Source: Blastocatellia bacterium (GTDB lineage: Bacteria; Acidobacteriota; Blastocatellia; UBA7656). Taken from it: a stretch of DNA of 64,000 nucleotides. The stretch is taken from contig DATFGX010000016.1 of assembly GCA_035248905.1 (NCBI GenBank), forward strand, positions 91,022-155,021, written 5' to 3'. Both the position numbers and the translations under genes were made by a program. Shown here piece after piece: positions 1-64,000 of the stretch. Within the stretch, counting starts at the first letter, position 1; each line of letters begins with the position of its first letter. The notes beneath the pieces were generated by a model. The model had not been told where the DNA came from, searched no databases, and worked only from the letters and a program-made list of their open reading frames with translations.

Positions 1-2
1 GC

Positions 3-536
3 TTGAGTCCGTTCAACGCCGGTTCGAGCCGCGAGACGAGCTTCGCTTCTGTCTTCGTCTACCCGGACGTTGAAGAGGATGTTGAGATCGAAGTGCAGGA
101 CAAAGACCTGCGCGTTGACACCTATCGTTCGTCGGGCGCGGGCGGTCAGCACGTCAACGTCACGGACTCGGCTGTGCGCATCACGCACCTGCCGACGGGG
201 ATCGTCGTCACCTGCCAGAATCAACGCTCGCAGCACCAGAACCGCGAAGTCGCCATGCGCATCTTGAAGTCACGGCTCTACGAGCTGGAGATGGAGAAGC
301 GCCGCGCCGAGACCGCGCAGCTCGAAGAGTCGAAGCGCGACATCTCGTTCGGCTCGCAGATTCGCAACTACGTGCTGCACCCGTACAGGCTGGCCAAGGA
401 CGTGCGCACGAAGTACGAGACTTCCGACGTTGACGGCGTGCTCGACGGCGACCTCGACGAATTCATCAAACAGTATCTTGTGCTCAAGAGCCGCGCGGCG
501 CGCGGCGAAGGCGCGCCCGACACAGCGGGCGCGTGA
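3..536 (+). CDS. prfB: peptide chain release factor 2, C-terminal portion (5' end lies outside the window)
   Basis: RF2-specific SPF tripeptide (MSPFNAG) and universal GGQ motif (GAGGQHVN); conserved class-I release factor C-terminal domain; ORF open at window start. Confidence 0.9.
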
Positions 537-569
537 AGTTTTGCGTGAGAAGTTTAAGGAGTGGAAGCG

Positions 570-3362
570 ATGTTTATTAACCCGAATAAGATTCGATCAT
601 TGATTGTGTCAGTGCTGCTGGCCATCAGTCTCGCGGGCGCAAGCCCTGCGGCACGGCTAGCGGCGCAGACCGGGCAGGCCGCGGCCTTGCCCAGGGGCGT
701 GGTTCGCCTCACGTCCGTCGAAGGCATCACCGAATACCGGCTCGACAACGGCCTGCGCGTGCTACTCTTCCCCGACCAGTCGAAGCAGACGATCACCGTC
801 AACATCACCTATCTGGTTGGCTCGAAGTACGAGAGCTACGGCGAAACCGGCATGGCGCATTTGCTTGAGCACATGCTGTTCAAAGGCTCGCCCAAGCACA
901 CAGACATTCCCGCCGAGTTGTCGTCGCACGGCGCGCGCCCGGTCAACGGCACGACCTGGTTCGACCGCACCAACTATTACGAAGTCTTCTCGGCTACCGA
1001 CGAGAATTTGAAGTGGGCGCTCGATCTGGAAAGCGACCGCATGGTCAATTCCTTCGTCGCCAAGAAAGACCTCGACAGCGAGATGACCGTGGTGCGCAAC
1101 GAGTACGAGATGGGCGAGAACGATCCGGGCGGCGTGTTGAGCGACCGCATCTTCGAGACCGCTTACGTCTGGCACAACTACGGCAAGTCAACCATCGGCG
1201 CGCGCTCGGACATCGAGAACGTGCCCATCGAGCGCTTGCAGGCGTTTTATAAGAGATATTACCAACCGGATAACGCCGTGCTGCTGGTCGCCGGCAAGAT
1301 TGATGAAGCGAAAACGCTTGGGCTGATCAATCAATACTTCGCCGCCATTCCGCGACCGTCGCGCGTGCTGCCGCAGATTTATACCGTCGAGCCGACGCAG
1401 GACGGCGAGCGCGCCGTCACCGTGCGCCGCGTCGGCGACGTGCAATTGGTGATGGCCGGCTATCACGTCCCCGCAGGCTCGCACGCAGACGCGCCGGCGG
1501 TCAGCGTGCTGACGCAGATCCTCGCCGACACGCCGTCGGGCCGACTGCACAAAGCGCTGGTCGAAACCAAGAAGGCGAGCGGCATCAGCAGCTTTCCTGT
1601 GCTGTTCGGCGAGCCGAGCCTGGTGATCTTTGGCGCTGAAGTGCGGCAAGAAGCATCGCTCGATGAAGCGCGCAACACACTGCTTGCGACCATCGAAGAG
1701 ATCACCAAGGCGCCGCCGACCAAAGAAGAGGTCGAGCGCGCGCGCACTCAACTCCTCAAGCAGATCGACCTGAACATGAATTCGTCCGAGAGCGTCGGCG
1801 TCGAGCTGAGCGAGTGGATCGGCATGGGCGACTGGCGGCTGCTGTTCCTGAACCGCGACCGCCTGCGCAAGTTGACGCCGGAAGACGTGCAGCGCGTCGC
1901 CGCCGCTTACTTGAAGCCGTCGAACCGCACGCTCGGTCAGTTTATCCCGACGGCCAAACCCGACCGCGCAGAGATTCCGCCGACGCCCGACGTTGCCGCG
2001 CTGGTGAAAGATTACAAAGGCGATGCGGTGGTCGCCGCAGGCGAAGCCTTTGACCCATCGCCCGCAAACATCGAAGCGCGCACCACGCGACCGACCGCTG
2101 CCGGCGTCAAGTTGGCGCTGCTGCCGAAGAAGACGCGCGGCAACACGGTGGTCGCGACCATGACACTGCGCTTCGGCGACGAGCAGAGCTTGATGAACCG
2201 CGACACGGCGGGCCAGCTCGCCGGCGAGATGCTGATGCGCGGCACGACGAAGCATACGCGCCAGCAGCTCAAAGATGAGTTCGACCGCTTGAAGGCGCGC
2301 GTCGGCGTCAATGGCGGCCCGACTTCGGCAATCGTCAGCATCGAAACGACGCGCGAGAATCTGCCGGCGGTGCTGCGGCTGGTGGCCGAAGTGCTGCGTC
2401 AGCCGTCGTTCCCCGCCAGCGAATTCGATCAACTCAAAGAAGAGGTGCTCGCCAGCATCGAACAGCAGCGCAGCGACCCTACGTCGACGGCGCTGACCGA
2501 GTTCCGCCGCCACCTGTCGCCTTACCCGAAAGGTCATCCGAATTACACTTCGACGCCCGACGAAGATGTTGCAGAGGTCAAGGCGGTCACGCTCGGCGAC
2601 GTGAAGAAGTTCTACGCCGACTTCTACGGCGCGTCGAATGGCGAGATGGCGGTGATCGGTGATTTCGATGACAAAGAGGTCGCGCGGCTGACGGGCGAGT
2701 TGTTCGGCGATTGGAAGAGTCCGCGCCCGTACGCGCGCGTCGCCAGCAAGTACTGGGACGTTGCGCCGCTCAACAAATCGCTTGAGACGCCCGACAAGCC
2801 GAACGCCTTTTTCCTGGCCGGCGAGAACCTCGCCCTGCGCGACGACGACCCGGATTACCCGGCGCTGGTGCTGGGCAATTACATGCTCGGCGGCGGCTTC
2901 CTGAATTCGCGGCTGGGGACGCGCATCCGGCAGAAGGAAGGCATCAGCTACGGCGTCGGCTCGCAGTTGCAGGCGAGCGCGATTGACAAGAGCGGCAGCT
3001 TCCTTGCCTATGCCATCTACGCGCCGCAGAACGTCGAGCGCTTGGAGGCGGCGTTCAAAGAAGAGATCGCCCGCGCCCTGAAAGACGGCTTCACCGACGA
3101 CGAAGTGCAAGCGGCGAAGTCGGGCTGGCTCCAGGCGCGGCAGGTCTCGCGCGCGCAGGACGCCGAGCTGGCAGGCCGCCTGTCGGGCTACCTCTACTTG
3201 AATCGCACGCTGGCCTGGGACGCCGAGTTCGAGAAGAAAGTTCTGGCGCTGACGCCCGCCGAGGTCGTCGCCGCCCTGCGCCGTCACCTCGACCCGGCGA
3301 AGATCACCATCGTCAAGGCCGGCGACTTCGCCAAAGCGAAAGCCGCCGCGACGAACAAGTAG
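570..3362 (+). CDS. secreted M16-family zinc metalloprotease with two tandem M16 units (PqqL/insulinase-like)
   Basis: Inverted zinc-binding motif HxxEH (HLLEHMLFKG); N-terminal signal peptide; about 930 aa consistent with tandem M16 halves; AAGGAG SD at 556-561 supports ATG 570 rather than the GTG at 561. Confidence 0.85.
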   Translation: MFINPNKIRSLIVSVLLAISLAGASPAARLAAQTGQAAALPRGVVRLTSVEGITEYRLDNGLRVLLFPDQSKQTITVNITYLVGSKYESYGETGMAHLLEHMLFKGSPKHTDIPAELSSHGARPVNGTTWFDRTNYYEVFSATDENLKWALDLESDRMVNSFVAKKDLDSEMTVVRNEYEMGENDPGGVLSDRIFETAYVWHNYGKSTIGARSDIENVPIERLQAFYKRYYQPDNAVLLVAGKIDEAKTLGLINQYFAAIPRPSRVLPQIYTVEPTQDGERAVTVRRVGDVQLVMAGYHVPAGSHADAPAVSVLTQILADTPSGRLHKALVETKKASGISSFPVLFGEPSLVIFGAEVRQEASLDEARNTLLATIEEITKAPPTKEEVERARTQLLKQIDLNMNSSESVGVELSEWIGMGDWRLLFLNRDRLRKLTPEDVQRVAAAYLKPSNRTLGQFIPTAKPDRAEIPPTPDVAALVKDYKGDAVVAAGEAFDPSPANIEARTTRPTAAGVKLALLPKKTRGNTVVATMTLRFGDEQSLMNRDTAGQLAGEMLMRGTTKHTRQQLKDEFDRLKARVGVNGGPTSAIVSIETTRENLPAVLRLVAEVLRQPSFPASEFDQLKEEVLASIEQQRSDPTSTALTEFRRHLSPYPKGHPNYTSTPDEDVAEVKAVTLGDVKKFYADFYGASNGEMAVIGDFDDKEVARLTGELFGDWKSPRPYARVASKYWDVAPLNKSLETPDKPNAFFLAGENLALRDDDPDYPALVLGNYMLGGGFLNSRLGTRIRQKEGISYGVGSQLQASAIDKSGSFLAYAIYAPQNVERLEAAFKEEIARALKDGFTDDEVQAAKSGWLQARQVSRAQDAELAGRLSGYLYLNRTLAWDAEFEKKVLALTPAEVVAALRRHLDPAKITIVKAGDFAKAKAAATNK

Positions 3363-3455
3363 TGGCCAGTGGCCAGTGGCCAGTGGTCAGTGATCGGTTG
3401 TGAGCAACAGGCTCTGACTGGCCACTGACCACTGGCCACTGGCCACTGTTTTTTG
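3363..3455 (+). terminator. long palindromic hairpin built from GTGGCCA tandem heptamers, followed by a T6 run; likely rho-independent terminator
   Basis: Left arm GTGGCCAGTGGCCAGTGGCCAGTGGTCAGTGATCGG pairs with right arm ...CACTGACCACTGGCCACTGGCCAC, then TTTTTTG; lies immediately after the M16 stop codon. Confidence 0.7.
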
Positions 3456-3497
3456 CTGGCGATTTTCTGAGATTCTGGTAAGGTTTTAGCATCTGCG

Positions 3498-6164
3498 ATG
3501 GCAAAGAAGGTTCGGACAAAGCATGCTGGCAAGAAATCTCATGTCAGCGAAGTGTTGGCCGTCCTGCTGGTGGCCACCGCCGTGCTCTTGTTCTTGAGCC
3601 TCATCACCTTCAACCCCGCGGATGCCAGCTTTAATTCGGTCGCGTCAGTGCAGCCGCCGCGCAACCTGATCGGCGTCGTCGGCGCAAGCATCGGCGAGCT
3701 GTTCTTGAACCTGTTCGGGCTGGCGGCGCTGGCCATCCCTTTCCTGCTCGTGTTGATCGCCGTGGCGACGCGCGCTTTCTTTTCTGACGAGGCAGAATTC
3801 CCGGTTCGTAAATCTTTCGGCGCCTGCTTATTGCTGATCGCTTTGTCAGGCGTCCTGGCATTGTTTCCGAAAGTCGGCTTCGTCATCCTGGCGCACTCGC
3901 GCACCAATGGCGGCGCGGTCGGCTATGTTCTCGAAAGCTCGCTGGCGAGCGCCCTCAACACCGCCGGCGCAGCCATCGTGCTGACGGTCGCCGCCGTGCT
4001 GACGCTGATGCTGACGATGAACATCTCGCTGGCGAATCTCGGCACGGCCATGGTCTTTGTAGGCAAAGCGACGAACAAACTACTCGCGCGTTTCCAGACG
4101 TGGCGGGCGACGCGCGCCGAGCAGCGGCGCGAGATGGCCAAACAGCGCGCCGTCGAATTAGCCGAAGCCCGCCGCCGCGACGACGAATTACGTAAACAGC
4201 GCGAGCAGGAAGAGAAAGTCCGGCGCGACGATCTGCGCCGTCAGCAAGAAGAAGAGCGCCGCCGCCGCGCCGAAGAGGCCAAGCGCTTGAAGGAAGAATC
4301 GCCCGTCGTCGTCAAGTCGTCGCGCGCTGCCAGCCCCGAGCCGGTTCTGTCGCAGGCTGCGGTCGCGGCAACGGGCGCGCCGGCGCTCGGCGCTGCGGTG
4401 GTCGAACCCGACCTCGACGAGCTTGAGGCAGACGACGAAGACGCCAGCCCCGCGCCCTTGATGTCGCCGCGCCGTCAGTGGGCCGCCGAAGCCGTGCGCT
4501 CGCGCAACGCGGCGCGACAGGTGCAGACGCGCGGCGTGCGCAACATCGAAGACGAAGAGGTAATGGACCCGGAAGTCGCCGAGATGATCGCGACGGCTTC
4601 CATCGTGCGCACCGCGCCGACCGAGAAAGCCGACAAGCGCGAGCTGGCTTCCAAGCGCAAGACCACGGTCGAGACGTCGACCGGCGCGACCTACAAGATG
4701 CCGTCGCTCGAACTGCTTGAGATTCCCATCGGCCACGCCGAAGAGGCCGAAGAAGAGTTGAAGAAGCGCGCGACGATTCTCGCCGAAAAATGCAAAGAGT
4801 TCGCCGTCGTCGGCCACATCCATAAGATCAACCCCGGCCCGGTCGTCACCACCTTCGAGTTCAAGCCCGACCCCGGCATCAAATACAGCCGCGTCGTCGG
4901 ACTCGCAGATGATCTGTGTCTCGCCTTGCAGGCCGAATCGATCCGCATTGACCGCATCCCCGGCAAATCAACCGTCGGCATCGAAGTCCCGAACCACGCG
5001 CGCGAAAAGATCTGCATCCGCGAGATCATCGAGTCGGCGAAGTTTCAGAACTCGCCCTCGAAGCTGACCATCGCGCTCGGCAAGACGATCAACGGCGAAG
5101 AGTACATCGCCGACCTGACGAAGATGCCGCACCTTTTGATCGCCGGCGCGACGGGGGCGGGCAAATCCGTCACCCTCAACTCGATCATCTGCTCTGTGCT
5201 CTACAAGGCGTCGCCCGAAGCAGTGAAGTTCATCATGGTCGACCCGAAGCGCGTCGAGCTTGGGTTGTACGAAGGCATCCCGCATCTGCTGACGCCGATC
5301 GTCACCGACCCCAAGCGCGCGGCGAACGCGCTGAAGTGGGCCGTCAACGAGATGGAGAACCGCTACCGGCAACTGGCGGAACTCGGCGTGCGCAACATCG
5401 ATCAGTACAATCATCAGATTCAGCAGATGACCGTGCCGACGGTGGCCGCCGACAACCCGGAAGCGCGCAAGCCGCTGCCTTACATCGTCGTGGCGATTGA
5501 CGAGCTTGCGGACTTGATGATGGTGGCGCGCGGCGATGTCGAGACCAGCATCGCCCGCCTGGCGCAGATGGCGCGCGCCGTCGGCATTCACCTGGTCGTT
5601 GCGACGCAGCGCCCGTCGGTTGATGTCATCACAGGCATCATCAAGGCGAACATCCCTTCGCGCATCGCCTTCCGCGTCTCGTCGAAGGTGGACTCGCGGA
5701 CGATCATCGATTCCAACGGCGCCGAAGCCTTGCTCGGCCAGGGCGACATGCTCTTTCTGCCGCCGGGCACGGCGCGGCTCATCCGCGTGCACGGCTCGTT
5801 CGTCAACGAGGTCGAAGTCAAACAGATCGCCGACCACACGCGCCAGCAGGCCGAGCCGGATTACAACGAAGCGGTGACCTTGAGCGATCAGGACACGGGC
5901 GGCACGGACGAGGCCGAAGGGCCGGAAGACGAGATGTTTGGGCAGGCGCTGGAAATCGTCACAGACATGGGGCGCGCTTCGACTTCGGTGTTGCAGCGGC
6001 GGCTGTCAATCGGCTACGGGCGGGCGGCGAAGATTCTAGATATGATGGAGCGGCGCGGCTTCATCGGCCCGTCCGAAGGCGCGTCGAAACCGCGCAAGGT
6101 GCTGCAAGCGGCTTATGACTTCCGCGAGCGCCTCGGCCAGATTCTCGAAGAAGAGGTGGATTAA
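3498..6164 (+). CDS. ftsK: DNA translocase FtsK/SpoIIIE
   Basis: N-terminal transmembrane segments, charged linker, Walker A GATGAGKSV, Walker B IVVAIDELADLM, C-terminal gamma winged-helix domain (VLQRRLSIGYGRAAKILDMME). Confidence 0.92.
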   Translation: MAKKVRTKHAGKKSHVSEVLAVLLVATAVLLFLSLITFNPADASFNSVASVQPPRNLIGVVGASIGELFLNLFGLAALAIPFLLVLIAVATRAFFSDEAEFPVRKSFGACLLLIALSGVLALFPKVGFVILAHSRTNGGAVGYVLESSLASALNTAGAAIVLTVAAVLTLMLTMNISLANLGTAMVFVGKATNKLLARFQTWRATRAEQRREMAKQRAVELAEARRRDDELRKQREQEEKVRRDDLRRQQEEERRRRAEEAKRLKEESPVVVKSSRAASPEPVLSQAAVAATGAPALGAAVVEPDLDELEADDEDASPAPLMSPRRQWAAEAVRSRNAARQVQTRGVRNIEDEEVMDPEVAEMIATASIVRTAPTEKADKRELASKRKTTVETSTGATYKMPSLELLEIPIGHAEEAEEELKKRATILAEKCKEFAVVGHIHKINPGPVVTTFEFKPDPGIKYSRVVGLADDLCLALQAESIRIDRIPGKSTVGIEVPNHAREKICIREIIESAKFQNSPSKLTIALGKTINGEEYIADLTKMPHLLIAGATGAGKSVTLNSIICSVLYKASPEAVKFIMVDPKRVELGLYEGIPHLLTPIVTDPKRAANALKWAVNEMENRYRQLAELGVRNIDQYNHQIQQMTVPTVAADNPEARKPLPYIVVAIDELADLMMVARGDVETSIARLAQMARAVGIHLVVATQRPSVDVITGIIKANIPSRIAFRVSSKVDSRTIIDSNGAEALLGQGDMLFLPPGTARLIRVHGSFVNEVEVKQIADHTRQQAEPDYNEAVTLSDQDTGGTDEAEGPEDEMFGQALEIVTDMGRASTSVLQRRLSIGYGRAAKILDMMERRGFIGPSEGASKPRKVLQAAYDFRERLGQILEEEVD

Positions 6165-6263
6165 ACGGCGTGCCAAGCTGGCCGGTTTGCGGCGTTTTTT
6201 TGACGAATCCGGAAAAGTTTTGCACAGGTTTGCAGCAGAAATTGACGCGTCCCGAAAAAAGTC

Positions 6264-6291
6264 TTGAAAAATCCGCGGATTTTGCGATACT
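6264..6291 (+). promoter_or_regulatory. sigma70-like promoter (TTGAAA, 16-bp spacer, GATACT); the spacer carries a perfect 16-bp palindrome AAAATCCGCGGATTTT at 6268-6283, a candidate operator
   Basis: Read directly from the sequence; lies in an AT-rich intergenic region downstream of ftsK. Confidence 0.4.
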
Positions 6292-6405
6292 CAGGCTCTA
6301 ATTGCAGAAATAATTAAGCTTTGGCTGTTAACAGAATTTGAACAAAATCTGTGCAATGTGCTAAAAGTCCGTAAAATTCAAAAATTTGCGAGTCAACGAA
6401 GGGGG

Positions 6406-6441
6406 TTTTCCACAGACTTTTCCACAGAAACTTGTGGATAA
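6406..6441. promoter_or_regulatory. cluster of three DnaA-box-like 9-mers: TTTTCCACA at 6406-6414, TTTTCCACA at 6418-6426, and TTATCCACA on the minus strand at 6433-6441
   Basis: Two direct one-mismatch boxes plus one perfect consensus box within 36 bp, next to an AT-rich stretch (6300-6395). Confidence 0.45.
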
Positions 6442-6550
6442 CTTCCCCAGGAGAACGAACCAAGGGAAAAAAGGGTCAGAGCGCCTGGTCAGCGGGTTTC
6501 TCCCAGCGCTGTGCGGGCCAGCTCTCGAAATCAACAGGAGCATAAGGGCG

Positions 6551-7210
6551 ATGATTAAATTCACGGCAAATTACGATGATCTGTCGACAGATCGCGGCTT
6601 CCAGTTCAAGTTTCACTGTGACAAATGCGGCAACGGCTATATGTCGCGCTTTCAGCCGTCGCTGACCGGGACGGCGGGCGGACTGCTGCGCGCTGCCGGA
6701 GATATGTTCGGCGGCGTCTTTTCGAGCGCCGGCAACAGCGCTTACGAGATTCAACGCGCCACCGGCGGCAAGGCGCACGACGCGGCGCTCGAAAAAGCGG
6801 TCGAAGAAGCCAAGGGCTATTTCAAACAATGCACGCGCTGCGGCAAGTGGGTCTGCCCGGAGGTCTGCTGGAACGCCAAGGCCGGGCTGTGCGAAGAATG
6901 CGCCCCCGACTTTGAAGAGCATTTCGCCGCCAACCGCGCGCAGGCGATGAGCGACGCGGCGCGCGACCAGCTTTATCAAAAAGCGCAGCAGACCGACTAC
7001 GCTTCGGGCGTTGACATGCGCGCCGGCGCGAGCACGCCGCAGGCGTCGCTCTCCTGCCCGTCGTGTGGCGCGAAGACCACCGGCAGCAAGTTCTGCCCGG
7101 AATGCGGCAGCCCGATCAAGGTGAAGCTGACCTGTCCGGGCTGCGGCCACCAGCCGGAAGGCGCTCCGAAATTTTGCCCCGAGTGCGGCGTGAAAATGCC
7201 TTTGCTTTAG
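6551..7210 (+). CDS. hypothetical protein with multiple zinc-ribbon (CxxC) modules
   Basis: GGAG 8 nt upstream of ATG 6551; at least five CxxC pairs (CDKCG, CTRCG, CPSCG, CPECG, CPGCG/CPECG) typical of tandem zinc ribbons; the ORF track's upstream extension looks non-coding. Confidence 0.6.
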   Translation: MIKFTANYDDLSTDRGFQFKFHCDKCGNGYMSRFQPSLTGTAGGLLRAAGDMFGGVFSSAGNSAYEIQRATGGKAHDAALEKAVEEAKGYFKQCTRCGKWVCPEVCWNAKAGLCEECAPDFEEHFAANRAQAMSDAARDQLYQKAQQTDYASGVDMRAGASTPQASLSCPSCGAKTTGSKFCPECGSPIKVKLTCPGCGHQPEGAPKFCPECGVKMPLL

Positions 7211-7296
7211 GTGATAGGTGTTGGGTGATAGGTGTCGGCTGAAAGGACACCGCCAGCGACATTCCCCCAACACCCAACACCTAATACCCAACACCT
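7211..7296. repeat. imperfect palindrome built from TAGGTGTTGGGT units; its right arm contains the start codon of the next gene
   Basis: GTGATAGGTGTTGGGTGATAGGTGT ... ACACCCAACACCTAATACCCAACACCTATG; spans the stop of the zinc-ribbon gene and the ATG of the MqnA-like gene. Confidence 0.6.
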
Positions 7297-8109
7297 ATGA
7301 TTAAGCCATTCATCGCGGCGTCGAGTTACTTGAATGCCGCGCCGCTCTGGTACAGCTTCCTCTACGGCGAGCAGAAGAGTCGCTGCACGCTGGTGTCGGA
7401 CGTGGCGCCGGTGCGCTGCGCGCAACTGCTGGCCGAACGTCGCGCCGAGGCGGCGCTGATCCCGGTCATCGAGTATCAGCGCCAGACGGATCTGCTGATC
7501 GCGCCCGGCGCGTGCGTCGCTTCAAAGAGTCAGGTCTACAGCGTCGTGCTGGCGTCGCGTGTGCCGCTTGCGGACGTGCGCTCGGTGGCGCTCGACACGA
7601 CTTCGCGCACGTCCGCGGCGCTCGTCGAGATCATCTTCAGCCGCTTCTACAAACTTGCGCCGGAGTACCGCACCGCCGCGCCGCGCATTCAAGAGATGCT
7701 CGAAACTTCGGACGCCGCGCTCATCATCGGCGACCCGGCGATGATGATTGAGCGGCGCGGCCTGCACGTTTATGACCTCGCCGAAGAGTGGCGCAAGCAC
7801 ACGGGCTTGCCGTTCGTCTTCGCCTTCTGGGCGCTGCGCCGTGAGGCCGCCGAAATGTTTGCGCCGGGCGTGGAGCGCCGCGTTGACTTCCGCGCCGCGC
7901 GAGTCGAAGGTGTCGCGCACGCCGAAGAGCTGGCGGCGATCTACTCTGACCAGCTCGGCCTGCCCAATAATGATCTAGTGAGTTACCTCACAAAAAACAT
8001 TCACTACGATCTGGATGATGAAAGCCTGAAGGGATTGACGCTCTACTACGAGTTGGCGCATGAATGTGGCCTGATCCCCGAAGCGCGCCCGCCGGTCTTC
8101 TGCGAGTGA
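7297..8109 (+). CDS. MqnA/MqnD-family menaquinone (futalosine pathway) biosynthesis protein, chorismate dehydratase-like
   Basis: About 270 aa; N-terminal SYLNAAPL motif and periplasmic-binding-protein-like pattern characteristic of the MqnA/MqnD (VitK2_biosynth) family. Confidence 0.55.
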   Translation: MIKPFIAASSYLNAAPLWYSFLYGEQKSRCTLVSDVAPVRCAQLLAERRAEAALIPVIEYQRQTDLLIAPGACVASKSQVYSVVLASRVPLADVRSVALDTTSRTSAALVEIIFSRFYKLAPEYRTAAPRIQEMLETSDAALIIGDPAMMIERRGLHVYDLAEEWRKHTGLPFVFAFWALRREAAEMFAPGVERRVDFRAARVEGVAHAEELAAIYSDQLGLPNNDLVSYLTKNIHYDLDDESLKGLTLYYELAHECGLIPEARPPVFCE

Positions 8110-8119
8110 GCAGAAGATC

Positions 8120-8181
8120 GCCACAAAGGCACGAAGACACAAAGAATCACTAAGTTCTTTGTGTCTTCGTGCCTTTGTGGC
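8120..8181. terminator. perfect 26/27-bp stem hairpin; bidirectional terminator between convergent genes
   Basis: GCCACAAAGGCACGAAGACACAAAGAA / loop / TCTTTGTGTCTTCGTGCCTTTGTGGC. Confidence 0.7.
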
Positions 8182-8202
8182 AAACACTCATCTCGCCGAC
8201 AG

Positions 8203-8692
8203 CCTGACTAAAAAACCACCTGGACGCGGCTGAGGACGACAAAGTAGTTGCGGTCGCCGGGATTCGGCGTGCGCAGCGGGTCCTTGAAGCGCTCGACGCC
8301 GAGATCGAGCAGGTACTTCACATAGCGGTTCAGATACCAGTTCGGCCCGAAGTAAAACGTCTGCGCGCGATTCGACTTCGCGGTGCCGGGCGCGCGCCGC
8401 CGAGTTCGTCAACCCGCCTCTGCATCTCGGCCAGCGTCCGCTGCTGCTGCTCGACGAGCAATCGCAGTTGCTCGATTTCCGACCGCAGCGCTTTGACCTC
8501 GCCGGCCTCGCTTTCGGCTCTGGTGGCCGGTTTCACGTCCGGCTTTTGGTCGCCGCCCGCCGACTGCGCGTGCGCCGGCGCGAGCCCGATTAGCAAAATG
8601 ATCAGGCCGCCGAGGAAACGAAACTGGGACAGGGGTTGTTGTAACTTCATGTCTGTTCCTTCCTTGACGCTAATTGTTTCGGCTCGCCTCAA
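8203..8692 (-). pseudogene. small secreted coiled-coil protein that appears frameshifted; the C-terminal beta-strand-rich segment continues in another frame
   Basis: Frame A (8692-8330) encodes a signal peptide and a coiled coil ending ...VDELGGARPAP; frame B (about 8400-8203) encodes protein-like NRAQTFYFGPNWYLNRYVKYLLDLGVERFKDPLRTPNPGDRNYFVVLSRVQVVF ending in Phe; the frames switch near the GC run cgcgcgcccgg at about 8385-8400. Confidence 0.35.
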
Positions 8693-8704
8693 CCGTATGA
8701 ACTT

Positions 8705-9538
8705 TTATTTTCCAGAAGGGCTGCTGTAACCATACCGCCGCAGAATCGCCTGTCCTTCGTCGCCCAGAACGAAGTCTGCGAAGCGCCGCGCCAGGTCTTG
8801 TTTGCCGGATGCCTTGATGATCGCCAGCGCCTGGTCTATGGGCTGGTGCAAGCGCTCGTCAACTTCGACATATTGCCCTTCGCCCTGCTTCACCAGAGCC
8901 TTCGGGATGAAGGCGACATCGGCGTTGCCCGACGCGGCGTACTGCTTGGTGTTCGAGACGTTCGTGCCATAGATAACTCTCGGCTCGACTGACACCCAGA
9001 CGTTTAGCGCCTTGAGCGCTTCGACCGTCGCCCGACCATAAGGCGCGAGATCGGGCTTGGCGATGGCGATCATCTTCACGTCCGCGCCCGCGACATCTTC
9101 CACGCGGCTGATCTTGATTCGGCCCTGCGGCGGCGTCCAAACGACGAGGCGGCCGCGCGCATAGACGGCGCGCGAATCCGGCGTGCTCAAGCCTTTCTGA
9201 TTCAGCTCATCGACGTGCTCTACGTCAGCCGCCGCGAAGACATCAAACGGGCCGCCGTTCTCGATCTGCTTGGTCAGGTCAGCCGTGCTGCCGAAGCTGT
9301 AGACGACGCGCGCGCCGGTCTTTGCCGTAAATTGATTGGCGACCTCGGCAAACGCGTCGGTGAGGTTTGCGGCGGCGGCCACCGTGATCTCCGGCGCGTT
9401 CTGTTGCTCGGCTGCCGGTCGCTGGCGACACCCGGCAAGCAAGATCAAGACGACGATCACAACAGCACAGAGTTGCCAGCTTGAGCTAAAGCCGGCGCTT
9501 CGGTTTTCAACTGGTTTCATAGCTCTCCCGCTTTTCAT
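8705..9538 (-). CDS. modA: molybdate/sulfate-family periplasmic binding protein (ModA-like), lipoprotein
   Basis: Lipobox LLAGC; ModA-like core ITVAAAANLTDAFAEVANQFTAKTGARVVYSFGSTADLTKQI...FDVFAAAD; the start may be the RBS-supported ATG at 9520. Confidence 0.75.
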   Translation of the reverse strand: MKSGRAMKPVENRSAGFSSSWQLCAVVIVVLILLAGCRQRPAAEQQNAPEITVAAAANLTDAFAEVANQFTAKTGARVVYSFGSTADLTKQIENGGPFDVFAAADVEHVDELNQKGLSTPDSRAVYARGRLVVWTPPQGRIKISRVEDVAGADVKMIAIAKPDLAPYGRATVEALKALNVWVSVEPRVIYGTNVSNTKQYAASGNADVAFIPKALVKQGEGQYVEVDERLHQPIDQALAIIKASGKQDLARRFADFVLGDEGQAILRRYGYSSPSGK

Positions 9539-10438
9539 TCACTCAAGAGTCGAAGCAGTGACGTTCGCGCTGTAGTTCTTTTCGGCGCGCCTTTTGAAGA
9601 ATTCGATGACCATCAGGATCATGAACGAGACGACCGCAAGCACCACCGCCATGGCATTCGCGCCGACCGTGTTGCGGTCGTCGAGCGACCGGAAGATGAA
9701 GAGCGTCGCCGTTTCGGTCAAACGACTGACGCCGCCGCTGACGACCAGCACGGCGCCGATTTCGCCGACCGCGCGAGCGAAGGTAAGCGAGACGCCATAC
9801 AGCAAGCCCCAGCGGATCGCCGGCAGCGTGACGTGGCGGAAGGTCTGCCAGGGACTTGCGCCCATGGTGCGCGCGGCGTTCTCCTGGTCGCGGTTCGCCT
9901 GACTCAAGACCGGGACCACTTCGCGGATGACGAAGGGGATCGAGATGAAGATCGTCGCGATCAGAATGCCCGGCAGCGCGAAGACGACTTTGATGCCGAG
10001 CGCGTCGGTCAGCGCGGTCAGCCAGCCGTTTCTGCCGAACAGCAGAATCAGCATGAAGCCAGCAATCACCGGCGACACCGCGAACGGCATGTCAACCAGG
10101 CCGTTGAGCACGCGCTTGCCCCAGAAGTCGTCACGCGCCAGCACCCACGCGATGCACAGCCCGAACAGCGTGTTGATCAACGTCGCGCCGACCGCCATTA
10201 TCAGCGTCAGCTTGAGCGCGCTGAGCGCGTCGGCTGAGGTAATTTGACGCACAAACGCGCCGCCGCCTTCGACCAATGCGCCGTAGACGATGGCCACCAG
10301 CGGCGCGACCAGCAGCCCCGCGGCGTAGAGCAAAACGATGGCGATCAGCGCCCATTCGACCAGCCGCGCGCCTACGGCTCGCTTGCGTGATGGTGTGCGC
10401 GAGGTCGCCACCGGCTCATTCAGGATCGCTTGCGACAT
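9539..10438 (-). CDS. cysW: sulfate/thiosulfate ABC transporter permease CysW
   Basis: Six-TM ABC permease with EAA-like loop (ARTMGASPWQTFRHVTLP); follows cysT; start chosen at MSQAIL to limit overlap with cysT. Confidence 0.75.
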   Translation of the reverse strand: MSQAILNEPVATSRTPSRKRAVGARLVEWALIAIVLLYAAGLLVAPLVAIVYGALVEGGGAFVRQITSADALSALKLTLIMAVGATLINTLFGLCIAWVLARDDFWGKRVLNGLVDMPFAVSPVIAGFMLILLFGRNGWLTALTDALGIKVVFALPGILIATIFISIPFVIREVVPVLSQANRDQENAARTMGASPWQTFRHVTLPAIRWGLLYGVSLTFARAVGEIGAVLVVSGGVSRLTETATLFIFRSLDDRNTVGANAMAVVLAVVSFMILMVIEFFKRRAEKNYSANVTASTLE

Positions 10439-11279
10439 TGCCCCTCCGCTTGCGGCTTTGCAGCCACTCGACGCCGACGATGAGCGCGAAAGAGAGCGCC
10501 AGCAAGACCAGCGACATGGCGCTGGCGGCGCGCTCGTTGTGCGATTCGATCTGCCCGTAGACATAGACTGGCGCGGTCAGCGTGCGACCGGGGATGTTGC
10601 CGGCGACGACGACAATCGAGCCGAACTCGCCGAGCGCCCGCGCGAAACAGAGCAGCGAGCCGCTGACGACTGCCGGCGCGATGGTAGGAAAGACGACACG
10701 CAGAAAGGTCGTCCACTTCGACGCGCCGATGGTGTAGGCGGCTTCCTCTTCGCTGCGTTCGGCCTCGATCAATACAGGCTGCACGGCGCGAATGATGAAC
10801 GGATAAGTGATCACCAGCAGTGCCAGTACGATGCCCGGCGTGGCGAAGATCACTTCGATGCCGTGTGCCTTCAGCCATGCGCCGAGCGTGCGCTGCGGCC
10901 CGTAGAGCGCCGCCAGCATCACGCCCGTCACCAGCGTCGGGATCGCAAACGGCATATCGATCAAGCCGTTGAGCAGGCCGCGCCCATAAAAGCGATAGCG
11001 CACAATCACGTAAGCCGTCAGCGTGCCCATCACCGCGTTGATCAAGGTGACGATGATGGCCATCGTGATCGTCAGCTTCAGCGCCGCGAAGGCCGCCGGG
11101 CTGCTCAGGTCATTCCAGAAGGCGCGCAACCCGTCGTGCAGGCCATTGGCGATGATCGCCGCAAGCGGCAGCGCGATCATCACGCCGAGGTAGAGCGCCG
11201 CCGTCGCGCGCAATCCCCAGCGGCCCCACGGCAAGACGCGCGGCGGCGCTGCATTGATGGTTGTGGTTGCGGACTTCAT
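10416..11279 (-). CDS. cysT: sulfate/thiosulfate ABC transporter permease CysT
   Basis: ABC permease with EAA loop (AYTIGASKWTTFLRVVFP); GGAGGG RBS before the MKSATT start. Confidence 0.75.
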   Translation of the reverse strand: MKSATTTINAAPPRVLPWGRWGLRATAALYLGVMIALPLAAIIANGLHDGLRAFWNDLSSPAAFAALKLTITMAIIVTLINAVMGTLTAYVIVRYRFYGRGLLNGLIDMPFAIPTLVTGVMLAALYGPQRTLGAWLKAHGIEVIFATPGIVLALLVITYPFIIRAVQPVLIEAERSEEEAAYTIGASKWTTFLRVVFPTIAPAVVSGSLLCFARALGEFGSIVVVAGNIPGRTLTAPVYVYGQIESHNERAASAMSLVLLALSFALIVGVEWLQSRKRRGNVASDPE

Positions 11280-11303
11280 CTCGTCCCTCCGACGCGCCAT
11301 CCT

Positions 11304-12371
11304 TCAGCGCGACTTCTGCAACTCTTCGCTGACTCGCGTGTAGACTCCCTGCGGGCCGTAGATGCTGTCGCCGACTTTCTTCCAGCCGCCGAGGTAATCT
11401 ATCTTCCACAAATCCGCAACCGGCGGGAATTGTGATTTGACTTCTTGAGCGACCGTCTGATCCAAGGGGCGCAAGCCATACTTGGCGAAGGCGCGCTGCG
11501 CGTCCGCCGACCAGAGGAAGTTGACGAACGCCTCGGCGACTTCGCGGACGCCGTGCTTGTCCACGTACTTGTCAACCAGCGCCACAGGGTTCTCGATCAG
11601 GATAGTCGAGTGCGGAATGACGTAGTCGTAATTCTGCCCGGCCTGTTTCGCGACCAGTACTTCATTCTCGTAAGTGACGGCCACATCGCCGACACCCTTC
11701 TCGAAGTTGGTGATCGATTCGCGCGCCCCTTTATCCATGATCGAGACGTTGCGAAAAACATTCTGGAGAAATTCCTGCGCCGCCGCCGGATCATCTTTCG
11801 CCACGCCGGCAAAGCCGCGCATTGCCGCGCCGTACATCGCGTTGATGTTCCACTGCGCGCCGCCCGATGTCTTCGGGTCGGGCGTCAGGATGTTCAGTCC
11901 CGGCTGTGCCAGGTCGGCCCAGTCTTTGATGCCTCTGGGATTGCCCGGGCGCACGGCGATGACGACGACCGAGGTGCAGATCATTCCCTTGTTCGCGTTC
12001 GCCTTCCAGTCGTGCGTGATCAGCCCGGCCTCTGTGATCTTATCGATGTCGCCTTCGAGCGATAGCGCCGCGATGTCGGCTTCAAAGCCGCCGACGATCA
12101 TGCGCGACTGTGCGCCGCTGCCTTGATAAGACTCTTGAACCTCGACATCCTGGCCGGTCTTCTCCTTCCAGTATTTTTGAAAGGCCGGGATGATGGCTTT
12201 GCCGTAGGCTTCGCGCGGCGCCGTGTAGCCGCCGAGAATCAAGGTCACGCGGTTGCCGCTCTTGTTTGATCCGCCGCCGCAGCCTTCGAGCGCCAGCGTC
12301 AGCATCAATAGCAGCAGGCCGACGACGGCAGCCGGCCAGCCGGGGGTGCGGGGCGTTTTCTTTCTTCGCAT
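11304..12371 (-). CDS. sbp: sulfate/thiosulfate-binding periplasmic protein (Sbp/CysP)
   Basis: Signal peptide/lipobox; Sbp-family conserved blocks (YTAPREAYGKAIIPAFQKYWKEKTG, QSRMIVGGFEADIAALSLEGDID). Confidence 0.8.
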   Translation of the reverse strand: MRRKKTPRTPGWPAAVVGLLLLMLTLALEGCGGGSNKSGNRVTLILGGYTAPREAYGKAIIPAFQKYWKEKTGQDVEVQESYQGSGAQSRMIVGGFEADIAALSLEGDIDKITEAGLITHDWKANANKGMICTSVVVIAVRPGNPRGIKDWADLAQPGLNILTPDPKTSGGAQWNINAMYGAAMRGFAGVAKDDPAAAQEFLQNVFRNVSIMDKGARESITNFEKGVGDVAVTYENEVLVAKQAGQNYDYVIPHSTILIENPVALVDKYVDKHGVREVAEAFVNFLWSADAQRAFAKYGLRPLDQTVAQEVKSQFPPVADLWKIDYLGGWKKVGDSIYGPQGVYTRVSEELQKSR

Positions 12372-12475
12372 AAACAGCCATCCTCAACGGCGCGCCGCAG
12401 ACACGCGGGGCGCACTGCTCAGCTATGATGAAGTTGTGGCAAGGGAATTCGCCGGAAACTACAAGAGAAAGGAAA

Positions 12476-12503
12476 GGCGCGGAGCCTACGCCCCGCGCCC
12501 GAA
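12476..12503 (-). terminator. GC-rich hairpin followed by a T-rich tract on the minus strand; likely terminator of the exopolysaccharide operon ending in wecB
   Basis: GGCGCGG-loop-CCGCGCC then TTTCCTTTCTCTTG (minus-strand sense). Confidence 0.45.
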
Positions 12504-12755
12504 TCTCGTCGCGGCGTAATGCCCTTCCTTTTAGCCTGCGAGGTTAGCTGACGGGCTTGGACTGGAAGTGTCCTACGAGTGCCTCAGACTCGATACGCCC
12601 CTGCCGCGTCCACAACGACGCGACCCTGGTTCCCCCGCGTTGCCCTTCTCACGCCCTCGGCGCCGCGAGCAACTTCGGCAGACATACTGTGATGCAGGAA
12701 TCTTACGCAGGTCGGTTGAGAAAGTCAAAAACAAATATCATCGCCGCTACTTCGC

Positions 12756-13937
12756 TCAATCGCCGGCGGCCACCGGCTCGGCGGCGAAGGCGAGGTCCAT
12801 CAGCGACGTCTCGTAGCGGTCGCAGAGTCGCTCGGCGAGCACCGAGACGATGCGCCCGGCGGCGCGGCCATCGCCGAAGGGATTTTCGGCGCGGCTCATC
12901 TGCGCGTAGGCTTCGGCGTTCGACAACAGCAAGGCGGCCTCTTCGAAGATGCGCTCGGCGTCCGTGCCCACCAGGCGGCCCGCGCCGCATTCAATCACTT
13001 CGGGCCGCTCGGTCGTGTCGCGCAGCACCAGCACAGGCTTGTTGAACGACGGCGCTTCTTCCTGAATGCCGCCCGAATCCGAGAGGATGAAATAACTGCG
13101 GCACATCAGCCGCAGCAGGTCCGTGTAGCCGACCGGATCAACCAGATGAATGCGCGGCACGCTGCCGAGTTGTTGCATGACGACCTGGCGCACGTTGGGG
13201 TTCAAGTGGACGGGATAAACGATCTCGACATCTGTGAAGCGGTCAACGATCGCTCGCAAGCCGTCGCAGATCGCGTGCATCGGCAAACCATGATTTTCGC
13301 GGCGATGCGCCGTCACTAGCAGCACGCGGCGGCGCGCGAAATCCACTTCGTTCAAGCGCGCATCCGCGAATGGCCCGTCGAGCGGGATTGAGCGCAGCGC
13401 GTCAACGATTGTATTGCCGGTCACAAAAATATTTTCCGGCGCGACGCCTTCGCGCAAGAGGTTGCGCCGCGCGCCTTCGGTCGGCGCGAAGTGCATGTCC
13501 GACAGGCTGCCGGCAAGCCGGCGATTCATCTCTTCGGGAAACGGATTGCGCGTGTCGAACGAGCGCAGCCCGGCTTCGACGTGGCCGACACGTATGCCCT
13601 GATAAAAAGCGGCGAGCGCCGCAATCGTCACCGTCGTCGTGTCGCCCTGCACCAGCACCGCATCCGGCTTGATCTCGCTGAACAGCTCGGAGAGTGACGC
13701 CATCGCCCGCGCCGCAAAGCCGCCGAGGCTCTGGTTGTGCTGCATCAAATCCAGATCAATGTCAGGCCGCGCGCCGAAGACCGCGAGCACTTGATCGAGC
13801 ATCTCGCGGTGCTGCCCCGTAGCGACCAGTAAATGCTCGAAGAGGTCGCTGCGGCGATTCAACTCACGCACGACCGGCATCATCTTGATGGCTTCCGGTC
13901 GCGTTCCCATCACAGTCACGACACGCTGTCGCTTCAT
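12756..13937 (-). CDS. wecB: UDP-N-acetylglucosamine 2-epimerase (non-hydrolysing)
   Basis: Full-length match to the WecB/MnaA family pattern (MKRQRVVTVMGTRPEAIKMMPVVRE..., HVEAGLRSFD, LVTGNT); about 390 aa. Confidence 0.9.
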   Translation of the reverse strand: MKRQRVVTVMGTRPEAIKMMPVVRELNRRSDLFEHLLVATGQHREMLDQVLAVFGARPDIDLDLMQHNQSLGGFAARAMASLSELFSEIKPDAVLVQGDTTTVTIAALAAFYQGIRVGHVEAGLRSFDTRNPFPEEMNRRLAGSLSDMHFAPTEGARRNLLREGVAPENIFVTGNTIVDALRSIPLDGPFADARLNEVDFARRRVLLVTAHRRENHGLPMHAICDGLRAIVDRFTDVEIVYPVHLNPNVRQVVMQQLGSVPRIHLVDPVGYTDLLRLMCRSYFILSDSGGIQEEAPSFNKPVLVLRDTTERPEVIECGAGRLVGTDAERIFEEAALLLSNAEAYAQMSRAENPFGDGRAAGRIVSVLAERLCDRYETSLMDLAFAAEPVAAGD

Positions 13938-13949
13938 ATCGTTTCCCCT

Positions 13950-15794
13950 TTATTCGCTGAATCCGTAATTCAGGTTGCGATCAACCACAAAGCTGAGCGG
14001 CTGCCGCGACACCCGGCGGCGTCCAAGCAGCAGGTCGCTCAAAGACGGCTCGCGGTCGGTGACAATCATCTCTTCGACGGCAATGTGCGGCTCGACCATC
14101 ACCGGTTGCGCCGGCGCCGTGCGCCGCCGGCTTGCGGCAGTCGCGGGCCTGGCTGGCGACGACAGGTCGCGGCGGACGCGCTCGACAAAGGCCGCCGCTT
14201 GCGCGGCGCGTTCGCGGGCGATGTCGGCTTCGATCATCTGCCGCAGCTCGCCGAGCGCATCTTCTAATCGCCAGTCGGACGAAGGCTGCGGCGTCAGCAT
14301 CTCTTGAATGCGCGCGACGGTGGCGCGGCCCGCGCTCGTCAGCGCCTCGGCGACGCCGTGCTGGTTGGCGACAACTTCGCCGTGCGACGGGAAGAAGTGT
14401 TGTGTCTTGTCCCAGGCGATCCGCTTGCCCTGCATCTCTGCGGTCAGGAACTGGCGCGTCGCGCGGAAGGTCACCGTGACGTTGATGATGTTACCCCAGA
14501 CCAGCCGCGGGATCGATAACAGCCCTTGCTTGAAATTGTAGATGCGCGTCGTGGCGATGAAGCGTTGCAGCATACGATTCAACATCATCGCCATGCAGAG
14601 CGCCACCGCCAGGCTGACCCACCAGTGCTCATGCATGATCGGCGCGATGTCTGGCCAGATGGTCTTCTGCAACAGCAGGTGAATCAAGCCGAACGCCAAA
14701 AACAGATAGTTGAGACAGACGAGGCTGTTGGCCCACACGCCTTTGCGGTCGTGGAACAACATCCAGCGCGTGCGCGCGCTGCCCGTCCAGCCGAAGTGCT
14801 TCCAGTTTTGAAAAATGATGCCGACCATCCAGCGCGTCCGCTGGCGCACGGCGGTCTTGAAGGTCGCAGGGAAGTGCGCCCGCGTGGCGATCAGCTCGGT
14901 CTGCTCTTTCTGAGCGCCGGTTGACTTTTTGCGCACCAGCGCCTGGCGCACGAAGATGGCTTTGTGGCCGCTCATCTTCAAGCGCAGGCCGAAGTCATAA
15001 TCTTCCGTGAGCGAGTTGGTGTTAAAGACCTTGTCGCCGTACTCCTCGGAAAGCTTGTTGAAGACGCTGCGCGCGATGCAGGTGCCGACGCCTGCCGACG
15101 GCACAAAGCCGTTGGCCCACTCGCGCACATAGATGTCTTTGGTGTGCGTCTCGGCGAACTCGTCCATGTAGCTGCCGGCGGTGAACAGTTGCGCCGGCAC
15201 TTCGATGGGGAAGACCGGCGTCTGAATCATGTTCACGCGCCGCTTGGTCATCAGGTAGTTGTAGAGCTTCAGCTCCAGCGGGTGCAGCACGTCTTCGGGG
15301 TCGTGCATGACGATGAAGTCGTATGGTCTGCCGCTGATACGCTCCTGCTTGCGCAGCGTCGCGAACGCCGCGTTGAGGTTGTCGGCCTTGTTCGACGGGC
15401 CGGGCTGCGGGTTGACGGCTTTGTGGACGTTCGGCAGCCGCGCCGCCGCCGCATCGATCTTCGCCTGCGTCGGCAGGTCGTTCGGGTAGCAGGCGATGAA
15501 GAAGTCATAATTCTGATAATCGATCAGCTTGCTGTTGGTCACCAGCATCTCTTCGATCACGTCTTCTTCGTGCCAGGCGGCGACGAAGATGGCGGCGCGC
15601 TTCTGCGGCACGGCGTCGAGGTCTTCGTCCGTAAGCAGCGGGTATTTGCGGCGCGGGTAGTTGATGCGGCGCACAAGGTAAGAGAGCCAGTAGTAGACAT
15701 CAACGAACAGGTCGTCGAGGCCGCTGATGATGTTGCCCAGCGCCAGGAAGGCGAAGAGAATCTCGGTGATCAAGATAGTGTGAGGGCTATCCAC
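13950..15794 (-). CDS. integral-membrane processive family-2 glycosyltransferase, NfrB/PgaC-like polysaccharide synthase
   Basis: N- and C-terminal TM helices; GT2 core with DxD (MHDPEDV) and processive-synthase Q(R)xRW motif (QRTRWMVG); N-terminal segment (ISGLDDLFVDVYYW..., CYPNDLPTQ, PGPSNKADNLN) resembles NfrB-type synthases; about 170-aa C-terminal extension. Confidence 0.75.
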   Translation of the reverse strand: MDSPHTILITEILFAFLALGNIISGLDDLFVDVYYWLSYLVRRINYPRRKYPLLTDEDLDAVPQKRAAIFVAAWHEEDVIEEMLVTNSKLIDYQNYDFFIACYPNDLPTQAKIDAAAARLPNVHKAVNPQPGPSNKADNLNAAFATLRKQERISGRPYDFIVMHDPEDVLHPLELKLYNYLMTKRRVNMIQTPVFPIEVPAQLFTAGSYMDEFAETHTKDIYVREWANGFVPSAGVGTCIARSVFNKLSEEYGDKVFNTNSLTEDYDFGLRLKMSGHKAIFVRQALVRKKSTGAQKEQTELIATRAHFPATFKTAVRQRTRWMVGIIFQNWKHFGWTGSARTRWMLFHDRKGVWANSLVCLNYLFLAFGLIHLLLQKTIWPDIAPIMHEHWWVSLAVALCMAMMLNRMLQRFIATTRIYNFKQGLLSIPRLVWGNIINVTVTFRATRQFLTAEMQGKRIAWDKTQHFFPSHGEVVANQHGVAEALTSAGRATVARIQEMLTPQPSSDWRLEDALGELRQMIEADIARERAAQAAAFVERVRRDLSSPARPATAASRRRTAPAQPVMVEPHIAVEEMIVTDREPSLSDLLLGRRRVSRQPLSFVVDRNLNYGFSE

Positions 15795-15854
15795 GGTGAT
15801 CTTCCTTGCTGTTCTCGATCAAACAAAAGTTCGGGGCACGGCCTTAAGCCGGCG

Positions 15855-17177
15855 CTATTCTTTCGCGTAGTACTTGCCCACGGTCAGCATCAGGCGAAAG
15901 TCGTTGTACCGCGAGCCGTACGGGTTCGGCTCGCCGGGGCGGGCGATGCCGAAATAAAATCCCTGCACGTATTCGCCGCTCACCGAAACGCCGAGCGGCC
16001 GCCAGGGCGTGAAGCGCAGGCCGCCGGCAGTCTCGGCGACGTTGTTATAAAAATCTCGCCCGCTGTCTTTGACGACGCTGGCGCGCCCGTAGAGATCGAG
16101 CGATGACTGCTTCCACTGGAAGAAGCGCAAGCCTTCGCGCGCCTGCCCGAAGGCGATGAAGTTATTGCGGAAGCGGCTGTAGTAGCTCGCATCAAAGTAA
16201 ACATCGCCGACCAGCTTCATCGGCGCCGAAGGGCCGGCGGTCTCGGCGACGCTGTCCCACTCGCGCGAGTAGTAGACGCCGGCGCGAAAGTCCGAACGCG
16301 CGCGCACCGTCGAGAGCGAGTTTTGCAGCAGGTTCTTGGCGATGCCGGCTTCGCCGTAGACGGTCAGGTTGTTTTTGAACGGGCGGGCGCGCACGCCGAC
16401 GCCCGCGACCAGAAAATTATCCGAATAGATCTGCGGCGCGCTGCCGGCGGTTGACCGCGTGTCGCGCGTCAGGCGCAGGCTGGCGTAGGCTTCGACGGCG
16501 TGTGAGGATTCCAGCACGAAGCCATTGCGAATGACCAGCGGCGCGATGAAGTTGCCGAAGCGCTGTTGATAAAACGGCGCGGCGTAGACTTCGCTGACGA
16601 ATGTGCCTTCTTTGTAACCGCCGCCCGCCGGCTGTAGGTTGCGCAGCGCCGTGCGCGCTTTGGCGCGCAGGTCGGCGTTTTCCGAGTTGGCGACTTGTGC
16701 GAACAGCTCGCGCGCCTGCTGCTTGTCGCCGAGCTTGTCGTAGAGATAGCCGAGCTGTGTCTTCACCTGATCGTTGTGCGGGTCGCGCTTTTCGACTTCG
16801 AGGAACTGGGCGAGCGCTTCGCGCATCTGCCCCTGGTGGAGGTAGAGGTAGCCGAGCTGTGAACGCACCTGCACGTTTTCGGGGTCGAGCTGAATCGCCT
16901 GCTGAAAAGCCGTGATGGCTTCTTTGTCTTTGCCGCTCGACAGCAAGGTGTAAGCGAGGTCGAGGTGTGAGCGGACGTTCGTCGGGTCACAGTCGACGGC
17001 GCGGCGGAAGCTCGCAATGGCTTGCTCGTACTTCGTCTCGCGCAACAGGCCATAGCCTTCATTGAGATAGCGATTACACTGTTCATTGTTCGACTGCGCC
17101 GACGTGGTGAGCGCGGCGGCGGCGGCGAGCAGCAGTGTGGCCAGCACACGGATGAGGCGAGAGACATGGGCATTCAT
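15855..17177 (-). CDS. outer-membrane protein with N-terminal TPR repeats and a C-terminal predicted beta-barrel (miniaturised PgaA/NfrA/BcsC-like exporter architecture)
   Basis: Signal peptide; about 4 TPR units (res 30-190); the C-terminal 250 aa has an alternating aromatic/hydrophobic beta-strand pattern (NFIAFGQAREGLRFFQW, LRFTPWRPLGVSVSGEYVQGFYF). Confidence 0.55.
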   Translation of the reverse strand: MNAHVSRLIRVLATLLLAAAAALTTSAQSNNEQCNRYLNEGYGLLRETKYEQAIASFRRAVDCDPTNVRSHLDLAYTLLSSGKDKEAITAFQQAIQLDPENVQVRSQLGYLYLHQGQMREALAQFLEVEKRDPHNDQVKTQLGYLYDKLGDKQQARELFAQVANSENADLRAKARTALRNLQPAGGGYKEGTFVSEVYAAPFYQQRFGNFIAPLVIRNGFVLESSHAVEAYASLRLTRDTRSTAGSAPQIYSDNFLVAGVGVRARPFKNNLTVYGEAGIAKNLLQNSLSTVRARSDFRAGVYYSREWDSVAETAGPSAPMKLVGDVYFDASYYSRFRNNFIAFGQAREGLRFFQWKQSSLDLYGRASVVKDSGRDFYNNVAETAGGLRFTPWRPLGVSVSGEYVQGFYFGIARPGEPNPYGSRYNDFRLMLTVGKYYAKE

Positions 17178-17411
17178 ACGGAACCTCCTGGACGATTCGG
17201 CATCCCCTTCACACAGTCGTTTTTATTTTCGCGGGGGCATTCAAGCTAAATTGCGAATGCCGGAATTATCGGAGTTTTTGCCGGCTTTTTCGCAGCTTTC
17301 GTTAGAAATAATGGGGAGACTTCAAACCCTGCGGCGAAGATAATTCATGCCCGCCGCCGCGTCAATTACCTTAACAGGTGAGGCCATCGCGCTTTCTTTA
17401 CAAAACCGTTT

Positions 17412-18548
17412 TCAAAACCGCTGCCCGACATCGGAAGGGCGCACGGCGTTTGCGGCCCAGTCGGCTTTAATCACTTCGATGAGCGCGCTGGTCTGTACGT
17501 CGCGGTGATTGCGGGAGTCGGGGCCGCGGCGGAAATTGAACTCGTCGTAATCGAGCGGGAAGCTCGTCTCCCACAGCCAGAGCGCGTGGTTGGCGCCCAT
17601 CGCTTCGATCAAGCGCATCTGCTGGGCGGTGTAATCGCTCGCGCCCTTCGCGAAGCGCTCGACGCCGAATTCGTTCACGGCCATCGGCACGCCATTCTCG
17701 TTTTTGAAATCATTGATGCGGCGGTAGAGCGCTTCAACCTCCGCCGGCTCGTAGCCGGCACGCCGGCTCTCCTGATGCGAATACTCATACGGCTCGTACT
17801 GGTGAACGGTGTAGACCGTGCGCGCGTCGCCATTCAACTCAAGCCCGTCGAGCGAATCCACCGTGCTCCAATCCGCCGCGCCGATCAAGATCGGCGTGCG
17901 CGCGTCCACTTCGCGGATGGCCGCGGTAATCTGCTGCGCCAGGCGGTTCCACACGCCATGCTTTTTCGTCTCCGGCTCGACCATCAAGTCATAACCGACG
18001 ACGTTGGCGCGGTCTTTCAAACGCCGCGCCGTCTCGCGCCACATCTCGACCCAGGCGGCCTGCGCCGGTTTCGACTTCCAGACGCGCGACGGCTTTGGGT
18101 CATCGTCATCAAAGATCTCTTCTTTGCGCCCAGGCCCTGTGCGGAACGAGATGACGACGAAGAGGTCGGCCTGCTCGGCGCGGTCAATCAACTGTTGCAG
18201 GTTTTGAAAGACGGCGTCGTCGAAGCGGTAATCGCCGCCTTCGCTATAGACGCCGGGGTGCGAGATGTTGACGTAGTTCGCGCCCCACGCCGCCAACTGT
18301 TTGAAGTCTTGTTGCGAGTAAGGCGGGCCGACCGGCCCCGGCCCCATCTCGTCGTCGTCGGTGACGCGCTGCTGCCAGATGTTGGCGCCGCGCAAGGTGG
18401 TCGGGCCGCGCCACAGGTCGAACTTTTCGCGAATCGTCGCGAACGCCGGCGGCGCGGCGGCGACAGACGCGCTAGTCGGCGTCGGGCCGCCGCCATAAAG
18501 CAGCGGCCCGATCAGGAGCAGGGCAATCAGCAAACTGGGTTTCATCAC
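17412..18548 (-). CDS. secreted glycoside hydrolase family 5 (cellulase-family) enzyme
   Basis: Signal peptide; GH5 hallmarks: NEP-like acid/base region (VGYDLMVEP) and nucleophile region (AVNEFGVE). Confidence 0.65.
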   Translation of the reverse strand: MMKPSLLIALLLIGPLLYGGGPTPTSASVAAAPPAFATIREKFDLWRGPTTLRGANIWQQRVTDDDEMGPGPVGPPYSQQDFKQLAAWGANYVNISHPGVYSEGGDYRFDDAVFQNLQQLIDRAEQADLFVVISFRTGPGRKEEIFDDDDPKPSRVWKSKPAQAAWVEMWRETARRLKDRANVVGYDLMVEPETKKHGVWNRLAQQITAAIREVDARTPILIGAADWSTVDSLDGLELNGDARTVYTVHQYEPYEYSHQESRRAGYEPAEVEALYRRINDFKNENGVPMAVNEFGVERFAKGASDYTAQQMRLIEAMGANHALWLWETSFPLDYDEFNFRRGPDSRNHRDVQTSALIEVIKADWAANAVRPSDVGQRF

Positions 18549-18646
18549 ATCGCCTCATTAACTACCTGGGAGCGCGGGCATCTTGCCCGCCGTCCCGCGC
18601 CTGCATAATGCCGGCGGGCGGGACGCCCGCGCTCCCAGGTCATCCT

Positions 18647-20545
18647 TTACTTGTACTCGAACGCCGCCGGCAAGGTCGCGCTGCGCCCGTCCGTATTCGT
18701 CACCTTCACGTCTACCTTGCCCTTCGCACCGGCAGGCGTGCGGCAAGTGATCTTCGACGAGTTGACGATGACGACATTGGTCGCCGGGTTCGCGCCGATC
18801 ATCACGGTCGCGCCGGCTTCAAAGCCCGTGCCCTCGATGGTCACGTTGGTGCCGCCGGATTTCGAGCCGGAGTTCGGCGAAATCTTCGTCAGGCCGAGGA
18901 TCAGGTCGCGCATGCCGACCCAGGTGTAGCCCAGTTGCGTGATGCCATTCACCAGATTGGTAAAGTCCGTGTAGGCGTTGAGGAACGCCAGGTCCGGCTC
19001 GACCCAGAAGGGATGGAAGAAGAACGAGCCGAAGCCATCGCGTACCACCAGCGCATACTGCGCGTTCGTCAGCAGGTCTTGCCAGGTGTAGTTGAGGCAC
19101 GAGGTCGGGTCGATGCTGCAAATGTCGTATTCGATGTTGCCCAGGTTTTCAGGCAGGACGCGCTGCCCGTAATAATCCGACGAGATGATGTACGGGTAGA
19201 ACATGCCGCCGCTGAAATCATGGTTGGTGACGTTCGGGTCGAGCACCGGCGGGTCTGACGTGTAGTAGACCGCACGCTGATAGGTATTCGGGAACAGCCC
19301 GTTGATGGCGGCGTAAGCTTTCGGCGACGCCTGGTAGTGCGGCGCTTCGAACACGTCGGCCTGATAGCCGCTGCCTTGCAATTCGGCGATGCCTGCGCTC
19401 AAGCGATCAGCCGCCCAGGCGAACGAGTCTTCGGCGACGGGCCGGTTGCCGGTGGCGTACCAGAATTCGAAATCGTCGGCGCTCACCGCCGTGTGCAGGT
19501 TCGGCACGTTGCTGTACTGGTGCGTGTAGCCGTGCATCAGCACAGAGCCGCCGCGCGTCTTGGCGTACTTCAAGGAGCTCAGCAGGTCATCCGCGTCGGC
19601 CAGATGAATCTCCTGCGACACGCCGCCGTTGTAATGGCCCAGCGGGTCGCGGTAGAAGGGGATCACAGCGATCGAGAAGTTGATCTTCTTGCCTTTGAGG
19701 AAATCGGTCAGCCGCGCCATCGCATTCTTATCAACGGTCGCGGCAACGTCTTCCAGGCGCACCATCGCGCGGTGCTGCTCCGGGTGGTTGATGCCGAGAA
19801 TGTCGTGCAGGATGTCGCACAGCGCCAGGTAGCGGTCGCGCGGGCCGATGAACGACAGCGGCAGGTCGGCGAAGTACCAGAAGTTGCCCGCACGGACGAT
19901 GTACGGCGCGGTCTCCTGCGTGACGGTGTTCTTGGCGGTCACCAGCGTCGTCGCCTTGGTCGCGTCGGTGATCTGCACGAAGCCAAAATCAGGGTCGGCA
20001 TTCACTGTGTTGGTCGCCGCGTCGTAGGCGTAATACTTCACCATCGCCTTGTTCTTGTAGGTGATCGTGTCAAAGAAGCCGGGGGCAGGATTCGCAGACG
20101 ACGGCGTGCTGTTCAGCCCGCGCAGGTTGAGGAAGTTGAAGCCATGCGTCGCCGGGAAGTTGTAGGTCGCGTCCCAGCTCAGCTTCCAGAAATTATACTT
20201 GAACCAGACCATCGGCTTGGTGGTCTGCGCCGCGTCCGCGAGGAAGCTCACCGGCAGCGGGTTGTCGTAGAGCGCGCCCATGTAAAACGTCGCCTGGTGC
20301 GCATTGATCTGCCCGGCGGTGTAGGTTTCGACCGGCACGAGGTCGGCTTTCATCTGAAAATGGCCGAGCAGGTTGCTCAACATAATGGCGTAGATGAATC
20401 CCAGCTTGCCATATTGCGTGTTGGTCGAATCGTAGAGGATCAGCACGGGATTGGCGGTCGGCGCCGCCTGACTGCGCGAGCGCTGCGGCACGTAGGCAAT
20501 CAACATTCCTGCGACGAGGGCAAAGATGAGCAAAGTCTTCTTCAT
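18647..20545 (-). CDS. secreted polysaccharide deacetylase-like (DUF2334-type) protein with C-terminal IPT/TIG domain
   Basis: Signal peptide (MKKTLLIFALVAG) with AGGAGA RBS; central region with RLEDV...HGYTHQ motifs of the DUF2334 putative deacetylase fold; C-terminal Ig-like IPT/TIG (SPNSGSKSGGTNVTIEGTGF...). Confidence 0.5.
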   Translation of the reverse strand: MKKTLLIFALVAGMLIAYVPQRSRSQAAPTANPVLILYDSTNTQYGKLGFIYAIMLSNLLGHFQMKADLVPVETYTAGQINAHQATFYMGALYDNPLPVSFLADAAQTTKPMVWFKYNFWKLSWDATYNFPATHGFNFLNLRGLNSTPSSANPAPGFFDTITYKNKAMVKYYAYDAATNTVNADPDFGFVQITDATKATTLVTAKNTVTQETAPYIVRAGNFWYFADLPLSFIGPRDRYLALCDILHDILGINHPEQHRAMVRLEDVAATVDKNAMARLTDFLKGKKINFSIAVIPFYRDPLGHYNGGVSQEIHLADADDLLSSLKYAKTRGGSVLMHGYTHQYSNVPNLHTAVSADDFEFWYATGNRPVAEDSFAWAADRLSAGIAELQGSGYQADVFEAPHYQASPKAYAAINGLFPNTYQRAVYYTSDPPVLDPNVTNHDFSGGMFYPYIISSDYYGQRVLPENLGNIEYDICSIDPTSCLNYTWQDLLTNAQYALVVRDGFGSFFFHPFWVEPDLAFLNAYTDFTNLVNGITQLGYTWVGMRDLILGLTKISPNSGSKSGGTNVTIEGTGFEAGATVMIGANPATNVVIVNSSKITCRTPAGAKGKVDVKVTNTDGRSATLPAAFEYK

Positions 20546-20612
20546 AAGGTTCTCTCCTGGTTGTGAGCGATGACGGGTCAATCCAGGCGCGGGCGGCGCG
20601 CTCACGGGCTAG

Positions 20613-20828
20613 TTACTTTTTGCCGTTCCTATCTACGTGGCCTTTGCAGAGTACAGGCGTTATGTCACCGGGCTTAGCGACAATCTTGACATCTCGGTCG
20701 GGCTTGCCGGGCGCGGGAGTATTGCTGAATACGGGTTTATCTTTGCCGTGCGTTACAGGCTGCGGGCCGGCGGTAATCAAGATGAGAAGCGACAGCAGCA
20801 GGACGGGGAAGGCTAAAAAGCGAGTCAT
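20613..20828 (-). CDS. small secreted hypothetical protein (about 71 aa)
   Basis: Signal peptide MTRFLAFPVLLLSLLILITAG; Lys-rich mature region. Confidence 0.4.
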   Translation of the reverse strand: MTRFLAFPVLLLSLLILITAGPQPVTHGKDKPVFSNTPAPGKPDRDVKIVAKPGDITPVLCKGHVDRNGKK

Positions 20829-21078
20829 TGAGATTCCTCCTTGACCGAATGCCTGGGCAGCGTGTGGCCGCGGCATCCGCGGTTGATCTTCGAGACAGAC
20901 GGGCGCTCATCAGCTCACGCCACACGTCTGCGTGGTTACACCGAGTCATATGAGGAACCCTTCCGGCAATCGAATCAAATTGCCAATGTGGCGCGCCTTC
21001 CAAAAGCGGCACCCGGCCTCCCCGCATAGGTGATCTACGCGGGGCCGCGGTGGCGGGGATGACTCATTCAGGCAGGCT

Positions 21079-21468
21079 TTAACTGAGGGTCAGTCGGAGG
21101 CCGAGCTTTTCACAGATGGCGCGGATGCGCTGGATGCGATGACGCGACGGCAGTTCGAGGATGGGCGAGCCTTTCGCCCGCGGCTTGCTGACGCCGGCGT
21201 GCGCCGCTGATCTCCAAAGGAGGGTTTCGCCGCGCGGCAGTCGCTTCAATTCAGAGGTGAGCGCATTGATGCCGATGCGCTCACTTGCTTTCGCGGTAAT
21301 CTCGTCGTAGCTCTTGGCGCGATTCGTCCCGGCAATCACGGCATAGTGCCAGCGGCCTTTCACTTTCCAGCTATACAGCTCGTAGCCTTTCACGGCCTGC
21401 GCCGCCTGCGCCGAAGCGACGAGCGCGACAAGTAAACCGACCGCGGTAATTGATCTGCGTAGCATCAA
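21079..21468 (-). CDS. small secreted hypothetical protein
   Basis: Signal peptide MMLRRSITAVGLLVALVASAQA; protein-like composition. Confidence 0.45.
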   Translation of the reverse strand: MMLRRSITAVGLLVALVASAQAAQAVKGYELYSWKVKGRWHYAVIAGTNRAKSYDEITAKASERIGINALTSELKRLPRGETLLWRSAAHAGVSKPRAKGSPILELPSRHRIQRIRAICEKLGLRLTLS

Positions 21469-21483
21469 GCCTCCTTGAACAGC

Positions 21484-22980
21484 CTAGCGGCAGGCGCAGG
21501 TGTTGTTGTTAATGTTGCGGTCGGTGATGCTGAACGTCCGCCCTTGCGCGTAGAGCTGAATCGCAGCCGTCGCCTTGCCGGTCGCTGTGTCAATGGTCGC
21601 CGTCACCCGGCGGTCGCTGGCGTTGTGTTGTAAGGTGATCGTGCTGCCGCGTCTGGTCAGTGTGCCGCTGCCGCCGACCGTCAACCCGGCGCAGTTAGTG
21701 AACTGGTACTCGCCGGTCGAGGTGTTGATTTGGAGAAGGCTGCCGCTGCTGTCATCTTGGACGCAGAGGTCGAATGGAGGGGAAGCTTCGTATGCGCCGA
21801 CGTCACAACGAAACACCCCATTTCTATCGCCGTCTTGCGGGCGGGCGACACCTCGCTGATCCTGGGTGACCGGATTGAGGAACACGTCGGTACAGTCAGT
21901 GACGGCGTCGATGGCGACGCTGCCGGGCAAGAGCGCATAAGTAGCCGCCGTCCCTGGGGCGTTGACTTGCAGCGGGCCGAGCTTAAGTTGAGCGAGCGTG
22001 ACCAGAGTAAAGCCGGAAGGAGGTGTAGGGGGGAAGACATAACAGGAATCCTCCGTCGTCAGATTGATTCCCAAGGCGTTGACAGTTCCCTCGTTAACGC
22101 AGTCGTTCCCCGCCTGGGCCGCCAGGTTGTTAGCCAGGATTGAGTTCTTGATGTTGACCGTGCCGAAAGTATTGAAGCCGCCGCCGGCGCCGGCAGAGTT
22201 CCCAACCAGTGTGCAATTGGAAATATTCGCCGTGCCGCTGTCGACGACAATGGCACCGCCGTCGCCTAAGCCGGCAGAGTTATCTGATAGCGTGCAATTG
22301 GTCAGGGTCAGGGTGCCGCCATTGTTTGCGATGCCGCCGCCATTGATAGAGAAATTGTGATACAGCGTGCTGTTGGCGAGTGTGACGATTCCACCGTTAT
22401 TGCGGATGGCCCCGCCACTGATGATACAGGAGTTGTTTGACAGCGTGCTATCGATGATTGAGACGGTGCCGCCGTTATTGTTAGTAATGCCGCCCGCTTC
22501 AGAAGCGGAATTCTCCGATAAAACGACGTTCGCCAGGGTCACTGTTCCGCCGTCATTGAAGATTCCTCCACCATCTGAAAAGTGGGCGTTTCCTTGACTG
22601 ATGGTCAGACTGGAGAGTTTTATCGTATTACCGCTGGCGACCTCAAACACCCGCGACGCATGGTTGCCGCTAATGACAAGGCTCGACGCAGCGGGGCCGG
22701 TAATGGTCAGGCTATCACTAATGAGCAGTTCCCCTGTCGTCAAGAGAATCGTTCCGGTGAGGCCGGCCTGAAAACTAATCGTGTCGGCACCCGAATGACT
22801 GTTCGCATCAAGGATCGCCTGACGGAGTGATCCCGGCCCGCTGTCGTTGAGGTTCGTTACCGTAAATGCGGTTTGCGGCAGGGCGGCACGCTGCACGCGC
22901 GCCCCGAAAGAAGGGCTTGGAAGAATCAGCGCCAGAATAATGAGGCTCAAGGTAATCCGGCTTGAACGATGTTCGAGCAT
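21484..22980 (-). CDS. secreted right-handed parallel beta-helix repeat protein (Pmp/CSLREA-like GGAI repeats)
   Basis: AAGGAGA RBS before MLEHRSS; more than ten tandem repeats of the GG[AG]I.NNGGT[VL]T[LI].N[ST]TL type characteristic of beta-helix adhesin-like proteins. Confidence 0.7.
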   Translation of the reverse strand: MLEHRSSRITLSLIILALILPSPSFGARVQRAALPQTAFTVTNLNDSGPGSLRQAILDANSHSGADTISFQAGLTGTILLTTGELLISDSLTITGPAASSLVISGNHASRVFEVASGNTIKLSSLTISQGNAHFSDGGGIFNDGGTVTLANVVLSENSASEAGGITNNNGGTVSIIDSTLSNNSCIISGGAIRNNGGIVTLANSTLYHNFSINGGGIANNGGTLTLTNCTLSDNSAGLGDGGAIVVDSGTANISNCTLVGNSAGAGGGFNTFGTVNIKNSILANNLAAQAGNDCVNEGTVNALGINLTTEDSCYVFPPTPPSGFTLVTLAQLKLGPLQVNAPGTAATYALLPGSVAIDAVTDCTDVFLNPVTQDQRGVARPQDGDRNGVFRCDVGAYEASPPFDLCVQDDSSGSLLQINTSTGEYQFTNCAGLTVGGSGTLTRRGSTITLQHNASDRRVTATIDTATGKATAAIQLYAQGRTFSITDRNINNNTCACR

Positions 22981-23135
22981 AGAAGTCTCCTTTAGTTCGC
23001 GGCCAAGATTCCATGCTTGTGAACTATGGGCCAATGACCGTCATCAAATCTCAGCGTGACCGCCGATACCATATCGCAAGGGTTAATCGCGAGCAAGAGC
23101 GCAGTCACAATCCTGAGCAGGCTGCGTCCGGCCTT

Positions 23136-24497
23136 TTACTCGCCGAGGTGTGCGCCCATCATCACGCCTTCGATCTCGTCAATCGTCTTCGGCACGCGTG
23201 CCGACAAGACCTCGCAGCCGTCCGCAGTCACCAGCACATCATCTTCAATACGCACGCCGATGCCGCGATAGCGCGCCGGCACGTCTTCCAGGTCGGCGGC
23301 GACGTACAGGCCCGGCTCGATGGTCAGCACCATGCCCGGTTCGAGCTTGCGCCATTCGTCGGCGACTTTGTACGGCCCGGCGTCGTGAACATCCATCCCC
23401 AGCCAGTGACTCGTGCGGTGCATGTAGAATTTTCTGTAGCCCGGCGGGTCCGACGGCTTCTGATACTTGTCACCCTCTTCGATCAACTTGTCAACATCGC
23501 CTTCGAGCAGGCCGAGCCGCACCAGCCCCGCGGTCAATACGCGCACGGCGCGGTTGTGCGGCTCGATGAAGGTCGCCCCGGGCCGCACCGCTTTGATGGC
23601 TTCCGTCTGCGCGTCGAGCACGACTTGATAAATCTCCGCCTGGGCCTGCGTGAAGCTGCCGCTCGCCGGCCAGGTGCGCGTCACGTCGCCGGTGAAGTAG
23701 CCGAACTCTGCGCCTGCATCGATCAGCAGCAAATCCTCTGCATCAATGCGCGCCGTGTTGGTGACATAATGCAGCACCGTCGCGTTCGTGCCCGCCGCGA
23801 CAATCGGTGCGTAGCCGTGGCGCGGGCTGCCCTCGCGGCGAAAGACGTAGCGCAGCGTCGCTTCGATCTCGTACTCGTGCATTCCCGGACGCAGCGCCCG
23901 CAGTGCGGCCAGGTGACCATCGCAAGTAATCTCGATGGCGCGGCGCAGCGTCGTTAGATCATCCGCCGTCTTAATCAAGCGCATCTCGTGGAGAATGTCT
24001 GCGGGATCGATCACCGAAGTCGGGCCGACGCCGCTGCGCTGGCGCTCGCGCTGAAAGCGGCGCACCCAGCCGACCAGACGCTCGTCGAATGTCGGGTCGC
24101 TGCCGAAGCGATAATAGATGCGCTCCGCCTTTGCCGCGAGCAGCAGCTTCGGCAGCTCTTCGTCGAGCTTATCGATGGTGAAGGCGGCGTCGGCGCCGTA
24201 GTCGCGCTTCGCGCCTTCTTCGCCGGCGCGCCAACCTGTCCAGACTTCGCGCTCGCGGTCTTTCGGCTGCACGAAGAGTGTGAAGCGGTGCTCCGGGTGA
24301 TCGGGCACGAGCACGGCGACCGCGCTCGGCTCTTCGAAGCCGGTCAGGTAATAAAAGTCCGTGTCCTGCCGGTACTCGTGCTCAACGTCGTTGTTGCGAA
24401 TGGCGGCGGGGGCCGCCGGAAAGATGGCCGCCCCACCGGGGATGCGCGCCATCAATTGTTCGCGCCGCTTTTTCATCTGCTGCATCGGCTTCTCCAT
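23136..24497 (-). CDS. pepP: Xaa-Pro aminopeptidase (M24B family)
   Basis: AMP_N-like N-terminal domain (FYYLTGFEEP) and M24 catalytic domain with metal ligands (HGxxHxLGxDVHD, EPG, IEDD); start placed at MEKPMQQMKKRR. Confidence 0.85.
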   Translation of the reverse strand: MEKPMQQMKKRREQLMARIPGGAAIFPAAPAAIRNNDVEHEYRQDTDFYYLTGFEEPSAVAVLVPDHPEHRFTLFVQPKDREREVWTGWRAGEEGAKRDYGADAAFTIDKLDEELPKLLLAAKAERIYYRFGSDPTFDERLVGWVRRFQRERQRSGVGPTSVIDPADILHEMRLIKTADDLTTLRRAIEITCDGHLAALRALRPGMHEYEIEATLRYVFRREGSPRHGYAPIVAAGTNATVLHYVTNTARIDAEDLLLIDAGAEFGYFTGDVTRTWPASGSFTQAQAEIYQVVLDAQTEAIKAVRPGATFIEPHNRAVRVLTAGLVRLGLLEGDVDKLIEEGDKYQKPSDPPGYRKFYMHRTSHWLGMDVHDAGPYKVADEWRKLEPGMVLTIEPGLYVAADLEDVPARYRGIGVRIEDDVLVTADGCEVLSARVPKTIDEIEGVMMGAHLGE

Positions 24498-24607
24498 TTG
24501 CTTGTCCACGCAGTTGGTGCGAGAATTTTTAACTATATCGGGCGCGCGAAATCGGCGGCAAGCGGCAAGCTCGCGCGCCAGCGACTTCAAAGGCAAAGGC
24601 GGACGAA

Positions 24608-26365
24608 TTGAGCGCAACACCTTTCACCTTAGTCAGCAGCCGGCAAGACGCGGAACAGGCTCTGGGAGCCATTTCGCGGGTTCCGATCCTCGGCGTTGAC
24701 ACTGAAACCACCGGCCTTGATCCCTTCCGCAGTCGTGTGCGCCTGCTGCAAATCGCCACGCCGGAACACACCTTCGTCTTCGACCTGTTCGCTTACGCGG
24801 CGCTCAGCGACGCGCCGCTGCGCCAGGTGCTTGCAGACGCGCAGGTCACGAAGGTCTTTCACAACGCCAAGTTCGATCTGAAGATGCTGCTCTATCACTT
24901 CGACATCGAAGTGCGCGGCGTCTTCGACACGCTGCTGGCCAGCCAGTTGATCGCTGCGGGCCGCAGCGAAGACCGGCACTCGCTCGCCGCCGTCGTCGAA
25001 CGCAACCTCGGCCAGACCGTTGACAAGTCGATGCAGGTGAGCGACTGGTCGGGGAAGCTATCTCCGTTACAGTACGAGTACGCTGCGAAAGACGCGGCGC
25101 TGATGTTGCCGTTGCGCGAGGCGGTCACCGCCAAGCTCGAACACCTGGGTCTCGCGGACGCGGCGCGGCTCGAAATGGAGTGCGTGTTGCCGATTGCCGC
25201 GATGGAGCTTGCCGGCATGGCGATTGACGTGGCGTGCTGGCGCGGGCTGGTGGCGAATCTCGAACGCGCCCACGACGCGCTGTCGGTCGAGCTGCGCCGC
25301 GAGTTGTCGGCGGGCGTCCCGCAGTTGTCGCTCTTTGACGAGCCGCCGAAGATTAACGTTGACAGTCCCGCGCAAGTGACCGAAGCGCTCGCACGCATGG
25401 GCATCAAGGTCGAAGGCACGCGAAGCTGGCAGCTTGAGCCGCTGGCGAAAGCTCATCCGGCGGTGGCGCGGCTGCTGGAATACCGTAGCGTGCAGAAATT
25501 GCTCTCCAGCTATGGCGCGGCGATACTCGATCACGTTCACCCGGTGACCGGGCGCATTCATGCAGACTTTCAGCAGATCGGCGCGACCGGCGGGCGCATG
25601 GCCTGCTCGAAGCCCAACCTGCAACAGGTGCCGAACACGCCGGAGTATCGCTCGTGTTTTCGCGCCCCCGCCGGGCGCAAGCTGGTGATCGCCGATTACT
25701 CGCAGATTGAGCTGCGCATCCTCGCCGACTGGTCGCAGGACACGGCGCTGGTCAAAGCCCTGTTGTCGGGCGAAGACCTGCATTGCGTGACCGCCAGCCA
25801 GATGTTCGGCATCCCGCTCAGCGAAGTGAGCAAAGCGCAGCGCGCCGCCGCCAAGCAGTTGAACTACGGCATTATGTACGGGCTGGGGGCGCCGGGGCTG
25901 GCGGCGCGCATCGATTGCGCACCGGAAGAGGCCGAAGGGTTGATTCGCAAATACTTCGCGGCCTACAGCGGCGTCGCGGCCTTCCTGCGCGAGGCTGCCG
26001 ACCGCGCCATCACCGAGCGCCAGAGCCGCACGCGCTCCGGAAGGTTGATTACTTTCTCGTTCGACTCTGGCGACCGCGCGCAGGTCGCGGCGAACCAGCG
26101 GCTCGGCAAAAACGCACCGATCCAGGGGTCGAGTGCCGACATCATCAAGCGGGCGCTGGCGCTCATCTACGACGCCCTGCACCCATTCGACGCCCGCATC
26201 GTCAACTGCATTCACGACGAGATTGTCATCGAAGCCGCCGAGGCGCAGGCCGCTGAAGTGGCGCTGCTGCTCGACCACCAGATGGTCGCGGCAGCGCATG
26301 AGTTCATCAGCAGCGTGCCGGTCACGGTTGACGCGATCATCAGCGATGCCTGGCTGAAATCGTAG
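24608..26365 (+). CDS. compact family-A DNA polymerase: 3'-5' exonuclease domain fused to a short Pol I-type polymerase domain, with no 5'-3' exonuclease domain
   Basis: Exo I (GVDTETTGLD), Exo II (FHNAKFDLKML), Exo III (YEYAAKDA); polymerase motif A (IADYSQIELRILA), motif B (RAAAKQLNYGIMYG), motif C (IHDEIVIE); only 585 aa. Confidence 0.8.
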   Translation: MSATPFTLVSSRQDAEQALGAISRVPILGVDTETTGLDPFRSRVRLLQIATPEHTFVFDLFAYAALSDAPLRQVLADAQVTKVFHNAKFDLKMLLYHFDIEVRGVFDTLLASQLIAAGRSEDRHSLAAVVERNLGQTVDKSMQVSDWSGKLSPLQYEYAAKDAALMLPLREAVTAKLEHLGLADAARLEMECVLPIAAMELAGMAIDVACWRGLVANLERAHDALSVELRRELSAGVPQLSLFDEPPKINVDSPAQVTEALARMGIKVEGTRSWQLEPLAKAHPAVARLLEYRSVQKLLSSYGAAILDHVHPVTGRIHADFQQIGATGGRMACSKPNLQQVPNTPEYRSCFRAPAGRKLVIADYSQIELRILADWSQDTALVKALLSGEDLHCVTASQMFGIPLSEVSKAQRAAAKQLNYGIMYGLGAPGLAARIDCAPEEAEGLIRKYFAAYSGVAAFLREAADRAITERQSRTRSGRLITFSFDSGDRAQVAANQRLGKNAPIQGSSADIIKRALALIYDALHPFDARIVNCIHDEIVIEAAEAQAAEVALLLDHQMVAAAHEFISSVPVTVDAIISDAWLKS

Positions 26366-26380
26366 CGGGGATCACACATC

Positions 26381-27385
26381 CTACTGGAAGCGGATCGAGT
26401 AGTTCGCAAGGGCTGCGAGGTGACTTGCGGCTTCGGTCTTCCATCTGGCGTCGGCTGCCGAATCAATAAACTGCTGCCAGTCGCGGCGGGCTTCTGCGTA
26501 GCGCGCGGCGCTCTCATAGGCCAGGGCGCGGTTGAACAGGGCTTCGCTGTAGGCGGGGTTGATCTCCAGCGCGCGGCTGAAGCTCGTAATCGCCGCATCG
26601 TTGTTCTGTAGCTGAAACTGCGCCACGCCGAGGTCGTTGTAGAGTTCTGCCGTCTCGATGCCGCGCGCCCGCAAACTGTTGAGAATCGCCTGCGCCTGCC
26701 GCGCATGCTCCGGGCGGTCGAAGGCGAGGTGGGCGCGCGCCAGCATCTGCCGCATCTCAGGATTGGCGCTGTCGCTTGCGGCGGCGCGCAACTCACCCAG
26801 CGCACGATTCAGATGAAAGTCCGGCGAATCGTTGCTGCCGCGCGTCGGCTTGTACGGCGAGTAATCGAAACCACCTGAGAGGCGCGCGGCGCTGCGCCGC
26901 TCGTCCTTCATCGCCAGCTGGAGCGATTGCCGCGCCGCGGCGCTCGCCGGTTCGTTGCGCATCATCAGATAAACACCGCCGGCCAACAGCGCACAGATGA
27001 CCAGAGCTGCCGCCGCGAGCGGCACGCGGAAACGGTAGGCCCAGCCGAGTCGCGGTGCGGAGCCTGAAGGGTTGCCGGCGGTCGCACTGTTGCGGCGCTC
27101 GCTCTCTTCAAACAACTGCATCACGCGCGCGGTCTGCTGTTGCACTTCGGCGCTCGACGGCGGCGGCAGCTCAGTGATCTCGGCTTCAGGAAACCGCGCC
27201 AGCAAGACGAGCAGCCCGCGGCAATCGTCGCAGGCGGCAAAGTGCTGCTCCAGTTCGTGGCGCGCCGGTGCGGACAGGCGCTGCTCGGCGTAATTCAGGA
27301 TGTCGGCTTCCGTTGGGCACGGCAGCGCGGCGGCGCGCGGCGGCCTGCCGCCAAGCCAGCTTGGTAATGAATCGATGAGGCCCAT
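26381..27385 (-). CDS. membrane anti-sigma factor-like protein: N-terminal zf-HC2 zinc finger, one TM helix, periplasmic TPR domain
   Basis: zf-HC2 pattern (LEQHFAACDDCRGLL); TM VPLAAAALVICALLAGGVYLMM; C-terminal TPR repeats; no sigma-factor gene adjacent. Confidence 0.6.
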   Translation of the reverse strand: MGLIDSLPSWLGGRPPRAAALPCPTEADILNYAEQRLSAPARHELEQHFAACDDCRGLLVLLARFPEAEITELPPPSSAEVQQQTARVMQLFEESERRNSATAGNPSGSAPRLGWAYRFRVPLAAAALVICALLAGGVYLMMRNEPASAAARQSLQLAMKDERRSAARLSGGFDYSPYKPTRGSNDSPDFHLNRALGELRAAASDSANPEMRQMLARAHLAFDRPEHARQAQAILNSLRARGIETAELYNDLGVAQFQLQNNDAAITSFSRALEINPAYSEALFNRALAYESAARYAEARRDWQQFIDSAADARWKTEAASHLAALANYSIRFQ

Positions 27386-27646
27386 CTCTCTCTTCCCCCA
27401 GTGTCATGCAGATATTAAAGCGGCTGTGTCTCTTCGATGTTCAGCGCATCAAACCGGCGCACCGGCCGGTTCTGCCCACTGGCTGAGAACTTCAGACAAT
27501 CAATCGCGGCTGTCAGAAGGCCGCATCGTTCCACTTTCGGCGCGGCCTGCGGGGCGGTTTTTTCCGCCCTCATGATGGATAGACGGAGAAAGAGTGGCAA
27601 TTCATGCGAAAATTTTTCGTCCGGGCGATTTTTTTTTTTGCGCCGC

Positions 27647-27877
27647 TCAGGCCCGCCGCGCTTTTTGTTCAAGGCACTGGCGCGAGCAGAAATCGCGCCC
27701 GCCGACGACCAGAGCACTCGTTTGGGTGATGAACATTCCGCATGTCTCGCAGCGCACCATCGCCGCCGTGCGGCGCGCTGCCCGGTCGCGGCTGGCGCGC
27801 GACGGCGTCAGCAGCCAGCGCACGAACCGCCAGGCCAGGTAAGCAAGCACACAATAGAAGATCAATCTGAACAACAT
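27647..27877 (-). CDS. small membrane-anchored YHS/TRASH-domain (metal-binding zinc-ribbon-like) protein
   Basis: N-terminal TM helix; C-terminal CETCGMFI...GGRDFCSRQC matching the YHS domain consensus (CxxCGM...FCSxxC); 10 bp downstream of the TPR gene, so probably co-transcribed. Confidence 0.55.
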   Translation of the reverse strand: MLFRLIFYCVLAYLAWRFVRWLLTPSRASRDRAARRTAAMVRCETCGMFITQTSALVVGGRDFCSRQCLEQKARRA

Positions 27878-27886
27878 CGCGGCTCA

Positions 27887-28615
27887 CTACTCTTTCGGGA
27901 GCGTCACCGGCTTGCCGGCCTTCAGGTCGGCGACCATCCCCTGCAAGGCCGTTAGCCGCTGGTTGCCGGGGTCGGCGTCGCGCAAGCGATTGAGCGCGTC
28001 ATCGGCGCCGGCGGCGTCGCGCTTCACGGCGTAGGCTTCGACCAGGTGGCCGAGCGCATGGGCGTCTTTCGGGTTCGCCTTGAGGGCGATCTGTAATTCC
28101 TGAATGGCGCGGTCGGGTTGCGGCGGCTGGCGCTGAATCAACGACGAAGCCATCTCGATGTGCAGCCCCGTGTTGTTCGGCTCGACTTCGACTGAACGGC
28201 GAAACCAGGTGTCGGCTTCGTCATATTGTTTCTGGTCGGCGTAGTAGGTGGCGATCAACGGCAGCGCGCCCAGCAACTGCTGATTGGTCTTGAACTCGTC
28301 GGGCTTGAGCGCGTAAGCCTTCTTCAGGTACTCGACCGTCTCGGCCTCTTTGCCGCTCTGGAAGTAGACGCCGGCGGCGTCAACCTGGGCCTGAAAATCT
28401 TGCGGGTTCTGCTTCGCCTTGCTGATGACCTGCTGCACCTGGGCCATCATCGCCTGCTGGTCGCCGGAGTTGCCCGCCGCGGGCATGCCGCCCGGCGTCG
28501 CGCCCGACGGCGCCGCCGTCGCGTTGTTGCGATTGTAACTTGAAACCCAGAGGAAGCTGACGAGGAAGCCGACGGCCAGCCCTGCGAGGCCAACGAGGTA
28601 TTTGGTGTTATTCAC
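27887..28615 (-). CDS. membrane-anchored TPR-repeat protein
   Basis: N-terminal TM helix; Gly/Ala-rich linker; 4-5 TPR units. Confidence 0.65.
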   Translation of the reverse strand: MNNTKYLVGLAGLAVGFLVSFLWVSSYNRNNATAAPSGATPGGMPAAGNSGDQQAMMAQVQQVISKAKQNPQDFQAQVDAAGVYFQSGKEAETVEYLKKAYALKPDEFKTNQQLLGALPLIATYYADQKQYDEADTWFRRSVEVEPNNTGLHIEMASSLIQRQPPQPDRAIQELQIALKANPKDAHALGHLVEAYAVKRDAAGADDALNRLRDADPGNQRLTALQGMVADLKAGKPVTLPKE

Positions 28616-28684
28616 GATGCCTCTCCGAAGCCAATCAACCCTTGTGAGCGTTGCGCCCGCAAGCCGGCGCGGCGCTCACGCTTT

Positions 28685-29110
28685 GGAGTGAATCTGTAAG
28701 CCGAATTCTGTTCCGCCCCTCTCAGAAATCAGCGTCGCCCGAAGGCGCGCCGGCGTGAGCATGAGAGCAGCGGCGACGGTCATTCATCTAGGCGGCGGAT
28801 TGCTCCGCGCGCTCAAGCGACCTACCCGGAGACTTCGGACGGGCCGTCCTGATAACGTCTCCCTATTTGGTCTTGCACCACGGAGAGTTTGCCTAGCCAC
28901 GGTGTGTCGCCACCCGTGCTGGTGGGCGCTTACCCCACCGTTTCACCCATCACCTGATCCGCGAAGCGCGGCCATCGGCTGGTCTGTTCTCTGTTGCACT
29001 TGTCGTCGGGTCGCCCCGCCTGGCCGTTAGCCAGTCCGTAGCCCTGTGGTGTTCGGACTTTCCTCTCGCTCGCTGAAAATCAGTGAGCCAGCAACCGCCC
29101 GATTCACTCC
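28685..29110 (-). ncRNA. rnpB: RNase P RNA (bacterial type A), minus strand
   Basis: Reverse complement carries universal rnpB blocks: GAGGAAAGTCCGAACACCACAGGGC (P4 5' side), GGGTGAAACGGTGGGGTAAGCGCCCACCAG (P10-P12 region), ACAGAATTCGGCTTAC (P4 3' side); P1 pairing GGAGTGAATC/GATTCACTCC; terminator hairpin GTGAGCG...CGCTCAC just downstream (28641-28684). Confidence 0.9.
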
Positions 29111-29208
29111 AAAGATCCGTTGATGATTATAACACAGCCGCACCGGCAAAAAGAGAGCGGGGCCGCGAAGGCAGCCCCGCCCGCATCTTCGCATTTGTAA
29201 TCAAAGCC

Positions 29209-31890
29209 TCATTCGTCGTCGTTGCCGGCGACCGCCGCCTGGCCGTTCGGGCGGAACGGCGTGGAAGCCACCGGGCCGGGATTGACGACGCGCAGGCTGT
29301 AATCGCCGAGCGCTTCAAGCACGCGCGCCGAGACGACGACCGAGGCGTGGTCGGCCTGCAAACTTTCCGGCGTCGCCTGCCGCACCACCGCATCACCTTT
29401 GACGAACTCGACCAGCGCGCCGCGCCGGAAATTCGCACCGGCGATCAGCAGTCGCACCTGCCGGCTGTTTTCGGCGACCGCCTCGAACTGCACGCCGGCG
29501 ACGACCGGGCCGACGACGTTGAGCGCCGCCTTCTGCGAGGTCACGCCGTCGCCGCTGTTCGGGTTGACGACGTTGAATTGGAGCTGACCCGGCTGCTCAA
29601 GCAACTTCTTCAGCTCGTCCTTGAGCGTGATCGTCAGGTGCGTGCTGCTGCGGAAGCGCACCTGCGTGCGCGACAGTTGCAGATTCAAGTCACGCCCATT
29701 GCCGACGTAGACGCGCGCGCCGCGACGAAAGTCCGTGCCGCGAATGTCTATGCGCGCCCTCGAGGTCCCGGCCATCACCTGCTTCTGCGCGAAGCGCACG
29801 ATCTGCGGCGCGTGCACGTCAATCGCTGCCGCGTCACTCGCGGCGCCTTCGGGATTGCGCACCGTGACGGCGAGCTTGCCCGCGTCCTGCGTGAACTGCC
29901 GCGGCACGCGCACATTGATCAGCGTGCGCCCGGCCTGATGCACGACCGTCGCGGGCAGCGCTTCGCCGTTGACTTCGACGGTCGCGCCGCTGCGGAAGTT
30001 TTCGCCGCGAATCCGCAGGCTGAATTCGCCGTCGCCTGCAACCACCTTGCTGGCGGCAGGCGCAAGCTCAGTGATGCGCGGGCCGTAGACCAACAGGTCT
30101 TTGTTGTTCGCCGACACGAGGTCAGAGACGGCCAGGTCGCGCACCAGGACTTTCAACTGACCCGGCGATTGTAAGAGGTCTGCGGGCACCAGCGCCTGGA
30201 GCGTCGTGGCGCTCACCTGCTGCGTGTCGAGCGCGCGCCCGGCGACAAAGATGGTCGAGCTGGCGCGGAAGTTGCGACCCGTAACTTTGATGACAAACGG
30301 CGCGCTCGGCCCGGCGACTTGCGCAGGGCGAACGTCGTCGAGTATGGGCGCGCCGGGCCGCACGACGTGCAGGTCGCGCGGCGCCGAAAGCGCGCCGTTC
30401 GCGCCTTTGACCTGAATGCTGACGCTCTTGACTTCATCAAAGAGGGCGCGCGGCAGGCGCGCTTCGAGAGCGCGACCGTGCGGCGCGACTTCAGCCGCCA
30501 TCTCGACGCCGTTGACGAGGATCGACGCGCCGTCGCCGAGCCGCTGGCCGGTGACGACCAGTTGCAGATTCTTCAAGCGGCCTTGCTCGACTTCGGCGGG
30601 CTGCAAGGATTCGATCAGCGGCGCGTTCGGGTCCAGGGTGTCGGGCTTGATGAGGTCGAAGTTGATGACGACGATCTCGTCGCCGCCCTGCGACGAGCGG
30701 ATCGCCGCGACCGTCTGTGTCTTTTCGCTCAGGGCCAGTCGGCGCAGCTCGCCGCCGATGGCTTGATAGGATTCCAGCTCGCCGGTTTCTGTATTGAAGG
30801 CGAAGAGCACGCCTGTAGCCGTGGTTACAAAAGCCACCCCGCCGTCGGCGGTGAAGGCGACGTTGTTGGCGCGCGAGAACGCGATGCCTTCGGGCGGCGC
30901 GAACTCGGCTTGCGTGAACAATCGTGCGTGCTGGCTCTTCAAGATGGTGACGCCGCCGCGTTTGTCACTCGACGCCGCGCGCATGTTGGTAACGGCCAAC
31001 AGCTCAACGCCGTCGGCGGCCCGCGCCACCGTCAGGCTGTGTGGCGCGCTCACGGCGATGGCGTCGAGCAGGATGCCGCTGTCGCTGTCGAGCGCGAAGA
31101 CCTGCTCGCCTTCGGCGGCGGCGATGTAGATCATGCGCCCATCGCCGCTGAACGCCGGGTTGTTGGCTTCATTGAAGCGCCCGCCCGCCGGCGAAAATGT
31201 GCCGGCCTCGGTGAGCGCTCCCTGCGCACCAACGCTGAAGATCGAGAGTGTATTTGCCGCAACGCTTGTGACCGCCATGCGCCGCGTCTTGCCGTCGTCG
31301 AACAGCGCGACCTCGGCGGGCTGGCCTTCGAGTTTCGCCTGCGCCAAGACCTGCCCGGTCTCGACGTCGAAAGCCAAGAGCGCCGGCTCGTCACCACTCG
31401 AAGCGATCAGGCAGAGCTTGCCGTCCGCAGTCATCAAGGCGCGCGTCGCTTGCGTGAGCGCGGCCTTGGCGGGCAGGACGAGCAGCGATTGCAGCTCAAG
31501 CTGTTTGGCGCGCGTCGCATCAACGATGCTAACCGTCGCCGGGTGGCCGTTTGTCGGATCATTGGCAGAAGGCGCGGCGAGCAGGCGGCGGCCTGCGGCT
31601 TCGACCAGCGTGAGCGGCCCGACCGATTCGCCGACGACCAGCGACGACATCACGCGCCCCGAAGCGACGTTGAAGCAGACGACTGCGCCGGTCGTCACCG
31701 ACGAAACGAAGCCGACCTTACCGCTCGCGGCGATGATGGGCTGGGCGAACTCGTCGAGGATCATCGCCCGCGGCAGCGCCACGGTGCGGCGCTCGCCGAG
31801 CTTGGCATGGCGGTCGCTCGCCTGCACAACCACGAAGCTCAGCAACAGCAAACAGGCGATCAGGGTCGCAAGTTTTTGATTGAATCTCAC
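29209..31890 (-). CDS. large secreted cell-surface protein: YVTN/NHL-type beta-propeller repeats followed by multiple IPT/TIG Ig-like domains
   Basis: GTG start with GGGAGA RBS and signal peptide (RFNQKLATLIACLLLLSFVVVQA); beta-propeller repeat pattern in the N-terminal half; at least five IPT/TIG-like repeats in the C-terminal half; the ORF track's extension to 32547 overlaps a real opposite-strand gene and is rejected. Confidence 0.6.
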   Translation of the reverse strand: MRFNQKLATLIACLLLLSFVVVQASDRHAKLGERRTVALPRAMILDEFAQPIIAASGKVGFVSSVTTGAVVCFNVASGRVMSSLVVGESVGPLTLVEAAGRRLLAAPSANDPTNGHPATVSIVDATRAKQLELQSLLVLPAKAALTQATRALMTADGKLCLIASSGDEPALLAFDVETGQVLAQAKLEGQPAEVALFDDGKTRRMAVTSVAANTLSIFSVGAQGALTEAGTFSPAGGRFNEANNPAFSGDGRMIYIAAAEGEQVFALDSDSGILLDAIAVSAPHSLTVARAADGVELLAVTNMRAASSDKRGGVTILKSQHARLFTQAEFAPPEGIAFSRANNVAFTADGGVAFVTTATGVLFAFNTETGELESYQAIGGELRRLALSEKTQTVAAIRSSQGGDEIVVINFDLIKPDTLDPNAPLIESLQPAEVEQGRLKNLQLVVTGQRLGDGASILVNGVEMAAEVAPHGRALEARLPRALFDEVKSVSIQVKGANGALSAPRDLHVVRPGAPILDDVRPAQVAGPSAPFVIKVTGRNFRASSTIFVAGRALDTQQVSATTLQALVPADLLQSPGQLKVLVRDLAVSDLVSANNKDLLVYGPRITELAPAASKVVAGDGEFSLRIRGENFRSGATVEVNGEALPATVVHQAGRTLINVRVPRQFTQDAGKLAVTVRNPEGAASDAAAIDVHAPQIVRFAQKQVMAGTSRARIDIRGTDFRRGARVYVGNGRDLNLQLSRTQVRFRSSTHLTITLKDELKKLLEQPGQLQFNVVNPNSGDGVTSQKAALNVVGPVVAGVQFEAVAENSRQVRLLIAGANFRRGALVEFVKGDAVVRQATPESLQADHASVVVSARVLEALGDYSLRVVNPGPVASTPFRPNGQAAVAGNDDE

Positions 31891-31999
31891 GCGGCTTTTC
31901 TCCCAGGCTTTTATGATACCACACGCACGGGGCGACGCGCCTGATTTCGCTTGCGGCCATCTTATGCTTTTCACACGCGCACCGCAAGAGAAAGTGCCT

Positions 32000-32028
32000 T
32001 TGCCTCGACGCCGGCCAGCCGGTATAAT
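32000..32028 (+). promoter_or_regulatory. sigma70-like promoter (TTGCCT, 17-bp spacer, TATAAT) upstream of the tandem-YHS gene
   Basis: Perfect -10 TATAAT at 32023-32028, -35 TTGCCT at 32000-32005; the gene starts at 32086 with an AAGGAG RBS. Confidence 0.5.
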
Positions 32029-32085
32029 CGAAGCCTGGCTGCCTCTCAGCCGCATCAATCGTGTGAAGGAGTCAAGAACGAAGTT

Positions 32086-32493
32086 ATGCGCAAAGCCATT
32101 GTTGCTATGTTCGCTTTGATGCTCGTCGCCGCCGCGGTCGTGGCGCACGCCGAAGGCGAGAAGAAGAACGTCACGAATAAGCTCTGCCCGGTCAGCGGCG
32201 GCCCGGTCTCGGAAAAGTATCGCGCCGAGTACACGGACAAGCAGACGGGCCTCAGCCAATACGTCTATGTCTGCTGCGAAGGCTGCCTGAACGAGTTCAC
32301 CAAGAACGCCGAAGCCTTCGTCGCCAAGATGTCGCCGGCAGAGCGCGAAGCCATCAAGGCGAACCCCACCTGCCCGATCTCCGGCGAGGCGGTCAGCAAA
32401 GACAAGTTCGTTGAATTCGAAGGCCGCAAGGTCTATTTCTGCTGTGATGGCTGTAAAGCGAAATACCAAAAAGATCATCCGGAGGCCAAGTAA
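32086..32493 (+). CDS. secreted tandem YHS-domain metal-binding protein
   Basis: Signal peptide MRKAIVAMFALMLVAAAVVAHA; two YHS modules (CPVSGGPV...YVYVCCEGC and CPISGEAV...KVYFCCDGC); strong RBS; the ORF-track upstream extension is not supported. Confidence 0.7.
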   Translation: MRKAIVAMFALMLVAAAVVAHAEGEKKNVTNKLCPVSGGPVSEKYRAEYTDKQTGLSQYVYVCCEGCLNEFTKNAEAFVAKMSPAEREAIKANPTCPISGEAVSKDKFVEFEGRKVYFCCDGCKAKYQKDHPEAK

Positions 32494-32625
32494 CCATATT
32501 GTGCCTGCCGGCGACGCATCGCGGCTTCGCATCCCATCCACATTCAATCAGCGGCGGCGGACGCGGCGCGGGCACGAGTCGTGCTCGTAGCGGTGGCCGC
32601 CGCGCGCGTTTCGGAGGACTTGCGT

Positions 32626-33333
32626 ATGAATCGAATGACTCACTGGCGCCTGGGGCTGGCGCTCTTCGCCCTCGCCCTTTGCGCGCTGGCCTTGAGCGCC
32701 TGCTCAAGCAACGAAAGCAACACGAACACGACGAACGCGGCGGCCAGCAATCGCAATAGCGCCGCGCCGACGGCGACTCCCACGCCGGCGCCGGCCAACA
32801 CCAACACGACGGCCAACACCAACCAGGCGGCGGCGACTACGGGCCAGAAACACACGGTGGTGCTCGACACGACGGCGGGCAAGATCCGTATCGAGCTGCT
32901 CGACAAGGACGCGCCGAAGACCGCCGAGAATTTTCGCAAGCTCGCCGAGTCGGGTTTTTATAATGGCCTGATCTTTCACCGCACGATCAAAGGCTTCATG
33001 ATTCAAGGCGGCGACCCGAACGGCAATGGCTCGGGCGGGCGCACCGCCGATAGCCGTCCGCTGCCGAACGAGGTCAACCCCAGCTCGCCGCTTTATCGGG
33101 GTGGCTACGCGCGCGGGCTGGTGGCGATGGCCAACAAGGGCGGCGACCCGACGACGGCGACCAGCCAGTTCTTCATCATGCACCAGAACCACCCGCTGTC
33201 GCCGCAGTACACGATCTTTGGGCGCGTCGTCGAAGGCATGGAGGTGGTAGACAAGATCGCCTCCGCGCCCAACGAAGGCGGCTCGGACCGCCCGGCCAAT
33301 CCTGTGAAGATGACCAAAGTCACGGTGCAGTAA
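32626..33333 (+). CDS. cyclophilin-type peptidyl-prolyl cis-trans isomerase, lipoprotein with low-complexity linker
   Basis: Lipobox LSAC; Thr/Asn/Ala-rich linker; cyclophilin core (FHRTIKGFMIQGGDPNGNGSGG, MANKGGDPTTATSQFFI); GGAGGA RBS. Confidence 0.85.
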   Translation: MNRMTHWRLGLALFALALCALALSACSSNESNTNTTNAAASNRNSAAPTATPTPAPANTNTTANTNQAAATTGQKHTVVLDTTAGKIRIELLDKDAPKTAENFRKLAESGFYNGLIFHRTIKGFMIQGGDPNGNGSGGRTADSRPLPNEVNPSSPLYRGGYARGLVAMANKGGDPTTATSQFFIMHQNHPLSPQYTIFGRVVEGMEVVDKIASAPNEGGSDRPANPVKMTKVTVQ

Positions 33334-33335
33334 GA

Positions 33336-33410
33336 GGGGCTAGGGCTAGGATCAGGGGCTAGGGCATAGAGAGACGATGCACGTTACCCTAGCCCCTAGT
33401 CCCTAGGCCC
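33336..33410. repeat. palindromic hairpin built from GGGCTAG tandem units, immediately after the cyclophilin stop codon; probable terminator
   Basis: GGGGCTAGGGCTAGGATCAGGGGCTAGGGC ... GCCCTAGCCCCTAGTCCCTAGGCCC. Confidence 0.6.
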
Positions 33411-33528
33411 TCAATGCTAGACACGCCGTCGAGCGTCTGTTAATTTTTAATCGCTCGCAGCAATCAACCAGCACGTGCGCGCCATCGTGAGTGTGGTGCC
33501 AACTCCATTCGTTGAATAGACGGTCGCA

Positions 33529-34959
33529 ATGTCCCTCACGCAGACACCAGTGGAAGCGGGTTCCGAAACACCAACGGAAGCAGAAAGCCGCGGCACGCCC
33601 GCGGCCAACCTGACGCCGCCCGCCGCCCCTTTGCGCCCGCGTTTGACCCGCGCGCTCGTCCGTTCGCTCTTCGCGATTGTCGTCGGCAGCCTGATCCTGC
33701 GCCTGGCCTCGCACACGACGGGGCTGATGCTGCAATTCTACTTCGACTACATCAGCCGGCATTACTATCACCTGTCGTACACGCTGACGGGGTTCATCAC
33801 CGCCTCGTTCTTCATCACAGAGCTGTTCGGCTCGCTCGTCCTCGGCGCGATGAGCGACCGCTACGGGCGGCGTTTGTTCATCCTGCTCGGCCCCGTCTTC
33901 GGGCTGATCGCTGTGCAGATGACGGCGATAACCGTCGTGCTGTGGCTGCTGGTCATCACACGTTTGCTCGAAGGGCTATCGACCGCTAGCTCGGTGCCGG
34001 CGACGCTCGGCTACATCTCCGAAGCGACGGTCGGTCGTCCGGCGCTGCGGGCGCGGGTCATCGGGTTGTTCGAGATTACGCTGGTCGGCGGCATCGCCCT
34101 GGGCGCGTCGGTCGGCGGCTACTTGTGGCGCTACTTCGGCCACCGCACGACGGTGCTCGGCATCGAGTTGATCAGCCCGGCGTTTGCGCTCAACGGGCTG
34201 ATCTACCTGCTCAGCCTGGTCATATTCATGTGGGGCCTGAAAGACCTGAAACGGCCCGCCGGCGCGGTCGCCGCGGGCAACAAGCTACAGCATTACCGCG
34301 CGGTGTTGCGGTCGCGGCGCGTCTGGCTGTTCATCCCCGCGTGGCTGGCCATCTTTTCGGTCATCGGCGTCTGGATCAATAACGGCATACGGCTGCTGAC
34401 GGGCGACGCACACCGCGAAGGGCAACTGCTGATGGGCAACATCTCGACCGTGCAGTTCGGCAACGGGCAGGCGGTGCTGGCCATCATTTTCGCGGCGGGC
34501 ATTCTGGCCTGGAGCTTCGTGCTGGCGCGCTACCGCAAGACGAGCGTCATGCTGGTGGCGGTCGGCGGGCTGTTCATCCTGCTCGGCACCGTGTATGGGC
34601 TGAATCACCTCGGCTCGCTCACCAGCCCCCTCTACTACCCGCTGATGGCCGGGCTGCTCGCAGGCGTGGTGCTGCTGAGCGGCTTCACGCCGGCGGCGCT
34701 CACCTACCTGGCCGACGTGACCGAGAGCTACGCCGAAGACCGCGGCTCGATCATGGGGCTGTACTCTGTCTTCCTCGGCGTCGGGCAACTGCTGGGGGCG
34801 ATGGCCGGCGGCTATTTCGCAGAGCGTGGCGGGGTTGACGGGCTGCTCTGGCTGAGCGCCGCTCTGGGGGTGATTACTTTGATGAGCCTGCTGCTGCTGC
34901 GCCGCCGCCACCCGCAGGAGATGGGGCGTGCGCCGCTTCCCGCGCCGCCCGCCGGCTGA
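33529..34959 (+). CDS. major facilitator superfamily transporter
   Basis: 12-14 predicted TM helices; MFS signature region (GAMSDRYGRRLFILLGP). Confidence 0.8.
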   Translation: MSLTQTPVEAGSETPTEAESRGTPAANLTPPAAPLRPRLTRALVRSLFAIVVGSLILRLASHTTGLMLQFYFDYISRHYYHLSYTLTGFITASFFITELFGSLVLGAMSDRYGRRLFILLGPVFGLIAVQMTAITVVLWLLVITRLLEGLSTASSVPATLGYISEATVGRPALRARVIGLFEITLVGGIALGASVGGYLWRYFGHRTTVLGIELISPAFALNGLIYLLSLVIFMWGLKDLKRPAGAVAAGNKLQHYRAVLRSRRVWLFIPAWLAIFSVIGVWINNGIRLLTGDAHREGQLLMGNISTVQFGNGQAVLAIIFAAGILAWSFVLARYRKTSVMLVAVGGLFILLGTVYGLNHLGSLTSPLYYPLMAGLLAGVVLLSGFTPAALTYLADVTESYAEDRGSIMGLYSVFLGVGQLLGAMAGGYFAERGGVDGLLWLSAALGVITLMSLLLLRRRHPQEMGRAPLPAPPAG

Positions 34960-35438
34960 AGCGGCGCGCTCTCCATTCTTTTGGAAATTATCCAAATTTT
35001 TGAATCCGGCTGTCCCCTGTTGCCTGAGGGTCTTCCATTAAGTCAAATTATTTCTACATTTGATTCCTGGCAATAGCGGCGGCACATTAGGCCCCTAACT
35101 TGCCTAATAGGAGGAGCTCTCCGCTGATCCGCTGTCTGCAAGCTTAGATGAATTGGATGAGAAATCTACCTGTGCTTCTCAACCCTGGGCAAACCGACAG
35201 CCGATCACACCGCATATAGCAGGATTTCCAACTGGAGATGACCAAGATACGCAGCACAAAAACCAGTACGAGAAATCAACGCTTAAAAAGCATCAAGCAA
35301 ACCCTTAAACTCTGTTGCGCTTGCTTGTTGTGAATCGGCCAGCCGCCGTTCCTCGGAAGACGGCCCGGCGGCAGCAAGTCCAGCCCAACGGCTGCATCAA
35401 TGAACTGGTTGCCTTAACCCTTTAGGAGGAAAATCGAA

Positions 35439-38400
35439 ATGATTGTCAAAGGGAAAACCTTAAAGAAGGCGTTGGCTAGCCTTCTTGCTGTTTTCTTTCT
35501 CCTGCCCCTCGCGGCCTTCGCACAGACCGAGACCGGGCAGATTACCGTCAAGGCTGTAGACCCACAGAAGGCGGTCGTCGCCGGCGCCAGCGTCACGGTC
35601 AAATCCGTCGAGCGCGGCACTACCCAGACGGCGACGACCAGCGATGAAGGGATTGCCACCATCACCAACCTGCAACCCGGCCTGTACGAAGTCACGGTCA
35701 CGGGTTCGGGCTTCGCGCCGACAACGCAGCGCGCCCAGGTGACGGTCGGCGCCAAACTGACGCTCGACTTCGACCTTTCGGCGCAGGCCAAGGGCGAAGT
35801 CGTCAACGTCGTCGCCGGCGAGGGCGGCGTCGAAGTCAACACACAGACACAAGAGTTGTCGGACGTCGTCTCGCAGAAACAGATCACAGAGCTGCCGACG
35901 CTGACGCGCAACCCGTATGACCTGGTTGGCATTTCCGGCAACGTGTCGCCCGCCGACCCGTCGGGGCGCGGCACCGGCTTTGCCATCAACGGCCAGCGCG
36001 CCGCCAGCACCAACATCCTGCTCGATGGCGGCGAGAACGTCGATACGTTCGTGGCTGGCGTCGGACAGAATGTGCCGCTCGATTCGGTGCAGGAGTTCCG
36101 CATCATCACCAGCAACTTCTCGGCCGAGTATGGCCGTGCCTCGGGCGGCATCGTCAACGTCGCGACGCGCGCCGGCTCGAATGCCTTCCACGGCTCGCTC
36201 TACGAGTTCAACCGCATCTCGGCGCTGGCCTCGAACGACTTCGAGAACAACGCCCAGGGCATCCCGAAGGGCACCTTCACGCGCAACCAGTTCGGCTACT
36301 CCGCCGGCGGACGGGTGATTAAGGACAAGCTCTTCTTCTTCAGCTCGACCGAATGGACGCGCATCCGCAGTTCACAGGAAGTCGTCAGCCTGGTGCCGAC
36401 GCCAGAGTTTTTGGCCCAGACTTCGGCGACCACGCGCGCCTATTTCTCGAATTACCAGCTCGTCACGCCGATCAACGGCCCGACCTTCACAGCCGGGCAA
36501 CTCGGCGTTGCGGGAGTGCCGTCGGGGTTGCCCGTGCTTGGCCAGGTGCGCTCCAGCCGCGCCGTTGATGCGGGCGGCGGCACGCCGGGCAACGACTGGC
36601 AGACCGTCGGGCGCTTCGACTACAACTGGAGCGACCGCACGCAGGTCTATTTCCGCGGCGCTTTCCAGCAGGGCGACAACCCGCTGGGCACCGTCAGCTT
36701 CAGCCCCTACCAGGGCTTCAACACGGGCTTCGAGTACCGCAACCAGAACTACCTGACGTCGGTGACGCACTCGTTCTCGTCGAATCTGGTATCGCAGACC
36801 AAGTTCGTCTACAACCGCTTAAACCAGGATCAGGGGCTAGGCGAGCAGCCGCCGCAGCCGACGCTCTTCTTCTTCGGCAGCGGCGCCGCGAACTTCGGCG
36901 GCTTCCTGGTGCGCCTGCCGGGCTACCTGCCTACGAGTCCGGGCAGCGCCATCCCGTTCGGCGGCCCGCAGAACTTCTACCAGGCGTATGAAGACCTGAA
37001 CTGGACGCGCGGCAATCACACCTGGCGCTTCGGCGGCCAGTATGTCCACATCCGCGATAACCGCACCTTCGGCGCTTATGAGGAGGCGGTCCAGGTTCTC
37101 GGCACGACTGCCGGTAATGCGTTCGCGAACCTGATCAATGGGCGGCTAGTCTCCTTCACGGTGGCTATTGACCCGCAGGGCAAATTCCCCTGTCACAGGG
37201 ACATCACGACTGGCGCGACCATCGTCACCCCAGATTGCACCATCCAGACGCCTGTGGGCCCGCCTGCCTTCAGCCGCAGCAACCGCTACCACGAGTGGGC
37301 GGCCTACGCCAACGACTCGTGGAAGGTCAAGCAGCGGCTGACGCTCAACCTCGGCGTGCGCTACGAGTACTATGGCGTGCAGCACAACGCCGACCCGTCG
37401 CTCGACTCGAACTTCTACCTCGGCGACGGCGCCAACATCTTCGAGCGCATCCGCAACGGCCAGATCATGCGGGCCAAGGACAGTCCGGTCGGGGCCCTGT
37501 GGAAGCCGGACAAGAATAACTTCGCGCCGCGCCTTGGCATCGCCTGGGACATCTTCGGCGATGGCTCGACCAGCCTGCGCGGCGGCTACGGCATGGCGTA
37601 TGAACGCAACTTCGGCAACGTCACGTTCAACGTCATCCAGAACCCGCCCAACTACGCGACCGTGCAACTGACGCCGTCGGTCGTGCCGGGCGGCGTGCTG
37701 CCCATCTCCAGCAACAACTATGGCGTGCTCGCCGGTTCCGGGATCGCGCGGCCGCTGCCGGCCACCAGCCTGCGCGGCGTTGACCCGGACATCGTCAACG
37801 CCTACGCGCACTTCTGGAGCGCCGCCTTCGAGCGCCATCTGGCCAAGGGCACCGTCGCTTCGGTCGAGTACAGCGGCTCGGCAGGGCGCAGCCTGTATTC
37901 GATCTCGAACATCAACCGTCGAGGCACAGGCAACGTCTACCTCGGCGACACGCTGACGACCTCGGGCTTCGGCTCGGGCCGCCTGAACAACAACGGCGCT
38001 TCGGACATCAACTTCCGCACCAACGGCGGGCGGTCGAACTACAACGCGATGATCGTCTCGTTTGATTCCACCAGCCTGGCGAAGTTGAATCTGCGGCTCA
38101 CCGCGCGCTACACCTACGCGGTGACGAAGGACAATCTCAGCTCGACCTTCTCGGATTCGAGCAACAACTTCAACCTGGGTTTCCTCGACCCGTTCAACCC
38201 GGACCTCGATTACGGCTACGCCGACTTCGACGTGCGGCACCGCTTCGTCACCAGCTTCACCTGGGATATTCCGTCCATCAAGAGCCTGAGCGGCTGGGCC
38301 GACCGACTGGTCAATGGCTGGCAATTCAGCGGCATCTATGTGGCGCGAACGGGCAGCCCGTTCACCGTCTTCGACTGCGCGAACTCGATCTTTGCCGAGT

Positions 38401-38834
38401 CGCCGTGCATGCGCGTCATTGCCAATGGCCCGCTGAACTTCGACCCGCACATCAGTCGCGATAATGCCACGCCTCTGGACCAGCCGAACCGCTATGCCTT
38501 CGTCAACCTGACGGGGCTGACGCCGGGCACTTTCGTCAACCCGATTACGGGCGGCAATGATCCCGGCCCGTACCCGGACAATATGACCAAACGCAATGCC
38601 TTCCGTGGGCCTGGCCTCTGGAATCTGGATGCCGCGGCTTACAAGAACTTCCGGTTCACCGAGAATACCCGCTTGCAGTTGCGCTTGGAAGCCTACAACG
38701 TATTCAATCATGCGAATGCGTTCGTCATTTATGGCTTCCCGGCGAACGAAGTGGCCTTCAACAGCGATGGCTTCGTGCCGGCGTTCTACAGCGGGCGGCG
38801 CAACGTGCAGCTTGCCGCCAAATTTATCTTCTAA
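35439..38834 (+). CDS. TonB-dependent outer-membrane receptor with N-terminal carboxypeptidase-regulatory-like domain
   Basis: Signal peptide; CarbopepD_reg-like beta-sandwich (ITVKAVDPQ...SDEGIATITNLQPGLYEVTV); plug domain; long beta-barrel ending in the typical C-terminal aromatic (...AAKFIF); 1131 aa. Confidence 0.85.
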   Translation: MIVKGKTLKKALASLLAVFFLLPLAAFAQTETGQITVKAVDPQKAVVAGASVTVKSVERGTTQTATTSDEGIATITNLQPGLYEVTVTGSGFAPTTQRAQVTVGAKLTLDFDLSAQAKGEVVNVVAGEGGVEVNTQTQELSDVVSQKQITELPTLTRNPYDLVGISGNVSPADPSGRGTGFAINGQRAASTNILLDGGENVDTFVAGVGQNVPLDSVQEFRIITSNFSAEYGRASGGIVNVATRAGSNAFHGSLYEFNRISALASNDFENNAQGIPKGTFTRNQFGYSAGGRVIKDKLFFFSSTEWTRIRSSQEVVSLVPTPEFLAQTSATTRAYFSNYQLVTPINGPTFTAGQLGVAGVPSGLPVLGQVRSSRAVDAGGGTPGNDWQTVGRFDYNWSDRTQVYFRGAFQQGDNPLGTVSFSPYQGFNTGFEYRNQNYLTSVTHSFSSNLVSQTKFVYNRLNQDQGLGEQPPQPTLFFFGSGAANFGGFLVRLPGYLPTSPGSAIPFGGPQNFYQAYEDLNWTRGNHTWRFGGQYVHIRDNRTFGAYEEAVQVLGTTAGNAFANLINGRLVSFTVAIDPQGKFPCHRDITTGATIVTPDCTIQTPVGPPAFSRSNRYHEWAAYANDSWKVKQRLTLNLGVRYEYYGVQHNADPSLDSNFYLGDGANIFERIRNGQIMRAKDSPVGALWKPDKNNFAPRLGIAWDIFGDGSTSLRGGYGMAYERNFGNVTFNVIQNPPNYATVQLTPSVVPGGVLPISSNNYGVLAGSGIARPLPATSLRGVDPDIVNAYAHFWSAAFERHLAKGTVASVEYSGSAGRSLYSISNINRRGTGNVYLGDTLTTSGFGSGRLNNNGASDINFRTNGGRSNYNAMIVSFDSTSLAKLNLRLTARYTYAVTKDNLSSTFSDSSNNFNLGFLDPFNPDLDYGYADFDVRHRFVTSFTWDIPSIKSLSGWADRLVNGWQFSGIYVARTGSPFTVFDCANSIFAESPCMRVIANGPLNFDPHISRDNATPLDQPNRYAFVNLTGLTPGTFVNPITGGNDPGPYPDNMTKRNAFRGPGLWNLDAAAYKNFRFTENTRLQLRLEAYNVFNHANAFVIYGFPANEVAFNSDGFVPAFYSGRRNVQLAAKFIF

Positions 38835-38859
38835 CTTTCGCTCACGCGAAACCGAAAAA

Positions 38860-38887
38860 GGGGAGTCCCGCCGGGGCTCCCCTTTTT
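38860..38887 (+). terminator. rho-independent terminator after the TonB-dependent receptor
   Basis: GGGGAGTCCCG-CCGG-GGCTCCCC hairpin followed by TTTTT. Confidence 0.75.
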
Positions 38888-39054
38888 CACTAAGCTTCGC
38901 TACCCGGCTTGACCGGAGTGCGGACTGCTCGGTTTTACTCTCGAATGCCGACGGCCTGCGGTTGCCGCAGCGCAGCCATTGATTGACCAGCCGGCGAGGT
39001 GGTAAGCTATAGCTCCACCGAACCGTTCTCATTCCGCTTGCTTAAGGAGATCTG

Positions 39055-39864
39055 ATGAAGAAACTACAGCCATTATTCTCTCTGCTGATCGGGCTGGCGC
39101 TGGCGGCCATGGCGCTAGCCGCCGATGACAAAGATAAGCTGAGCGCCGCCGAAATTATTAACAAGCACCTCGCAGCAGTCGGCGGCAAGGCCGCCATGGC
39201 GAAATTCAAATCGCGCGTCGCCATTGGCACGGCGCGGAAGGACAACGACACCGCCGCGCCGATGGCTGTCATGTCGGAAGCCCCGAATCGCGTCTCGGCG
39301 ATTTATCAATTCGAAGGCTTCAACTGGCAACTGACCTACGACGGCGGCAAAGCCATCGTCCGCCCGGTGCTGTCGCGCGCCAACACGCCGATCATGGAGA
39401 AGTATCAAGACATGCTGGCGACCGGCACCATGTTCAACGGCATGGCGCTCTACAACGCGCTGGCGCAGGGCGAAACCGAGAACGTCAAGTTCGAGGCCAA
39501 GGGCCTGAAGAAAGTCAGAGGCCGCCCGGCTTACACCGTCGAGATGCGCCGCAACAAGGATAAAGCACTGCTTTACTTCGACGCCGAAACCTTCATGTGG
39601 GTGCGCACCGATTACGGCAGCGTCCACCTGACTCGCGAGATGGGCTCCTTTACCAATGCCATCGAATCGAAAGACCAGGAAACCACCTACGACTTTTACG
39701 TCGAGACCTCGGACTTCAAGGATGTCGATGGCGTGAAGCTGCCCTTCAAATTTGAGATTGTGGCGACGGCGCCCATCCTCAAACAGAAGAACGTCGGCAC
39801 TATCGTTGCCACGATCAAAGAGTATCGCCACAACGTCGCCATCGATCCGAAGATGTTTCAGTAA
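39055..39864 (+). CDS. secreted hypothetical protein
   Basis: Signal peptide MKKLQPLFSLLIGLALAAMALA; good RBS (AAGGAGA); protein-like composition; no family recognised. Confidence 0.55.
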   Translation: MKKLQPLFSLLIGLALAAMALAADDKDKLSAAEIINKHLAAVGGKAAMAKFKSRVAIGTARKDNDTAAPMAVMSEAPNRVSAIYQFEGFNWQLTYDGGKAIVRPVLSRANTPIMEKYQDMLATGTMFNGMALYNALAQGETENVKFEAKGLKKVRGRPAYTVEMRRNKDKALLYFDAETFMWVRTDYGSVHLTREMGSFTNAIESKDQETTYDFYVETSDFKDVDGVKLPFKFEIVATAPILKQKNVGTIVATIKEYRHNVAIDPKMFQ

Positions 39865-39899
39865 GGCGGCGGCGCGCCGCAAGCTTTTTTCACACGGCC

Positions 39900-41324
39900 A
39901 TGCGCAGATCACTCGCCCACTTCAGCCTGACGCTACTCGTCGCCGCCGTCGCGGCGGCGACACAGGTCAAGGCGCCGCCGCGCGTCAGTTATTTAGCTTA
40001 CGAACGGGCGCGGCCCATCCTCGAATCACTGAAAGCCGATCTGCCGCCGGAGTTGCGCGACGCGCTGACCAACAATCCGGCGACGGCCTGGGCGGAGTGG
40101 GCGGCGCGCCGCGACCGCGACATCCGCGCGCGGCTCAACCAGGGCGACGAAGATTCGGTCGTCAACTTCCTGCTCTTCGGCACCTCGTTCACCGCGCGCC
40201 CGCGCATCACCCTCGCCGACCTGGCGCGCGCCGGGCAAAAGGCCGATTCCGATGAAGCGGCCCGCGCCTTCGAGCTGATCCAGGCGCGCGCCGACGACCT
40301 GGTGCAAGCGGTAGCCAGCGGCGCCGACAACGAGCGTGTGCTGTTTGCGCGCCACCTGTTCGAAGCGAAGGGCTATGACCTGAAGAGCGCGGCGGCGGCA
40401 CGGCAGATGAAGATCGATCTGCTCAAGGCGCTGGCGCGGGTGCTGAGCGAACAGGTCGGCTACGCGCGCTTGCTCGAAGCGGCGCGGCTCCAGGGCGACG
40501 CGTCGAATGAACTGGTCGTGCGCTCGCAGTTGTTCAAAGGCCGCGGCCTCAGCTCGGACACGTCGCTGATGCCGAACTTCGCCATCGAGCGGTCGCTCGC
40601 GTCGCTGAAGGCCAAAGGCTTGCTCGCGCCGCAGAGCGTGCGCCGCGTCGCGATTGTCGGGCCGGGATTGGATTTCACGGACAAGCAGGACGGCTACGAC
40701 TTCTACCCGCAGCAGACGATCCAGCCGTTCGCGGTGATCGATTCGCTGCGGCGGCTGGGGCTGGCGAAGGCGAATGACTTGCGCGTCGTGACGCTCGACC
40801 TCAGCCCGCGCATCAACGAGCACCTGACGCGCGCCCGCGCCCGCGCCGCCGGCGGCACGCCTTACGTCGTGCAACTGCCGCGCGACGAGCGCTGGACGGC
40901 GGAACTGCTGGCCTACTGGTCGAAATTCGGCGACCAGATCGGCGCCCAGGTCGCGGCGGTCAAGCCGCCGGCCGCGCTCGGCCCGCTGCAAGTCCGCGCC
41001 GTCAGCATTCGCCCGGCGTTTGTCTCGCTGATCTCGTCGGCGGACGTAGACATCGTCTTACAGCACCTGGAGCTTGCCCCGGCCGAGCGCTTCGATCTGG
41101 TGATTGCGACGAACATCCTGGTCTACTACGACACGTTTGAGCAGAGCCTGGCGCTGGCGAACATCGAGCAGATGCTCCGCCCGGGCGGGCTGCTGCTGTC
41201 GAACAACGCGCTGCTGGAGCTGCCGTCGTCGAAGATGCGCTCGGTCGGCTACGAGTCGGTCGCCTACTCCGACCGCAATGCCGACGGCGACCACATCGTC
41301 TGGTATCAGCGCCAGGCGCCGTGA
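39900..41324 (+). CDS. hypothetical protein with N-terminal signal/anchor and a C-terminal region resembling CheR-type SAM-dependent methyltransferase folds
   Basis: N-terminal hydrophobic segment; C-terminal FDLVIATNILVYYDTFEQ...LRPGGLLL resembles the CheR/class I MTase post-motif II-III pattern; weak. Confidence 0.4.
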   Translation: MRRSLAHFSLTLLVAAVAAATQVKAPPRVSYLAYERARPILESLKADLPPELRDALTNNPATAWAEWAARRDRDIRARLNQGDEDSVVNFLLFGTSFTARPRITLADLARAGQKADSDEAARAFELIQARADDLVQAVASGADNERVLFARHLFEAKGYDLKSAAAARQMKIDLLKALARVLSEQVGYARLLEAARLQGDASNELVVRSQLFKGRGLSSDTSLMPNFAIERSLASLKAKGLLAPQSVRRVAIVGPGLDFTDKQDGYDFYPQQTIQPFAVIDSLRRLGLAKANDLRVVTLDLSPRINEHLTRARARAAGGTPYVVQLPRDERWTAELLAYWSKFGDQIGAQVAAVKPPAALGPLQVRAVSIRPAFVSLISSADVDIVLQHLELAPAERFDLVIATNILVYYDTFEQSLALANIEQMLRPGGLLLSNNALLELPSSKMRSVGYESVAYSDRNADGDHIVWYQRQAP

Positions 41325-41421
41325 GTTTCCGAGCCGCGGCGAGTTGTGCTATGATCGCGGCGTTCACGCTCATCTTCATCGTTCGGTCTATCACCAACCG
41401 TCTTTGCAAGGAGGTCGGGTT

Positions 41422-42489
41422 ATGGTTCACTCGTCAGCCAGGGCGCATGACTCAGCTCGGCGTGCGCACGCATTTCTGCTTACGAGCCTTGCGGCGATGA
41501 TCATCTGCCTGTGTGCGACCGCGGCGCGGGGGCAGATGGGCGGCATCGATTCGGACCCCGGCGACCCGGGCACCGGCGGCAAGAACATCATCCAGGGGAA
41601 TATCTACTACGACAACGGCAGGCGGCTGGACCGTCGCGTCAAGGTACGCTTGCGCGGCCTGGACACAGACAACTTCACGATGTCGGACGATTCGGGCGCC
41701 TTCTCGTTCCGGCGGCTGCGCGACGGCACCTACACGGTGATGGTCGACGCCGGCGGCCAGTTCGAAATCGCCAGCGAAAACGTTGACATCATCCAGCCCA
41801 TGCGGCGGCGCGGCGACATCGGCCAGACCTACACCGTGCAGCTCACGCTGCACGCGCGCAAAGCCGCGAGCCAGCCGCCGCCCGGCACCGTTGACGCCTC
41901 GGCGGGCGGCATCCCCGAGCCGGCGCGCAAGCTTTACAAAGAAGCGCTCGATTCAATTCAGGCGGGCGACTATAAGAAGGCCATCGAGCAGTTGAACGAG
42001 GCCGTGAAGCTCTACCCGATGTTCGTGGCGGCGCTCAACGAATTGGGCCTGCAATACATGCGGCAGAAGGAATTTGATAAGGCCGAGGCGGCGCTGCGCG
42101 AGGCGGTGAAACTGGCGCCCGACGGCTTCCAGCCGCAGCTCAACTTCGGCATTCTGATGATGCAGAAGAAGGATTATGTCACCGCCGCGACGGCGCTCGA
42201 ACGCGCCGTGCAGAAAGACAGCGCGTCGGCGTTGGCGCACTTGTACCTCGGCAAGGCTTACATCAACCTGGGCGTCTACAACAAAGCCGAGAAAGAGCTG
42301 CTGCAAGTCGTCAGCATCGGCGGCGATAACAAAGTCGAAGCGCACCGCTACCTGGCCGCCGTCTACATCGAGACGAAGAACAACGAGCGCGCCGTCGAGG
42401 AGCTGGAACAATATCTCAGCCTCGCGCCGAAGGCGAAAGACGCCGATAAGATTCGCGAGATCGTCAAACAACTGCGCGCCCAGAAATAG
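41422..42489 (+). CDS. secreted protein with carboxypeptidase-regulatory-like domain followed by TPR repeats
   Basis: AAGGAGG RBS before MVHSS; signal/TM segment; CarbopepD_reg-like block (NIYYDNGRRLDRRVKVRLRGLDTD...SDDSGAFSFRRLRDGTYTVMVD); 4-5 TPR units; the ORF-track upstream extension from 41104 is rejected. Confidence 0.6.
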   Translation: MVHSSARAHDSARRAHAFLLTSLAAMIICLCATAARGQMGGIDSDPGDPGTGGKNIIQGNIYYDNGRRLDRRVKVRLRGLDTDNFTMSDDSGAFSFRRLRDGTYTVMVDAGGQFEIASENVDIIQPMRRRGDIGQTYTVQLTLHARKAASQPPPGTVDASAGGIPEPARKLYKEALDSIQAGDYKKAIEQLNEAVKLYPMFVAALNELGLQYMRQKEFDKAEAALREAVKLAPDGFQPQLNFGILMMQKKDYVTAATALERAVQKDSASALAHLYLGKAYINLGVYNKAEKELLQVVSIGGDNKVEAHRYLAAVYIETKNNERAVEELEQYLSLAPKAKDADKIREIVKQLRAQK

Positions 42490-42550
42490 TGACGAGTGAC
42501 AAGCGACAAGAAGCGCCGGGCAGTTCCTCTTGTCACTTGTCACTCGTCAC
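42490..42550. terminator. palindrome built from GTGACNAGTGACAAG units between convergent genes; bidirectional terminator candidate
   Basis: GTGACGAGTGACAAGCGACAAGAAG / loop / TCTTGTCACTTGTCACTCGTCAC. Confidence 0.6.
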
Positions 42551-42554
42551 TCTC

Positions 42555-43685
<1,131 letters not shown>

Positions 43686-43714
43686 CGCTTGCTATTCTCC
43701 TCCTCCGCCGCGCC

Positions 43715-45256
43715 TCACTTTTTATTGATCGCCGCCATCATCTCGCGCATCATCTCGGCTTCGCTCATCGGCGTCCAGCCATGCCGCTTGCCCGGCCCGT
43801 ACTTGATCCAGCCTTCGTAAGGCGGCTGCGCGCTCGCCAAGAAGGCGTCGAGCAGGTGCACGGCGTTATTCAAGAAGTAGTCGTCGGCTTCGCCGACCCA
43901 GATGTGCAGCTTGCCGCGCAGCCGCGGCGCGAGCGGCGGCCAGTTCGCTTCGAGGATCAGCCGCAGGTCGTAGCGCTTCCAATGCTCGACGACGCGGCGA
44001 TCAATCTTGCCGGTCTGCGGGTCCCACAGCGGCACCGGGCGACCGTCAGCGCCGCGCGGCCCGTAGACCGCATTCCACGCGCCCCATTGCTGGCCAGACA
44101 TCGTCCAACTGTCGCCCGCGCCCAGCACGTTTTCCATCTGGCACTCGTGGCGAATGGTGAATTCAACATCGCCGTTGGCGGCGCGCTTGCTCGGACGCTC
44201 GAAGCCCCAGCGGTTCACGTAAGCGTTGTCGTCTCCGTAGACGTTGATCAGTTGAAAAGCGCGAAAGTCTACGCCATCGGGATAGCCCGACCACGTGCCG
44301 TTGAAGAAATCCGGGTAGAAGATTTGCAGCGCCAGCGACACCCAGCCGCCGGTCGAGCCGCCGTTGAGCACGCGCGATGCCGGCGTGCCGATGCAGCGGA
44401 AAGTTTTTTCGACGTAAGGAATCAGCTCACCGGTCACGGCGTCGCCGTAAGGGCCGTTGTTGTCCGAGTTCACCTGATAGCAATCGCCGAACGGCCCATC
44501 GCCGTCGAGCTGCAACAAGACCATGCGCGGCGTGTCGTCGGCAAGCCAGGTGCGCCGGAAGCCTGAGCCGTTGCGCATCAACTGCTGCGCGATGGTGTAG
44601 CGCGTGCCATAGCCGCCGATCTGCACGCGCAGCGGGTAGCGTAGCTGTGGGTCCCTCGCGTAATCGCGCGGCAGGATGACGGCGGCGCGCAAATAGATCG
44701 GTCGCCCATGGAATTTCGTCAGTAGCGCCGATTGTAGCCTGACATACTTTACATAATCGGTGTCGGCGGGCAACTGGTCGGGCGGCTCTTGTTTGTTCAG
44801 CTCGATCTTCACCGCGCCGGTGCGCGCCGGGTCGAGATGGACGCGGCTCGGCGCGCTGTAAAGGTTGCCGGGCGCATTGACCGACGCCAGGTCGCGGTTG
44901 GTATCGAAGACCGCCTGCACCCAGTAATCACCCGCCGGCAAGTGCGCCAGGTCTTGAATGGGAAAGGCGATGGCTTTCTCATCGAGCACCGCAACCGCGC
45001 CCGCCGCAAAGTCGCTCACGTCGCGCGCCACGACCGGCGGCGCGTCCAGCCCCGTGTCGCTGATGTGCGTGCGCGGCTCGTCATCGCGCTTCTGGCTCAT
45101 CACGACGAAGAGGCGACCGCTCTGCGGCTTACTGGTGAGGCCGGGCGCGACGCTGACCTCAAAGCGTAGCGTCGCCGCCGCGGCCATCGGCGCGGGCGCG
45201 TACGCAAGCGCAATCGCCGGCAGTATGAGACTCAAGAGGAGAAGTTTTTTCATCAT
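43715..45256 (-). CDS. secreted alpha/beta-hydrolase, putative esterase (enterochelin-esterase-like)
   Basis: Signal peptide MMKKLLLLSLILPAIALA; GxSxG-type nucleophile elbow (NGGSTGGW); putative-esterase family length and pattern; the ORF-track 5' extension is rejected. Confidence 0.5.
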   Translation of the reverse strand: MMKKLLLLSLILPAIALAYAPAPMAAAATLRFEVSVAPGLTSKPQSGRLFVVMSQKRDDEPRTHISDTGLDAPPVVARDVSDFAAGAVAVLDEKAIAFPIQDLAHLPAGDYWVQAVFDTNRDLASVNAPGNLYSAPSRVHLDPARTGAVKIELNKQEPPDQLPADTDYVKYVRLQSALLTKFHGRPIYLRAAVILPRDYARDPQLRYPLRVQIGGYGTRYTIAQQLMRNGSGFRRTWLADDTPRMVLLQLDGDGPFGDCYQVNSDNNGPYGDAVTGELIPYVEKTFRCIGTPASRVLNGGSTGGWVSLALQIFYPDFFNGTWSGYPDGVDFRAFQLINVYGDDNAYVNRWGFERPSKRAANGDVEFTIRHECQMENVLGAGDSWTMSGQQWGAWNAVYGPRGADGRPVPLWDPQTGKIDRRVVEHWKRYDLRLILEANWPPLAPRLRGKLHIWVGEADDYFLNNAVHLLDAFLASAQPPYEGWIKYGPGKRHGWTPMSEAEMMREMMAAINKK

Positions 45257-45299
45257 CGATCTTTTCAGCGAAGACGTATGCAGGCTTTCCACTGAAATT

Positions 45300-45640
45300 A
45301 AAAGCAGCCATCCAGCCCACTTCAGCAGATGAGTGTCAGTGATTCCGCAGCCCGCTTCATCTGATGAATCGCGGCATTCCGCAGCCCGCTGAAGCGGGCT
45401 TACCCGCAGGGCAAATAGGCCAGCGCTTCTAGCGCTGGTTGGCCGCCGCGATAAGAAATCGGGAGGGCGCTTTAGCGTCCTTCTCGCCGCGGCTTTAGCC
45501 AGATGGCTAAAGCCATGCGTCATAAGCCCGTTAAAACGGGCTATAGGTTTATGCGTCGCCGTGAACCAGCCCTAAAAGGGCTGGCCTATTTGCCCTGCGG
45601 GTAAGCGGCCTGAAGGCCGCTCAGGAATTACCGAGAACAT
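45300..45640. repeat. highly structured intergenic element: a 155-bp core flanked by perfect 26-bp inverted repeats (45399-45424 / 45580-45605) with many internal and flanking stem-loops; MITE or REP-like
   Basis: CTTACCCGCAGGGCAAATAGGCCAGC vs GCTGGCCTATTTGCCCTGCGGGTAAG; internal hairpins AGCGCTTCTAGCGCT, GGCTTTAGCC-AGAT-GGCTAAAGCC, AGCCCGTTAAAACGGGCT, CAGCCCTAAAAGGGCTGG; flanking TGAA-loop hairpins; direct repeat ATTCCGCAGCCCGCT twice. Confidence 0.55.
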
Positions 45641-45699
45641 CACCAAGAACTTGACTTCATTCGACCCCAAGAATATCGCTTAATTCGACGCGCACCATT

Positions 45700-46431
45700 T
45701 CATTCGACGCGCACGATGGCCGCCGGGTCGAGCGCCGCAAGCAGTGCGGCGCGCACCGCTTCGACTGCCGCCGCCTCTTTCGATTCGACCGTCAGCTTGA
45801 CGCGATACTCGTCGCTCGTGAAGTTGGGGTACGAGCCGATCTCAACTTCGGGGTGGCGAGCGGCGACCGCATCAAGTCGCGGCGTGATGTCGAATTCGTC
45901 TTCGCGGGTGTAGATGGTTGCGGCAAAGAACGGCGCGGCGCGGAAGCGCTCGCGGATCGCCTCGAACTTGCTGCGAAAGAGTTCCGGCACGCCCGGCAGC
46001 ACGAAGACGTTTTCGACCGCCAGCGCAGGCCAGCGCATGCCGCTGTCGTGCAGCAGGGTTGCGCCTTCGGGAATGTCGGCCAGGCGCAATCGCGCTTCGT
46101 CGATGCCGTCGCCGAAGTAGCCGCGCAGCATGGCTTCAAGCTGCGGGTGGCGGACGACCCGGCGCTCGAAGGCGCAGGCGATGCCGGCAATCGTCATGTC
46201 GTCGTGCGTCGGGCCGACGCCGCCCGACGTGAAAACGTAGTCAAAGCGACCGGCGCATTCGCGCACCGCTTGCGCGATGGTCTCAAGCTCGTCGGGGATG
46301 ACGACGATGCGCCGCAGCGCGACGCCCAGCTCGCGCAGCTCGTCGATCAGAAAACTGGCGTTCTTGTCGGGCGATTTGCCGCTGAGGATTTCGTTGCCGA
46401 TGACCACAATCGCCGCCGTCTTCTGCTGCAT
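45700..46431 (-). CDS. CinA-like protein, MoCF-biosynthesis (molybdopterin-binding) domain
   Basis: MoaB/MogA/CinA N-domain pattern (AAIVVIGNEILSGK...FDYVFTSGGVGPTHDDMT). Confidence 0.75.
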   Translation of the reverse strand: MQQKTAAIVVIGNEILSGKSPDKNASFLIDELRELGVALRRIVVIPDELETIAQAVRECAGRFDYVFTSGGVGPTHDDMTIAGIACAFERRVVRHPQLEAMLRGYFGDGIDEARLRLADIPEGATLLHDSGMRWPALAVENVFVLPGVPELFRSKFEAIRERFRAAPFFAATIYTREDEFDITPRLDAVAARHPEVEIGSYPNFTSDEYRVKLTVESKEAAAVEAVRAALLAALDPAAIVRVE

Positions 46432-46658
46432 AGCGGAATCATACTAGAGGCGAGAGGTCGGCGGCCAGGGCCGCCCAATGGTCTCTTTCGCCGCCGCATC
46501 CTGGGCGGCAAAGTTATGGTTGGTGGCCGGTATTAATAGACGAGTAAGCGGGATAGGGAATCGAAGATTAACCTATCCCGCCTCTGTAGTCCCCCACACA
46601 TCCTAAACAATTTGGCAGGTTGGCTAGGACGTGTGCGGCAAGGCACGAAAGGAGTACC

Positions 46659-46784
46659 ATGCAAGATAAGAATATGCCCGTCTGGGTCCGCTGGTTAAGT
46701 CTATTTTTGCCCGCGCCGTCGGAGGCGCTTCACCACGTCACTCTGATGCTACTGCTCGAGCTTCTCAAACTGCTCTTGCATTAA
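46659..46784 (+). CDS. candidate 41-aa small hydrophobic protein (MQDKNMPVWVRWLSLFLPAPSEALHHVTLMLLLELLKLLLH)
   Basis: AAAGGAG RBS 4 nt upstream of the ATG; Leu-rich amphipathic C-terminus; lies in the low-GC island; too short for the ORF track. Confidence 0.3.
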   Translation: MQDKNMPVWVRWLSLFLPAPSEALHHVTLMLLLELLKLLLH

Positions 46785-46821
46785 CCGGAGGCGTCGGGCC
46801 GATCCCAGGTTACAAGTCTAG

Positions 46822-46850
46822 GAGTGGCGACTTCCCGCATCGCCACTCCT
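46822..46850. terminator. perfect 10-bp stem hairpin followed by a T-rich tract on the minus strand, downstream of the LytM-like gene
   Basis: GGAGTGGCGA-CTTCCCGCA-TCGCCACTCC. Confidence 0.5.
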
Positions 46851-46890
46851 GGTTACTGAATCGGCTTGGTTTGATTTTTCTTGCCCTCAG

Positions 46891-47877
46891 TCAATACTCT
46901 TTCTTGAGGTACGAAAGAACATTATCCGGCTTGTTGTCCTTATAAACTTCATACCGCAGGGCCACCTCCTCTCTGCGGGCGACACGCGGCGTGTAACCCA
47001 AGGTGTCCCCACTCTTGACCTCCTGTCCCCTGATGACTTTGATCGAGGCCAAGGGTCCATAACAAGTCACCACACCGTCCGCATGCAAAACGCGGACGCA
47101 CCGACCATAGTTTCGCACCTGTGTGCTACCGATTACCTGGCCATCCGCCGTGGTGCGGACGCGCGTGCCCGGCGGCACCAGCATTTTAACTTCCACCGGA
47201 TGTGGGAAGGCGGGCAAGGTGAACACCTTGTTCGCCCGGTCGACCGGCAGCCCCAAGGGCCTGTCGGGGTCCGCCGCGACGAGCGGCGAGGTGTCATCAG
47301 ACGTTTTCTTATTGCCGCCCGCCGATCTGATTGTCACCAGGTTGAAGAGCTTCTGGTTCATAGCCATCAGCAACTCAAGTCGGTCGGAGAGTTTTTCAGA
47401 AGAGCGCACGGCGGTCTCCTTTTCTCCCTTGAGTCGGGCGATCTGGCTCCCGGCGGCGGCATATCTGGCTTCCCATTCTTGCTCGCGCACGGCGACCCAC
47501 TTGTTATGCCGATTACTCACCAGGCTGCCAGTCAGGACGCAGCCCAATACAAAGCCGACAGAGACGGGGACCCACAAGCGTCTAGAGAGAAAGAGCCTGG
47601 TCAAGCCCGCGGCCACCAGAACGGCGAACGTGTAGCCGATCCTGCCGATGCCCGGTTCGTCGTGGCGCAGGATCACTTTAGTGGTCGGAGATCGAAGAAG
47701 AATCTTGACAGCATCGGGCAGCCCCTCTTTCCTACAAGCATTCATCGCCTCCAGACCTTCATTGACCTCGTCGGGCGAAAGCCTCGCGATATACTCCGGG
47801 TCTGACTCCTTTAGCTTTTCCCGAAGTTTCGAGTAGACTAGGGCCCGACCTGTAGCCGAGTTCTCTAAGTTAGGCAT
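46891..47877 (-). CDS. membrane protein with coiled-coil and C-terminal catalytically degenerate LytM (M23) domain; possible anti-sigma or regulator partner of the upstream ECF sigma factor
   Basis: Two TM helices; coiled coil (IARLKGEKETAVRSSEKLSDRLELLMAMNQKLF); M23-like C-terminus (VRVLHADGVVTCYGPL...GDTLGYT) in which the HxH catalytic motif is replaced (ALRYEVY); 8-nt overlap with the sigma gene; low GC. Confidence 0.55.
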   Translation of the reverse strand: MPNLENSATGRALVYSKLREKLKESDPEYIARLSPDEVNEGLEAMNACRKEGLPDAVKILLRSPTTKVILRHDEPGIGRIGYTFAVLVAAGLTRLFLSRRLWVPVSVGFVLGCVLTGSLVSNRHNKWVAVREQEWEARYAAAGSQIARLKGEKETAVRSSEKLSDRLELLMAMNQKLFNLVTIRSAGGNKKTSDDTSPLVAADPDRPLGLPVDRANKVFTLPAFPHPVEVKMLVPPGTRVRTTADGQVIGSTQVRNYGRCVRVLHADGVVTCYGPLASIKVIRGQEVKSGDTLGYTPRVARREEVALRYEVYKDNKPDNVLSYLKKEY

Positions 47878-48451
47878 TTACCCATACCTCCTTCACAAAT
47901 TTGATCTTGTTTCTCAGTCGTTTTTGGGCTTGATGCATCTTCGACATTTCCAAACCCAGCTTCCGAGCAATATCCTGTGGCTTCAGGTCTGGTAATTCGA
48001 TCCATTCCTTTACAATGGCGGTTAGCAGCTCGTCGTCTTCAACCAGTTGCAGGATGAAACTGCAAAGTTCGTTATAGAACACTAAGCGGTCTGTTTGAAC
48101 GGCGGGCTGGATGAGGCCGGGGTTGGCCTGAGAGAACTCGTGCAAAACCAGCTCGATCAAGCTGACGGTCTCATCGTCGTAAAGCTCCTCGATGGAGATC
48201 TGCCGGGTGGCAGATTCCCAAAAATGACTCAGCTTACTCCCGACTATGCGACAGAGGCCAATGAACAGGGGGATCTCCGGGTTGATCCGTCTTCGACTTG
48301 TCAGCACATCAAGGAACGTCTGTTGGATGATGTCTTCCAGAATATCCACCGGAATCCACTTGTACCTCCGCAAAACATGGAGTCGGACACGATCATAAAG
48401 CAAGGCCAATTCCTTCTCTAATGTTCCGTCCTCGCCGCCCGTCCATTTCAT
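47870..48451 (-). CDS. ECF-type RNA polymerase sigma factor (sigma-70 regions 2 and 4)
   Basis: Region 2-like (DIIQQTFLDVL) and region 4 HTH (LPDLKPQDIARKLGLEMSKMHQAQKRLRNKI); GGAGGT RBS; low GC (about 45%). Confidence 0.7.
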   Translation of the reverse strand: MKWTGGEDGTLEKELALLYDRVRLHVLRRYKWIPVDILEDIIQQTFLDVLTSRRRINPEIPLFIGLCRIVGSKLSHFWESATRQISIEELYDDETVSLIELVLHEFSQANPGLIQPAVQTDRLVFYNELCSFILQLVEDDELLTAIVKEWIELPDLKPQDIARKLGLEMSKMHQAQKRLRNKIKFVKEVWVNA

Positions 48452-48865
48452 GCTAGCACCTCCTAGTAACTCTTTAGCTCATTCTCAAAAGAGCAGATGC
48501 GCAGGCCCTGACGAAGTGAGCGATGCAAACAGTAGTGGGAAAGGGATACAGCACATTGAGCGACTCTCGTCGCTTTATTACAACAAGCTCAAAACGACTG
48601 TCACATAAGTATAAACCGGCGGGCAATGCCTTTTTTCCCTCCGTAAAAAAAAAACGGAAAAATCGCCTCTCTGGTGGGTATAGTAAGCAGATAGGAAAAG
48701 GGATACAGCACATATCCTGTATGTAGAAGAGCTAGACACAGTACCCGCGCCGCGAGGCCAGCAGCACATATGACCGACCACCCGCCTCTAGCCTATTTCC
48801 CGAAAATCGCATAGAATTTCTGCGCACACCTCTACAACCCGAAGTACTGTCGAAAGGAGCAATGC

Positions 48866-50371
48866 ATGCGTTGGAAGACTCGTCTGATCGTTTGCGCGGT
48901 GGCGCTCGCAATGATCATCCCCGCGGTTGTGTTGGCCCAATCGTCTAAGTTGACATCGAAGAAGACGGCTAAGAAGGCGGCAAACGGGCAGAGCGCCGCA
49001 GACTGGCCGATGTATGGGCGCGACCTCGCCGGCTCGCACTACAACCCGAACGAAAAGCAACTGACGCCGGCTTCGGTCGGGCGCTTGAAGGTGAAGTGGA
49101 TTTTTGAAACCGGCGGCGACGTGTCGAGCCAGCCGACGGTCGTTGATGGGGTCGTCTACTTCGGCTCGTGGGACGGCAAAGAGTACGCCGTTGACGCCAA
49201 GACCGGCCATAAGCTCTGGGAGTTTGAAACCGGCGGCTACCCGTCGCGCAGCGGCGCGGCCTACGCCGCCGGCGTGGTGTACTTCGCCGACGCCGGCGGG
49301 CGCATGTTTGCGCTCGACGCCAAGACGGGTCAGAAGCTCTGGCAGGTGAAGGTTGACCCGCACCCGATGAACATCTGCACGAGCGCGCCGATCTATCACA
49401 ACGGGCGCGTCTACATCGGCGTCTCGTCGCGCGAAGAGGTCGTGATGATGGGCGGCAACTCGAAGTACGAGTGCTGCACGTTTCGCGGCGGCGTCGCGGC
49501 TTTCGACGCCAAGACCGGCAAGCAGGCCTGGCGCTTCTACACGGTCAAAGAGGAGCCGAAGGAACAGGGCAAGGATAAATTCGGTCGCCGCATCTTCGGG
49601 CCGTCCGGCGTCGGCGTCTGGTCTACGGTCGCCATCCACCCGCAAGAGAAGCGCCTTTATCTGACTACCGGCGATGATTACACGCCGCCGGAGTCGAATA
49701 TGTCGGACGCCATCATTGCGCTCGACCTCGACACGGGCAAGATGATCTGGTCGTATCAGGCGACGCCGGGCGACGTCTGGAACGCCAACTGTATGGGCAA
49801 GGTCTATGACAAAGACTGCGGCCCCGATCATGACTTTGGCACGATCCCGATGATGTTCAAGGGCGCGGGCGGCCGCCGGCTGCTGGGCGCCGGCCAGAAG
49901 AGCGGCTGGTTTTACGCGGTCGATCCGAAAGATGGCAAGCTGGTGTGGAAGACGCCGGTCGGGCCGGGCGGCTTCCTCGGCGGCATCGAGTTCGGCGCGG
50001 CGACCGACGGCGAGCGCGTCTACGCGGCGATCTCGAATCATCCCAAGCAAGGCTCCGTGTCGGCGCTCGACGGCGCGACCGGCAAGATTTTGTGGCAGAC
50101 CTTGAGTCCCGATAAGAAGTCGAACTTCGGCCCGATCACCGTCACCGGCACGGGCGACAACCGGCTGGTCTTCGCCGGCTCGTCGGGCAATTTCATCCGC
50201 GCCTATGACGCCAGGGATGGCAAGATTCTCTGGGAGTACGACACCGGCGGCGCGGTCGGCGGCGGCCCGACCGTGGTTGACGGCGTGTTGTATGTCGGCT
50301 CAGGCTACACCAGCCTGCGCATCGGCAAGGGCAATAACAAGCTCTACGCCTTCTCGATTGACGGGCAGTAG
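48866..50371 (+). CDS. secreted PQQ-repeat beta-propeller protein (quinoprotein/BamB-like fold)
   Basis: Signal peptide; repeated PQQ-type propeller motifs (A..DA.TGK.LW.). Confidence 0.7.
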   Translation: MRWKTRLIVCAVALAMIIPAVVLAQSSKLTSKKTAKKAANGQSAADWPMYGRDLAGSHYNPNEKQLTPASVGRLKVKWIFETGGDVSSQPTVVDGVVYFGSWDGKEYAVDAKTGHKLWEFETGGYPSRSGAAYAAGVVYFADAGGRMFALDAKTGQKLWQVKVDPHPMNICTSAPIYHNGRVYIGVSSREEVVMMGGNSKYECCTFRGGVAAFDAKTGKQAWRFYTVKEEPKEQGKDKFGRRIFGPSGVGVWSTVAIHPQEKRLYLTTGDDYTPPESNMSDAIIALDLDTGKMIWSYQATPGDVWNANCMGKVYDKDCGPDHDFGTIPMMFKGAGGRRLLGAGQKSGWFYAVDPKDGKLVWKTPVGPGGFLGGIEFGAATDGERVYAAISNHPKQGSVSALDGATGKILWQTLSPDKKSNFGPITVTGTGDNRLVFAGSSGNFIRAYDARDGKILWEYDTGGAVGGGPTVVDGVLYVGSGYTSLRIGKGNNKLYAFSIDGQ

Positions 50372-50406
50372 ACGTTGGACAACGAACCAGGGAGTAGCAA
50401 GCAGTA

Positions 50407-51192
50407 ATGAATCACGAAGAAGTCGGGCGCTTGTGGAATGGCAACGCCGCAGCCTGGACGAAGCTGGCGCGCGCCGGCTATGACATCTACCGCGACTATC
50501 TCAACACGCCGGCTTTCTTCCGCATGCTGCCGGCGGTCACGGGGTTGTCGGGGCTGGACATCGGCTGCGGCGAAGGCCACAACACGCGGCTGCTGGCCGG
50601 GCGCGGCGCGCGCATGACGGCGATTGACATTGCCGAAGTGTTTATCGCGCAGGCCAGAGACGTTGAAGAGCGCGAGCCGCTCGGCATTGATTACCGCACC
50701 GCCAGCGCCGTCGCTCTGCCGTTTGCCGAGGCGAGTTTCGATTTCGCCACCGGCTTCATGAGCTTTATGGACGTGCCAGAGACTGACCGCGTGCTCGCGG
50801 AAGCCTGGCGCGTCCTCAGGCCCGGCGGCTTCCTACAGTTCTCGATCACCCACCCCTGCTTCGACACGCCGCACCGCCGCAACCTGCGCGACGTCAGCCA
50901 CAAGACCTATGCCATCGAAGTCGGCGATTACTTCCGCAACCTCGAAGGCGAAGTGTCGGAGTGGCTGTTTAAGGCCGCGCCGCCGCACGTCAAGCAAGGC
51001 TTGCCAAAATTTAAGACGCCGCGCTTCACACGCACGCTCAGCCAGTGGTTGAACCTGCTGATTGACACAGGCTTTCTCGTCGAGCGCGTCGAAGAGCCGC
51101 GACCTGACGACGAAACCGTCCGCGCCTGCCCCGGCCTGCAAGACGCACAGGTCGTGGCTTACTTTCTTCACCTCCGCGCGCGCAAGCCCTAG
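50407..51192 (+). CDS. class I SAM-dependent methyltransferase (type 11-like)
   Basis: Motif I LDIGCGEGHN, acidic motif II (MTAIDIAE), motif III LRPGGFLQF. Confidence 0.8.
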   Translation: MNHEEVGRLWNGNAAAWTKLARAGYDIYRDYLNTPAFFRMLPAVTGLSGLDIGCGEGHNTRLLAGRGARMTAIDIAEVFIAQARDVEEREPLGIDYRTASAVALPFAEASFDFATGFMSFMDVPETDRVLAEAWRVLRPGGFLQFSITHPCFDTPHRRNLRDVSHKTYAIEVGDYFRNLEGEVSEWLFKAAPPHVKQGLPKFKTPRFTRTLSQWLNLLIDTGFLVERVEEPRPDDETVRACPGLQDAQVVAYFLHLRARKP

Positions 51193-51200
51193 CTCGCCGC

Positions 51201-52409
51201 TCACCAGCTATGCACGGTGCCGTCGAGCTTGCGGTTGGTCGGCAGGTAAGCACGCTCGTACGGGTGCTCAGCCGCCAGCGCTTCATCAATCTCTACGCCT
51301 AGCCCTGCGCCTTCGCCCGGGTGCATCATCCCCGACTCGAACGTGTAATGGTGCGGGAAGACGCGATCCGTTTCCGCCGTATGCGGCATGAGTTCCTGTA
51401 TGCCGAAATTGTGGACGCTCAAGTCAAAGTGCAGCGCCGCCGCCATGCAGACAGGACTCAGGTCGGTCGCGCCGTGCGCGCCGGTCAGCACGTTGAACAT
51501 CTCTGCGAGGGCGGCGATCTTGCGCAGGTGGCTGATGCCGCCGGCATGCACGACGGTCGCGCGGATGTAATCGATCAACTGCTCGCGGATCAGTTGCTGA
51601 CAATCAAAGATGGTGTTGAAGACTTCGCCGACCGCAAGCGGCGTCGTGGTGTGCTGGCGAATCAGACGAAAGCCTTCCTGCATCTCCGCGGGCACGGCGT
51701 CTTCGAGCCAGAACAGATGATAAGGCTCAAGGCTACGACCGAGCCGCGCCGCTTCAATCGGCGTCAAGCGATGATGCGCGTCGTGCAGCAAGTGAACCTC
51801 GTCGCCGAACTCTGCGCGCAGGCGCGCGAACAGTTTCGGCACGATGTTCAAGTAGCTTGCGGTGCTCCAGACGTGCTCCGGCGGCAAGCCTTTTTCCGCC
51901 GGCTCGTAAGGCTTCGAGCCTTTGGCGACGCCGTAGGTGCTCGTCAGCCCCGGCACGCCGCACTGCGCGCGCACCGCCTTGTAGCCTTGCTCCAAAAGCC
52001 GCGCCACCGCCGCGACCGTCTGCTCGATGTCCGCGCCGTTGGCGTGGCCGTAGACCATCACGCCATCGCGCGACGCGCCGCCGAGCAGTTGATAGACCGG
52101 CACACCGAGCGCCTTGCCTTTGATGTCCCAGAGCGCCGTGTCGACGGCGGCAATGGCGGTCATCTGGACAGGCCCGCGCCGCCAGTACGCGCCTTTGTAA
52201 AGGTACTGCCAGGTGTCTTCGATGCGCCGCGCGTCGCGCCCAACGAGCAACGGTAGCAGATGATCGTTCAAGTAACTGGCGACCGCCAGCTCGCGCCCGT
52301 TCAAGGTGGCATCGCCCAGTCCGTAGATTCCCTCCTCGGTCGTCAGCTTGAGCGTGACGAAATTGCGACCGGGGCAACAGACGATCACTTTGGCATCAAC
52401 GATCTTCAT
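51201..52409 (-). CDS. enolase-superfamily dehydratase (D-mannonate/D-galactonate dehydratase-like)
   Basis: MR/MLE N-terminal capping domain ([35 protein letters not shown]) and TIM-barrel metal ligands; about 400 aa. Confidence 0.7.
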
Positions 52410-52539
52410 GGCGGCGGTGTGCCTCCCTTCCGTCTCATCATAGTCGAGAACCGTTCATTCCGCATTCCGCATTCGCGCCCCTCGTTATATAATGCTTCGT
52501 CATTTATCTTCAAAGCACGTTTAGGGAGTCGAAACGAAC

Positions 52540-53841
52540 ATGCACATCGCAGTCATTGGTACAGGTTACGTCGGGCTGGTGAGCGGCGCCTGCTTTGCCG
52601 AGTTCGGCAACAACGTCATCTGCGTGGACAGCGACCGCACCAAGATCGATAAGATCAAGGACGGCCAGATGCCCATCTACGAGCCGGGGCTTGAAGCGCT
52701 GGTCGCCAAGAACGTCCGCGAAGGCCGCCTGGAATTCACCACCGACATCAACAGCGCGATTGAACAGTCGCTGGTCGTGATGCTCGCCGTCGGCACGCCG
52801 TCGACGACCGACGGCTCGGCGGACATGAGCCAGGTCGAAGCCGTCGCGCTCGAAATCGCCCGCGCCCTGAACAGCTACAAAGTCATCGTCACCAAGAGCA
52901 CGGTGCCGGTCGGCGCCGCCGGCTACATCAAACGCATCATCGATGAGAACAAGCGTTCGAGCTGCCGCTACTCGGTCGCCTCGAACCCGGAGTTTCTGCG
53001 CGAAGGCGCGGCCATCAACGACTTCCTGCGCCCAGACCGCGTCGTCATCGGCTGCAACGACGAAGAGGCCATCGAGATTCTCAAAGACCTCTACCGCCCG
53101 CTCTACCTCATCGAGACGCCGTTTGTCGTCACCAACCCCGAATCGGCGGAGATGATCAAGTACGCCTCGAACGCCTTTCTGGCGACGAAAATTTCTTTCA
53201 TCAACGAGATCGCCAACCTCTGCGACCGCCTCGGCGCAGACGTGCGCGATGTCGTCAAGGGCATGGGCATGGACAAGCGCATCGGCTCGAAATTCCTGCA
53301 CCCCGGCCCGGGCTTCGGCGGCAGTTGTTTCCCGAAAGACGTCAAGGCGCTGTCGGCCATCGCGCGCAACGTCGGTTATGAGATGAAGCTCACAGAAGCG
53401 GTGCTGGCGGTCAACGAGCGGCAGATGGCTTCGGTGATCGAGCGCGTGCGGCGGGCGGTGCCCGACCTCGAAGGCAAGACGGTGGCGCTGCTCGGATTGG
53501 CGTTCAAGCCGGACACGGATGACATGCGCGAAGCGCCGGCATTAAAGATCATCAGCGATCTGCAAGCGGCGGGCGCAAGCGTGCGGGCTTACGACCCGGC
53601 GGCGATGGCAGCGGCGCAGCAAGTGGTCACGGGTGTCGCCTTTTGCGAAGACGAATACGAAGCGGCGCGCGGCAGTGACGCGCTCGTGGTCGTGACGGAA
53701 TGGAATCAGTTTCGCGGCCTCGATTTTGACCGCTTGAAGTCGGTGATGCGCGCCCTGAACCTCATCGACACGCGCAACATCTACGAGCCGAAAGACGTGC
53801 GCGAGGCCGGCTTTACCTACGTCTCGATGGGCCGGGTGTAA
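52540..53841 (+). CDS. ugd: UDP-glucose 6-dehydrogenase
   Basis: N-terminal Rossmann GTGYVGL; catalytic Cys region (GFGGSCFPKD); UDPG/GDP-mannose dehydrogenase family length. Confidence 0.88.
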   Translation: MHIAVIGTGYVGLVSGACFAEFGNNVICVDSDRTKIDKIKDGQMPIYEPGLEALVAKNVREGRLEFTTDINSAIEQSLVVMLAVGTPSTTDGSADMSQVEAVALEIARALNSYKVIVTKSTVPVGAAGYIKRIIDENKRSSCRYSVASNPEFLREGAAINDFLRPDRVVIGCNDEEAIEILKDLYRPLYLIETPFVVTNPESAEMIKYASNAFLATKISFINEIANLCDRLGADVRDVVKGMGMDKRIGSKFLHPGPGFGGSCFPKDVKALSAIARNVGYEMKLTEAVLAVNERQMASVIERVRRAVPDLEGKTVALLGLAFKPDTDDMREAPALKIISDLQAAGASVRAYDPAAMAAAQQVVTGVAFCEDEYEAARGSDALVVVTEWNQFRGLDFDRLKSVMRALNLIDTRNIYEPKDVREAGFTYVSMGRV

Positions 53842-53858
53842 TTCGTGGCTTCTAGTTT

Positions 53859-55502
53859 TTACTTTCTCAGCACGGCCAGCCGCGCCCGCGCCTGCTGCAA
53901 CTCCGGCAGGTCTGCGTCGGCGTTGCGCCAGAGCTTTTCGGCTTCCGCATACTCTTTGATGGCCACCGCGTTATCGTTCTTATGCTCGGCGGCGAGCGCC
54001 AGCGCGTAATGGCTGCCGGCGTAGGCCGGGTCGTGGTCGAGCATCTGCCGCGCCATGGTCTCTGCCAGTTCCCAATCGCCGGCACGCCGCGCCGCCGCGC
54101 CGATGGCTTCCAGCCGGAACAATGCTTGCACCCAGGCATCGGGGCCGCGTTCGGAGCGAATCTTACTCACCACCTGCTTGAGCATCCCCCTGCCCTTTTC
54201 GGCCTCGCCGGTGCGCAAGAAGAACTCGCCCTGCAAGGCTTCCATGTACGGCGTGACGAGGGTGGCGCGGCTGCCCATCTGCTGCATCTCGCGCAGGGCC
54301 GATTTGGCCGCCGCGCTCGCCGCCGGCAGGTCGTTCAAAGCCATCTCGGCGTGGCTGACGAAAATGAAACCGATTGCCCGCACGATGTCCGAGCGGCTGC
54401 GCGACAACCGCGCAGCGGCCTCCAGGGCTTCTTGCATGCGGCCACGGGCGATTAAAAACTGCGGCCACTGCTTCTTGTTGAACTCCAGCGTGTCCTGCAT
54501 CGACGGGATCGTGAATGCCTGTCGCATAATGCGCTCGGCCTCTTTCATCTGCCCCTGGTGCTGGTATGAAGTCGCCAGCAAATCGAGATTGTGCTCGTGA
54601 TGCCAGTCGAATTGCGGCGGGATGTTTTCGGCTTTGTAGTAGTCCAGTTCGAGCTGGTCGGCGCGGCGGAACTGGGTGATGGCATCCGCCACGCGCCCGA
54701 CGCGGCGCAGGTCGTGGCCGTACATGTGCAGCGCGTGCGGCACCGAGAAAGCTAATCGCGCATACACCTCGCCGTGCTGCAAGGCTTCCGGGATGCGCCC
54801 GACGTTTTCGCACGAGTGCGTCAGGTAATGATGCGCGGCGATATTGTCGGGCACAAGCTGAAGCGCTTTCTCGTAAAACTGAATCGATGCCTCGCCGCCG
54901 CGCTGGCCGCGCCCGGCGGCGCTGTCTTCTTCTGCATTGCCGCGCAGCAGCCAGAGTTCTGTATCCTGCGGGTAAGCGGCCAGCGCTTCGTCGAGCGCTT
55001 TCTTATACTCCGAAAACTTCACCATGTTGCCACGATCGGCGATGGCCGTGAGTTGTTTGGCGCGCAACGCAATGCGCAGTTGTTCGCGCTTGCTGGCACC
55101 GGGCGCGAGCGCTTGCGCCTGATCAACGGCGGCGCGCGCCGCCTCCCAGACGTTCAACCCCGCATAGGCGCGGCTCAGGCCGACGTAAGCCATCGCCAGT
55201 TTCGGGTCGAGCCGCAAGGCTTGATTGAACGAGCGCGCCGCTTCGATAAAGACGTAGCCGTGCAGGTAGGCGACGCCCTGCGTGTAGAACGCCTGTGCCT
55301 CTTTTGATGAAGTGGTCACCGGATCATTGATCGTTTGCGCGCCGGTGCCGGCCCTGATCGTCACGGGCCGTTCGAGCAGTTCCGCCGGAAAGGTGAGCGG
55401 CACGTCGTCGGCTTCGGCCTGCGCGTGTTGATGTTCCTGCGCGAAGGCCGACGGCGAAACGATCAGTAAGCACAGAGCAAGAAAGAAGATTGCCAGCTTC
55501 AT
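53859..55502 (-). CDS. secreted TPR-repeat protein
   Basis: Signal peptide; more than ten TPR-like helical repeats. Confidence 0.6.
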   Translation of the reverse strand: MKLAIFFLALCLLIVSPSAFAQEHQHAQAEADDVPLTFPAELLERPVTIRAGTGAQTINDPVTTSSKEAQAFYTQGVAYLHGYVFIEAARSFNQALRLDPKLAMAYVGLSRAYAGLNVWEAARAAVDQAQALAPGASKREQLRIALRAKQLTAIADRGNMVKFSEYKKALDEALAAYPQDTELWLLRGNAEEDSAAGRGQRGGEASIQFYEKALQLVPDNIAAHHYLTHSCENVGRIPEALQHGEVYARLAFSVPHALHMYGHDLRRVGRVADAITQFRRADQLELDYYKAENIPPQFDWHHEHNLDLLATSYQHQGQMKEAERIMRQAFTIPSMQDTLEFNKKQWPQFLIARGRMQEALEAAARLSRSRSDIVRAIGFIFVSHAEMALNDLPAASAAAKSALREMQQMGSRATLVTPYMEALQGEFFLRTGEAEKGRGMLKQVVSKIRSERGPDAWVQALFRLEAIGAAARRAGDWELAETMARQMLDHDPAYAGSHYALALAAEHKNDNAVAIKEYAEAEKLWRNADADLPELQQARARLAVLRK

Positions 55503-55512
55503 AAATCAACCC

Positions 55513-56613
55513 TCACTTGATTTCGACCGCGCGGCGGTCAACCCAGTTGTTCGCGTAAGGCGTGATGATCTGCGGGTCACGCTCGATGGGCTGCGCGCGG
55601 CCGCGCGTGTCGTAGGCGCGGGCGGCGATGATGGTCTTCCCTGCCGCCGCGGGCTGCCACTCGTAAGTCCACAAGCGCCACGCCAGCGGTGCGTGCTCGG
55701 CGCCGAGCTTGGCCGCTTGCCAGGTGCGCCCGCCGTCGGTGGTCACTTCAACGCGCGCAATCTCGGCGTCGCCGCACCACGCCGCGCCGACAATTAGAAA
55801 CGGCGCGAGCGGCAGTTGCGCGTCATTGATGGGCCGGGCGATTTGTGATTTTAACCGCATCGCGCCGAGCGGCCCGCGCGTCGTCAGATCACCGGCGCGG
55901 CGCGCTTCGTAGTAGCGCCGCGCTTGATAAAAGCCTGCGAATGGCTCGCGCGCGACGGTGATCTGCCGTAGCCACTTCACCGAATCCATGCCGTACCAGC
56001 CCGCGACCAGCGCCCGCAGCGGCCCGCCGTTCTGGGCCGGCAGCGGCTCGCCGTTCATCTTGAAGACCAGCAGCGTCGTCGCCGCCATCGCTTTGCTGAG
56101 CGGGATGCTGCGCGCGTAAGCATCAACCGCAAGGCCGCCGGCCTCCTGGTCCGCGCCGCCGTCAGCGCCGATCAAGACGACTTCTTTCGCGTCGCTGCTC
56201 AGGCCGGCGGCTTTCAACACGTCGCCGAGTCGAACGCCCGCCCAGCGCGCGTTCGACACACCGCCCCAGCCGACCAGGTTGCCGGCGCATTCTAAGGTCA
56301 CGACCTCTTCCTGCGCCGGCAGCCGCAGCAAATCCTCCAGCGTGAAGCGGCGCTCACGTTCGACCAGGCCGGTGACTTTCATTACAAACGGCGCGGCGTC
56401 CAGTCGTGGCGTGCCGAAGTGGCTGCGCACGAAAAATTCCTGGTTCGGCGTGATCCACCCGTTGAGCGCCGCAAAGTTGAAGGCGCGGCTGTTGGGCGAT
56501 TGCGGCGAAGTGATCGGCGGCGGTTGCGCGAACACCAGCCTGCGCGCGCCGAGTGCCAGCGGCACCGATGCGATCTGCGCGAGAAAACGGCGGCGATGGG
56601 TGGCTTGCTTCAT
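55513..56613 (-). CDS. Tat-exported sulfite-oxidase-family molybdopterin oxidoreductase (SorA/YedY-like)
   Basis: Twin-arginine signal (HRRRFLAQIASVPLALGA); Mo-cofactor binding Cys region (TLECAGN); dimerisation-domain-like C-terminus. Confidence 0.7.
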   Translation of the reverse strand: MKQATHRRRFLAQIASVPLALGARRLVFAQPPPITSPQSPNSRAFNFAALNGWITPNQEFFVRSHFGTPRLDAAPFVMKVTGLVERERRFTLEDLLRLPAQEEVVTLECAGNLVGWGGVSNARWAGVRLGDVLKAAGLSSDAKEVVLIGADGGADQEAGGLAVDAYARSIPLSKAMAATTLLVFKMNGEPLPAQNGGPLRALVAGWYGMDSVKWLRQITVAREPFAGFYQARRYYEARRAGDLTTRGPLGAMRLKSQIARPINDAQLPLAPFLIVGAAWCGDAEIARVEVTTDGGRTWQAAKLGAEHAPLAWRLWTYEWQPAAAGKTIIAARAYDTRGRAQPIERDPQIITPYANNWVDRRAVEIK

Positions 56614-56832
56614 ACGTCGGTGCCTGAGATGGCGCGCCGAGAATGCCCGGCGCCGACTTGAAATCGCGGCGCGCTGTGATAGACTCAACGCGCAATAAGT
56701 TTACAACAGCGCGGCTCGTTTCCACACTTACAAAAAAGCGATGGCACAGTGGAGGCATCTATCGAAAGTGTGGGCAGGCCGCGGCTGCCCTTCTGATTGA
56801 AACTCAACAGATGGTCTCAGGAAAGGAGCGTT

Positions 56833-58263
56833 ATGTGGAGACGCAAGTGCTACGTTGACGCCGAGTCGGACATTCAATCACCGATCCCGAATCGCATCGT
56901 CTCGAATGAAGAGTTCATCCCGCCGCCGCAGTCGGCCCAGGAAGCCGAGGTCGAATACCGGCTGCGCGAGATGGCCGACCGCAACAGCAAGCGGCTTGGC
57001 CTGTCGCGCCGCACCTTCCTGCAAGGCTCTTGCGGCATGGCCGCGGCGATGCTCTGCTTCAACGAAGTCTTCGGCAAGACCTACGAGGTTGACGAGGTCG
57101 AAGCCCTGGACCCGGCGGCCTTCGCCGAGAAGTGGCCGAAGAACGAATTTATCTTCGACAACCAGACGCATCACGTCGATGTCGAGCCGGACTGGTACAA
57201 GAACAGCGAAGACGGGCGGCTGGCGGCCAACTTCTTGTCGCGGCTGCGCCCAGGCTTCAACGACATCAACAAAGCCATTGAAGCGCTGAACCGGCTGCAC
57301 TACACCAAGGAGCTGTTCTTCGATTCCGACACGGTGATGGCGATCATCAGCGGCGTCCCCTCGAACGACTGGAAGGACAACATTCTGCCGCCGGACAAGA
57401 TGGTCAAGACGCGCAACGACATCAACTCGTGGGCCGGCTCGCAGCGCATGCTGTCGCACGGCATCCTGCGCCCGAACAAGGGCCTGGGCGAGCTGGAAGA
57501 GATGGAGCGCCAGGCCAAGATGTTGAAGGTCAACTCGTGGAAGATGTATCCGGGAATGCTCGCGGGGGCGCTCAAGCCTTACCGGCTCGACGACGAGAAG
57601 GTGACCTATCCGTTCTGGGAGCGTGCGCGCAAGCTCGGATTGAAGACCGCCTGCATCCACCGCGGCCTGCCGCTCGGCCTGTTCAACGAAGAGAACTGCC
57701 ACCCGGGCGATGTCGAGAAGGCGGCCAAGGATCACCCGGACATGAACTTCGTGATCTATCATTCGGGCTGGAACCCCGGCGCGCGGCGCAAGGAAGGCGC
57801 GGCCCCGGACCCGCAGTACATTCCCTGGTGCTCAGACCTGATGGCTTTGGTCAAGCGCAGCAACTTGAAGAACGTCTACTTCGAGCTCGGCTCGACGTGG
57901 AACGGGCTGTCGAGCGCGCGGCCCGAACAGGCGATGCACCTGTTTGGCCAGTTGTTGAACATGGGCATGGACGACAACATCATCTGGGGCACGGACTCGA
58001 TCTGGGGCGGCGGCCCGCAGAGCCAGATCGAGCGCTTCCGCCGCTTCCAGATCAGCGACGAGGTCGCCAACAAGTACGAATACCGCAAGCTGACGCCAGA
58101 GCTGAAAGCGAAGGTCTTCGGGTTGAACGCCGCGCGGCTCTACAAGATCGACGTGAAGGCGAAGCGCGCCGCGATCAAAAACGACCAGGTCGAGCAATTG
58201 CGCTCGGAGTACCTGGAAAACCCCGCGCCCTCGAACACGCAGTTCGGCTGGGTGTGGGTGTAA
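56833..58263 (+). CDS. Tat-exported amidohydrolase-2 family (TIM-barrel metal-dependent hydrolase) protein
   Basis: GGAAAGGAG RBS before MWRRK; twin-arginine motif (SRRTFLQGSCGMAAAM); amidohydrolase-like HH and conserved D near the C-terminus. Confidence 0.55.
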   Translation: MWRRKCYVDAESDIQSPIPNRIVSNEEFIPPPQSAQEAEVEYRLREMADRNSKRLGLSRRTFLQGSCGMAAAMLCFNEVFGKTYEVDEVEALDPAAFAEKWPKNEFIFDNQTHHVDVEPDWYKNSEDGRLAANFLSRLRPGFNDINKAIEALNRLHYTKELFFDSDTVMAIISGVPSNDWKDNILPPDKMVKTRNDINSWAGSQRMLSHGILRPNKGLGELEEMERQAKMLKVNSWKMYPGMLAGALKPYRLDDEKVTYPFWERARKLGLKTACIHRGLPLGLFNEENCHPGDVEKAAKDHPDMNFVIYHSGWNPGARRKEGAAPDPQYIPWCSDLMALVKRSNLKNVYFELGSTWNGLSSARPEQAMHLFGQLLNMGMDDNIIWGTDSIWGGGPQSQIERFRRFQISDEVANKYEYRKLTPELKAKVFGLNAARLYKIDVKAKRAAIKNDQVEQLRSEYLENPAPSNTQFGWVWV

Positions 58264-58289
58264 GCAAGTAGGCAGGCATCGCTCCGTAG

Positions 58290-58430
58290 GAGCGCAATGT
58301 TTATAGTCGGCCGGTTTGTAGTTTGATCAAGCTCCGTCAGGAGCGGCATATTGACATTGCGCCCCTACGGGGCTTGTGATTTTTCTCGACCGCACCAACT
58401 ATAAACATTGCGTCCCTAACGGGACTGGAA
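58290..58430. repeat. REP-like intergenic element: 14-bp inverted repeat (CGCAATGTTTATAG / CTATAAACATTGCG) and four short GC hairpins with tetraloops
   Basis: CGCTCC-GTAG-GAGCG, GCTCC-GTCA-GGAGC, CCCC-TACG-GGGC, TCCC-TAAC-GGGA, plus repeated ATTGCG motifs. Confidence 0.5.
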
Positions 58431-58437
58431 GCTCACG

Positions 58438-60099
58438 ATGAAAAGATTCTGGTTCGCGCTCGTCATCCTCTCCGCCCTCTGCTGCGCCGCATTCGTCGGC
58501 GTCGCGCCGGCGCAGCAAAGCAATGGCTCACAGCCGGCGACTGCCGCAGTCACAAAGCCCCTTGAAGAGATGGTGGCGATGCGTGACGGCGTGCACCTGT
58601 CAACCAGCATCTACCTGCCCGAAGGCAAGGGACCATTCCCTGTGGTGCTGGTCCGTACGCCTTACGGCAAAGGGACGCAGGCCGTCGGCTACGCGGCGTG
58701 GACGAAGCGCGGCTTCGCGCTGGTCACGCAGGACGTGCGCGGCAAGGGCAAGAGCGAAGGCCCGTACCGCCCGTTCGTGGACGACGCCAACGATGGCCTT
58801 GATTCGGTCGAGTGGATTGCCAAGCAGCCGTGGTCGAACGGCAAAGTCGGCATGTTCGGCGCTTCAGCGATGGGCATCACGGCGAATCTGGCGGCGATGA
58901 TGAACCCGCCGCATCTGGTCGCCACCTTTGTGATGGTGGCGCGGTCGAGCATCTACACGCAGTCGGCTTTCATGGGCGGCGTCTTTCGCAAAGAGCTGAA
59001 CGAAATCTGGCTCAAGCGCCAGGGCGCGATGGACGTGCTTGAAGAGACCTTCAAGCACAACGTCTACGATCATTTTTATGACCTCGCCGAAATGCCGCTC
59101 TACTGGGACAAGATCAAGGTGCCGGTCTACAACTATGGCGGCTGGTACGACATCTTCGCGCAGGGCAACATCGACAACTTCGTCGGCCAGCAAGCGCAGG
59201 GCGGGGGGCTGGCGGCGGGCAATCAGAAGCTGATGATGGGGCCGTGGGGCCACGGGCAGATCGAAGAGATCAAGTACCCGGCGAACTCTGTAGTGAGTGC
59301 TACAGATGAAGCCTTGCGCTGGTTCGACTACTGGCTGCAAGGCAAAGACAACGGCATCATGGACGAGCCGCCGGTGAAGTATTACGTGATGGGTGACGTC
59401 ACGGACGCGAAAGCGCCGGGCAACGAATGGCGCACCGCCACCAGTTGGCCCGTGCCCGCAAAGACGACTTCGTACTTTCTCACGGCGGGCGGCGGCCTGA
59501 GCGACAAGCTGCCGGGAACGGGCGAGAGCCTAGACACCTACAAGTACGACCCCAAGAATCCCGTGCCGACCATCGGCGGCGCGAACCTCAACATCAAGAA
59601 AGGCCCGATGGATCAGCGCGCCGTAGGCACTCGGCAAGACCTGCTGAAATTCATGACGCCGGCGCTCGACACGCCCGTTGAAGTGACGGGCCGCGTTAAA
59701 GTCGAGCTGTGGGCCGAATCCGATGCCGCGGACACGGACTTCATGGCGAAGCTGGTGGATGTTTATCCGGATGGCACCGAGCGGCTGGTGTTAGATTCGG
59801 CGGTGCGGGCGCGCTTCCGCGAAGGCTTCGACCACGAAGTGTTCATGAAGAAGGGCGAAGTCTATCGCTTGACGATTGACCTCTGGTCAACCAGCATCAT
59901 CTTCAACAAAGGCCACCGCATCGCGATTCACGTCAGCAGCTCGAACGACCCGCGCTTCGACCCGAACCCGAATACCGGCAAGCCCTTGCGCGCCGACAAT
60001 GAGACGCGCGTGGCGACCAACACGATCCACCACGACCGCGCGCACCCGTCGCGCGCCTTGCTACCGATTGTCCCGGTTTACAACAGCAAGCGGCCATAA
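58438..60099 (+). CDS. secreted CocE/NonD-family hydrolase (peptidase S15, Xaa-Pro dipeptidyl-peptidase-like)
   Basis: Signal peptide; conserved S15 N-terminal region (PVVLVRTPYGKG) and nucleophile context (GMFGASAMG); C-terminal beta-sandwich domain. Confidence 0.8.
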   Translation: MKRFWFALVILSALCCAAFVGVAPAQQSNGSQPATAAVTKPLEEMVAMRDGVHLSTSIYLPEGKGPFPVVLVRTPYGKGTQAVGYAAWTKRGFALVTQDVRGKGKSEGPYRPFVDDANDGLDSVEWIAKQPWSNGKVGMFGASAMGITANLAAMMNPPHLVATFVMVARSSIYTQSAFMGGVFRKELNEIWLKRQGAMDVLEETFKHNVYDHFYDLAEMPLYWDKIKVPVYNYGGWYDIFAQGNIDNFVGQQAQGGGLAAGNQKLMMGPWGHGQIEEIKYPANSVVSATDEALRWFDYWLQGKDNGIMDEPPVKYYVMGDVTDAKAPGNEWRTATSWPVPAKTTSYFLTAGGGLSDKLPGTGESLDTYKYDPKNPVPTIGGANLNIKKGPMDQRAVGTRQDLLKFMTPALDTPVEVTGRVKVELWAESDAADTDFMAKLVDVYPDGTERLVLDSAVRARFREGFDHEVFMKKGEVYRLTIDLWSTSIIFNKGHRIAIHVSSSNDPRFDPNPNTGKPLRADNETRVATNTIHHDRAHPSRALLPIVPVYNSKRP

Positions 60100-60276
60100 C
60101 CGTTTTGGGTTTGCAGTCGAGCTGATAGTCGAGTATGAATTACATCTGGCATGATCGTAATTCGACTCATCACGGCGTTCGTCCGGTGTGAGCTTCAGGT
60201 ATCATAAACGGCCCGCTCGGGGTTCATTCCGATTTTATTTCGTCCTGATCGCGCTGATGGAAGGCGGAGTAACCCG

Positions 60277-61677
60277 ATGGCGCAGATTTACCTCTCTTCG
60301 ACCTTTAGTGATCTAAAAGAATATCGAGACATCGTGTATCGCACGCTCAGGCAGATGCGCCATGATGTCGTCGCGATGGAAGACTACGTCGCCACCGACC
60401 AGCGGCCGCTGGCAAAGTGTCTGGCCGATGTCAGCCACTGCGACATCTATCTCTTAATTCTCGCCTGGCGCTATGGCTACGTCCCCAACCAGGATAACCC
60501 TGACAACCAATCGATCACCGAGATGGAGTTTCGCCATGCAGTACAGAAAGGCAAACCCTGTTTGGTCTTTCTGCTGGCTGAAGATTACCCATGGTCGCCT
60601 GTGAAGATGGAGAAGGGCGAAGGGGCCGAGAAGCTCCAGGCGCTGCGCGGCGAATTATGCGAGCGCTACACGGTCAGCTTCTTCCGCAGCGAGGATGAGC
60701 TGGGCAGGCTGGTCGGCGCCGCCGTCTCCCAATGCAACCCGGCAGCGGCGGCGCACGCCACGCCGGCGGGCGGCGCGCGCGTCGAGGTGAGCGCCGGGCG
60801 CGAGCCGCACCTCGGGCCGCTCGTCTCGAAGATGTGTGACCGCAGTCGTCAGACGACCGAGTTCATGGATTTTTTCCTGGGCAACCTGAAGGCGCACCGC
60901 GGCGTGCCGCAATTCTTCTTCGTTCACGGCGAGGAGCGCGAAGGCCACGACAGCTTTGTCGAGCGCCTGACTTACACACAGATCAAAGGCTATGCGGAGA
61001 AGCGCTGGGGCGAGCAGAAAGGCGTCGTGGCCTTCAAGAAGGTGGGCTGGAGTTATGACGGCAGCCCGGCAGAGCTGCGGCAGGAATTGAAACGCCTGTT
61101 GTTCGCCGAGTTTGACCCGGTGTATATGAGCGACGACCTGTCGGCCACCGCCCTGAGCCAGTTGGCAGCCAGGGCGCGGACGCCGCTGGTGGTGATTCAA
61201 CACCGGCTTTACGCGGCGCGCTGGAACCGCGCCGCCAGAGAGTTGCTCGAATGGTACTTGACCTATTGGACCGACATGAAAAGCAGCCCGGCGAGGCCGC
61301 AATTCCTGATCTTCCTGAGCGTCATCTATCCGCAGTCGCAGCCGCAGAACTGGTGGCGGAGATGGAAGACCGCCGGCGCGCCGGATAAGGAACGCATCGT
61401 CGCCGAGCTTCAGCAGATCAGCGGCTCAGGCAACGTCGGCTGCCCCTGCCTGCTGCTCAGAGAGCTGTTGCCGCTGCGGCCAGAGGAAGTGAAAGACTGG
61501 TTCAGCGCGCATAGCATTGATTCCGAGAAAATGCAGTACGAATGGCTCGCAAGGATCTTCAAAACCGGCGACGGGCGAGCCGCCGATTTCAAGAGCATGG
61601 CCGACGTCGAGGATGAACTACAAAGCCTCGTTGATGCCTTGAGGCAGACGACCATCAGCGCGCGGGGGAGGTTATGA
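60277..61677 (+). CDS. DUF4062 (TIR-like/STIR superfamily) domain protein with about 300-aa uncharacterised C-terminal region
   Basis: N-terminal 160 aa fit the DUF4062 pattern (IYLSSTFSDLKEYRD...MEDY...HCDIYLLILAWRYGYVP...SITEMEFRHAVQKGKPCLVFLL...KLQALRGEL); 4-nt ATGA overlap with the next gene. Confidence 0.55.
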   Translation: MAQIYLSSTFSDLKEYRDIVYRTLRQMRHDVVAMEDYVATDQRPLAKCLADVSHCDIYLLILAWRYGYVPNQDNPDNQSITEMEFRHAVQKGKPCLVFLLAEDYPWSPVKMEKGEGAEKLQALRGELCERYTVSFFRSEDELGRLVGAAVSQCNPAAAAHATPAGGARVEVSAGREPHLGPLVSKMCDRSRQTTEFMDFFLGNLKAHRGVPQFFFVHGEEREGHDSFVERLTYTQIKGYAEKRWGEQKGVVAFKKVGWSYDGSPAELRQELKRLLFAEFDPVYMSDDLSATALSQLAARARTPLVVIQHRLYAARWNRAARELLEWYLTYWTDMKSSPARPQFLIFLSVIYPQSQPQNWWRRWKTAGAPDKERIVAELQQISGSGNVGCPCLLLRELLPLRPEEVKDWFSAHSIDSEKMQYEWLARIFKTGDGRAADFKSMADVEDELQSLVDALRQTTISARGRL

Positions 61678-62669
61678 GCGAGGAGAAAGCCTTTCAATTG
61701 TATTCCGGCGAGGGCGTTGCCCTGGCCGAGCGAGGTCTGCGGCTGCCGCCCTTTGAACGGCTGGTGGGGCTGGACGACCCGGCGTATTACATCGCCGAAA
61801 AGGGACTGCGCGACGCCGTCAATGTGGCGCTGGCGCTGGGGCAGCCCTTGCTGGTCACAGGCGAGCCGGGCACAGGCAAGACGCAGCTCGCCTACAGCCT
61901 GGCTTTCGAACTCGGCCTGGCCGCGCCCCTCGTCAGCCAGACCAAGACGACTTCGACGTCGAAGGATCTGTTTTATCGTTATGACGCGTTGGGCCATTTT
62001 CATGACGCGCAGTTTCGCAAAGAAGCGACGCGCGTCGAAGACTACGTCGCTTATGAAGCGCTAGGGCTTGCCATCCTCTTATCTATGAGCCCGGCAGACG
62101 CCAACCGCCACCTGCCAGAGCGTCTGCGCGACCGCGGCCCGGCGCGCTCGGTCGTGCTCATCGATGAGATCGACAAGGCGCCGCGCGATCTGCCGAATGA
62201 CGTGTTGAACGAGATCGAAACGATGTCGTTCACGGTCAGAGAAACCGGCCAGACCTTTGTCGCGGATCAGCGCTACCGGCCCATTCTGGTGTTGACCAGC
62301 AACTCTGAGAAGAACCTGCCGGACGCCTTCTTACGCCGCTGCGTCTTCTACCACATCGCTTTCCCGGATCAGGAGCGATTGAAAAGGATCGTTCAAAGTC
62401 GCCTGCGTTTGCAGCCTGACTTCACCCCGCAGATGCTGGAGCACGCCATCCGTCACTTTGAAGAGATTCGCGAGATGGCGCTGAAAAAGAAGCCGGCGAC
62501 GGCAGAGTTTCTCGCCTGGGTGCAGATTCTGGAGAAGATGCGCCTGGATGTTGCCAACCTCAAGCCGGGCGAAGCCGAAGCCCTGGCCTTCAGCTATTCG
62601 ATCCTGGCCAAGAGCAAGGAGGATCGCGATATTTTATACCGCACCTTTGTCGAGCCGCAGAGCGCATAA
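61674..62669 (+). CDS. MoxR/AAA_5-like AAA+ ATPase
   Basis: Walker A GEPGTGKT, Walker B VVLIDEIDKA, sensor-2-like FLRRC; about 330 aa single AAA+ module; stop TAA directly abuts the next ATG. Confidence 0.75.
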   Translation: MSEEKAFQLYSGEGVALAERGLRLPPFERLVGLDDPAYYIAEKGLRDAVNVALALGQPLLVTGEPGTGKTQLAYSLAFELGLAAPLVSQTKTTSTSKDLFYRYDALGHFHDAQFRKEATRVEDYVAYEALGLAILLSMSPADANRHLPERLRDRGPARSVVLIDEIDKAPRDLPNDVLNEIETMSFTVRETGQTFVADQRYRPILVLTSNSEKNLPDAFLRRCVFYHIAFPDQERLKRIVQSRLRLQPDFTPQMLEHAIRHFEEIREMALKKKPATAEFLAWVQILEKMRLDVANLKPGEAEALAFSYSILAKSKEDRDILYRTFVEPQSA

Positions 62670-63990
62670 ATGGACGCTGTACCCGAACAGGCTGGCCCGC
62701 TGGCTTTCGGCGATTTCCTCGAATACCTGCGCCGACAAGGGTTCACCTTTGGCATTGATGACTACCTGCGCTTGCAGGAGCTGCTCAACAAGATGGGCGG
62801 CGATTGCGCCCCGGCAGATTTGAAGACCCGCCTGTGTCCGCTGCTGGCAACCAACCCCTTCGAGCAGGAACAGTTTTACGAAGCGTTCGATCAATATTTC
62901 GATCTCTTCCAAACCGCGCCGGCGGCTGCAAGCCGCCGCGCGCCTGATGTCCTGCCGGTCGCGCGCGACATCCCCCAACCTGCCCGCAAGCGAAAACTGC
63001 TTTATGTCTTGGCCGGTCTCCTGGCCGTGGCGCTTGTCATTGCAGGTGTGCTTTTCGTGAAGTCGCGGCGCACGGCTCCCAACGCGCAGGCGGATCTCAA
63101 CAATCTCTCTCCGCCGATGAATGCGCGCACAGACCCGAACGTCGCTGACTTCTCGCGGCGGGCAACGGCAAGCCTCCAGACGCAGAGTGAGGTTCAAGGA
63201 TATTTTTATCAGCGCTACGGCAGGGCGATCCATCTCAGCATGGTCGCTTTGCCGCTCCTCGGCTTTCTGATTTACGAATGGCATCGCTTCCGCCGTCGCA
63301 ACCTGTTGCTGGAAAAACAGCGCCTCAAAAAGCCGCCCTTCGTCTGGCCACTCAAGGTAGAAGCGCCGGCGGCCAGTCTCTACGATGCGCAGCAACTCCA
63401 CGCCGTCGCGCGGCGGATGCGGCAGCGACAACTGGGCGAGCTTGATCGGCTCGACGTTGCGGCGACAGTGACCGCGACAATTGCCGCCCGCGGTTATCCG
63501 AGCTTTCGCTATGCACGCGACAGCCGGACGCCTGAGTACCTGGTGCTCATCGACCGCTGTTCGTTCCGCGATCATCAAGCCCGACTCTTTGATGAGCTGG
63601 CGAAAGCCTTAGAGCGTGAGGGATTGTTTATCAGGCGCTACTTTTACGACACCGACCCGCGAGTCTGCTGGACCGAGACGGGGGCGAGCGTCGAGCTTGT
63701 CGAGCTACAGAATCGCTACGGCGAGCATCGGCTATTGATCTTCGGCGAGGGCGAGCGAATGATCGATCCGGTCACCGGCAAGCTGGAATCCTGGGCAACG
63801 ATCTTCGAAGAATGGCCTGAGCGGGCGCTGTTCACTCCGGAAGTGCCGTCGCAGTGGGGGCTGCGGGAGATCATCTTGGCCGAACCATTCGTTCTGCTGC
63901 CGGCCACCCTCGAAGGACTCCTGGCCGCCGTTGATTACTTCGAGCTGCCGGCGGCGACCGACCTGCGTGCCTGGCAAAGGGGCGCGGCTG
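62670..63990 (+). CDS. large hypothetical membrane protein (partial; continues beyond the window end)
   Basis: ATG directly after the TAA of the ATPase gene; no in-frame stop through the window end (more than 440 codons); predicted TM helices (LLYVLAGLLAVALVIAGVLFV and SMVALPLLGFLIYEW); not in the ORF track, probably because no stop codon falls within the window. Confidence 0.6.
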
Positions 63991-64000
63991 CTGCGCCGCC

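Follow-up and report, generated by a model that had tools for sequence, protein, structure and literature searches.

The window, a 64-kb stretch of DNA from an uncultured, soil-type Blastocatellia bacterium (Acidobacteriota), carries a locus that is probably a compact Nfr-type synthase-dependent exopolysaccharide system. In the proposed mechanism, which shares that grade, WecB would convert UDP-GlcNAc to UDP-ManNAc, and an inner-membrane NfrB-family GT2 would polymerize a ManNAc-containing glycan and pass it through the inner membrane. A GH5 hydrolase, as functional counterpart of E. coli YbcH (DUF4434), and a YdaL-type DUF2334-TIG protein, acting as a probable metal-dependent de-N-acetylase or esterase, would trim or modify the polymer in the periplasm, with a small secreted peptide assisting. 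The exit route would be a short TPR protein whose barrel has roughly 12 strands and which takes the place of the 990-aa NfrA, and the synthase would probably be uncoupled from canonical c-di-GMP activation.

An NfrAB-like reading had been offered in a preliminary description of the same DNA, and it was essentially right. A more specific version is tentative and somewhat doubtful: a minimal, c-di-GMP-uncoupled Nfr system that sends a ManNAc-based polymer out through a new family of short TPR, 12-stranded porins, with the small-peptide/YdaL module as an undescribed core Nfr accessory, including in Ralstonia.

Gene organization and conservation

The module consists of six genes (Table 1). The five minus-strand genes of the preliminary description are all present as open reading frames with unchanged coordinates, and the gaps between them are 98, 234, 60, and 12 nt in the order DUF2334, GH5, TPR-barrel, GT2, and wecB. 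The gene count does not stand, as a conserved sixth gene encoding a 71-aa secreted peptide was missed; it comes first, before the DUF2334 gene. The DUF2334, GH5, and TPR proteins all have hydrophobic N-termini consistent with signal peptides.

Table 1. Features of the locus, from high to low coordinate.
Feature	Coordinates	Strand	Evidence
71-aa secreted small protein with ...P..CKGH... motif, first in module	20613..20828	-	ORF with AAGGAGG RBS
632-aa secreted YdaL-type protein: N-terminal domain of about 230 aa without assigned family, DUF2334, C-terminal IPT/TIG	18647..20545	-	Pfam
378-aa secreted GH5-family glycoside hydrolase	17412..18548	-	PF00150
Promoter-like element TTGACG-17-TATCTT, within the 234-nt gap between the GH5 and TPR-barrel genes	17337..17365	-	Consensus scan
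440-aa outer-membrane protein in NfrA position: signal peptide, 4 TPRs and capping helix (32-181), predicted 12-stranded beta-barrel (193-439)	15855..17177	-	Pfam, AF2
614-aa NfrB-family processive GT2 synthase: N-terminal TM helix, GT2 domain, C-terminal TM helices, cytoplasmic tail	13950..15794	-	Homology, motifs
Degenerate MshEN motif pair in synthase, residues 476-532: HGVAEAL...Q503 and RLEDAL...Q532	14199..14369	-	Alignment, HMM
Conserved C-terminal tail motif of synthase, residues 580-614: ...PSLSDLLLGRRRVSRQPLSFVV...YGFSE; resembles a single MshEN-type motif	13953..14057	-	Alignment
wecB, non-hydrolyzing UDP-GlcNAc 2-epimerase (to UDP-ManNAc)	12756..13937	-	TIGR00236, PF02350

The six-gene order recurs in three related loci (L001, L010, and L012), in which synthase identity is just 60-63% and the flanking genes differ, and the arrangement is therefore not due to chance. 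The TPR-barrel/NfrB/WecB trio is also found in L001-L007, L010, and L012, and it is kept on Acidobacteriota and Gemmatimonadota-like contigs, where either gene order occurs and genes overlap. L003 and L004 (65% synthase identity) and the Gemmatimonadota-like loci contain this trio without DUF2334 or GH5. A genome-contig profile search with a 16-sequence alignment returned only four Acidobacteriota MAG loci.

The locus likely comprises two adjacent transcription units, because a conserved promoter-like element lies in the 234-nt gap that precedes the porin gene. The block GGTAATTGACGCGGCGG..ATGAATTATCTTCGCCGC of this gap is near-identical in the window, L001, and L013, and in L001 a long, strong hairpin follows the GH5 gene. 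Given this gap and its promoter-like element, GH5 and DUF2334 may form a unit with expression of its own.

The NfrB-type synthase and WecB

By sequence comparison, the GT2 is a true NfrB homolog, and the NfrB-like synthase with a QRTRW motif that had been described earlier is thus confirmed. BLASTP aligns it with E. coli NfrB at 38% identity over 539 aa (E 1e-115), and the homology runs from the N-terminal TM helix through the GT2 domain into the C-terminal TM block, to residue about 536. The NCBIfam models of NfrB match the GT2 at E 1e-137 to 1e-140. NF008411 (E 1e-137) aligns residues 11-536 with profile positions 10-538 of 723 at a score of 460 bits, which is under its equivalog cutoff of 1170, and PRK14716.1-3 scores 434.5 bits against a cutoff of 409. 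The processive GT2 motifs DPED165-168 (DxD), TED263-265, and QRTRW318-322 (QxxRW) are invariant in a 21-sequence alignment, and hydrophobic segments lie at residues 7-30, 353-375, and 391-409. A PDB sequence search with the synthase gave no match.

WecB matches TIGR00236 with 472.3 bits (cutoff 210.15; residues 5-368 against profile positions 2-363 of 366) and PF02350 at E 3e-120, and this equivalog-level match upholds its assignment as the UDP-ManNAc gene. Its start is 12 nt past the GT2 stop with just an RBS (AGGGGA) between, and no internal terminator or promoter separates the two genes, which argues that wecB is on the synthase transcript as first proposed. Linkage of wecB to an nfrB-like gene is found in every related locus examined, and published work treats nfrB-wecB linkage as the signature of Nfr systems (PMC8669469).

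The degenerate MshEN module

The C-terminal extension of the synthase, previously left unassigned, is instead a decayed MshEN module. The search for MshEN or PilZ motifs that had been suggested for this extension is negative in Pfam (no PF05157 or PilZ, either on the whole synthase or on the isolated tail) and positive for a degenerate MshEN pair when a canonical-pair profile is used. An intact two-motif RLGxxLL...Q MshEN domain is absent from the synthase. The canonical-pair HMM scores the window synthase at 10.8 bits versus 71.8 for E. coli NfrB; the maximum among 200 shuffles is 5.5 bits, and 94 of the best 120 homologs score at least 25 bits. Canonical, decayed, and truncated MshEN states all occur within one clade.

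The relic motifs align column for column with RLGDLLL and KLGEVL of canonical homologs and E. coli NfrB. V481/A482 occupy the positions of E. coli L490/G491, E511 occupies that of G519, and the motif-1 Arg is lost. In E. coli NfrB, G491L abolishes function and G519S reduces it (PMC8669472). Because the consensus c-di-GMP-binding residues are lost from this sensor, canonical c-di-GMP activation of the synthase is probably absent. The relic may nevertheless retain residual c-di-GMP binding, since the G to A change in motif 1 is mild. Motif 1 of the sister sequences P0005-P0008 contains an intact GLGD, and the clade as a whole preserves motif 2 (WRLEDALxELRQMIEADI) and the terminal motif well.

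The terminal tail motif is kept in P0001-P0008, weakly matches motif 1 of the canonical profile (domain 2), and is colinear with the terminal LLGELLVEAGxIS of canonical NfrB homologs (alignment columns 803-830). No GGDEF motif is present in the ORFs of the 64-kb window, and no c-di-GMP riboswitch or other RNA element was found at the locus. Control of the synthase is likely transcriptional or exerted via the repurposed tail.

The TPR-barrel outer-membrane protein

The 440-aa protein is predicted to be a TPR protein with a C-terminal beta-barrel, in agreement with the preliminary description. Pfam places TPR matches at residues 35-175 and nothing C-terminal of them. AF2 models at high confidence (pLDDT 89) are helical over residues 32-181 and form strands over residues 193-439, and the predicted strand count of 12 does not match the 16-stranded barrel modeled for E. 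coli NfrA (PMC8669472).

The earlier view of this exporter as a miniaturized NfrA does not hold. PF13283 (NfrA_C) is not detected in the protein at E up to 10, whereas Ralstonia NfrA scores 169.7 bits in the same test. The family HMM of the 440-aa protein scores E. coli NfrA at 1.5 bits, and hhalign with the barrel profile only gives a probability of 0.8% against E. coli and Ralstonia NfrA_C; the 90% probability of the full-length hhalign to NfrA is largely TPR-driven. P0293, a 997-aa member of the same barrel family, has no significant similarity to E. coli NfrA. The 440-aa protein is part of a large barrel family of its own, whose members typically have about 450 aa (the median length). Hundreds of proteins from Acidobacteriota, Gemmatimonadota, and other environmental phyla make up this short TPR-barrel family, and in every case the barrel follows the TPR region, which varies in length. 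To our knowledge, there is no characterized precedent for a 12-strand polysaccharide pore in synthase-dependent systems, and four TPRs alone cannot span the periplasm.

Secreted proteins as candidate accessories

The secreted YdaL-type protein of the module, 632 aa when counted from an RBS-preceded ATG, contains both domains that had been attributed to it, with matches to DUF2334 (PF10096; E 4e-46, 157.5 bits, cutoff 26) and TIG (PF01833; E 1.5e-18). It has a weak NCBIfam match to a GlcNAc-PG deacetylase, CE4 (PF01522) does not match the DUF2334 segment, and a PDB sequence search matched through the TIG domain alone. The deacetylase label therefore derives from membership of DUF2334 in a deacetylase-like superfamily, from conserved D/HxxxH-like motifs, and from the weak NCBIfam match, the CE4 search being negative. 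Its probable activity is that of a metal-dependent de-N-acetylase or esterase. It was also considered as a YbcH homolog, which is ruled out: YbcH is a DUF4434 protein, and BLASTP shows no similarity.

A homolog with 61% identity over 521 aa is encoded beside nfrB-nfrA-wecB in Ralstonia solanacearum (L017), and the LEDV and MHGYTHQY motifs are conserved between the two proteins. Homologs of the window protein carry the JGI name "YdaL." A protein of the same type is likewise found inside the nfr cluster of Paraherbaspirillum soli (L020), there together with a DUF4434 YbcH-like protein. This level of identity to a protein within canonical nfrB-nfrA-wecB clusters identifies DUF2334 as a recurrent Nfr accessory. 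A literature search on DUF2334 returned essentially nothing, and the papers searched contain no description of a DUF2334 protein as an Nfr accessory.

The 71-aa protein has a hydrophobic signal-like segment at residues 4-22 and no match in a Pfam/NCBIfam search. The gene for this CKGH-motif peptide is conserved in four loci, and in L001, L010, and L012 it retains both its sequence and its place directly before the DUF2334 gene. Ralstonia, Burkholderia, Paraherbaspirillum, and the metagenome locus L019 likewise have a small ORF (83-126 aa) ahead of the DUF2334 gene; in Burkholderia and L019, this pair occurs without nfrB within 9 kb.

The GH5 protein, described earlier as a secreted hydrolase, is indeed one by its PF00150 match (E 5.6e-32, 111.8 bits, cutoff 23.5) and hydrophobic N-terminus. 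GH5 endoglucanases in the PDB match at E 3e-19, and both candidate catalytic glutamates, the acid/base (DLMVEPE) and the nucleophile (NEFG), are unchanged across four orthologs. A Val is found where Asn usually precedes the acid/base Glu. The 299-aa neighbor in Ralstonia has no similarity to the GH5 protein.

Alternative explanations

The two sets of three genes may be two independent adjacent systems, with the TPR-barrel/NfrB/WecB trio making and exporting a polymer and the peptide/DUF2334-TIG/GH5 genes forming an unrelated glycan-degrading or envelope-modifying unit. The gap with its promoter-like element, the hairpin in L001, the loci that hold the trio alone, and the DUF2334/small-ORF pairs of Burkholderia and L019 all point this way. 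However, the six-gene order persists in three relatives despite different flanks, the nfr clusters of two betaproteobacterial genera embed DUF2334 and the small ORF, and the nfr operons of E. coli and Paraherbaspirillum have a hydrolase slot (YbcH/DUF4434), which together make this separation unlikely. A different proposal accepts a single Nfr system in which the relic MshEN or the terminal LSDLLLGRRR motif binds c-di-GMP or another nucleotide non-canonically, such that the synthase is still regulated. The relic outscores every shuffle, the conservation of motif 2 and the terminal motif suggests selection rather than neutral decay, and the sister sequences keep GLGD. These points are set against the Ala and Glu at positions where glycine matters in E. 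coli and the lost Arg (PMC8669472), the negative PF05157 and PilZ searches, and the lack of a GGDEF-motif ORF in the window or a c-di-GMP riboswitch at the locus, and retained regulation is quite unlikely.

It is less probable again that the 440-aa protein serves in assembly or anchoring (Slam-like or BamD/LptD-like) and not as the polymer conduit, with the glycan remaining periplasmic or cell-bound or leaving by another route; this we consider very unlikely. The barrel has no NfrA_C, PgaA, or BcsC sequence signature, its closest structural matches are PcoB and autotransporter barrels and not EPS porins, and the protein has only four TPRs along with a weak Pfam match to TPR_Slam. Yet KdgM and NanC are 12-stranded barrels that conduct oligosaccharides. 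The gene also occupies the exact NfrA position in many loci, often overlapping nfrB and in both gene orders, and the constant placement of the barrel after the TPRs is the architecture of PgaA, BcsC, and NfrA (PMC8669472).

Implications

The Nfr exopolysaccharide system was recognized only in 2021. Under the preferred reading of one compact Nfr-type system, its reach would extend well past Proteobacteria into abundant, poorly cultured soil phyla. The outer-membrane partner would be interchangeable, with a distinct small barrel family in the place of NfrA_C, and the c-di-GMP sensor of Nfr synthases would be evolutionarily labile. If the export role is true, the short TPR-barrel family would be the smallest known outer-membrane conduit of a synthase-dependent exopolysaccharide. 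DUF2334/YdaL and the small secreted peptide, also present in plant-pathogenic Ralstonia, are candidate genes for polymer modification, and the compact six-gene cassette is attractive for heterologous expression toward the polymer structure.

Comparison with known systems

E. coli Nfr, known also as the N4 glycan receptor system (PMC8669469, PMC8669472), shares with the window a homologous synthase (the same N-terminal TM helix, GT2 motifs, and C-terminal TM block), WecB dependence or linkage, and an outer-membrane TPR partner with a C-terminal barrel. YbcH (DUF4434) and the window GH5 are both secreted TIM-barrel-type hydrolase-like accessories. The window differs in its degenerate MshEN c-di-GMP module, in having wecB in the operon, and in its extra DUF2334-TIG and small-peptide genes. 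Its outer-membrane partner has 440 aa, no NfrA_C, and 12 predicted strands, compared with 990 aa and 16 strands for E. coli NfrA. The host phylum is Acidobacteriota, whereas Nfr homologs have been reported almost only in Proteobacteria (PMC8669469).

Like the window, Ralstonia solanacearum and Paraherbaspirillum soli group nfrB, a TPR-barrel gene, wecB, a small ORF, and DUF2334, and the DUF2334 proteins of both are 61% identical to that of the window. Unlike the window, these clusters contain the canonical MshEN pair (62.7 and 66.2 bits, respectively) and an NfrA_C barrel, and they lack the TIG domain and GH5. In the place of GH5, P. soli has DUF4434 and Ralstonia has the 299-aa protein.

The poly-beta-1,6-GlcNAc system PgaABCD follows the same plan, pairing a processive GT2 with a TPR-porin and modifying its N-acetyl-hexosamine polymer with a periplasmic deacetylase/hydrolase. 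In contrast, the window synthase matches NfrB models, with no PgaB or PgaC model among the NCBIfam matches listed; PgaD is absent, and DUF2334 is not the CE4/GH153 PgaB. PgaA models score the 440-aa protein at 26-33 bits against cutoffs of 366 and 1043, and TIGR03939 (33 bits versus 366) matches the TPRs only. The likeness to PgaABCD is thus analogy and not membership: of the Pga-like logic proposed earlier, the shared grammar stands, whereas the DUF2334 protein fits better as a conserved accessory of Nfr/Yda type.

In B. subtilis, the YdaJKLMN operon for EPS includes YdaL, the glycoside hydrolase YdaJ, and the GT2 synthase YdaM (PMC13274460, PMC5422440), all three with counterparts in the window, YdaL being likened by its DUF2334 domain type; YdaL is reported as required for this EPS (PMC13274460). 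This operon differs in its Gram-positive host with no outer-membrane porin, its BcsB-like YdaN, its c-di-GMP control by the separate receptor YdaK, and its having no known wecB link.

Gene content

The locus is a variant of the known Nfr system, with which it shares the synthase family and precursor logic, and the NfrAB-like reading of the preliminary description is supported. The five co-directional minus-strand ORFs that it named were found where it placed them, and domain searches agree with its account of their products (DUF2334 plus TIG, GH5, TPR, GT2, and wecB). Its count of five overlooked a sixth gene, encoding a 71-aa peptide, which all close relatives keep as the immediate upstream neighbour of their DUF2334 gene.

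Features of the locus and its surroundings (window coordinates)
Feature	Position	Strand	Remarks
modA-like binding protein, sulfate-type ABC transporter operon	8705-9538		same operon as sbp
sbp, sulfate-type ABC transporter operon	11304-12371		
Terminator-like hairpin with T-run	12500-12475		flanks riboswitch; consensus scan
c-di-AMP riboswitch	12518-12690	-	Rfam RF00379, 70.3 bits (gathering score 38), full-length; 66 nt downstream of wecB stop
Promoter-like site	12728-12700		flanks riboswitch; consensus scan
wecB	12756-13937	-	TIGR00236, 472 bits (cutoff 210)
GT2 synthase, 614 aa	13950-15794	-	DPED, TED, QRTRW motifs
TPR-barrel protein (predicted porin), 440 aa	15855-17177	-	C-terminal half without assigned domain
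GH5	17412-18548	-	domain match
DUF2334 + IPT/TIG protein	18647-20545	-	ATG at 20545, with RBS upstream, is the true start
Small peptide, 71 aa	20613-20828	-	good RBS; hydrophobic signal-like N-terminus; conserved CKGH motif
129-aa ORF	21079-21468	-	between choice-of-anchor Q and small-peptide genes
Choice-of-anchor Q protein, 516 aa	21484-23034	-	hydrophobic N-terminus; beta-helix-like repeats; NF041518, E 7e-13
RNase P class A RNA, bacterial	28681-29110	-	RF00010, 276 bits

The synthase and its C-terminal extension

On sequence grounds, the GT2 synthase is a genuine NfrB homologue, as had been proposed. It is 38% identical to E. coli K-12 NfrB over 539 residues (BLASTP, E 1e-115), and the match begins at the characteristic N-terminal ISGLDDxFxDVxYW helix. 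The NCBIfam NfrB model covers residues 11-536 (E 1e-137) with a score under the equivalog cutoff, and the synthase passes the cutoff of the sister model "glycosyl transferase family protein". Its homologues number thousands, many of them named "bacteriophage N4 adsorption protein B". One of them, P0001, encoded on a 160-kb contig of a Blastocatellia (Acidobacteriota) MAG, is 100% identical to the window synthase. According to PMC8669469, NfrB homologues are reported almost exclusively from Proteobacteria.

Canonical homologues, which keep an intact c-di-GMP-binding MshEN pair, carry R(R)LGDLLL...Q and (K)LGEVL...Q, a pair of motifs of 24 residues each, about 20 residues past an invariant WDKT. 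Their counterparts in E. coli NfrB are RPLGQILL (L490/G491) and LRLGG (G519); G491L eliminates function, and G519S lowers it (PMC8669472, PMC8669469). The window synthase aligns without gaps and reads HGVAEAL (V481/A482) and WRLEDAL (E511) at these positions. A motif-pair profile trained on 68 canonical homologues, with E. coli NfrB outside the training set, scored E. coli NfrB at 71.8 bits, Ralstonia NfrB at 62.7 bits, the clade relatives P0006, P0005, and P0004 at 41, 22, and 14 bits, and the window synthase at 10.8 bits, against a maximum of 5.5 bits in 200 shuffles. In P0006, the first motif is intact. Pfam searches of the synthase and its tail found neither an MshEN nor a PilZ domain. The extension, which the preliminary description left unassigned at the place where NfrB carries MshEN, is a decayed MshEN module.

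Among the best 120 synthase homologues, the pair is canonical in 94 and weak in 7, five of which (P0001-P0005) belong to the window's own clade; the protein ends shortly past WDKT in 16, and other C-terminal domains such as HEAT occur in 4. Two stretches are well kept across the clade: the relic of motif 2, WRLEDALxELRQMIEADI, and a motif at the terminus, PSLSDLLLGRRRVSRQPLSFVV...YGFSE, which is like one single MshEN-type motif. This conservation argues for repurposing and against neutral decay. Canonical activation by c-di-GMP is probably lost or strongly weakened. No GGDEF-motif ORF was found within the 64-kb window, and no c-di-GMP riboswitch within the locus.

Elsewhere in the family, six NfrB homologues (P0092, P0102, P0115, P0034, P0083, and P0103) carry C-terminal HEAT repeats (PF02985/PF13646) or DUF4388 (PF14332) that replace or add to MshEN, which suggests alternative regulatory inputs.

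The TPR-barrel protein

The 440-aa protein had been read as a TPR domain followed by a barrel-like region, and its AlphaFold2 model, built from 31 family sequences (pLDDT 87.8), has this architecture: a signal-like helix, nine helices forming four TPRs and a cap (residues 32-181), and strands from 193 to 439. It contains a conserved RDTRSxGGxAPQI(Y/F)SDN loop. Barrels compared with this one include the BrkA and Hbp autotransporter domains, a COG4313 channel, VhGalP, Tsx, NanC, and KdgM, likewise of 12 strands.

The protein has no match to NfrA_C (PF13283), the barrel of E. coli NfrA, to which Ralstonia NfrA scores 170 bits. E. coli NfrA scores 1.5 bits against the HMM of the 440-aa family, and barrel-only hhalign of that family with NfrA_C returns a probability of 0.8%. 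Full-length hhalign gives a colinear match to NfrA residues 593-972 (probability 90%), most of it carried by the TPRs. Judged by sequence, this barrel does not belong to NfrA_C.

With an E-value limit of 1e-3, an exhaustive barrel-only search recovered 443 representative proteins. All 150 matches listed, which are 157 to 1405 aa long (median 447), have their barrel at the C-terminus or very close to it, with the length of the N-terminal region as the variable part. The exporter had been called miniaturised, and it is small beside E. coli NfrA (990 aa); given the median of 447 aa among these 150 matches, it is typical of its own family rather than shrunken.

Accessory genes

JGI annotation gives the DUF2334 protein the name "YdaL", and its counterparts in Ralstonia, Burkholderia, and relatives share 56-62% identity with it. 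It contains conserved LEDV and HGYTH motifs and weakly matches an NCBIfam GlcNAc-PG deacetylase, and these two features, together with its placement in a deacetylase-like superfamily, give it the label of a putative deacetylase-like protein. No CE4 Pfam match was obtained. In B. subtilis, the YdaJKLMN exopolysaccharide is reported to require YdaL (PMC13274460).

The Ralstonia solanacearum cluster (L017, 3307-11639) has the order nfrB(MshEN)-nfrA(NfrA_C)-wecB-small ORF-DUF2334 and holds a 299-aa gene without family assignment. That of Paraherbaspirillum soli (L020, 2293-11892) reads nfrB-nfrA(1096 aa)-DUF4434-small ORF-DUF2334, with wecB adjoining on the opposite strand. The pair of DUF2334 and small ORF is also found away from nfrB, and is therefore a frequent but not obligate Nfr partner. 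No description of this module as an Nfr accessory was found in the literature searched, and the passages searched in the two 2021 Nfr papers mention neither the small ORF, DUF2334, nor the 299-aa gene in betaproteobacterial nfr clusters.

DUF4434 is a TIM-barrel glycosidase-like family. It includes YbcH, encoded by the third gene of the E. coli nfr operon, and the P. soli gene is YbcH-like; the window GH5, with both catalytic glutamates conserved, plausibly fills the same hydrolase slot. In the region of residues ~188-193, all four GH5 orthologues read VEPE, with Val replacing the Asn normal before the acid/base Glu (NEP); speculatively, the change could be connected with a 2-acetamido substrate. 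In L010 (3969-5078), the C-terminus of the orthologue diverges and draws a spurious K_trans_C Pfam match, probably from a frameshift or assembly chimera.

Gene order, transcription, and neighbouring features

The TPR-barrel/NfrB/WecB trio recurs in an 89%-identical relative (L001), in 65%-identical Acidobacteriota contigs (L003/L004) without DUF2334 and GH5, and, with overlapping genes, in a soil-metagenome contig (L005) whose synthase resembles Gemmatimonadota proteins. The order in L007 is wecB-nfrB(MshEN)-barrel, and L008 has a BcsB-like gene instead. The full six-gene order is found in L010 and L012, with synthase identities of 60-63% and unrelated flanks. In PMC8669469, nfrB-wecB linkage is a hallmark backing UDP-ManNAc as substrate.

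From DUF2334 to wecB, the five larger genes are separated by 98, 234, 60, and 12 nt. A separate wecB transcript had been named as a possible objection, but the 12-nt synthase-wecB junction holds an RBS alone, and consensus scans reported no terminator-like site there or in the 60-nt porin-synthase junction. Match numbers in these scans are near shuffle expectation. Ahead of the porin gene, the 234-nt gap contains a promoter-like TTGACG-17-TATCTT within a block nearly identical across three close relatives. In L001, a long hairpin follows the GH5 gene. Two adjacent transcription units, [peptide-DUF2334-GH5] and [porin-synthase-wecB], are most likely.

The 3' boundary is sharp: directly past wecB lie a promoter-like site, a c-di-AMP riboswitch also kept in L001 and L013, and a terminator-like hairpin, followed by a sulfate ABC transporter operon with cysT/cysW-like permeases. 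A sulfate transporter is not known as a usual cargo for riboswitches of this class. The choice-of-anchor Q gene, a short way upstream of the six genes, is missing from the otherwise syntenic L001 and is thus a lineage-specific insertion. The 129-aa ORF has no match in Pfam or NCBIfam; L001 has a 128-aa gene at its position.

Comparison with known Nfr systems

Between the window and Ralstonia clusters, identities are 61% for DUF2334, 48% for WecB, and 35% for NfrB, whereas the outer-membrane proteins have nothing in common beyond TPRs. For the window locus, the chemistry of the polymer, the activities of the enzymes, passage of the polymer through the barrel, and the mode of regulation are all inferred. 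Relative to known Nfr systems, it is distinguished by a smaller predicted porin that is non-homologous by sequence, a degenerate second-messenger sensor in the synthase, a GH5 plausibly in the hydrolase slot, and a conserved DUF2334/small-peptide accessory module that it has in common with betaproteobacterial nfr clusters.

Follow-up and report, generated by a model that had tools for sequence, protein, structure and literature searches.

A gene-less REP doublet in a Blastocatellia intergenic spacer as a probable derivative of an IS200-like transposase cassette

What is a spacer of 434 bp, densely packed with hairpins, between two bacterial genes that in related genomes lie almost next to each other? 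The question is raised by a 64-kb stretch of DNA (here called the window) from an organism that protein matches place in the Blastocatellia, Acidobacteriota. Both genes are on the minus strand. The upstream one is a cinA-like gene (45700–46431) with the MoCF_biosynth and FLAD1_M domains of Pfam, and the downstream one encodes a secreted putative esterase (43715–45265; Pfam PF00756) that starts with ATGATG at 45265 and has homologues of 509–518 amino acids at up to 88% identity. An initial annotation of the spacer offered two readings, a non-autonomous mobile element (a MITE with terminal inverted repeats) or REP-type repeat and, alternatively, a structured regulatory RNA. It also reported that the element has no ORF, and this holds, as the mechanical ORF at 43715–45523 is a mere upstream extension of the esterase frame when judged by the length of the homologues.

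We consider it very likely that the element, which spans 45376–45628, is a non-autonomous, REPIN- or MITE-like derivative of an IS200-like or RAYT-like Y1/HUH-transposase cassette of Blastocatellia and other Acidobacteria. Its reading as a gene-less copy of this cassette is based on homology to both of the cassette flanks, the absence of an ORF, empty orthologous sites in relatives and copies at unrelated loci, and further on the presence of at least three copies in one MAG and the structural conservation of the hairpins. The element is an ordinary kind of bacterial repeat, of the REP/REPIN or MITE-like sort, and not a new RNA.

The whole element consists of two inverted REP modules and a 117-bp core. 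As described in the initial annotation, two perfect 26-nt arms at 45399–45424 (plus strand) and 45580–45605 (minus strand) are exact reverse complements and bracket an interval of 155 bp (45425–45579). With up to three mismatches allowed they are the only two such matches in the 64 kb, where none is expected by chance. A repeat finder reports a longer, imperfect inverted repeat of 65 nt with 80% complementarity (45376–45440 and 45564–45628), and the covariance model R1, built from the alignment A2 of REP modules considered below, finds exactly two modules in the window: the left one at 45379–45443 on the plus strand (74.8 bits, E 2.8e-17; row win_L of A2) and the right one, inverted, at 45561–45625 on the minus strand (82.8 bits, E 2.5e-19; row win_Rrc).

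Each module incorporates a hairpin, H1, a conserved linker and a second hairpin, H2. On the left, H1 is AGCCCGC-TGAA-GCGGGCT (45383–45400), with a stem that varies across the family; the linker is CCCGCAGGGCAAATAGGCC (45403–45421, plus strand), which lies within the perfect arm, includes columns that are invariant in A2 and has at its 3' terminus an invariant TAG adjoining the foot of H2; and H2 is the perfect hairpin CCAGCGC-TTCTA-GCGCTGG (45420–45438). On the right, H2 is CCAGCCC-TAAAA-GGGCTGG (45566–45584), also perfect, the linker is at 45583–45601 on the minus strand, again within the perfect arm, and H1 is AGCGGCC-TGAA-GGCCGCT (45604–45621). Between the modules are H3, GGGCGC-TTTA-GCGTCC (45465–45480), which has one G.T pair, the perfect H4, GGCTTTAGCCA-GA-TGGCTAAAGCC (45491–45514; inverted repeat I5), and the perfect H5, AGCCCG-TTAAAA-CGGGCT (45525–45542). 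The outer GC hairpins with a TGAA loop noted in the initial annotation are therefore the two H1 hairpins, and its four perfect core hairpins are the two copies of H2 together with H4 and H5.

Where the left and right modules differ in these stems, the changes are compensatory. The outer hairpins read GCCCGC/GCGGGC on the left and GCGGCC/GGCCGC on the right, and the inner ones CCAGCGC/GCGCTGG and CCAGCCC/GGGCTGG, which provided a first hint that the local hairpins are constrained, and not the long stem alone. The whole element is predicted to fold into one long hairpin; the DNA fold energy of 45376–45628 is −92 kcal/mol (z = −9.65 against shuffles), and RNA folding, computed for each strand, gave −185.9 kcal/mol (z = −10.2) and −189.2 kcal/mol (z = −10.6), far below the shuffled controls.

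Beside the intact element, at 45313–45375, are two degenerate partial repeats of its left terminus, each of about 35 nt (CAGCCCACTTCAGC... and ATTCCGCAGCCCGCTTCATC...; direct repeats D2 and D5, inverted repeats I4, I6 and I7), which form a remnant resembling a REP cluster. The 15-nt direct repeat ATTCCGCAGCCCGCT that the initial annotation had listed has one copy in this region, at 45342, and another at 45376; since at least two matches also occur in 8 of 100 shuffles, the repeat is not significant on its own. No further copy of the arms, the H1 hairpin or the 15-mer is present within the 64-kb window, and a 17-nt match at 54965–54981, from a short-word blastn search of the window, falls within a coding sequence and is taken as a chance match. 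No direct repeat was seen adjoining 45376 and 45628, and the target-site duplication for which the initial annotation had advised looking is thus not visible at the boundaries of this copy.

Four loci syntenic with the window (L001–L004) were retrieved through esterase homologues of 80–88% identity. In L001, L003 and L004 the cinA-like and esterase genes are separated by 43, 66 and 52 bp, respectively, with nothing resembling the element, and in L002 the spacer is 211 bp and occupied by a different hairpin repeat. Model R1 finds no REP module anywhere in the four loci, so that the count of doublets is one in the 64-kb window and none in approximately 70 kb of close relatives. Given the spacer of 434 bp in the window and the empty sites in the relatives, the element is an insertion relative to its close relatives. 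Alignment of the filled and empty sites did not place the insertion point, as the spacers are too diverged, being alike only in the roughly 12 nt before the esterase ATG and at the end of the cinA-like gene. As the element is inserted between co-directional genes it is probably transcribed along with both, and any effect on termination or mRNA stability may be a by-product, as for other REPs.

The initial annotation had also suggested that the element might recur elsewhere, and had named a single copy without relatives and without a transcript as the result that would speak against its readings. Species-representative genomes were scanned for an exact 20-mer from the arm, ACCCGCAGGGCAAATAGGCC, which returned few loci but a common architecture in three Acidobacteria MAGs. 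In one of these, the Acidobacteria MAG JACQTD01, three contigs matched (L005–L007), two of them at contig ends. The left end of the element and about 110 nt beyond it are common to all three, after which the flanks are different; JACQTD01 thus has the element in at least three copies, each at a site of its own. One contig matched in each of the Blastocatellia MAGs JBJMGV01 (L008) and DATEKX01 (L010). L008 and L005 contain complete or nearly complete ORF-less elements with the blocks in the same order as in the window. The locus of L008 is unrelated to that of the window; one of its neighbours is a repeat protein gene and the other, from our reading of the sequence and with no tool annotation behind it, appears to encode a spermidine-synthase-like membrane protein. 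The MAG JBJMGV01 is also the source of L003, and therefore provides both an empty site and an ORF-less copy at an unrelated locus. A scan of metagenomes for the same exact 20-mer added L011 and L012. The matches in L009 (a Comamonadaceae coding region), in L013 and L014/L015, and in the collagen-like GGx repeats of L016/L017 have no flanking hairpins and were rejected as chance, and searches of plasmids, phages and viral contigs with the DNA of the element gave no match. Relatives of the element therefore do exist in other genomes.

In L010, L011 and L012 an ORF of 139–154 amino acids, on the minus strand of the element, splits its left and right halves. The encoded protein matches Pfam Y1_Tnp (PF01797) at 81–85 bits and the NCBIfam model transpos_IS200 at 74.6 bits (cut-off 55). 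Its best relative in the PDB is IS608 TnpA, to which it aligns with HVHLV, the HUH motif, opposite HIHIL and YVRNQ, the region of the catalytic tyrosine, opposite YIENQ. The remaining PDB matches are other IS200-type TnpA proteins, and the RAYT structure from E. coli does not appear among them at E ≤ 1. In a multiple alignment of the ORF-less elements (the window, L008 and L005) with four cassettes (L010, L011, L018 and L020) the sequences are colinear on both sides, and a single gap, of 435 nt in terms of L010, corresponds to the ORF. In the window this gap falls at the centre of hairpin H4 (~45501–45504), where 4 nt stand in the place of the gene.

The full cassette is thus ordered as REP module, H3, GGCTTTAGCC, IS200-like transposase gene of 140–155 codons, GGCTAAAGCC, H5 and inverted REP module, and the window has all of these blocks except the gene, in unchanged order. 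The cassette ORF reads through GGCTTTAGCC and stops at H3, overlapping it with its stop codon and 3' end; in L010 the TCA of the ORF abuts the GCGCGC of H3. The distance from the start codon to GGCTAAAGCC is 0 nt in L018 and 13–14 nt in L010, L011 and L020, and H5 lies about 9 nt past GGCTAAAGCC, or roughly 25–35 nt upstream of the transposase start codon in the cassettes. As read from the alignment, pairing in H3 is kept through the variants GGGCGC/GCGTCC, GCGCGC/GCGTGC and GGGCGT/ACGTCC, and in H5 GCCCG/CGGGC alternates with GGCCG/CGGCC among the copies.

Further homologues of the transposase (L018–L021) are likewise flanked by inverted REP modules, often in tandem arrays. In L010, L011, L018 and L020 the gene is at one orthologous locus, between a VIT/VWA gene and a giant TPR gene, with flanking proteins that are 65–84% identical, and all 14 of the 14 contigs that carry P0180 have one common context. 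In the genomes of these relatives the transposase gene is therefore a single-locus, vertically inherited gene and in this behaves like a RAYT. In the cassettes an IS200-like transposase occupies one fixed chromosomal locus and fills the central loop of a REPIN-like doublet; doublets that lack the gene are scattered elsewhere. The 64-kb window itself has no Y1 gene; a tblastn match of 25.8 bits at 58266–58412, considered as a possible Y1 remnant, is instead a different hairpin-repeat family.

How the gene came to be missing bears on whether the element ever moved in its present form. It might have arisen in situ, from a full cassette that entered the spacer between the cinA-like and esterase genes and whose ORF was subsequently deleted, in which case it would be a dead relic that was never mobile without the gene. 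The single copy in 64 kb would fit such an origin, and so would the sequence L005 has at its junction, where a single GGCTGAAGCC is retained, as expected of an independent deletion between the near-identical 10-mers GGCTNNAGCC. Nor do the ORF-less copies form a clear separate lineage: identity to the window is 72% for L008 and 61–69% for the cassette flanks (69% for L020), and 72% among ORF-less copies against 69% to the cassettes is compatible with two origins, spread as such or repeated loss of the ORF. However, the window and L008, at unrelated loci in different genomes, have very similar junctions (CCAGAT-GGCTAAAGCC), one MAG has at least three copies with left ends alike and outer flanks different, and the ORF-bearing cassette, found at one orthologous locus in four genomes, is unlikely to be the form that spreads. 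We therefore regard deletion of the gene in situ as an improbable origin, and favour the reading of the element as a non-autonomous derivative of the cassette.

Conservation of the REP module across the family was investigated in the alignment A2, which comprises 22 distinct modules. The module is 65 nt long and consists of H1, with a stem of 6–7 bp and usually a TTCA loop, the linker CCCGMAGGGCAAWTAGGCC, which is probably unpaired, and H2, of the form CCAGCCG-loop-CGGCTGG. Modules are tandemly repeated beside the gene in L012, L019 and L021, L010 and L020 have arrays of H1-only units, and tandem arrays of end units comparable to 45313–45375 are found in L010, L012 and L021. Of the cells of A2, 93.3% are paired, compared with 77.5% in shuffles, and 52 cells have changes on both sides of a pair, compared with 14.9 in shuffles, a number that was reached in none of 500 shuffles; controls with slid partners gave at most 12 such cells. 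Both-side changes are seen in five of the seven pairs of H1 and in four of the seven of H2 (helix 1 and helix 3 of A2, respectively), the latter having 98.7% of its cells paired. The linker, on the other hand, is conserved in sequence, with invariant columns and no covariation. Its TAG beside H2 is invariant, and the base before it is A, T or C in 21 of the 22 modules and G in one. We propose the linker (45403–45421 in the left module of the window) as a candidate recognition or cleavage region.

A functional structured RNA, selected for its fold and acting either as an sRNA or as a leader that regulates the esterase mRNA in cis, would account for the very stable predicted RNA fold of both strands (z about −10), the compensatory changes in the hairpins, the position directly upstream of the esterase start codon and a weak match to the Rfam family ar9 (28.1 bits, where the gathering score is 45), but we find it highly improbable, because the element is missing upstream of the orthologous esterase in four of the four closest relatives, its homologous copies adjoin unrelated genes and have the plus strand as sense in L008 and as antisense in the window, the cassettes carry a transposase gene between these same blocks, a consensus scan of 45150–45800 detected neither a sigma-70-like promoter nor an intrinsic terminator pattern, and hairpins of single-stranded DNA to which a Y1 transposase binds would be expected to show compensatory change just as well. 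The Rfam scan recommended in the initial annotation gave no family at the gathering threshold in this region, where a permissive scan returned only sub-threshold matches of the ar9, P26 and snoRNA type that we treat as noise; across the whole window the gathering scan found only RNase P and a c-di-AMP riboswitch, both elsewhere. The regulatory RNA suggested in the initial annotation is accordingly set aside, and its proposal of a non-autonomous mobile element or REP-type repeat is borne out by the ORF-less homologues in other MAGs, the full-length relatives that bear a Y1 gene and the empty sites.

With the element taken as a gene-less derivative of the cassette, a mechanism can be proposed by analogy with IS608 TnpA and the E. 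coli TnpA-REP. A cognate Y1 transposase, encoded once elsewhere in the genome, would recognise the hairpins where the DNA is single-stranded and folded, as on the template of the lagging strand. Cleavage would then take place in or beside the conserved linker CCCGMAGGGCAAWTAGGCC, and the doublet could be moved or copied in trans, without target-site duplication.

Several things follow from this interpretation. A puzzling structured spacer of 434 bp is explained, and it comes with a warning against annotating such sequences as regulatory RNA. With the 65-nt module (model R1) and the linker CCCGMAGGGCAAWTAGGCC, a repeat family of the poorly studied soil Acidobacteria becomes searchable. The family breaks MAG assemblies, as is apparent from the two of three copies in one MAG that are at contig ends. 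Moreover, the forms with and without the ORF make a clean pair for an IS200-like transposase with the behaviour of a domesticated RAYT, and this pair could be used to study how REP doublets are recognised and copied. If the ORF-less copies are mobilised in trans, they would give a direct view of how REPINs originate when an IS200-type cassette loses its ORF, and systems of the REPIN-RAYT type would then also be extended to the Acidobacteria, with an unusual REP that has two hairpins and is tagged by a linker.

How does the element compare with known systems? The initial annotation named a MITE with terminal inverted repeats, and of this the REP/MITE-like nature stands, whereas a classical TIR-MITE of the DDE type is rejected: no duplication was seen, the full-length relatives encode a Y1 transposase and not a DDE enzyme, and what appeared to be terminal inverted repeats are REP-like modules built from hairpins. 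The E. coli BIMEs, which are characterised by the binding of IHF, gyrase or Pol I, are similarly mosaic clusters of REP hairpins in which partial or degenerate units accompany the intact ones (compare 45313–45375 with L010, L012 and L021), although there is no sequence relationship. The REP form of E. coli is GTAG-GCC..., which the NTAG-GCC... of the element resembles.

The ends of classical IS200/IS605 elements are dissimilar subterminal hairpins on one strand and are not known to be inverted repeats of each other. Like the ORF-less MITEs of this family, the element is an IS200-type cassette minus its ORF that keeps both hairpin ends, and its parent encodes a Y1_Tnp protein with the HUH motif and catalytic tyrosine. 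No target-site duplication is expected of this family, and none is visible at 45376 and 45628, taken as the boundaries. Unlike IS200/IS605, it has one 65-nt module, in inverted orientation, at its two ends, and its parent gene seems not to be multi-copy.

There are also resemblances to the GTAG-tagged REPs, REPtrons and TIRtrons described by Di Nocera et al. (2013; PMC3733652), namely a stem-loop with a conserved unpaired tag at its 5' foot, head-to-head dimers and tandem clusters, and a tyrosine-transposase gene between long inverted repeats, in which "double palindromes" are included. Unlike in the GTAG-tagged REPs, only the TAG is invariant in the present family and not the full GTAG. TIRtrons of this sort have already been reported from Acidobacteria (Di Nocera et al., 2013; PMC3733652). 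Membership of the cassettes in these acidobacterial TIRtrons was nevertheless rejected, as the TIRYT proteins are of the RAYT type (WQ..F and Y..NPV..GLV) and the protein here has instead EWQTGYGVVSFG and YVRNQKQHH.

The closest comparison is with REPINs, which are REP doublets that form hairpins, and RAYTs, the REP-associated tyrosine transposases (Bertels and Rainey, 2011, PMC3116915; Bertels et al., 2017, PMC5581495). A number of properties separate the present elements from this system. At 65 nt the REP unit is long, being made up of two hairpins and a conserved linker, the doublet of approximately 250 bp keeps the untranslated flanks of the transposase gene, with a spacer of 117 nt that is longer than the classical one, and the cassette protein is IS200-like by sequence and falls outside the classical RAYT clades. 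REPINs are over-represented, at tens to hundreds of copies, and here we count one doublet in 64 kb and at least three copies in JACQTD01. There are likenesses as well. Two inverted REP units make one long hairpin, these units also flank a Y1/HUH transposase gene in relatives (L010, L011, L012 and L018–L021), the element is extragenic and lies between co-directional genes, and the gene is at a single, vertically inherited locus, with no plasmid or phage copies. A vertically inherited gene at one locus, with its repeats dispersed elsewhere, is a trait that distinguishes RAYTs from insertion sequences, and a "RAYT-like IS200 Group 3" with mixed properties has been described (Bertels et al., 2017, PMC5581495). 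It is conceivable, and we suggest it only tentatively, that these elements are a present-day intermediate form linking IS200 insertion sequences with REPIN-RAYT systems.

Tandem REP modules next to the Y1 (IS200-like) transposase gene vary in number: in the cassette that encodes the transposase P0180 (L021-L029), samples with the identical protein have either three or two modules to the right of the gene, depending on the contig. Similar tandem arrays are found on two further contigs carrying a Y1 transposase cassette, where the right end is present in three tandem copies of 141 bp each (L012 678-1024) and where five units consisting of the first module hairpin (H1) only stand in tandem (L010 2630-2865), each of them diverging directly after AACCYGC, a position that perhaps marks the cleavage point.

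All three copies of the element in the metagenome-assembled genome JACQTD01 directly adjoin a GC-rich perfect or near-perfect palindrome (e.g., GGCACGGGCGTCCCGCCCGTGCC), which is different each time (L005 2830-2890, L006 170-200 and L007 165-195). These palindromes could serve adjacent genes as terminators, a reading that would point to insertion of the element beside hairpins, or they could represent an additional hairpin of the element itself with a variable stem.

Next to the REP doublet of the window, three 23-nt direct repeats (D1) lie at 45643-45713: the cinA-like gene's own final codons and stop (GTGCGCGTCGAATGA), a tandem duplicate of them just downstream, and then a third, GTCGAATGA-like unit. 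These repeats may have arisen by slippage, or they may be the footprint of earlier insertion events.

On the other side of the cinA-like gene, the segment that separates it from a PQQ-repeat gene (46432-48865; approximately 8100-9200 in the syntenic relative loci L001-L004) differs between relatives. In the window it holds an M23-peptidase-like gene and an unknown 193-aa gene and its GC content falls to 0.47-0.55, and in the relatives it holds two TIR-domain genes (L003 and L004), a 2OG-Fe(II) oxygenase (L002) or an unknown 199-aa gene (L001). The segment looks like a small hot spot of gene turnover, possibly related to defence.

Elsewhere in the window, matches at the Rfam gathering level identify a c-di-AMP riboswitch (12518-12690, minus strand; 70.3 bits) and a class A bacterial RNase P (28681-29110, minus strand; 276 bits). 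A 24-nt coding-region stretch, CCTGCGGGTAAGCGGCCAGCGCTTC (54965-54989), matches the element in two distinct places, the end of the arm and the start of the second hairpin (H2); this similarity, lying in GC-rich coding sequence, was put down to chance.

A second family of hairpin repeats, unrelated to the REP doublet and made up of CGCTCCGTAGGAGCGCAATGTTTATAG and ACATTGCGCCCCTACGGGGCTT-like units, fills the spacer (58270-58430) between the ORFs at 56797-58263 and 58438-60099. It also occurs in L002 (9830-9985) in the spacer between the cinA-like and esterase genes, the very site that the REP doublet occupies in the window. Its GCGCAATGTTTAT motif is similar to the first codons of the Y1 transposase gene (MPRNVYS), a likeness that may be coincidental.

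Follow-up and report, generated by a model that had tools for sequence, protein, structure and literature searches.

Gene organization of the locus

Three co-directional genes lie on the + strand at the end of the window, the whole stretch of 64,000 nucleotides analyzed here: gene 1 spans positions 60277-61677, gene 2 positions 61674-62669, and gene 3 extends from 62670 onwards. The ORF list and the sequence both bear out the translational coupling described in an earlier note made from the window alone. The stop of gene 1 and the start of gene 2 overlap (ATGA), and the TAA stop of gene 2 is followed at once by the ATG of gene 3 (TAAATG, spacing 0 bp). Genes 1-3 are one real operon. Gene 3 leaves the window at its end, and the full gene was taken from the source contig. 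The host is an uncultured member of the Blastocatellia (Acidobacteriota), and the locus is chromosomal and MAG-derived. The features are as follows.

60217..60232, +, terminator-like hairpin, 6-bp stem followed by TTTTATTT (consensus match only)
60277..61677, +, gene 1, 466 aa, iSTAND component (ORF and Pfam)
60283..60540, +, DUF4062 (NIR) domain of gene 1, aa 3-88 (Pfam, E = 6e-26)
60526-60528, +, codon of the putative catalytic Glu E84 of gene 1, motif SITEMEF (alignment to KpSwz)
60832..61317, +, inactive STAND (iSTAND) NTPase-like domain of gene 1, aa 186-347 (PF19995, E = 8.6e-22)
61674..62669, +, gene 2, 331 aa, MoxR-clade AAA+ ATPase (AAA_5, E = 4e-10)
62670..64000, +, gene 3, cut at the window end (ORF start and source contig)
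62706..62903, +, four-helix N-domain of gene 3, aa 13-78 (AF2 helices)
62997..63281, +, TM1 (aa 110-130), periplasmic loop of about 55 aa and TM2 (aa 187-204) of gene 3, predicted from hydropathy and K/R counts
63432..63944, +, vWA-like alpha/beta domain of gene 3, aa ~255-425

The terminator-like hairpin falls between an upstream peptidase S15 gene, ending at 60099, and gene 1, and would mark gene 1 as the start of a separate transcription unit. Shuffled sequences lead one to expect 0.5 such sites, and two were present. The region upstream of gene 1 (60100-60276) has the lower GC content pointed out earlier (0.51 vs. about 0.61 in the flanks), a value usual for intergenic DNA, but the imperfect inverted repeat reported in the same region was not recovered, the repeat finder returning zero pairs. 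The neighbours of the trio encode a peptidase S15, an amidohydrolase and a cell-wall amidase; none of the adjacent genes is a metalloenzyme target. The locus is set among housekeeping genes, outside any defence island, and a related MAG carries it at the same position; it therefore has neither the signs of mobility nor the island setting common among defence genes.

The DUF4062-iSTAND protein and the MoxR ATPase

In the product of gene 1, a DUF4062/NIR TIR-like NADase head is joined through an Ala-rich linker to an inactive STAND domain. The DUF4062 domain, already recognized at the N-terminus in the earlier note, scores 90.9 bits against a Pfam cut-off of 24.7, and the head matches the KpSwz structure 10wc at E = 4e-8 (phmmer). 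The second Glu of the TExE motif is invariant in all 16 iSTAND-linked DUF4062 heads compared. In gene 1 this position is E84 (TEMEF), aligned with the Ala of the KpSwz E97A construct, the numbering link between E84 and E97 being deduced from the 15-C construct. The head of gene 1 putatively keeps the catalytic glutamate of DUF4062/NIR NADases. DUF4062 is a TIR-like NADase according to 2026 preprints, and NADase activity with a catalytic Glu has been established by experiment for Swarozyc, Avs2, Vulcan, Vesta and TEP1. By analogy with these members, the gene 1 head is predicted to hydrolyze NAD+.

Gene 1 lacks an NTPase motif, as had been remarked, because an inactive STAND domain makes up the C-terminal half. 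The Walker A lysine of the P-loop is replaced ('HGEEREGHDS' at the GxxGxGK[ST] position), and is likewise absent at the P-loop columns of 40 orthologues.

Gene 2 had been assigned to the MoxR/AAA_5 ATPases on its GEPGTGKT and DEIDKA motifs, and the Pfam match agrees. Walker A (GEPGTGKT, aa 63-70), Walker B (VVLIDEIDKA, aa 160-169) and sensor-1 (LVLTSN) are all present, and the protein is a MoxR AAA+ with intact motifs predicted to serve ATP binding and hydrolysis. Among PDB sequences it is closest to the Midasin AAA ring (E = 1.2e-7), and its homologues carry the RefSeq label 'MoxR family ATPase'. The 57-aa N-terminus contains no Trp; the WxhapG and PsWRxa motifs (VMAP-type) are therefore absent.

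The membrane component and its predicted decahaem tail

The complete gene 3 measures 3033 nt and encodes 1010 aa, with a window-equivalent end at 65702 (source contig L001, 10997-14029). Its product features, in order, a four-helix N-domain, two TM helices, a vWA-like domain, a helical domain, a third TM helix and a periplasmic tail. TM1 and TM2, both inside the window, account for the two or more TM helices foreseen earlier, and coincide with AF2 helices 109-132 and 179-219. Beyond the window lie the conserved helical domain (aa ~450-620), TM3 (aa 634-655) and a run of CxxCH sites (aa 687-984). No Pfam match was obtained for the part of gene 3 inside the window. The N-domain is modelled by AF2 as helices 13-22, 29-42, 48-59 and 63-78, with pLDDT of about 80-90. 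It matches the NCBIfam MadC-VWA N-terminal model weakly (E = 0.0047), a weak indication of homology to CoxE-type N-domains. According to the positive-inside rule, both the N-domain and the vWA-like domain are predicted to be cytoplasmic.

No VWA partner of the ATPase had been seen at first reading, but gene 3 itself probably encodes a divergent one, a three-pass membrane protein with a vWA-like domain whose best fold matches are the Midasin MIDAS domain and the NorD VWA. The earlier note had proposed that a MIDAS motif be sought beyond the window; in the full protein the motif is not conserved, 'DRCSF' being found where DxSxS is expected, with D301/H302 conserved instead.

The tail contains ten CxxCH haem sites, which consume all of its 20 cysteines, and 23 His are available. 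Both Cytochrome_C7 (45 bits) and c3_2 (36 bits) exceed their gathering cut-offs, and the subclade, at 55-65% identity, retains the haem sites and the extra His residues. A periplasmic location is predicted mainly because three TMs are counted from a cytoplasmic N-terminus; the flanks of TM3, with 3 K/R before and 2 after, agree weakly with tail export. The tail is accordingly predicted to be a periplasmic ten-haem c-type cytochrome, haem attachment included. This most unusual feature of the locus lies past the window end, out of view of the first reading.

A heptahaem module common to the gene 3 tail is found in FHA-TM-heptahaem proteins of Pyrinomonadaceae (P0122-P0129). The two share the PH, CHxEHxG, PHGG..GYPVVNGxW and FHxxH motifs, at 28-59% identity. 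The cytoplasmic domain differs, being FHA in these proteins and a vWA-type module in gene 3. That the heptahaem module follows a TM helix in these proteins, whose cytoplasmic domain is FHA, was counted in favour of a sensory tail.

Conservation of the core and exchange of modules

The gene order noted at this locus was monitored in 67 genome loci of the gene 3 family. MoxR lies directly upstream on the same strand in 60, and an iSTAND gene is detectable in 50. The order iSTAND-MoxR-gene 3 family is kept in Acidobacteriota, Gemmatimonadota, Desulfobacterales, Bacteroidota and others, at least six phyla in all, and recurs on annotated plasmids of cultured bacteria. PF19995 is matched by all 40 orthologous upstream genes. 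The iSTAND sequences vary widely (17-70% identity, mean column identity 18%), as do their heads, which in the 40 loci are DUF4062 (10), TIR (9), Pkinase (7), CHAT (5), trypsin (3) and cyclase (2).

The core of gene 3, made up by N-domain, vWA-like domain and helical domain, is common to about 3,000 relatives (about 3,000 representatives at 50% identity for the core domain). The tails are FGE-sulfatase, TonB_C, OmpA, PASTA, WD40/TPR, PKD and multihaem modules. FGE/FGS tails are the commonest, and multihaem tails are in the minority, with 14 of 230 relatives carrying one. Some genomes host several paralogous systems with differing tails, three of them residing in one Desulfobacterales genome. 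Across relatives the core is fixed, while iSTAND head and gene 3 tail are exchanged like cassettes.

Relationship to known systems

The earlier note could not match the combination to any named system. The trio fits the iSTAND ternary system (MoxR, vWA and inactive STAND; MoxR-vWA subsystem 2) described by Kaur, Burroughs, Iyer and Aravind (eLife 2020, PMC7159879), gene 1 matching PF19995 at E = 9e-22. The locus is a member of an already predicted class, not an unnamed new system. In that description the MoxR protein lacks VMAP extensions, and the vWA component has N-terminal TMs, a four-helix N-domain, of the kind found ahead of CoxE-type vWA domains, and a C-terminus that is hypervariable and often follows a TM; the iSTAND protein carries TIR, DRHyd or peptidase heads. 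The trio shares the three-gene operon, a TIR-related head on an inactive STAND, and a MoxR without VMAP-type extensions. Gene 3 likewise has the CoxE-like four-helix N-domain, the N-terminal TMs and a hypervariable C-terminus past a further TM, but differs from the vWA component of the class in that its vWA-like domain has no MIDAS residues. Neither a multihaem cytochrome c tail nor Acidobacteriota as host phylum is mentioned in the text and one supplementary file of PMC7159879. No published description of a multihaem cytochrome c tail in this class was found. The earlier view that a signalling-like domain, an AAA+ motor and a membrane protein follow the grammar of conflict systems agrees with the literature, and the TIR, CHAT/caspase, trypsin, kinase and cyclase heads that stand in for DUF4062 at orthologous loci are domains of effector type. 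PADLOC, named in the earlier note as a check, gave no support: among the system models of PADLOC-DB v2, genes 1 and 3 have no meaningful match, and gene 2 matches TRIP13 and IetA at the P-loop level only.

The DUF4062/NIR defence proteins of the 2026 preprints (Swarozyc/KpSwz, PsAvs2, Vulcan, Vesta, Evangelion) share with gene 1 the N-terminal domain, the TExE Glu, and the mounting of the head on an oligomerizing or sensing scaffold. They are single-protein or two-gene systems with an active STAND, TPR, portal-binding domain or phosphatase, whereas the dead STAND scaffold of the trio would rely on two further proteins, the MoxR ATPase and the vWA-type membrane component. The Swarozyc and NIR preprints mention neither MoxR nor iSTAND in their text, and no architecture of this kind is listed in the NIR survey.

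The sole experimental support for MoxR-vWA threat relays comes from the Esr pathway of oral Actinobacteria (bioRxiv 10.64898/2026.09.08.750141), a MoxR-vWA system of the beta-propeller type shown by experiment to relay surface threat sensing. It differs from the trio in type (beta-propeller, not iSTAND), in host (Actinomycetota) and in output, a kinase/phosphatase-FHA relay with Esx secretion and not the NADase proposed for the trio. Surface sensing by Esr was counted, by analogy, for a sensory tail.

In CoxD/CoxE, NorQ/NorD and Midasin, all MoxR-clade AAA+ proteins with a vWA/MIDAS partner, an ATPase gene precedes a vWA gene, and in the trio a vWA-type gene follows the ATPase gene likewise. 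Unlike these, the trio has no MIDAS motif, no adjacent metalloenzyme target, and a third gene with a NADase head, as well as a hypervariable tail. A cofactor-insertion chaperone of the CoxD/CoxE or NorQ/NorD type would have a functional MIDAS motif in its vWA partner and a metalloenzyme target encoded alongside; the trio does not match this pattern, the MIDAS residues being unconserved and the neighbours not metalloenzymes.

Possible function

The trio is probably an iSTAND-type MoxR-vWA ternary threat-response operon in which an input at the tail leads to loss of NAD+. As no iSTAND-type system has been tested experimentally, all steps of the mechanism are inferred. The extracytoplasmic tail would act as input, reporting a disturbance of periplasmic redox state or electron flow, or binding an envelope ligand. 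The signal would pass the membrane to the vWA-like domain of gene 3, and a MoxR hexamer would use ATP to remodel the vWA-iSTAND complex, setting a threshold. The NADase heads tethered to iSTAND would then be released or clustered and NAD+ hydrolyzed, so that growth stops or infection aborts. The alternative tails of the gene 3 family, all envelope or periplasm binding modules, were counted for a tail acting as sensor. The direction proposed, from tail to iSTAND, is the reverse of that given by Kaur et al.

A tentative proposal, possible but somewhat doubtful, is that redox state is truly what the decahaem tail takes in, so that a conflict or suicide pathway would monitor periplasmic electron transfer and, through a MoxR-vWA switch, fire a TIR-like NADase, the TM-anchored heptahaem cassette being reused by FHA signalling proteins of Acidobacteria. 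Were it true, candidate triggers would be respiratory collapse on infection, redox-active toxins, and contact with predators or epibionts.

The flow of information may run the other way, iSTAND sensing the invader in the cytoplasm, MoxR-vWA setting the threshold and the vWA tail being the effector; the unleashed decahaem would short-circuit periplasmic electron transfer or collapse respiration, alongside NAD+ depletion by DUF4062. Kaur et al. (PMC7159879) and a 2025/2026 BREX paper put sensing on iSTAND and effectors on vWA tails, the fast divergence of iSTAND is in line with such a role, and the fully intact haem sites suggest that the tail is chemically competent. Yet most other tails (TonB_C, OmpA, PASTA, PKD, TPR/WD40, FGE lectin-like) bind without killing activity, and the modules that are plainly killing enzymes (NADase, TIR, caspase/CHAT, trypsin) belong to the iSTAND protein; elsewhere this haem module is joined to FHA signalling domains, and Esr, the one MoxR-vWA pathway studied by experiment, senses outside the cell. 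On balance an effector tail seems unlikely. A role outside immunity is judged more unlikely still, whether as a MoxR-vWA chaperone maturing or inserting its own membrane cytochrome, or as a sensor of envelope or redox stress tuning NAD+ or dormancy. The characterized MoxR-vWA pairs are indeed cofactor-insertion chaperones, and the conserved housekeeping neighbourhood and the lack of PADLOC matches point the same way. Nor are Blastocatellia known to be multicellular, which was counted on this side too. A chaperone role is at odds with the presence of tails without cofactor on the same core, with the NADase, TIR, caspase or trypsin heads of the third gene, with the absence of both the MIDAS motif typical of VWA domains and adjacent target metalloenzyme genes, and with the co-occurrence of paralogous systems differing in their tails. 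The only point for gene 3 being an unrelated neighbour placed there by chance is its lack of a Pfam match inside the window. The abutting start codon, the order kept across phyla and its recurrence on plasmids of cultured bacteria make this highly improbable, and the synteny counts contradict it.

The iSTAND-type MoxR-vWA systems form a large family across phyla, known since 2020 as a computational prediction. The locus ties this class to an effector with newly established chemistry, the DUF4062/NIR NADase. Judging from the multihaem module, some members of the class may read redox chemistry outside the cytoplasm, an input not described for bacterial immune-like systems. At the other end of the pathway, the assayable output predicted for the locus is an E84-dependent loss of NAD+.

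The trio and its published counterpart

The three genes at the end of the window are an iSTAND ternary system, the MoxR-vWA subsystem 2 of Kaur, Burroughs, Iyer and Aravind (eLife 2020, PMC7159879), a class resting on computational prediction. The combination had earlier been considered unmatched to any named system; the published description fits it point by point. In that description the MoxR ATPase lacks VMAP extensions, as does gene 2, and the vWA component has a four-helix CoxE-like N-domain, as does gene 3; TM segments stand at the N-terminus in 28% of these components, a layout that gene 3 shares. The C-terminus of the vWA component is variable, FGS domains being the commonest and peptidoglycan-binding domains being preceded by a TM segment, and the iSTAND (inactive STAND, PF19995) protein carries TIR, DRHyd or peptidase heads. 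The main text and one supplementary file of PMC7159879 make no mention of multihaem cytochromes, DUF4062 or Acidobacteria; the 'DRHyd' head of that description may be DUF4062. The conflict-system grammar read in the trio was right, effector-type heads and the published class both agreeing with it. The search for experiments on MoxR-vWA threat relays returned only the Esr pathway, of the beta-propeller type (bioRxiv 10.64898/2026.09.08.750141).

The ORF table, read together with the raw sequence, places the genes as follows:

60217-60232: terminator-like hairpin with T-run, upstream of gene 1
60277-61677, + strand: gene 1, 466 aa
61674-62669, + strand: gene 2, 331 aa
62670 to beyond the window end, + strand: gene 3, full length 1010 aa

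They are co-directional and coupled, as the earlier note had stated: genes 1 and 2 overlap by ATGA, and the TAA of gene 2 directly abuts the ATG of gene 3, with zero spacer. The lower GC reported upstream of gene 1 was found (0.51); the imperfect inverted repeat reported there was not, the repeat finder detecting none in 60080-60290 (seed 6, length at least 8). The same upstream region gave no match to a sigma-70-like promoter, and the hairpin with its T-run is consistent with gene 1 opening its own unit.

Gene 3 was taken in full from ENA contig ERZ27257121 k141_1179966 (120.6 kb), found through an exact-sequence look-up of gene 2; the contig is identical to the window except for 4 of 12,327 bases, none inside the trio. 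The mismatches (52815, 52863, 55598 and 55600, all upstream of the trio) may be strain or assembly variants. Just past the window lies a convergent cell-wall amidase gene (Amidase_2 and PG_binding_1; minus strand, 14052-14852 of L001, the source-contig locus covering the trio), which ends 23 bp after gene 3 and is not kept beside the system in L082, a locus of a related MAG. A mobile-element or island origin of the locus was rejected, because tRNA genes are absent, the neighbours are housekeeping genes, and the related MAG carries the system at the same site.

Genes 1 and 2

Gene 1 has the DUF4062 domain recognized earlier (aa 3-88; Pfam, E=6e-26), followed by PF19995 'inactive STAND' (aa 186-347; Pfam, E=8.6e-22). 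The lack of an NTPase motif, also reported, is explained by the inactive STAND domain, in which HGEEREGHDS replaces the P-loop; the Walker A lysine is also absent in the 40 orthologues collected. The Ala/Gly-rich linker joining head and iSTAND (window 60700-60800, aa ~150-175, GC 0.72) differs in sequence and length among orthologues.

Three 2026 preprints show DUF4062 ('NIR') to be a TIR-like NADase that serves against phages and needs a particular glutamate. Gene 1 matches the KpSwz structure (PDB 10wc) at E=4e-8, its 'TEMEF' standing opposite 'TEKAF'. Since the deposited KpSwz constructs are 15-C E97A, the Ala of 'TEKAF' is, in the simplest reading, the mutated E97, and E84 of gene 1 would be the putative catalytic Glu, in a residue numbering that we infer. 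In the alignment, 16/16 iSTAND-linked DUF4062 heads keep the second Glu of TExE, the first being variable.

That gene 2 is a MoxR/AAA_5 ATPase is confirmed by its motifs (GEPGTGKT, VVLIDEIDKA and sensor-1 TSN), by a Pfam AAA_5 match at 4e-10, and by RefSeq, where homologues from cultured bacteria are named 'MoxR family ATPase'. Its best match in solved structures is the Midasin AAA ring (1.2e-7). NCBIfam 'MadB family AAA-type ATPase' matches gene 2 (61674-62669) at 1e-24 with 87 bits, a sub-threshold value given a cut-off of 475, and 'MadC family VWA domain-containing protein' matches the gene 3 N-domain (62715-62978) weakly and again sub-threshold. At the sequence level these matches point to a related named MoxR-vWA pair; a search of the MadB/MadC literature turned up just an unrelated lantibiotic dehydratase.

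Architecture of gene 3

The large membrane protein proposed for gene 3 is indeed one, with three TM helices in the full product, annotated at NCBI as a hypothetical protein of a Blastocatellia MAG. The layout, drawn from AlphaFold2 (42-sequence alignment), hydropathy and charge counts, is as follows:

aa 13-78: four-helix N-domain (AlphaFold2)
aa 110-130: TM1, followed by a loop of ~55 aa
aa 187-204: TM2, with a strongly basic stretch directly after
aa ~255-425: alpha/beta domain (AlphaFold2, pLDDT >90)
aa ~450-620: conserved helical domain (L001 12340-12860, past the window)
aa 634-655: TM3
after TM3: tail with ten CxxCH motifs

Pfam gave nothing for the part of gene 3 in the window, nor for aa 200-660, and a profile built from the family alignment, run against the PDB, gave matches confined to the FGE domains belonging to some tails. 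VWA_CoxE was hit by 3/29 family members, with E values of 0.011 at best. As these sequence tests do not establish it, the vWA claim rests on fold comparison, which supports it. The top Foldseek match of the alpha/beta domain is a 238-aa chain from the NorQ-NorD complex, which we take to be NorD; CheY-like receivers and TIR domains attain an equal Z, over shorter alignments. The MIDAS motif (DxSxS, the metal site typical of vWA) is not conserved and reads DRCSF, D295 being variable, D301 and H302 conserved. Because other folds reach the same Z and DxSxS is not kept, the domain is called vWA-like, MIDAS eroded, in a comparison where vWA and flavodoxin-like folds are not fully separable. The VWA partner, whose signature was reported as not in view, would be gene 3 itself, in divergent form. 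At the DxSxS position (window 63540-63575, aa 291-302) the family keeps Y290, L293, D301 and H302 ('EYLVLIDRxSxRDHQ'), a stretch which possibly binds a ligand or metal in place of MIDAS. The most conserved stretch of the family is the helical domain (FQWLCACAVYPELHWDLTLYLG...; invariant W479, T482, W509, G513 and R520), for which neither Pfam nor PDB returned a match.

The multihaem tail

The oddest feature of the locus, the multihaem tail of gene 3, lay outside the window. Its ten CxxCH motifs account for all 20 tail cysteines, 23 His are available, and the tail passes the Pfam gathering scores of Cytochrome_C7 (45 bits) and Cytochrom_c3_2 (36 bits). Attachment of c-type haem occurs in the periplasm; a cytoplasmic N-terminus and three membrane passes therefore place the predicted haem domain there.

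At least four CxxCH motifs are found in 14/230 family members examined. One subclade (proteins P0001 and P0003-P0011) has a common heptahaem core, 55-65% identical, followed by either TPR repeats or a trihaem extension. The conservation of each haem site and several further His at such identity argues for a functional haem protein, as far as sequence can tell. The related MAG (L082, ENA ERZ27257211 k141_2056038, 3623-9336) carries at the same chromosomal site a heptahaem and TPR tail with a DUF4062-iSTAND protein; on its upstream side are Amidohydro_2 and Peptidase_S15 genes, as here, together with an inserted ankyrin-repeat gene, and a Peptidase_S8 gene is found downstream. In another relative (L083, 2517-7939) an orthologue with a decahaem tail has TIR_2-iSTAND as its partner rather than DUF4062-iSTAND, so that one and the same core and tail can go with either a TIR or a DUF4062 head.

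Outside the gene 3 family, the nearest relatives of the tail have an FHA domain in the cytoplasm, a single TM helix and, in the periplasm, this heptahaem module, which suggests a transmembrane sensor cassette that can be reused. These FHA-TM-heptahaem proteins (P0122-P0129, ~430-610 aa; query L001:12974-14026) come from Pyrinomonadaceae and other Acidobacteria. Taken together, the settings in which the tail is found would suit a sensor more than a respiratory protein.

Family members and gene order

Over its N-terminal 660 aa, gene 3 has many relatives (25-71% identity), the C-termini of which are wholly different and include FGE-sulfatase, TonB_C, OmpA, PASTA, WD40/TPR, PKD, Big_2, SH3, CarboxypepD_reg and multihaem tails. 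The alpha/beta-domain profile retrieves 3,035 representatives at E<=1e-10 from a library clustered at 50% identity. Synteny was monitored by tblastn with genes 1 and 2 in 80 genome loci, counts referring to the 67 with at least 2.6 kb upstream. A MoxR gene is immediately upstream, on the same strand, in 60/67 loci; an iSTAND-like gene is detectable in 50/67, those without it being mostly divergent Bacteroidota loci. All of the extracted upstream genes match PF19995 (40/40), and their N-terminal heads vary. The parts list of the system and its cassette-like evolution are established.

N-terminal heads of the extracted upstream genes
DUF4062: 10/40 loci
TIR: 9/40 loci
protein kinase: 7/40 loci
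CHAT: 5/40 loci
trypsin: 3/40 loci
cyclase: 2/40 loci
caspase: 1/40 loci
EAD9: 1/40 loci

Proposed mechanism and alternatives

The tail would take a periplasmic input and pass the signal on to the vWA-like domain, MoxR would act as a threshold through ATP-driven remodelling, and the iSTAND-tethered NADase would then be switched on, NAD+ depletion and growth arrest ensuing. The main rival is the same system with reversed polarity, iSTAND being the sensor and the haem tail the effector, as in the original authors' own phrasing (Kaur et al., PMC7159879). A role as a housekeeping chaperone or in stress signalling agrees with the location among housekeeping genes and with the PADLOC search, in which no system model matches the trio, but is less likely, since the heads are of effector type, tails free of cofactors occur and the MIDAS motif is missing. 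For the iSTAND-type MoxR-vWA class, which rests on computational prediction, the locus offers an assayable predicted NADase output and, with the tail as sensor, a possible redox input.

Carriers and paralogous copies

Carriers include Acidobacteriota, Gemmatimonadota, Desulfobacterales, Bacteroidota (Saprospiraceae, Flexithrix) and Moduliflexus, and plasmid-borne homologues occur in Azospirillum, Nostoc, Cylindrospermopsis, Acaryochloris and Haliscomenobacter. Cultured bacteria are among the carriers of the same core, Haliscomenobacter hydrossis DSM 1100, Flexithrix dorotheae DSM 6795 and Cylindrospermopsis curvispora being examples. Plasmid AZO_p2 of Azospirillum lipoferum 4B (L085, 2019-9188; AZOLI_RS19135-19150) encodes, in this order, trypco2, a serine protease, MoxR and a 1411-aa protein annotated as 'O-antigen polymerase'; a Cylindrospermopsis plasmid (L084, 2850-7430) encodes, in this order, a hypothetical protein, MoxR and a protein whose tail is of the tetrapyrrole-binding GUN4 type, with a transposase and a group II intron alongside. 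Some genomes have the system in two or three paralogous copies (L034/L044/L064, in one Desulfobacterales genome; L008/L015; L024/L046), in agreement with Kaur et al. (PMC7159879), according to whom paralogous systems of one organism bear different tails.
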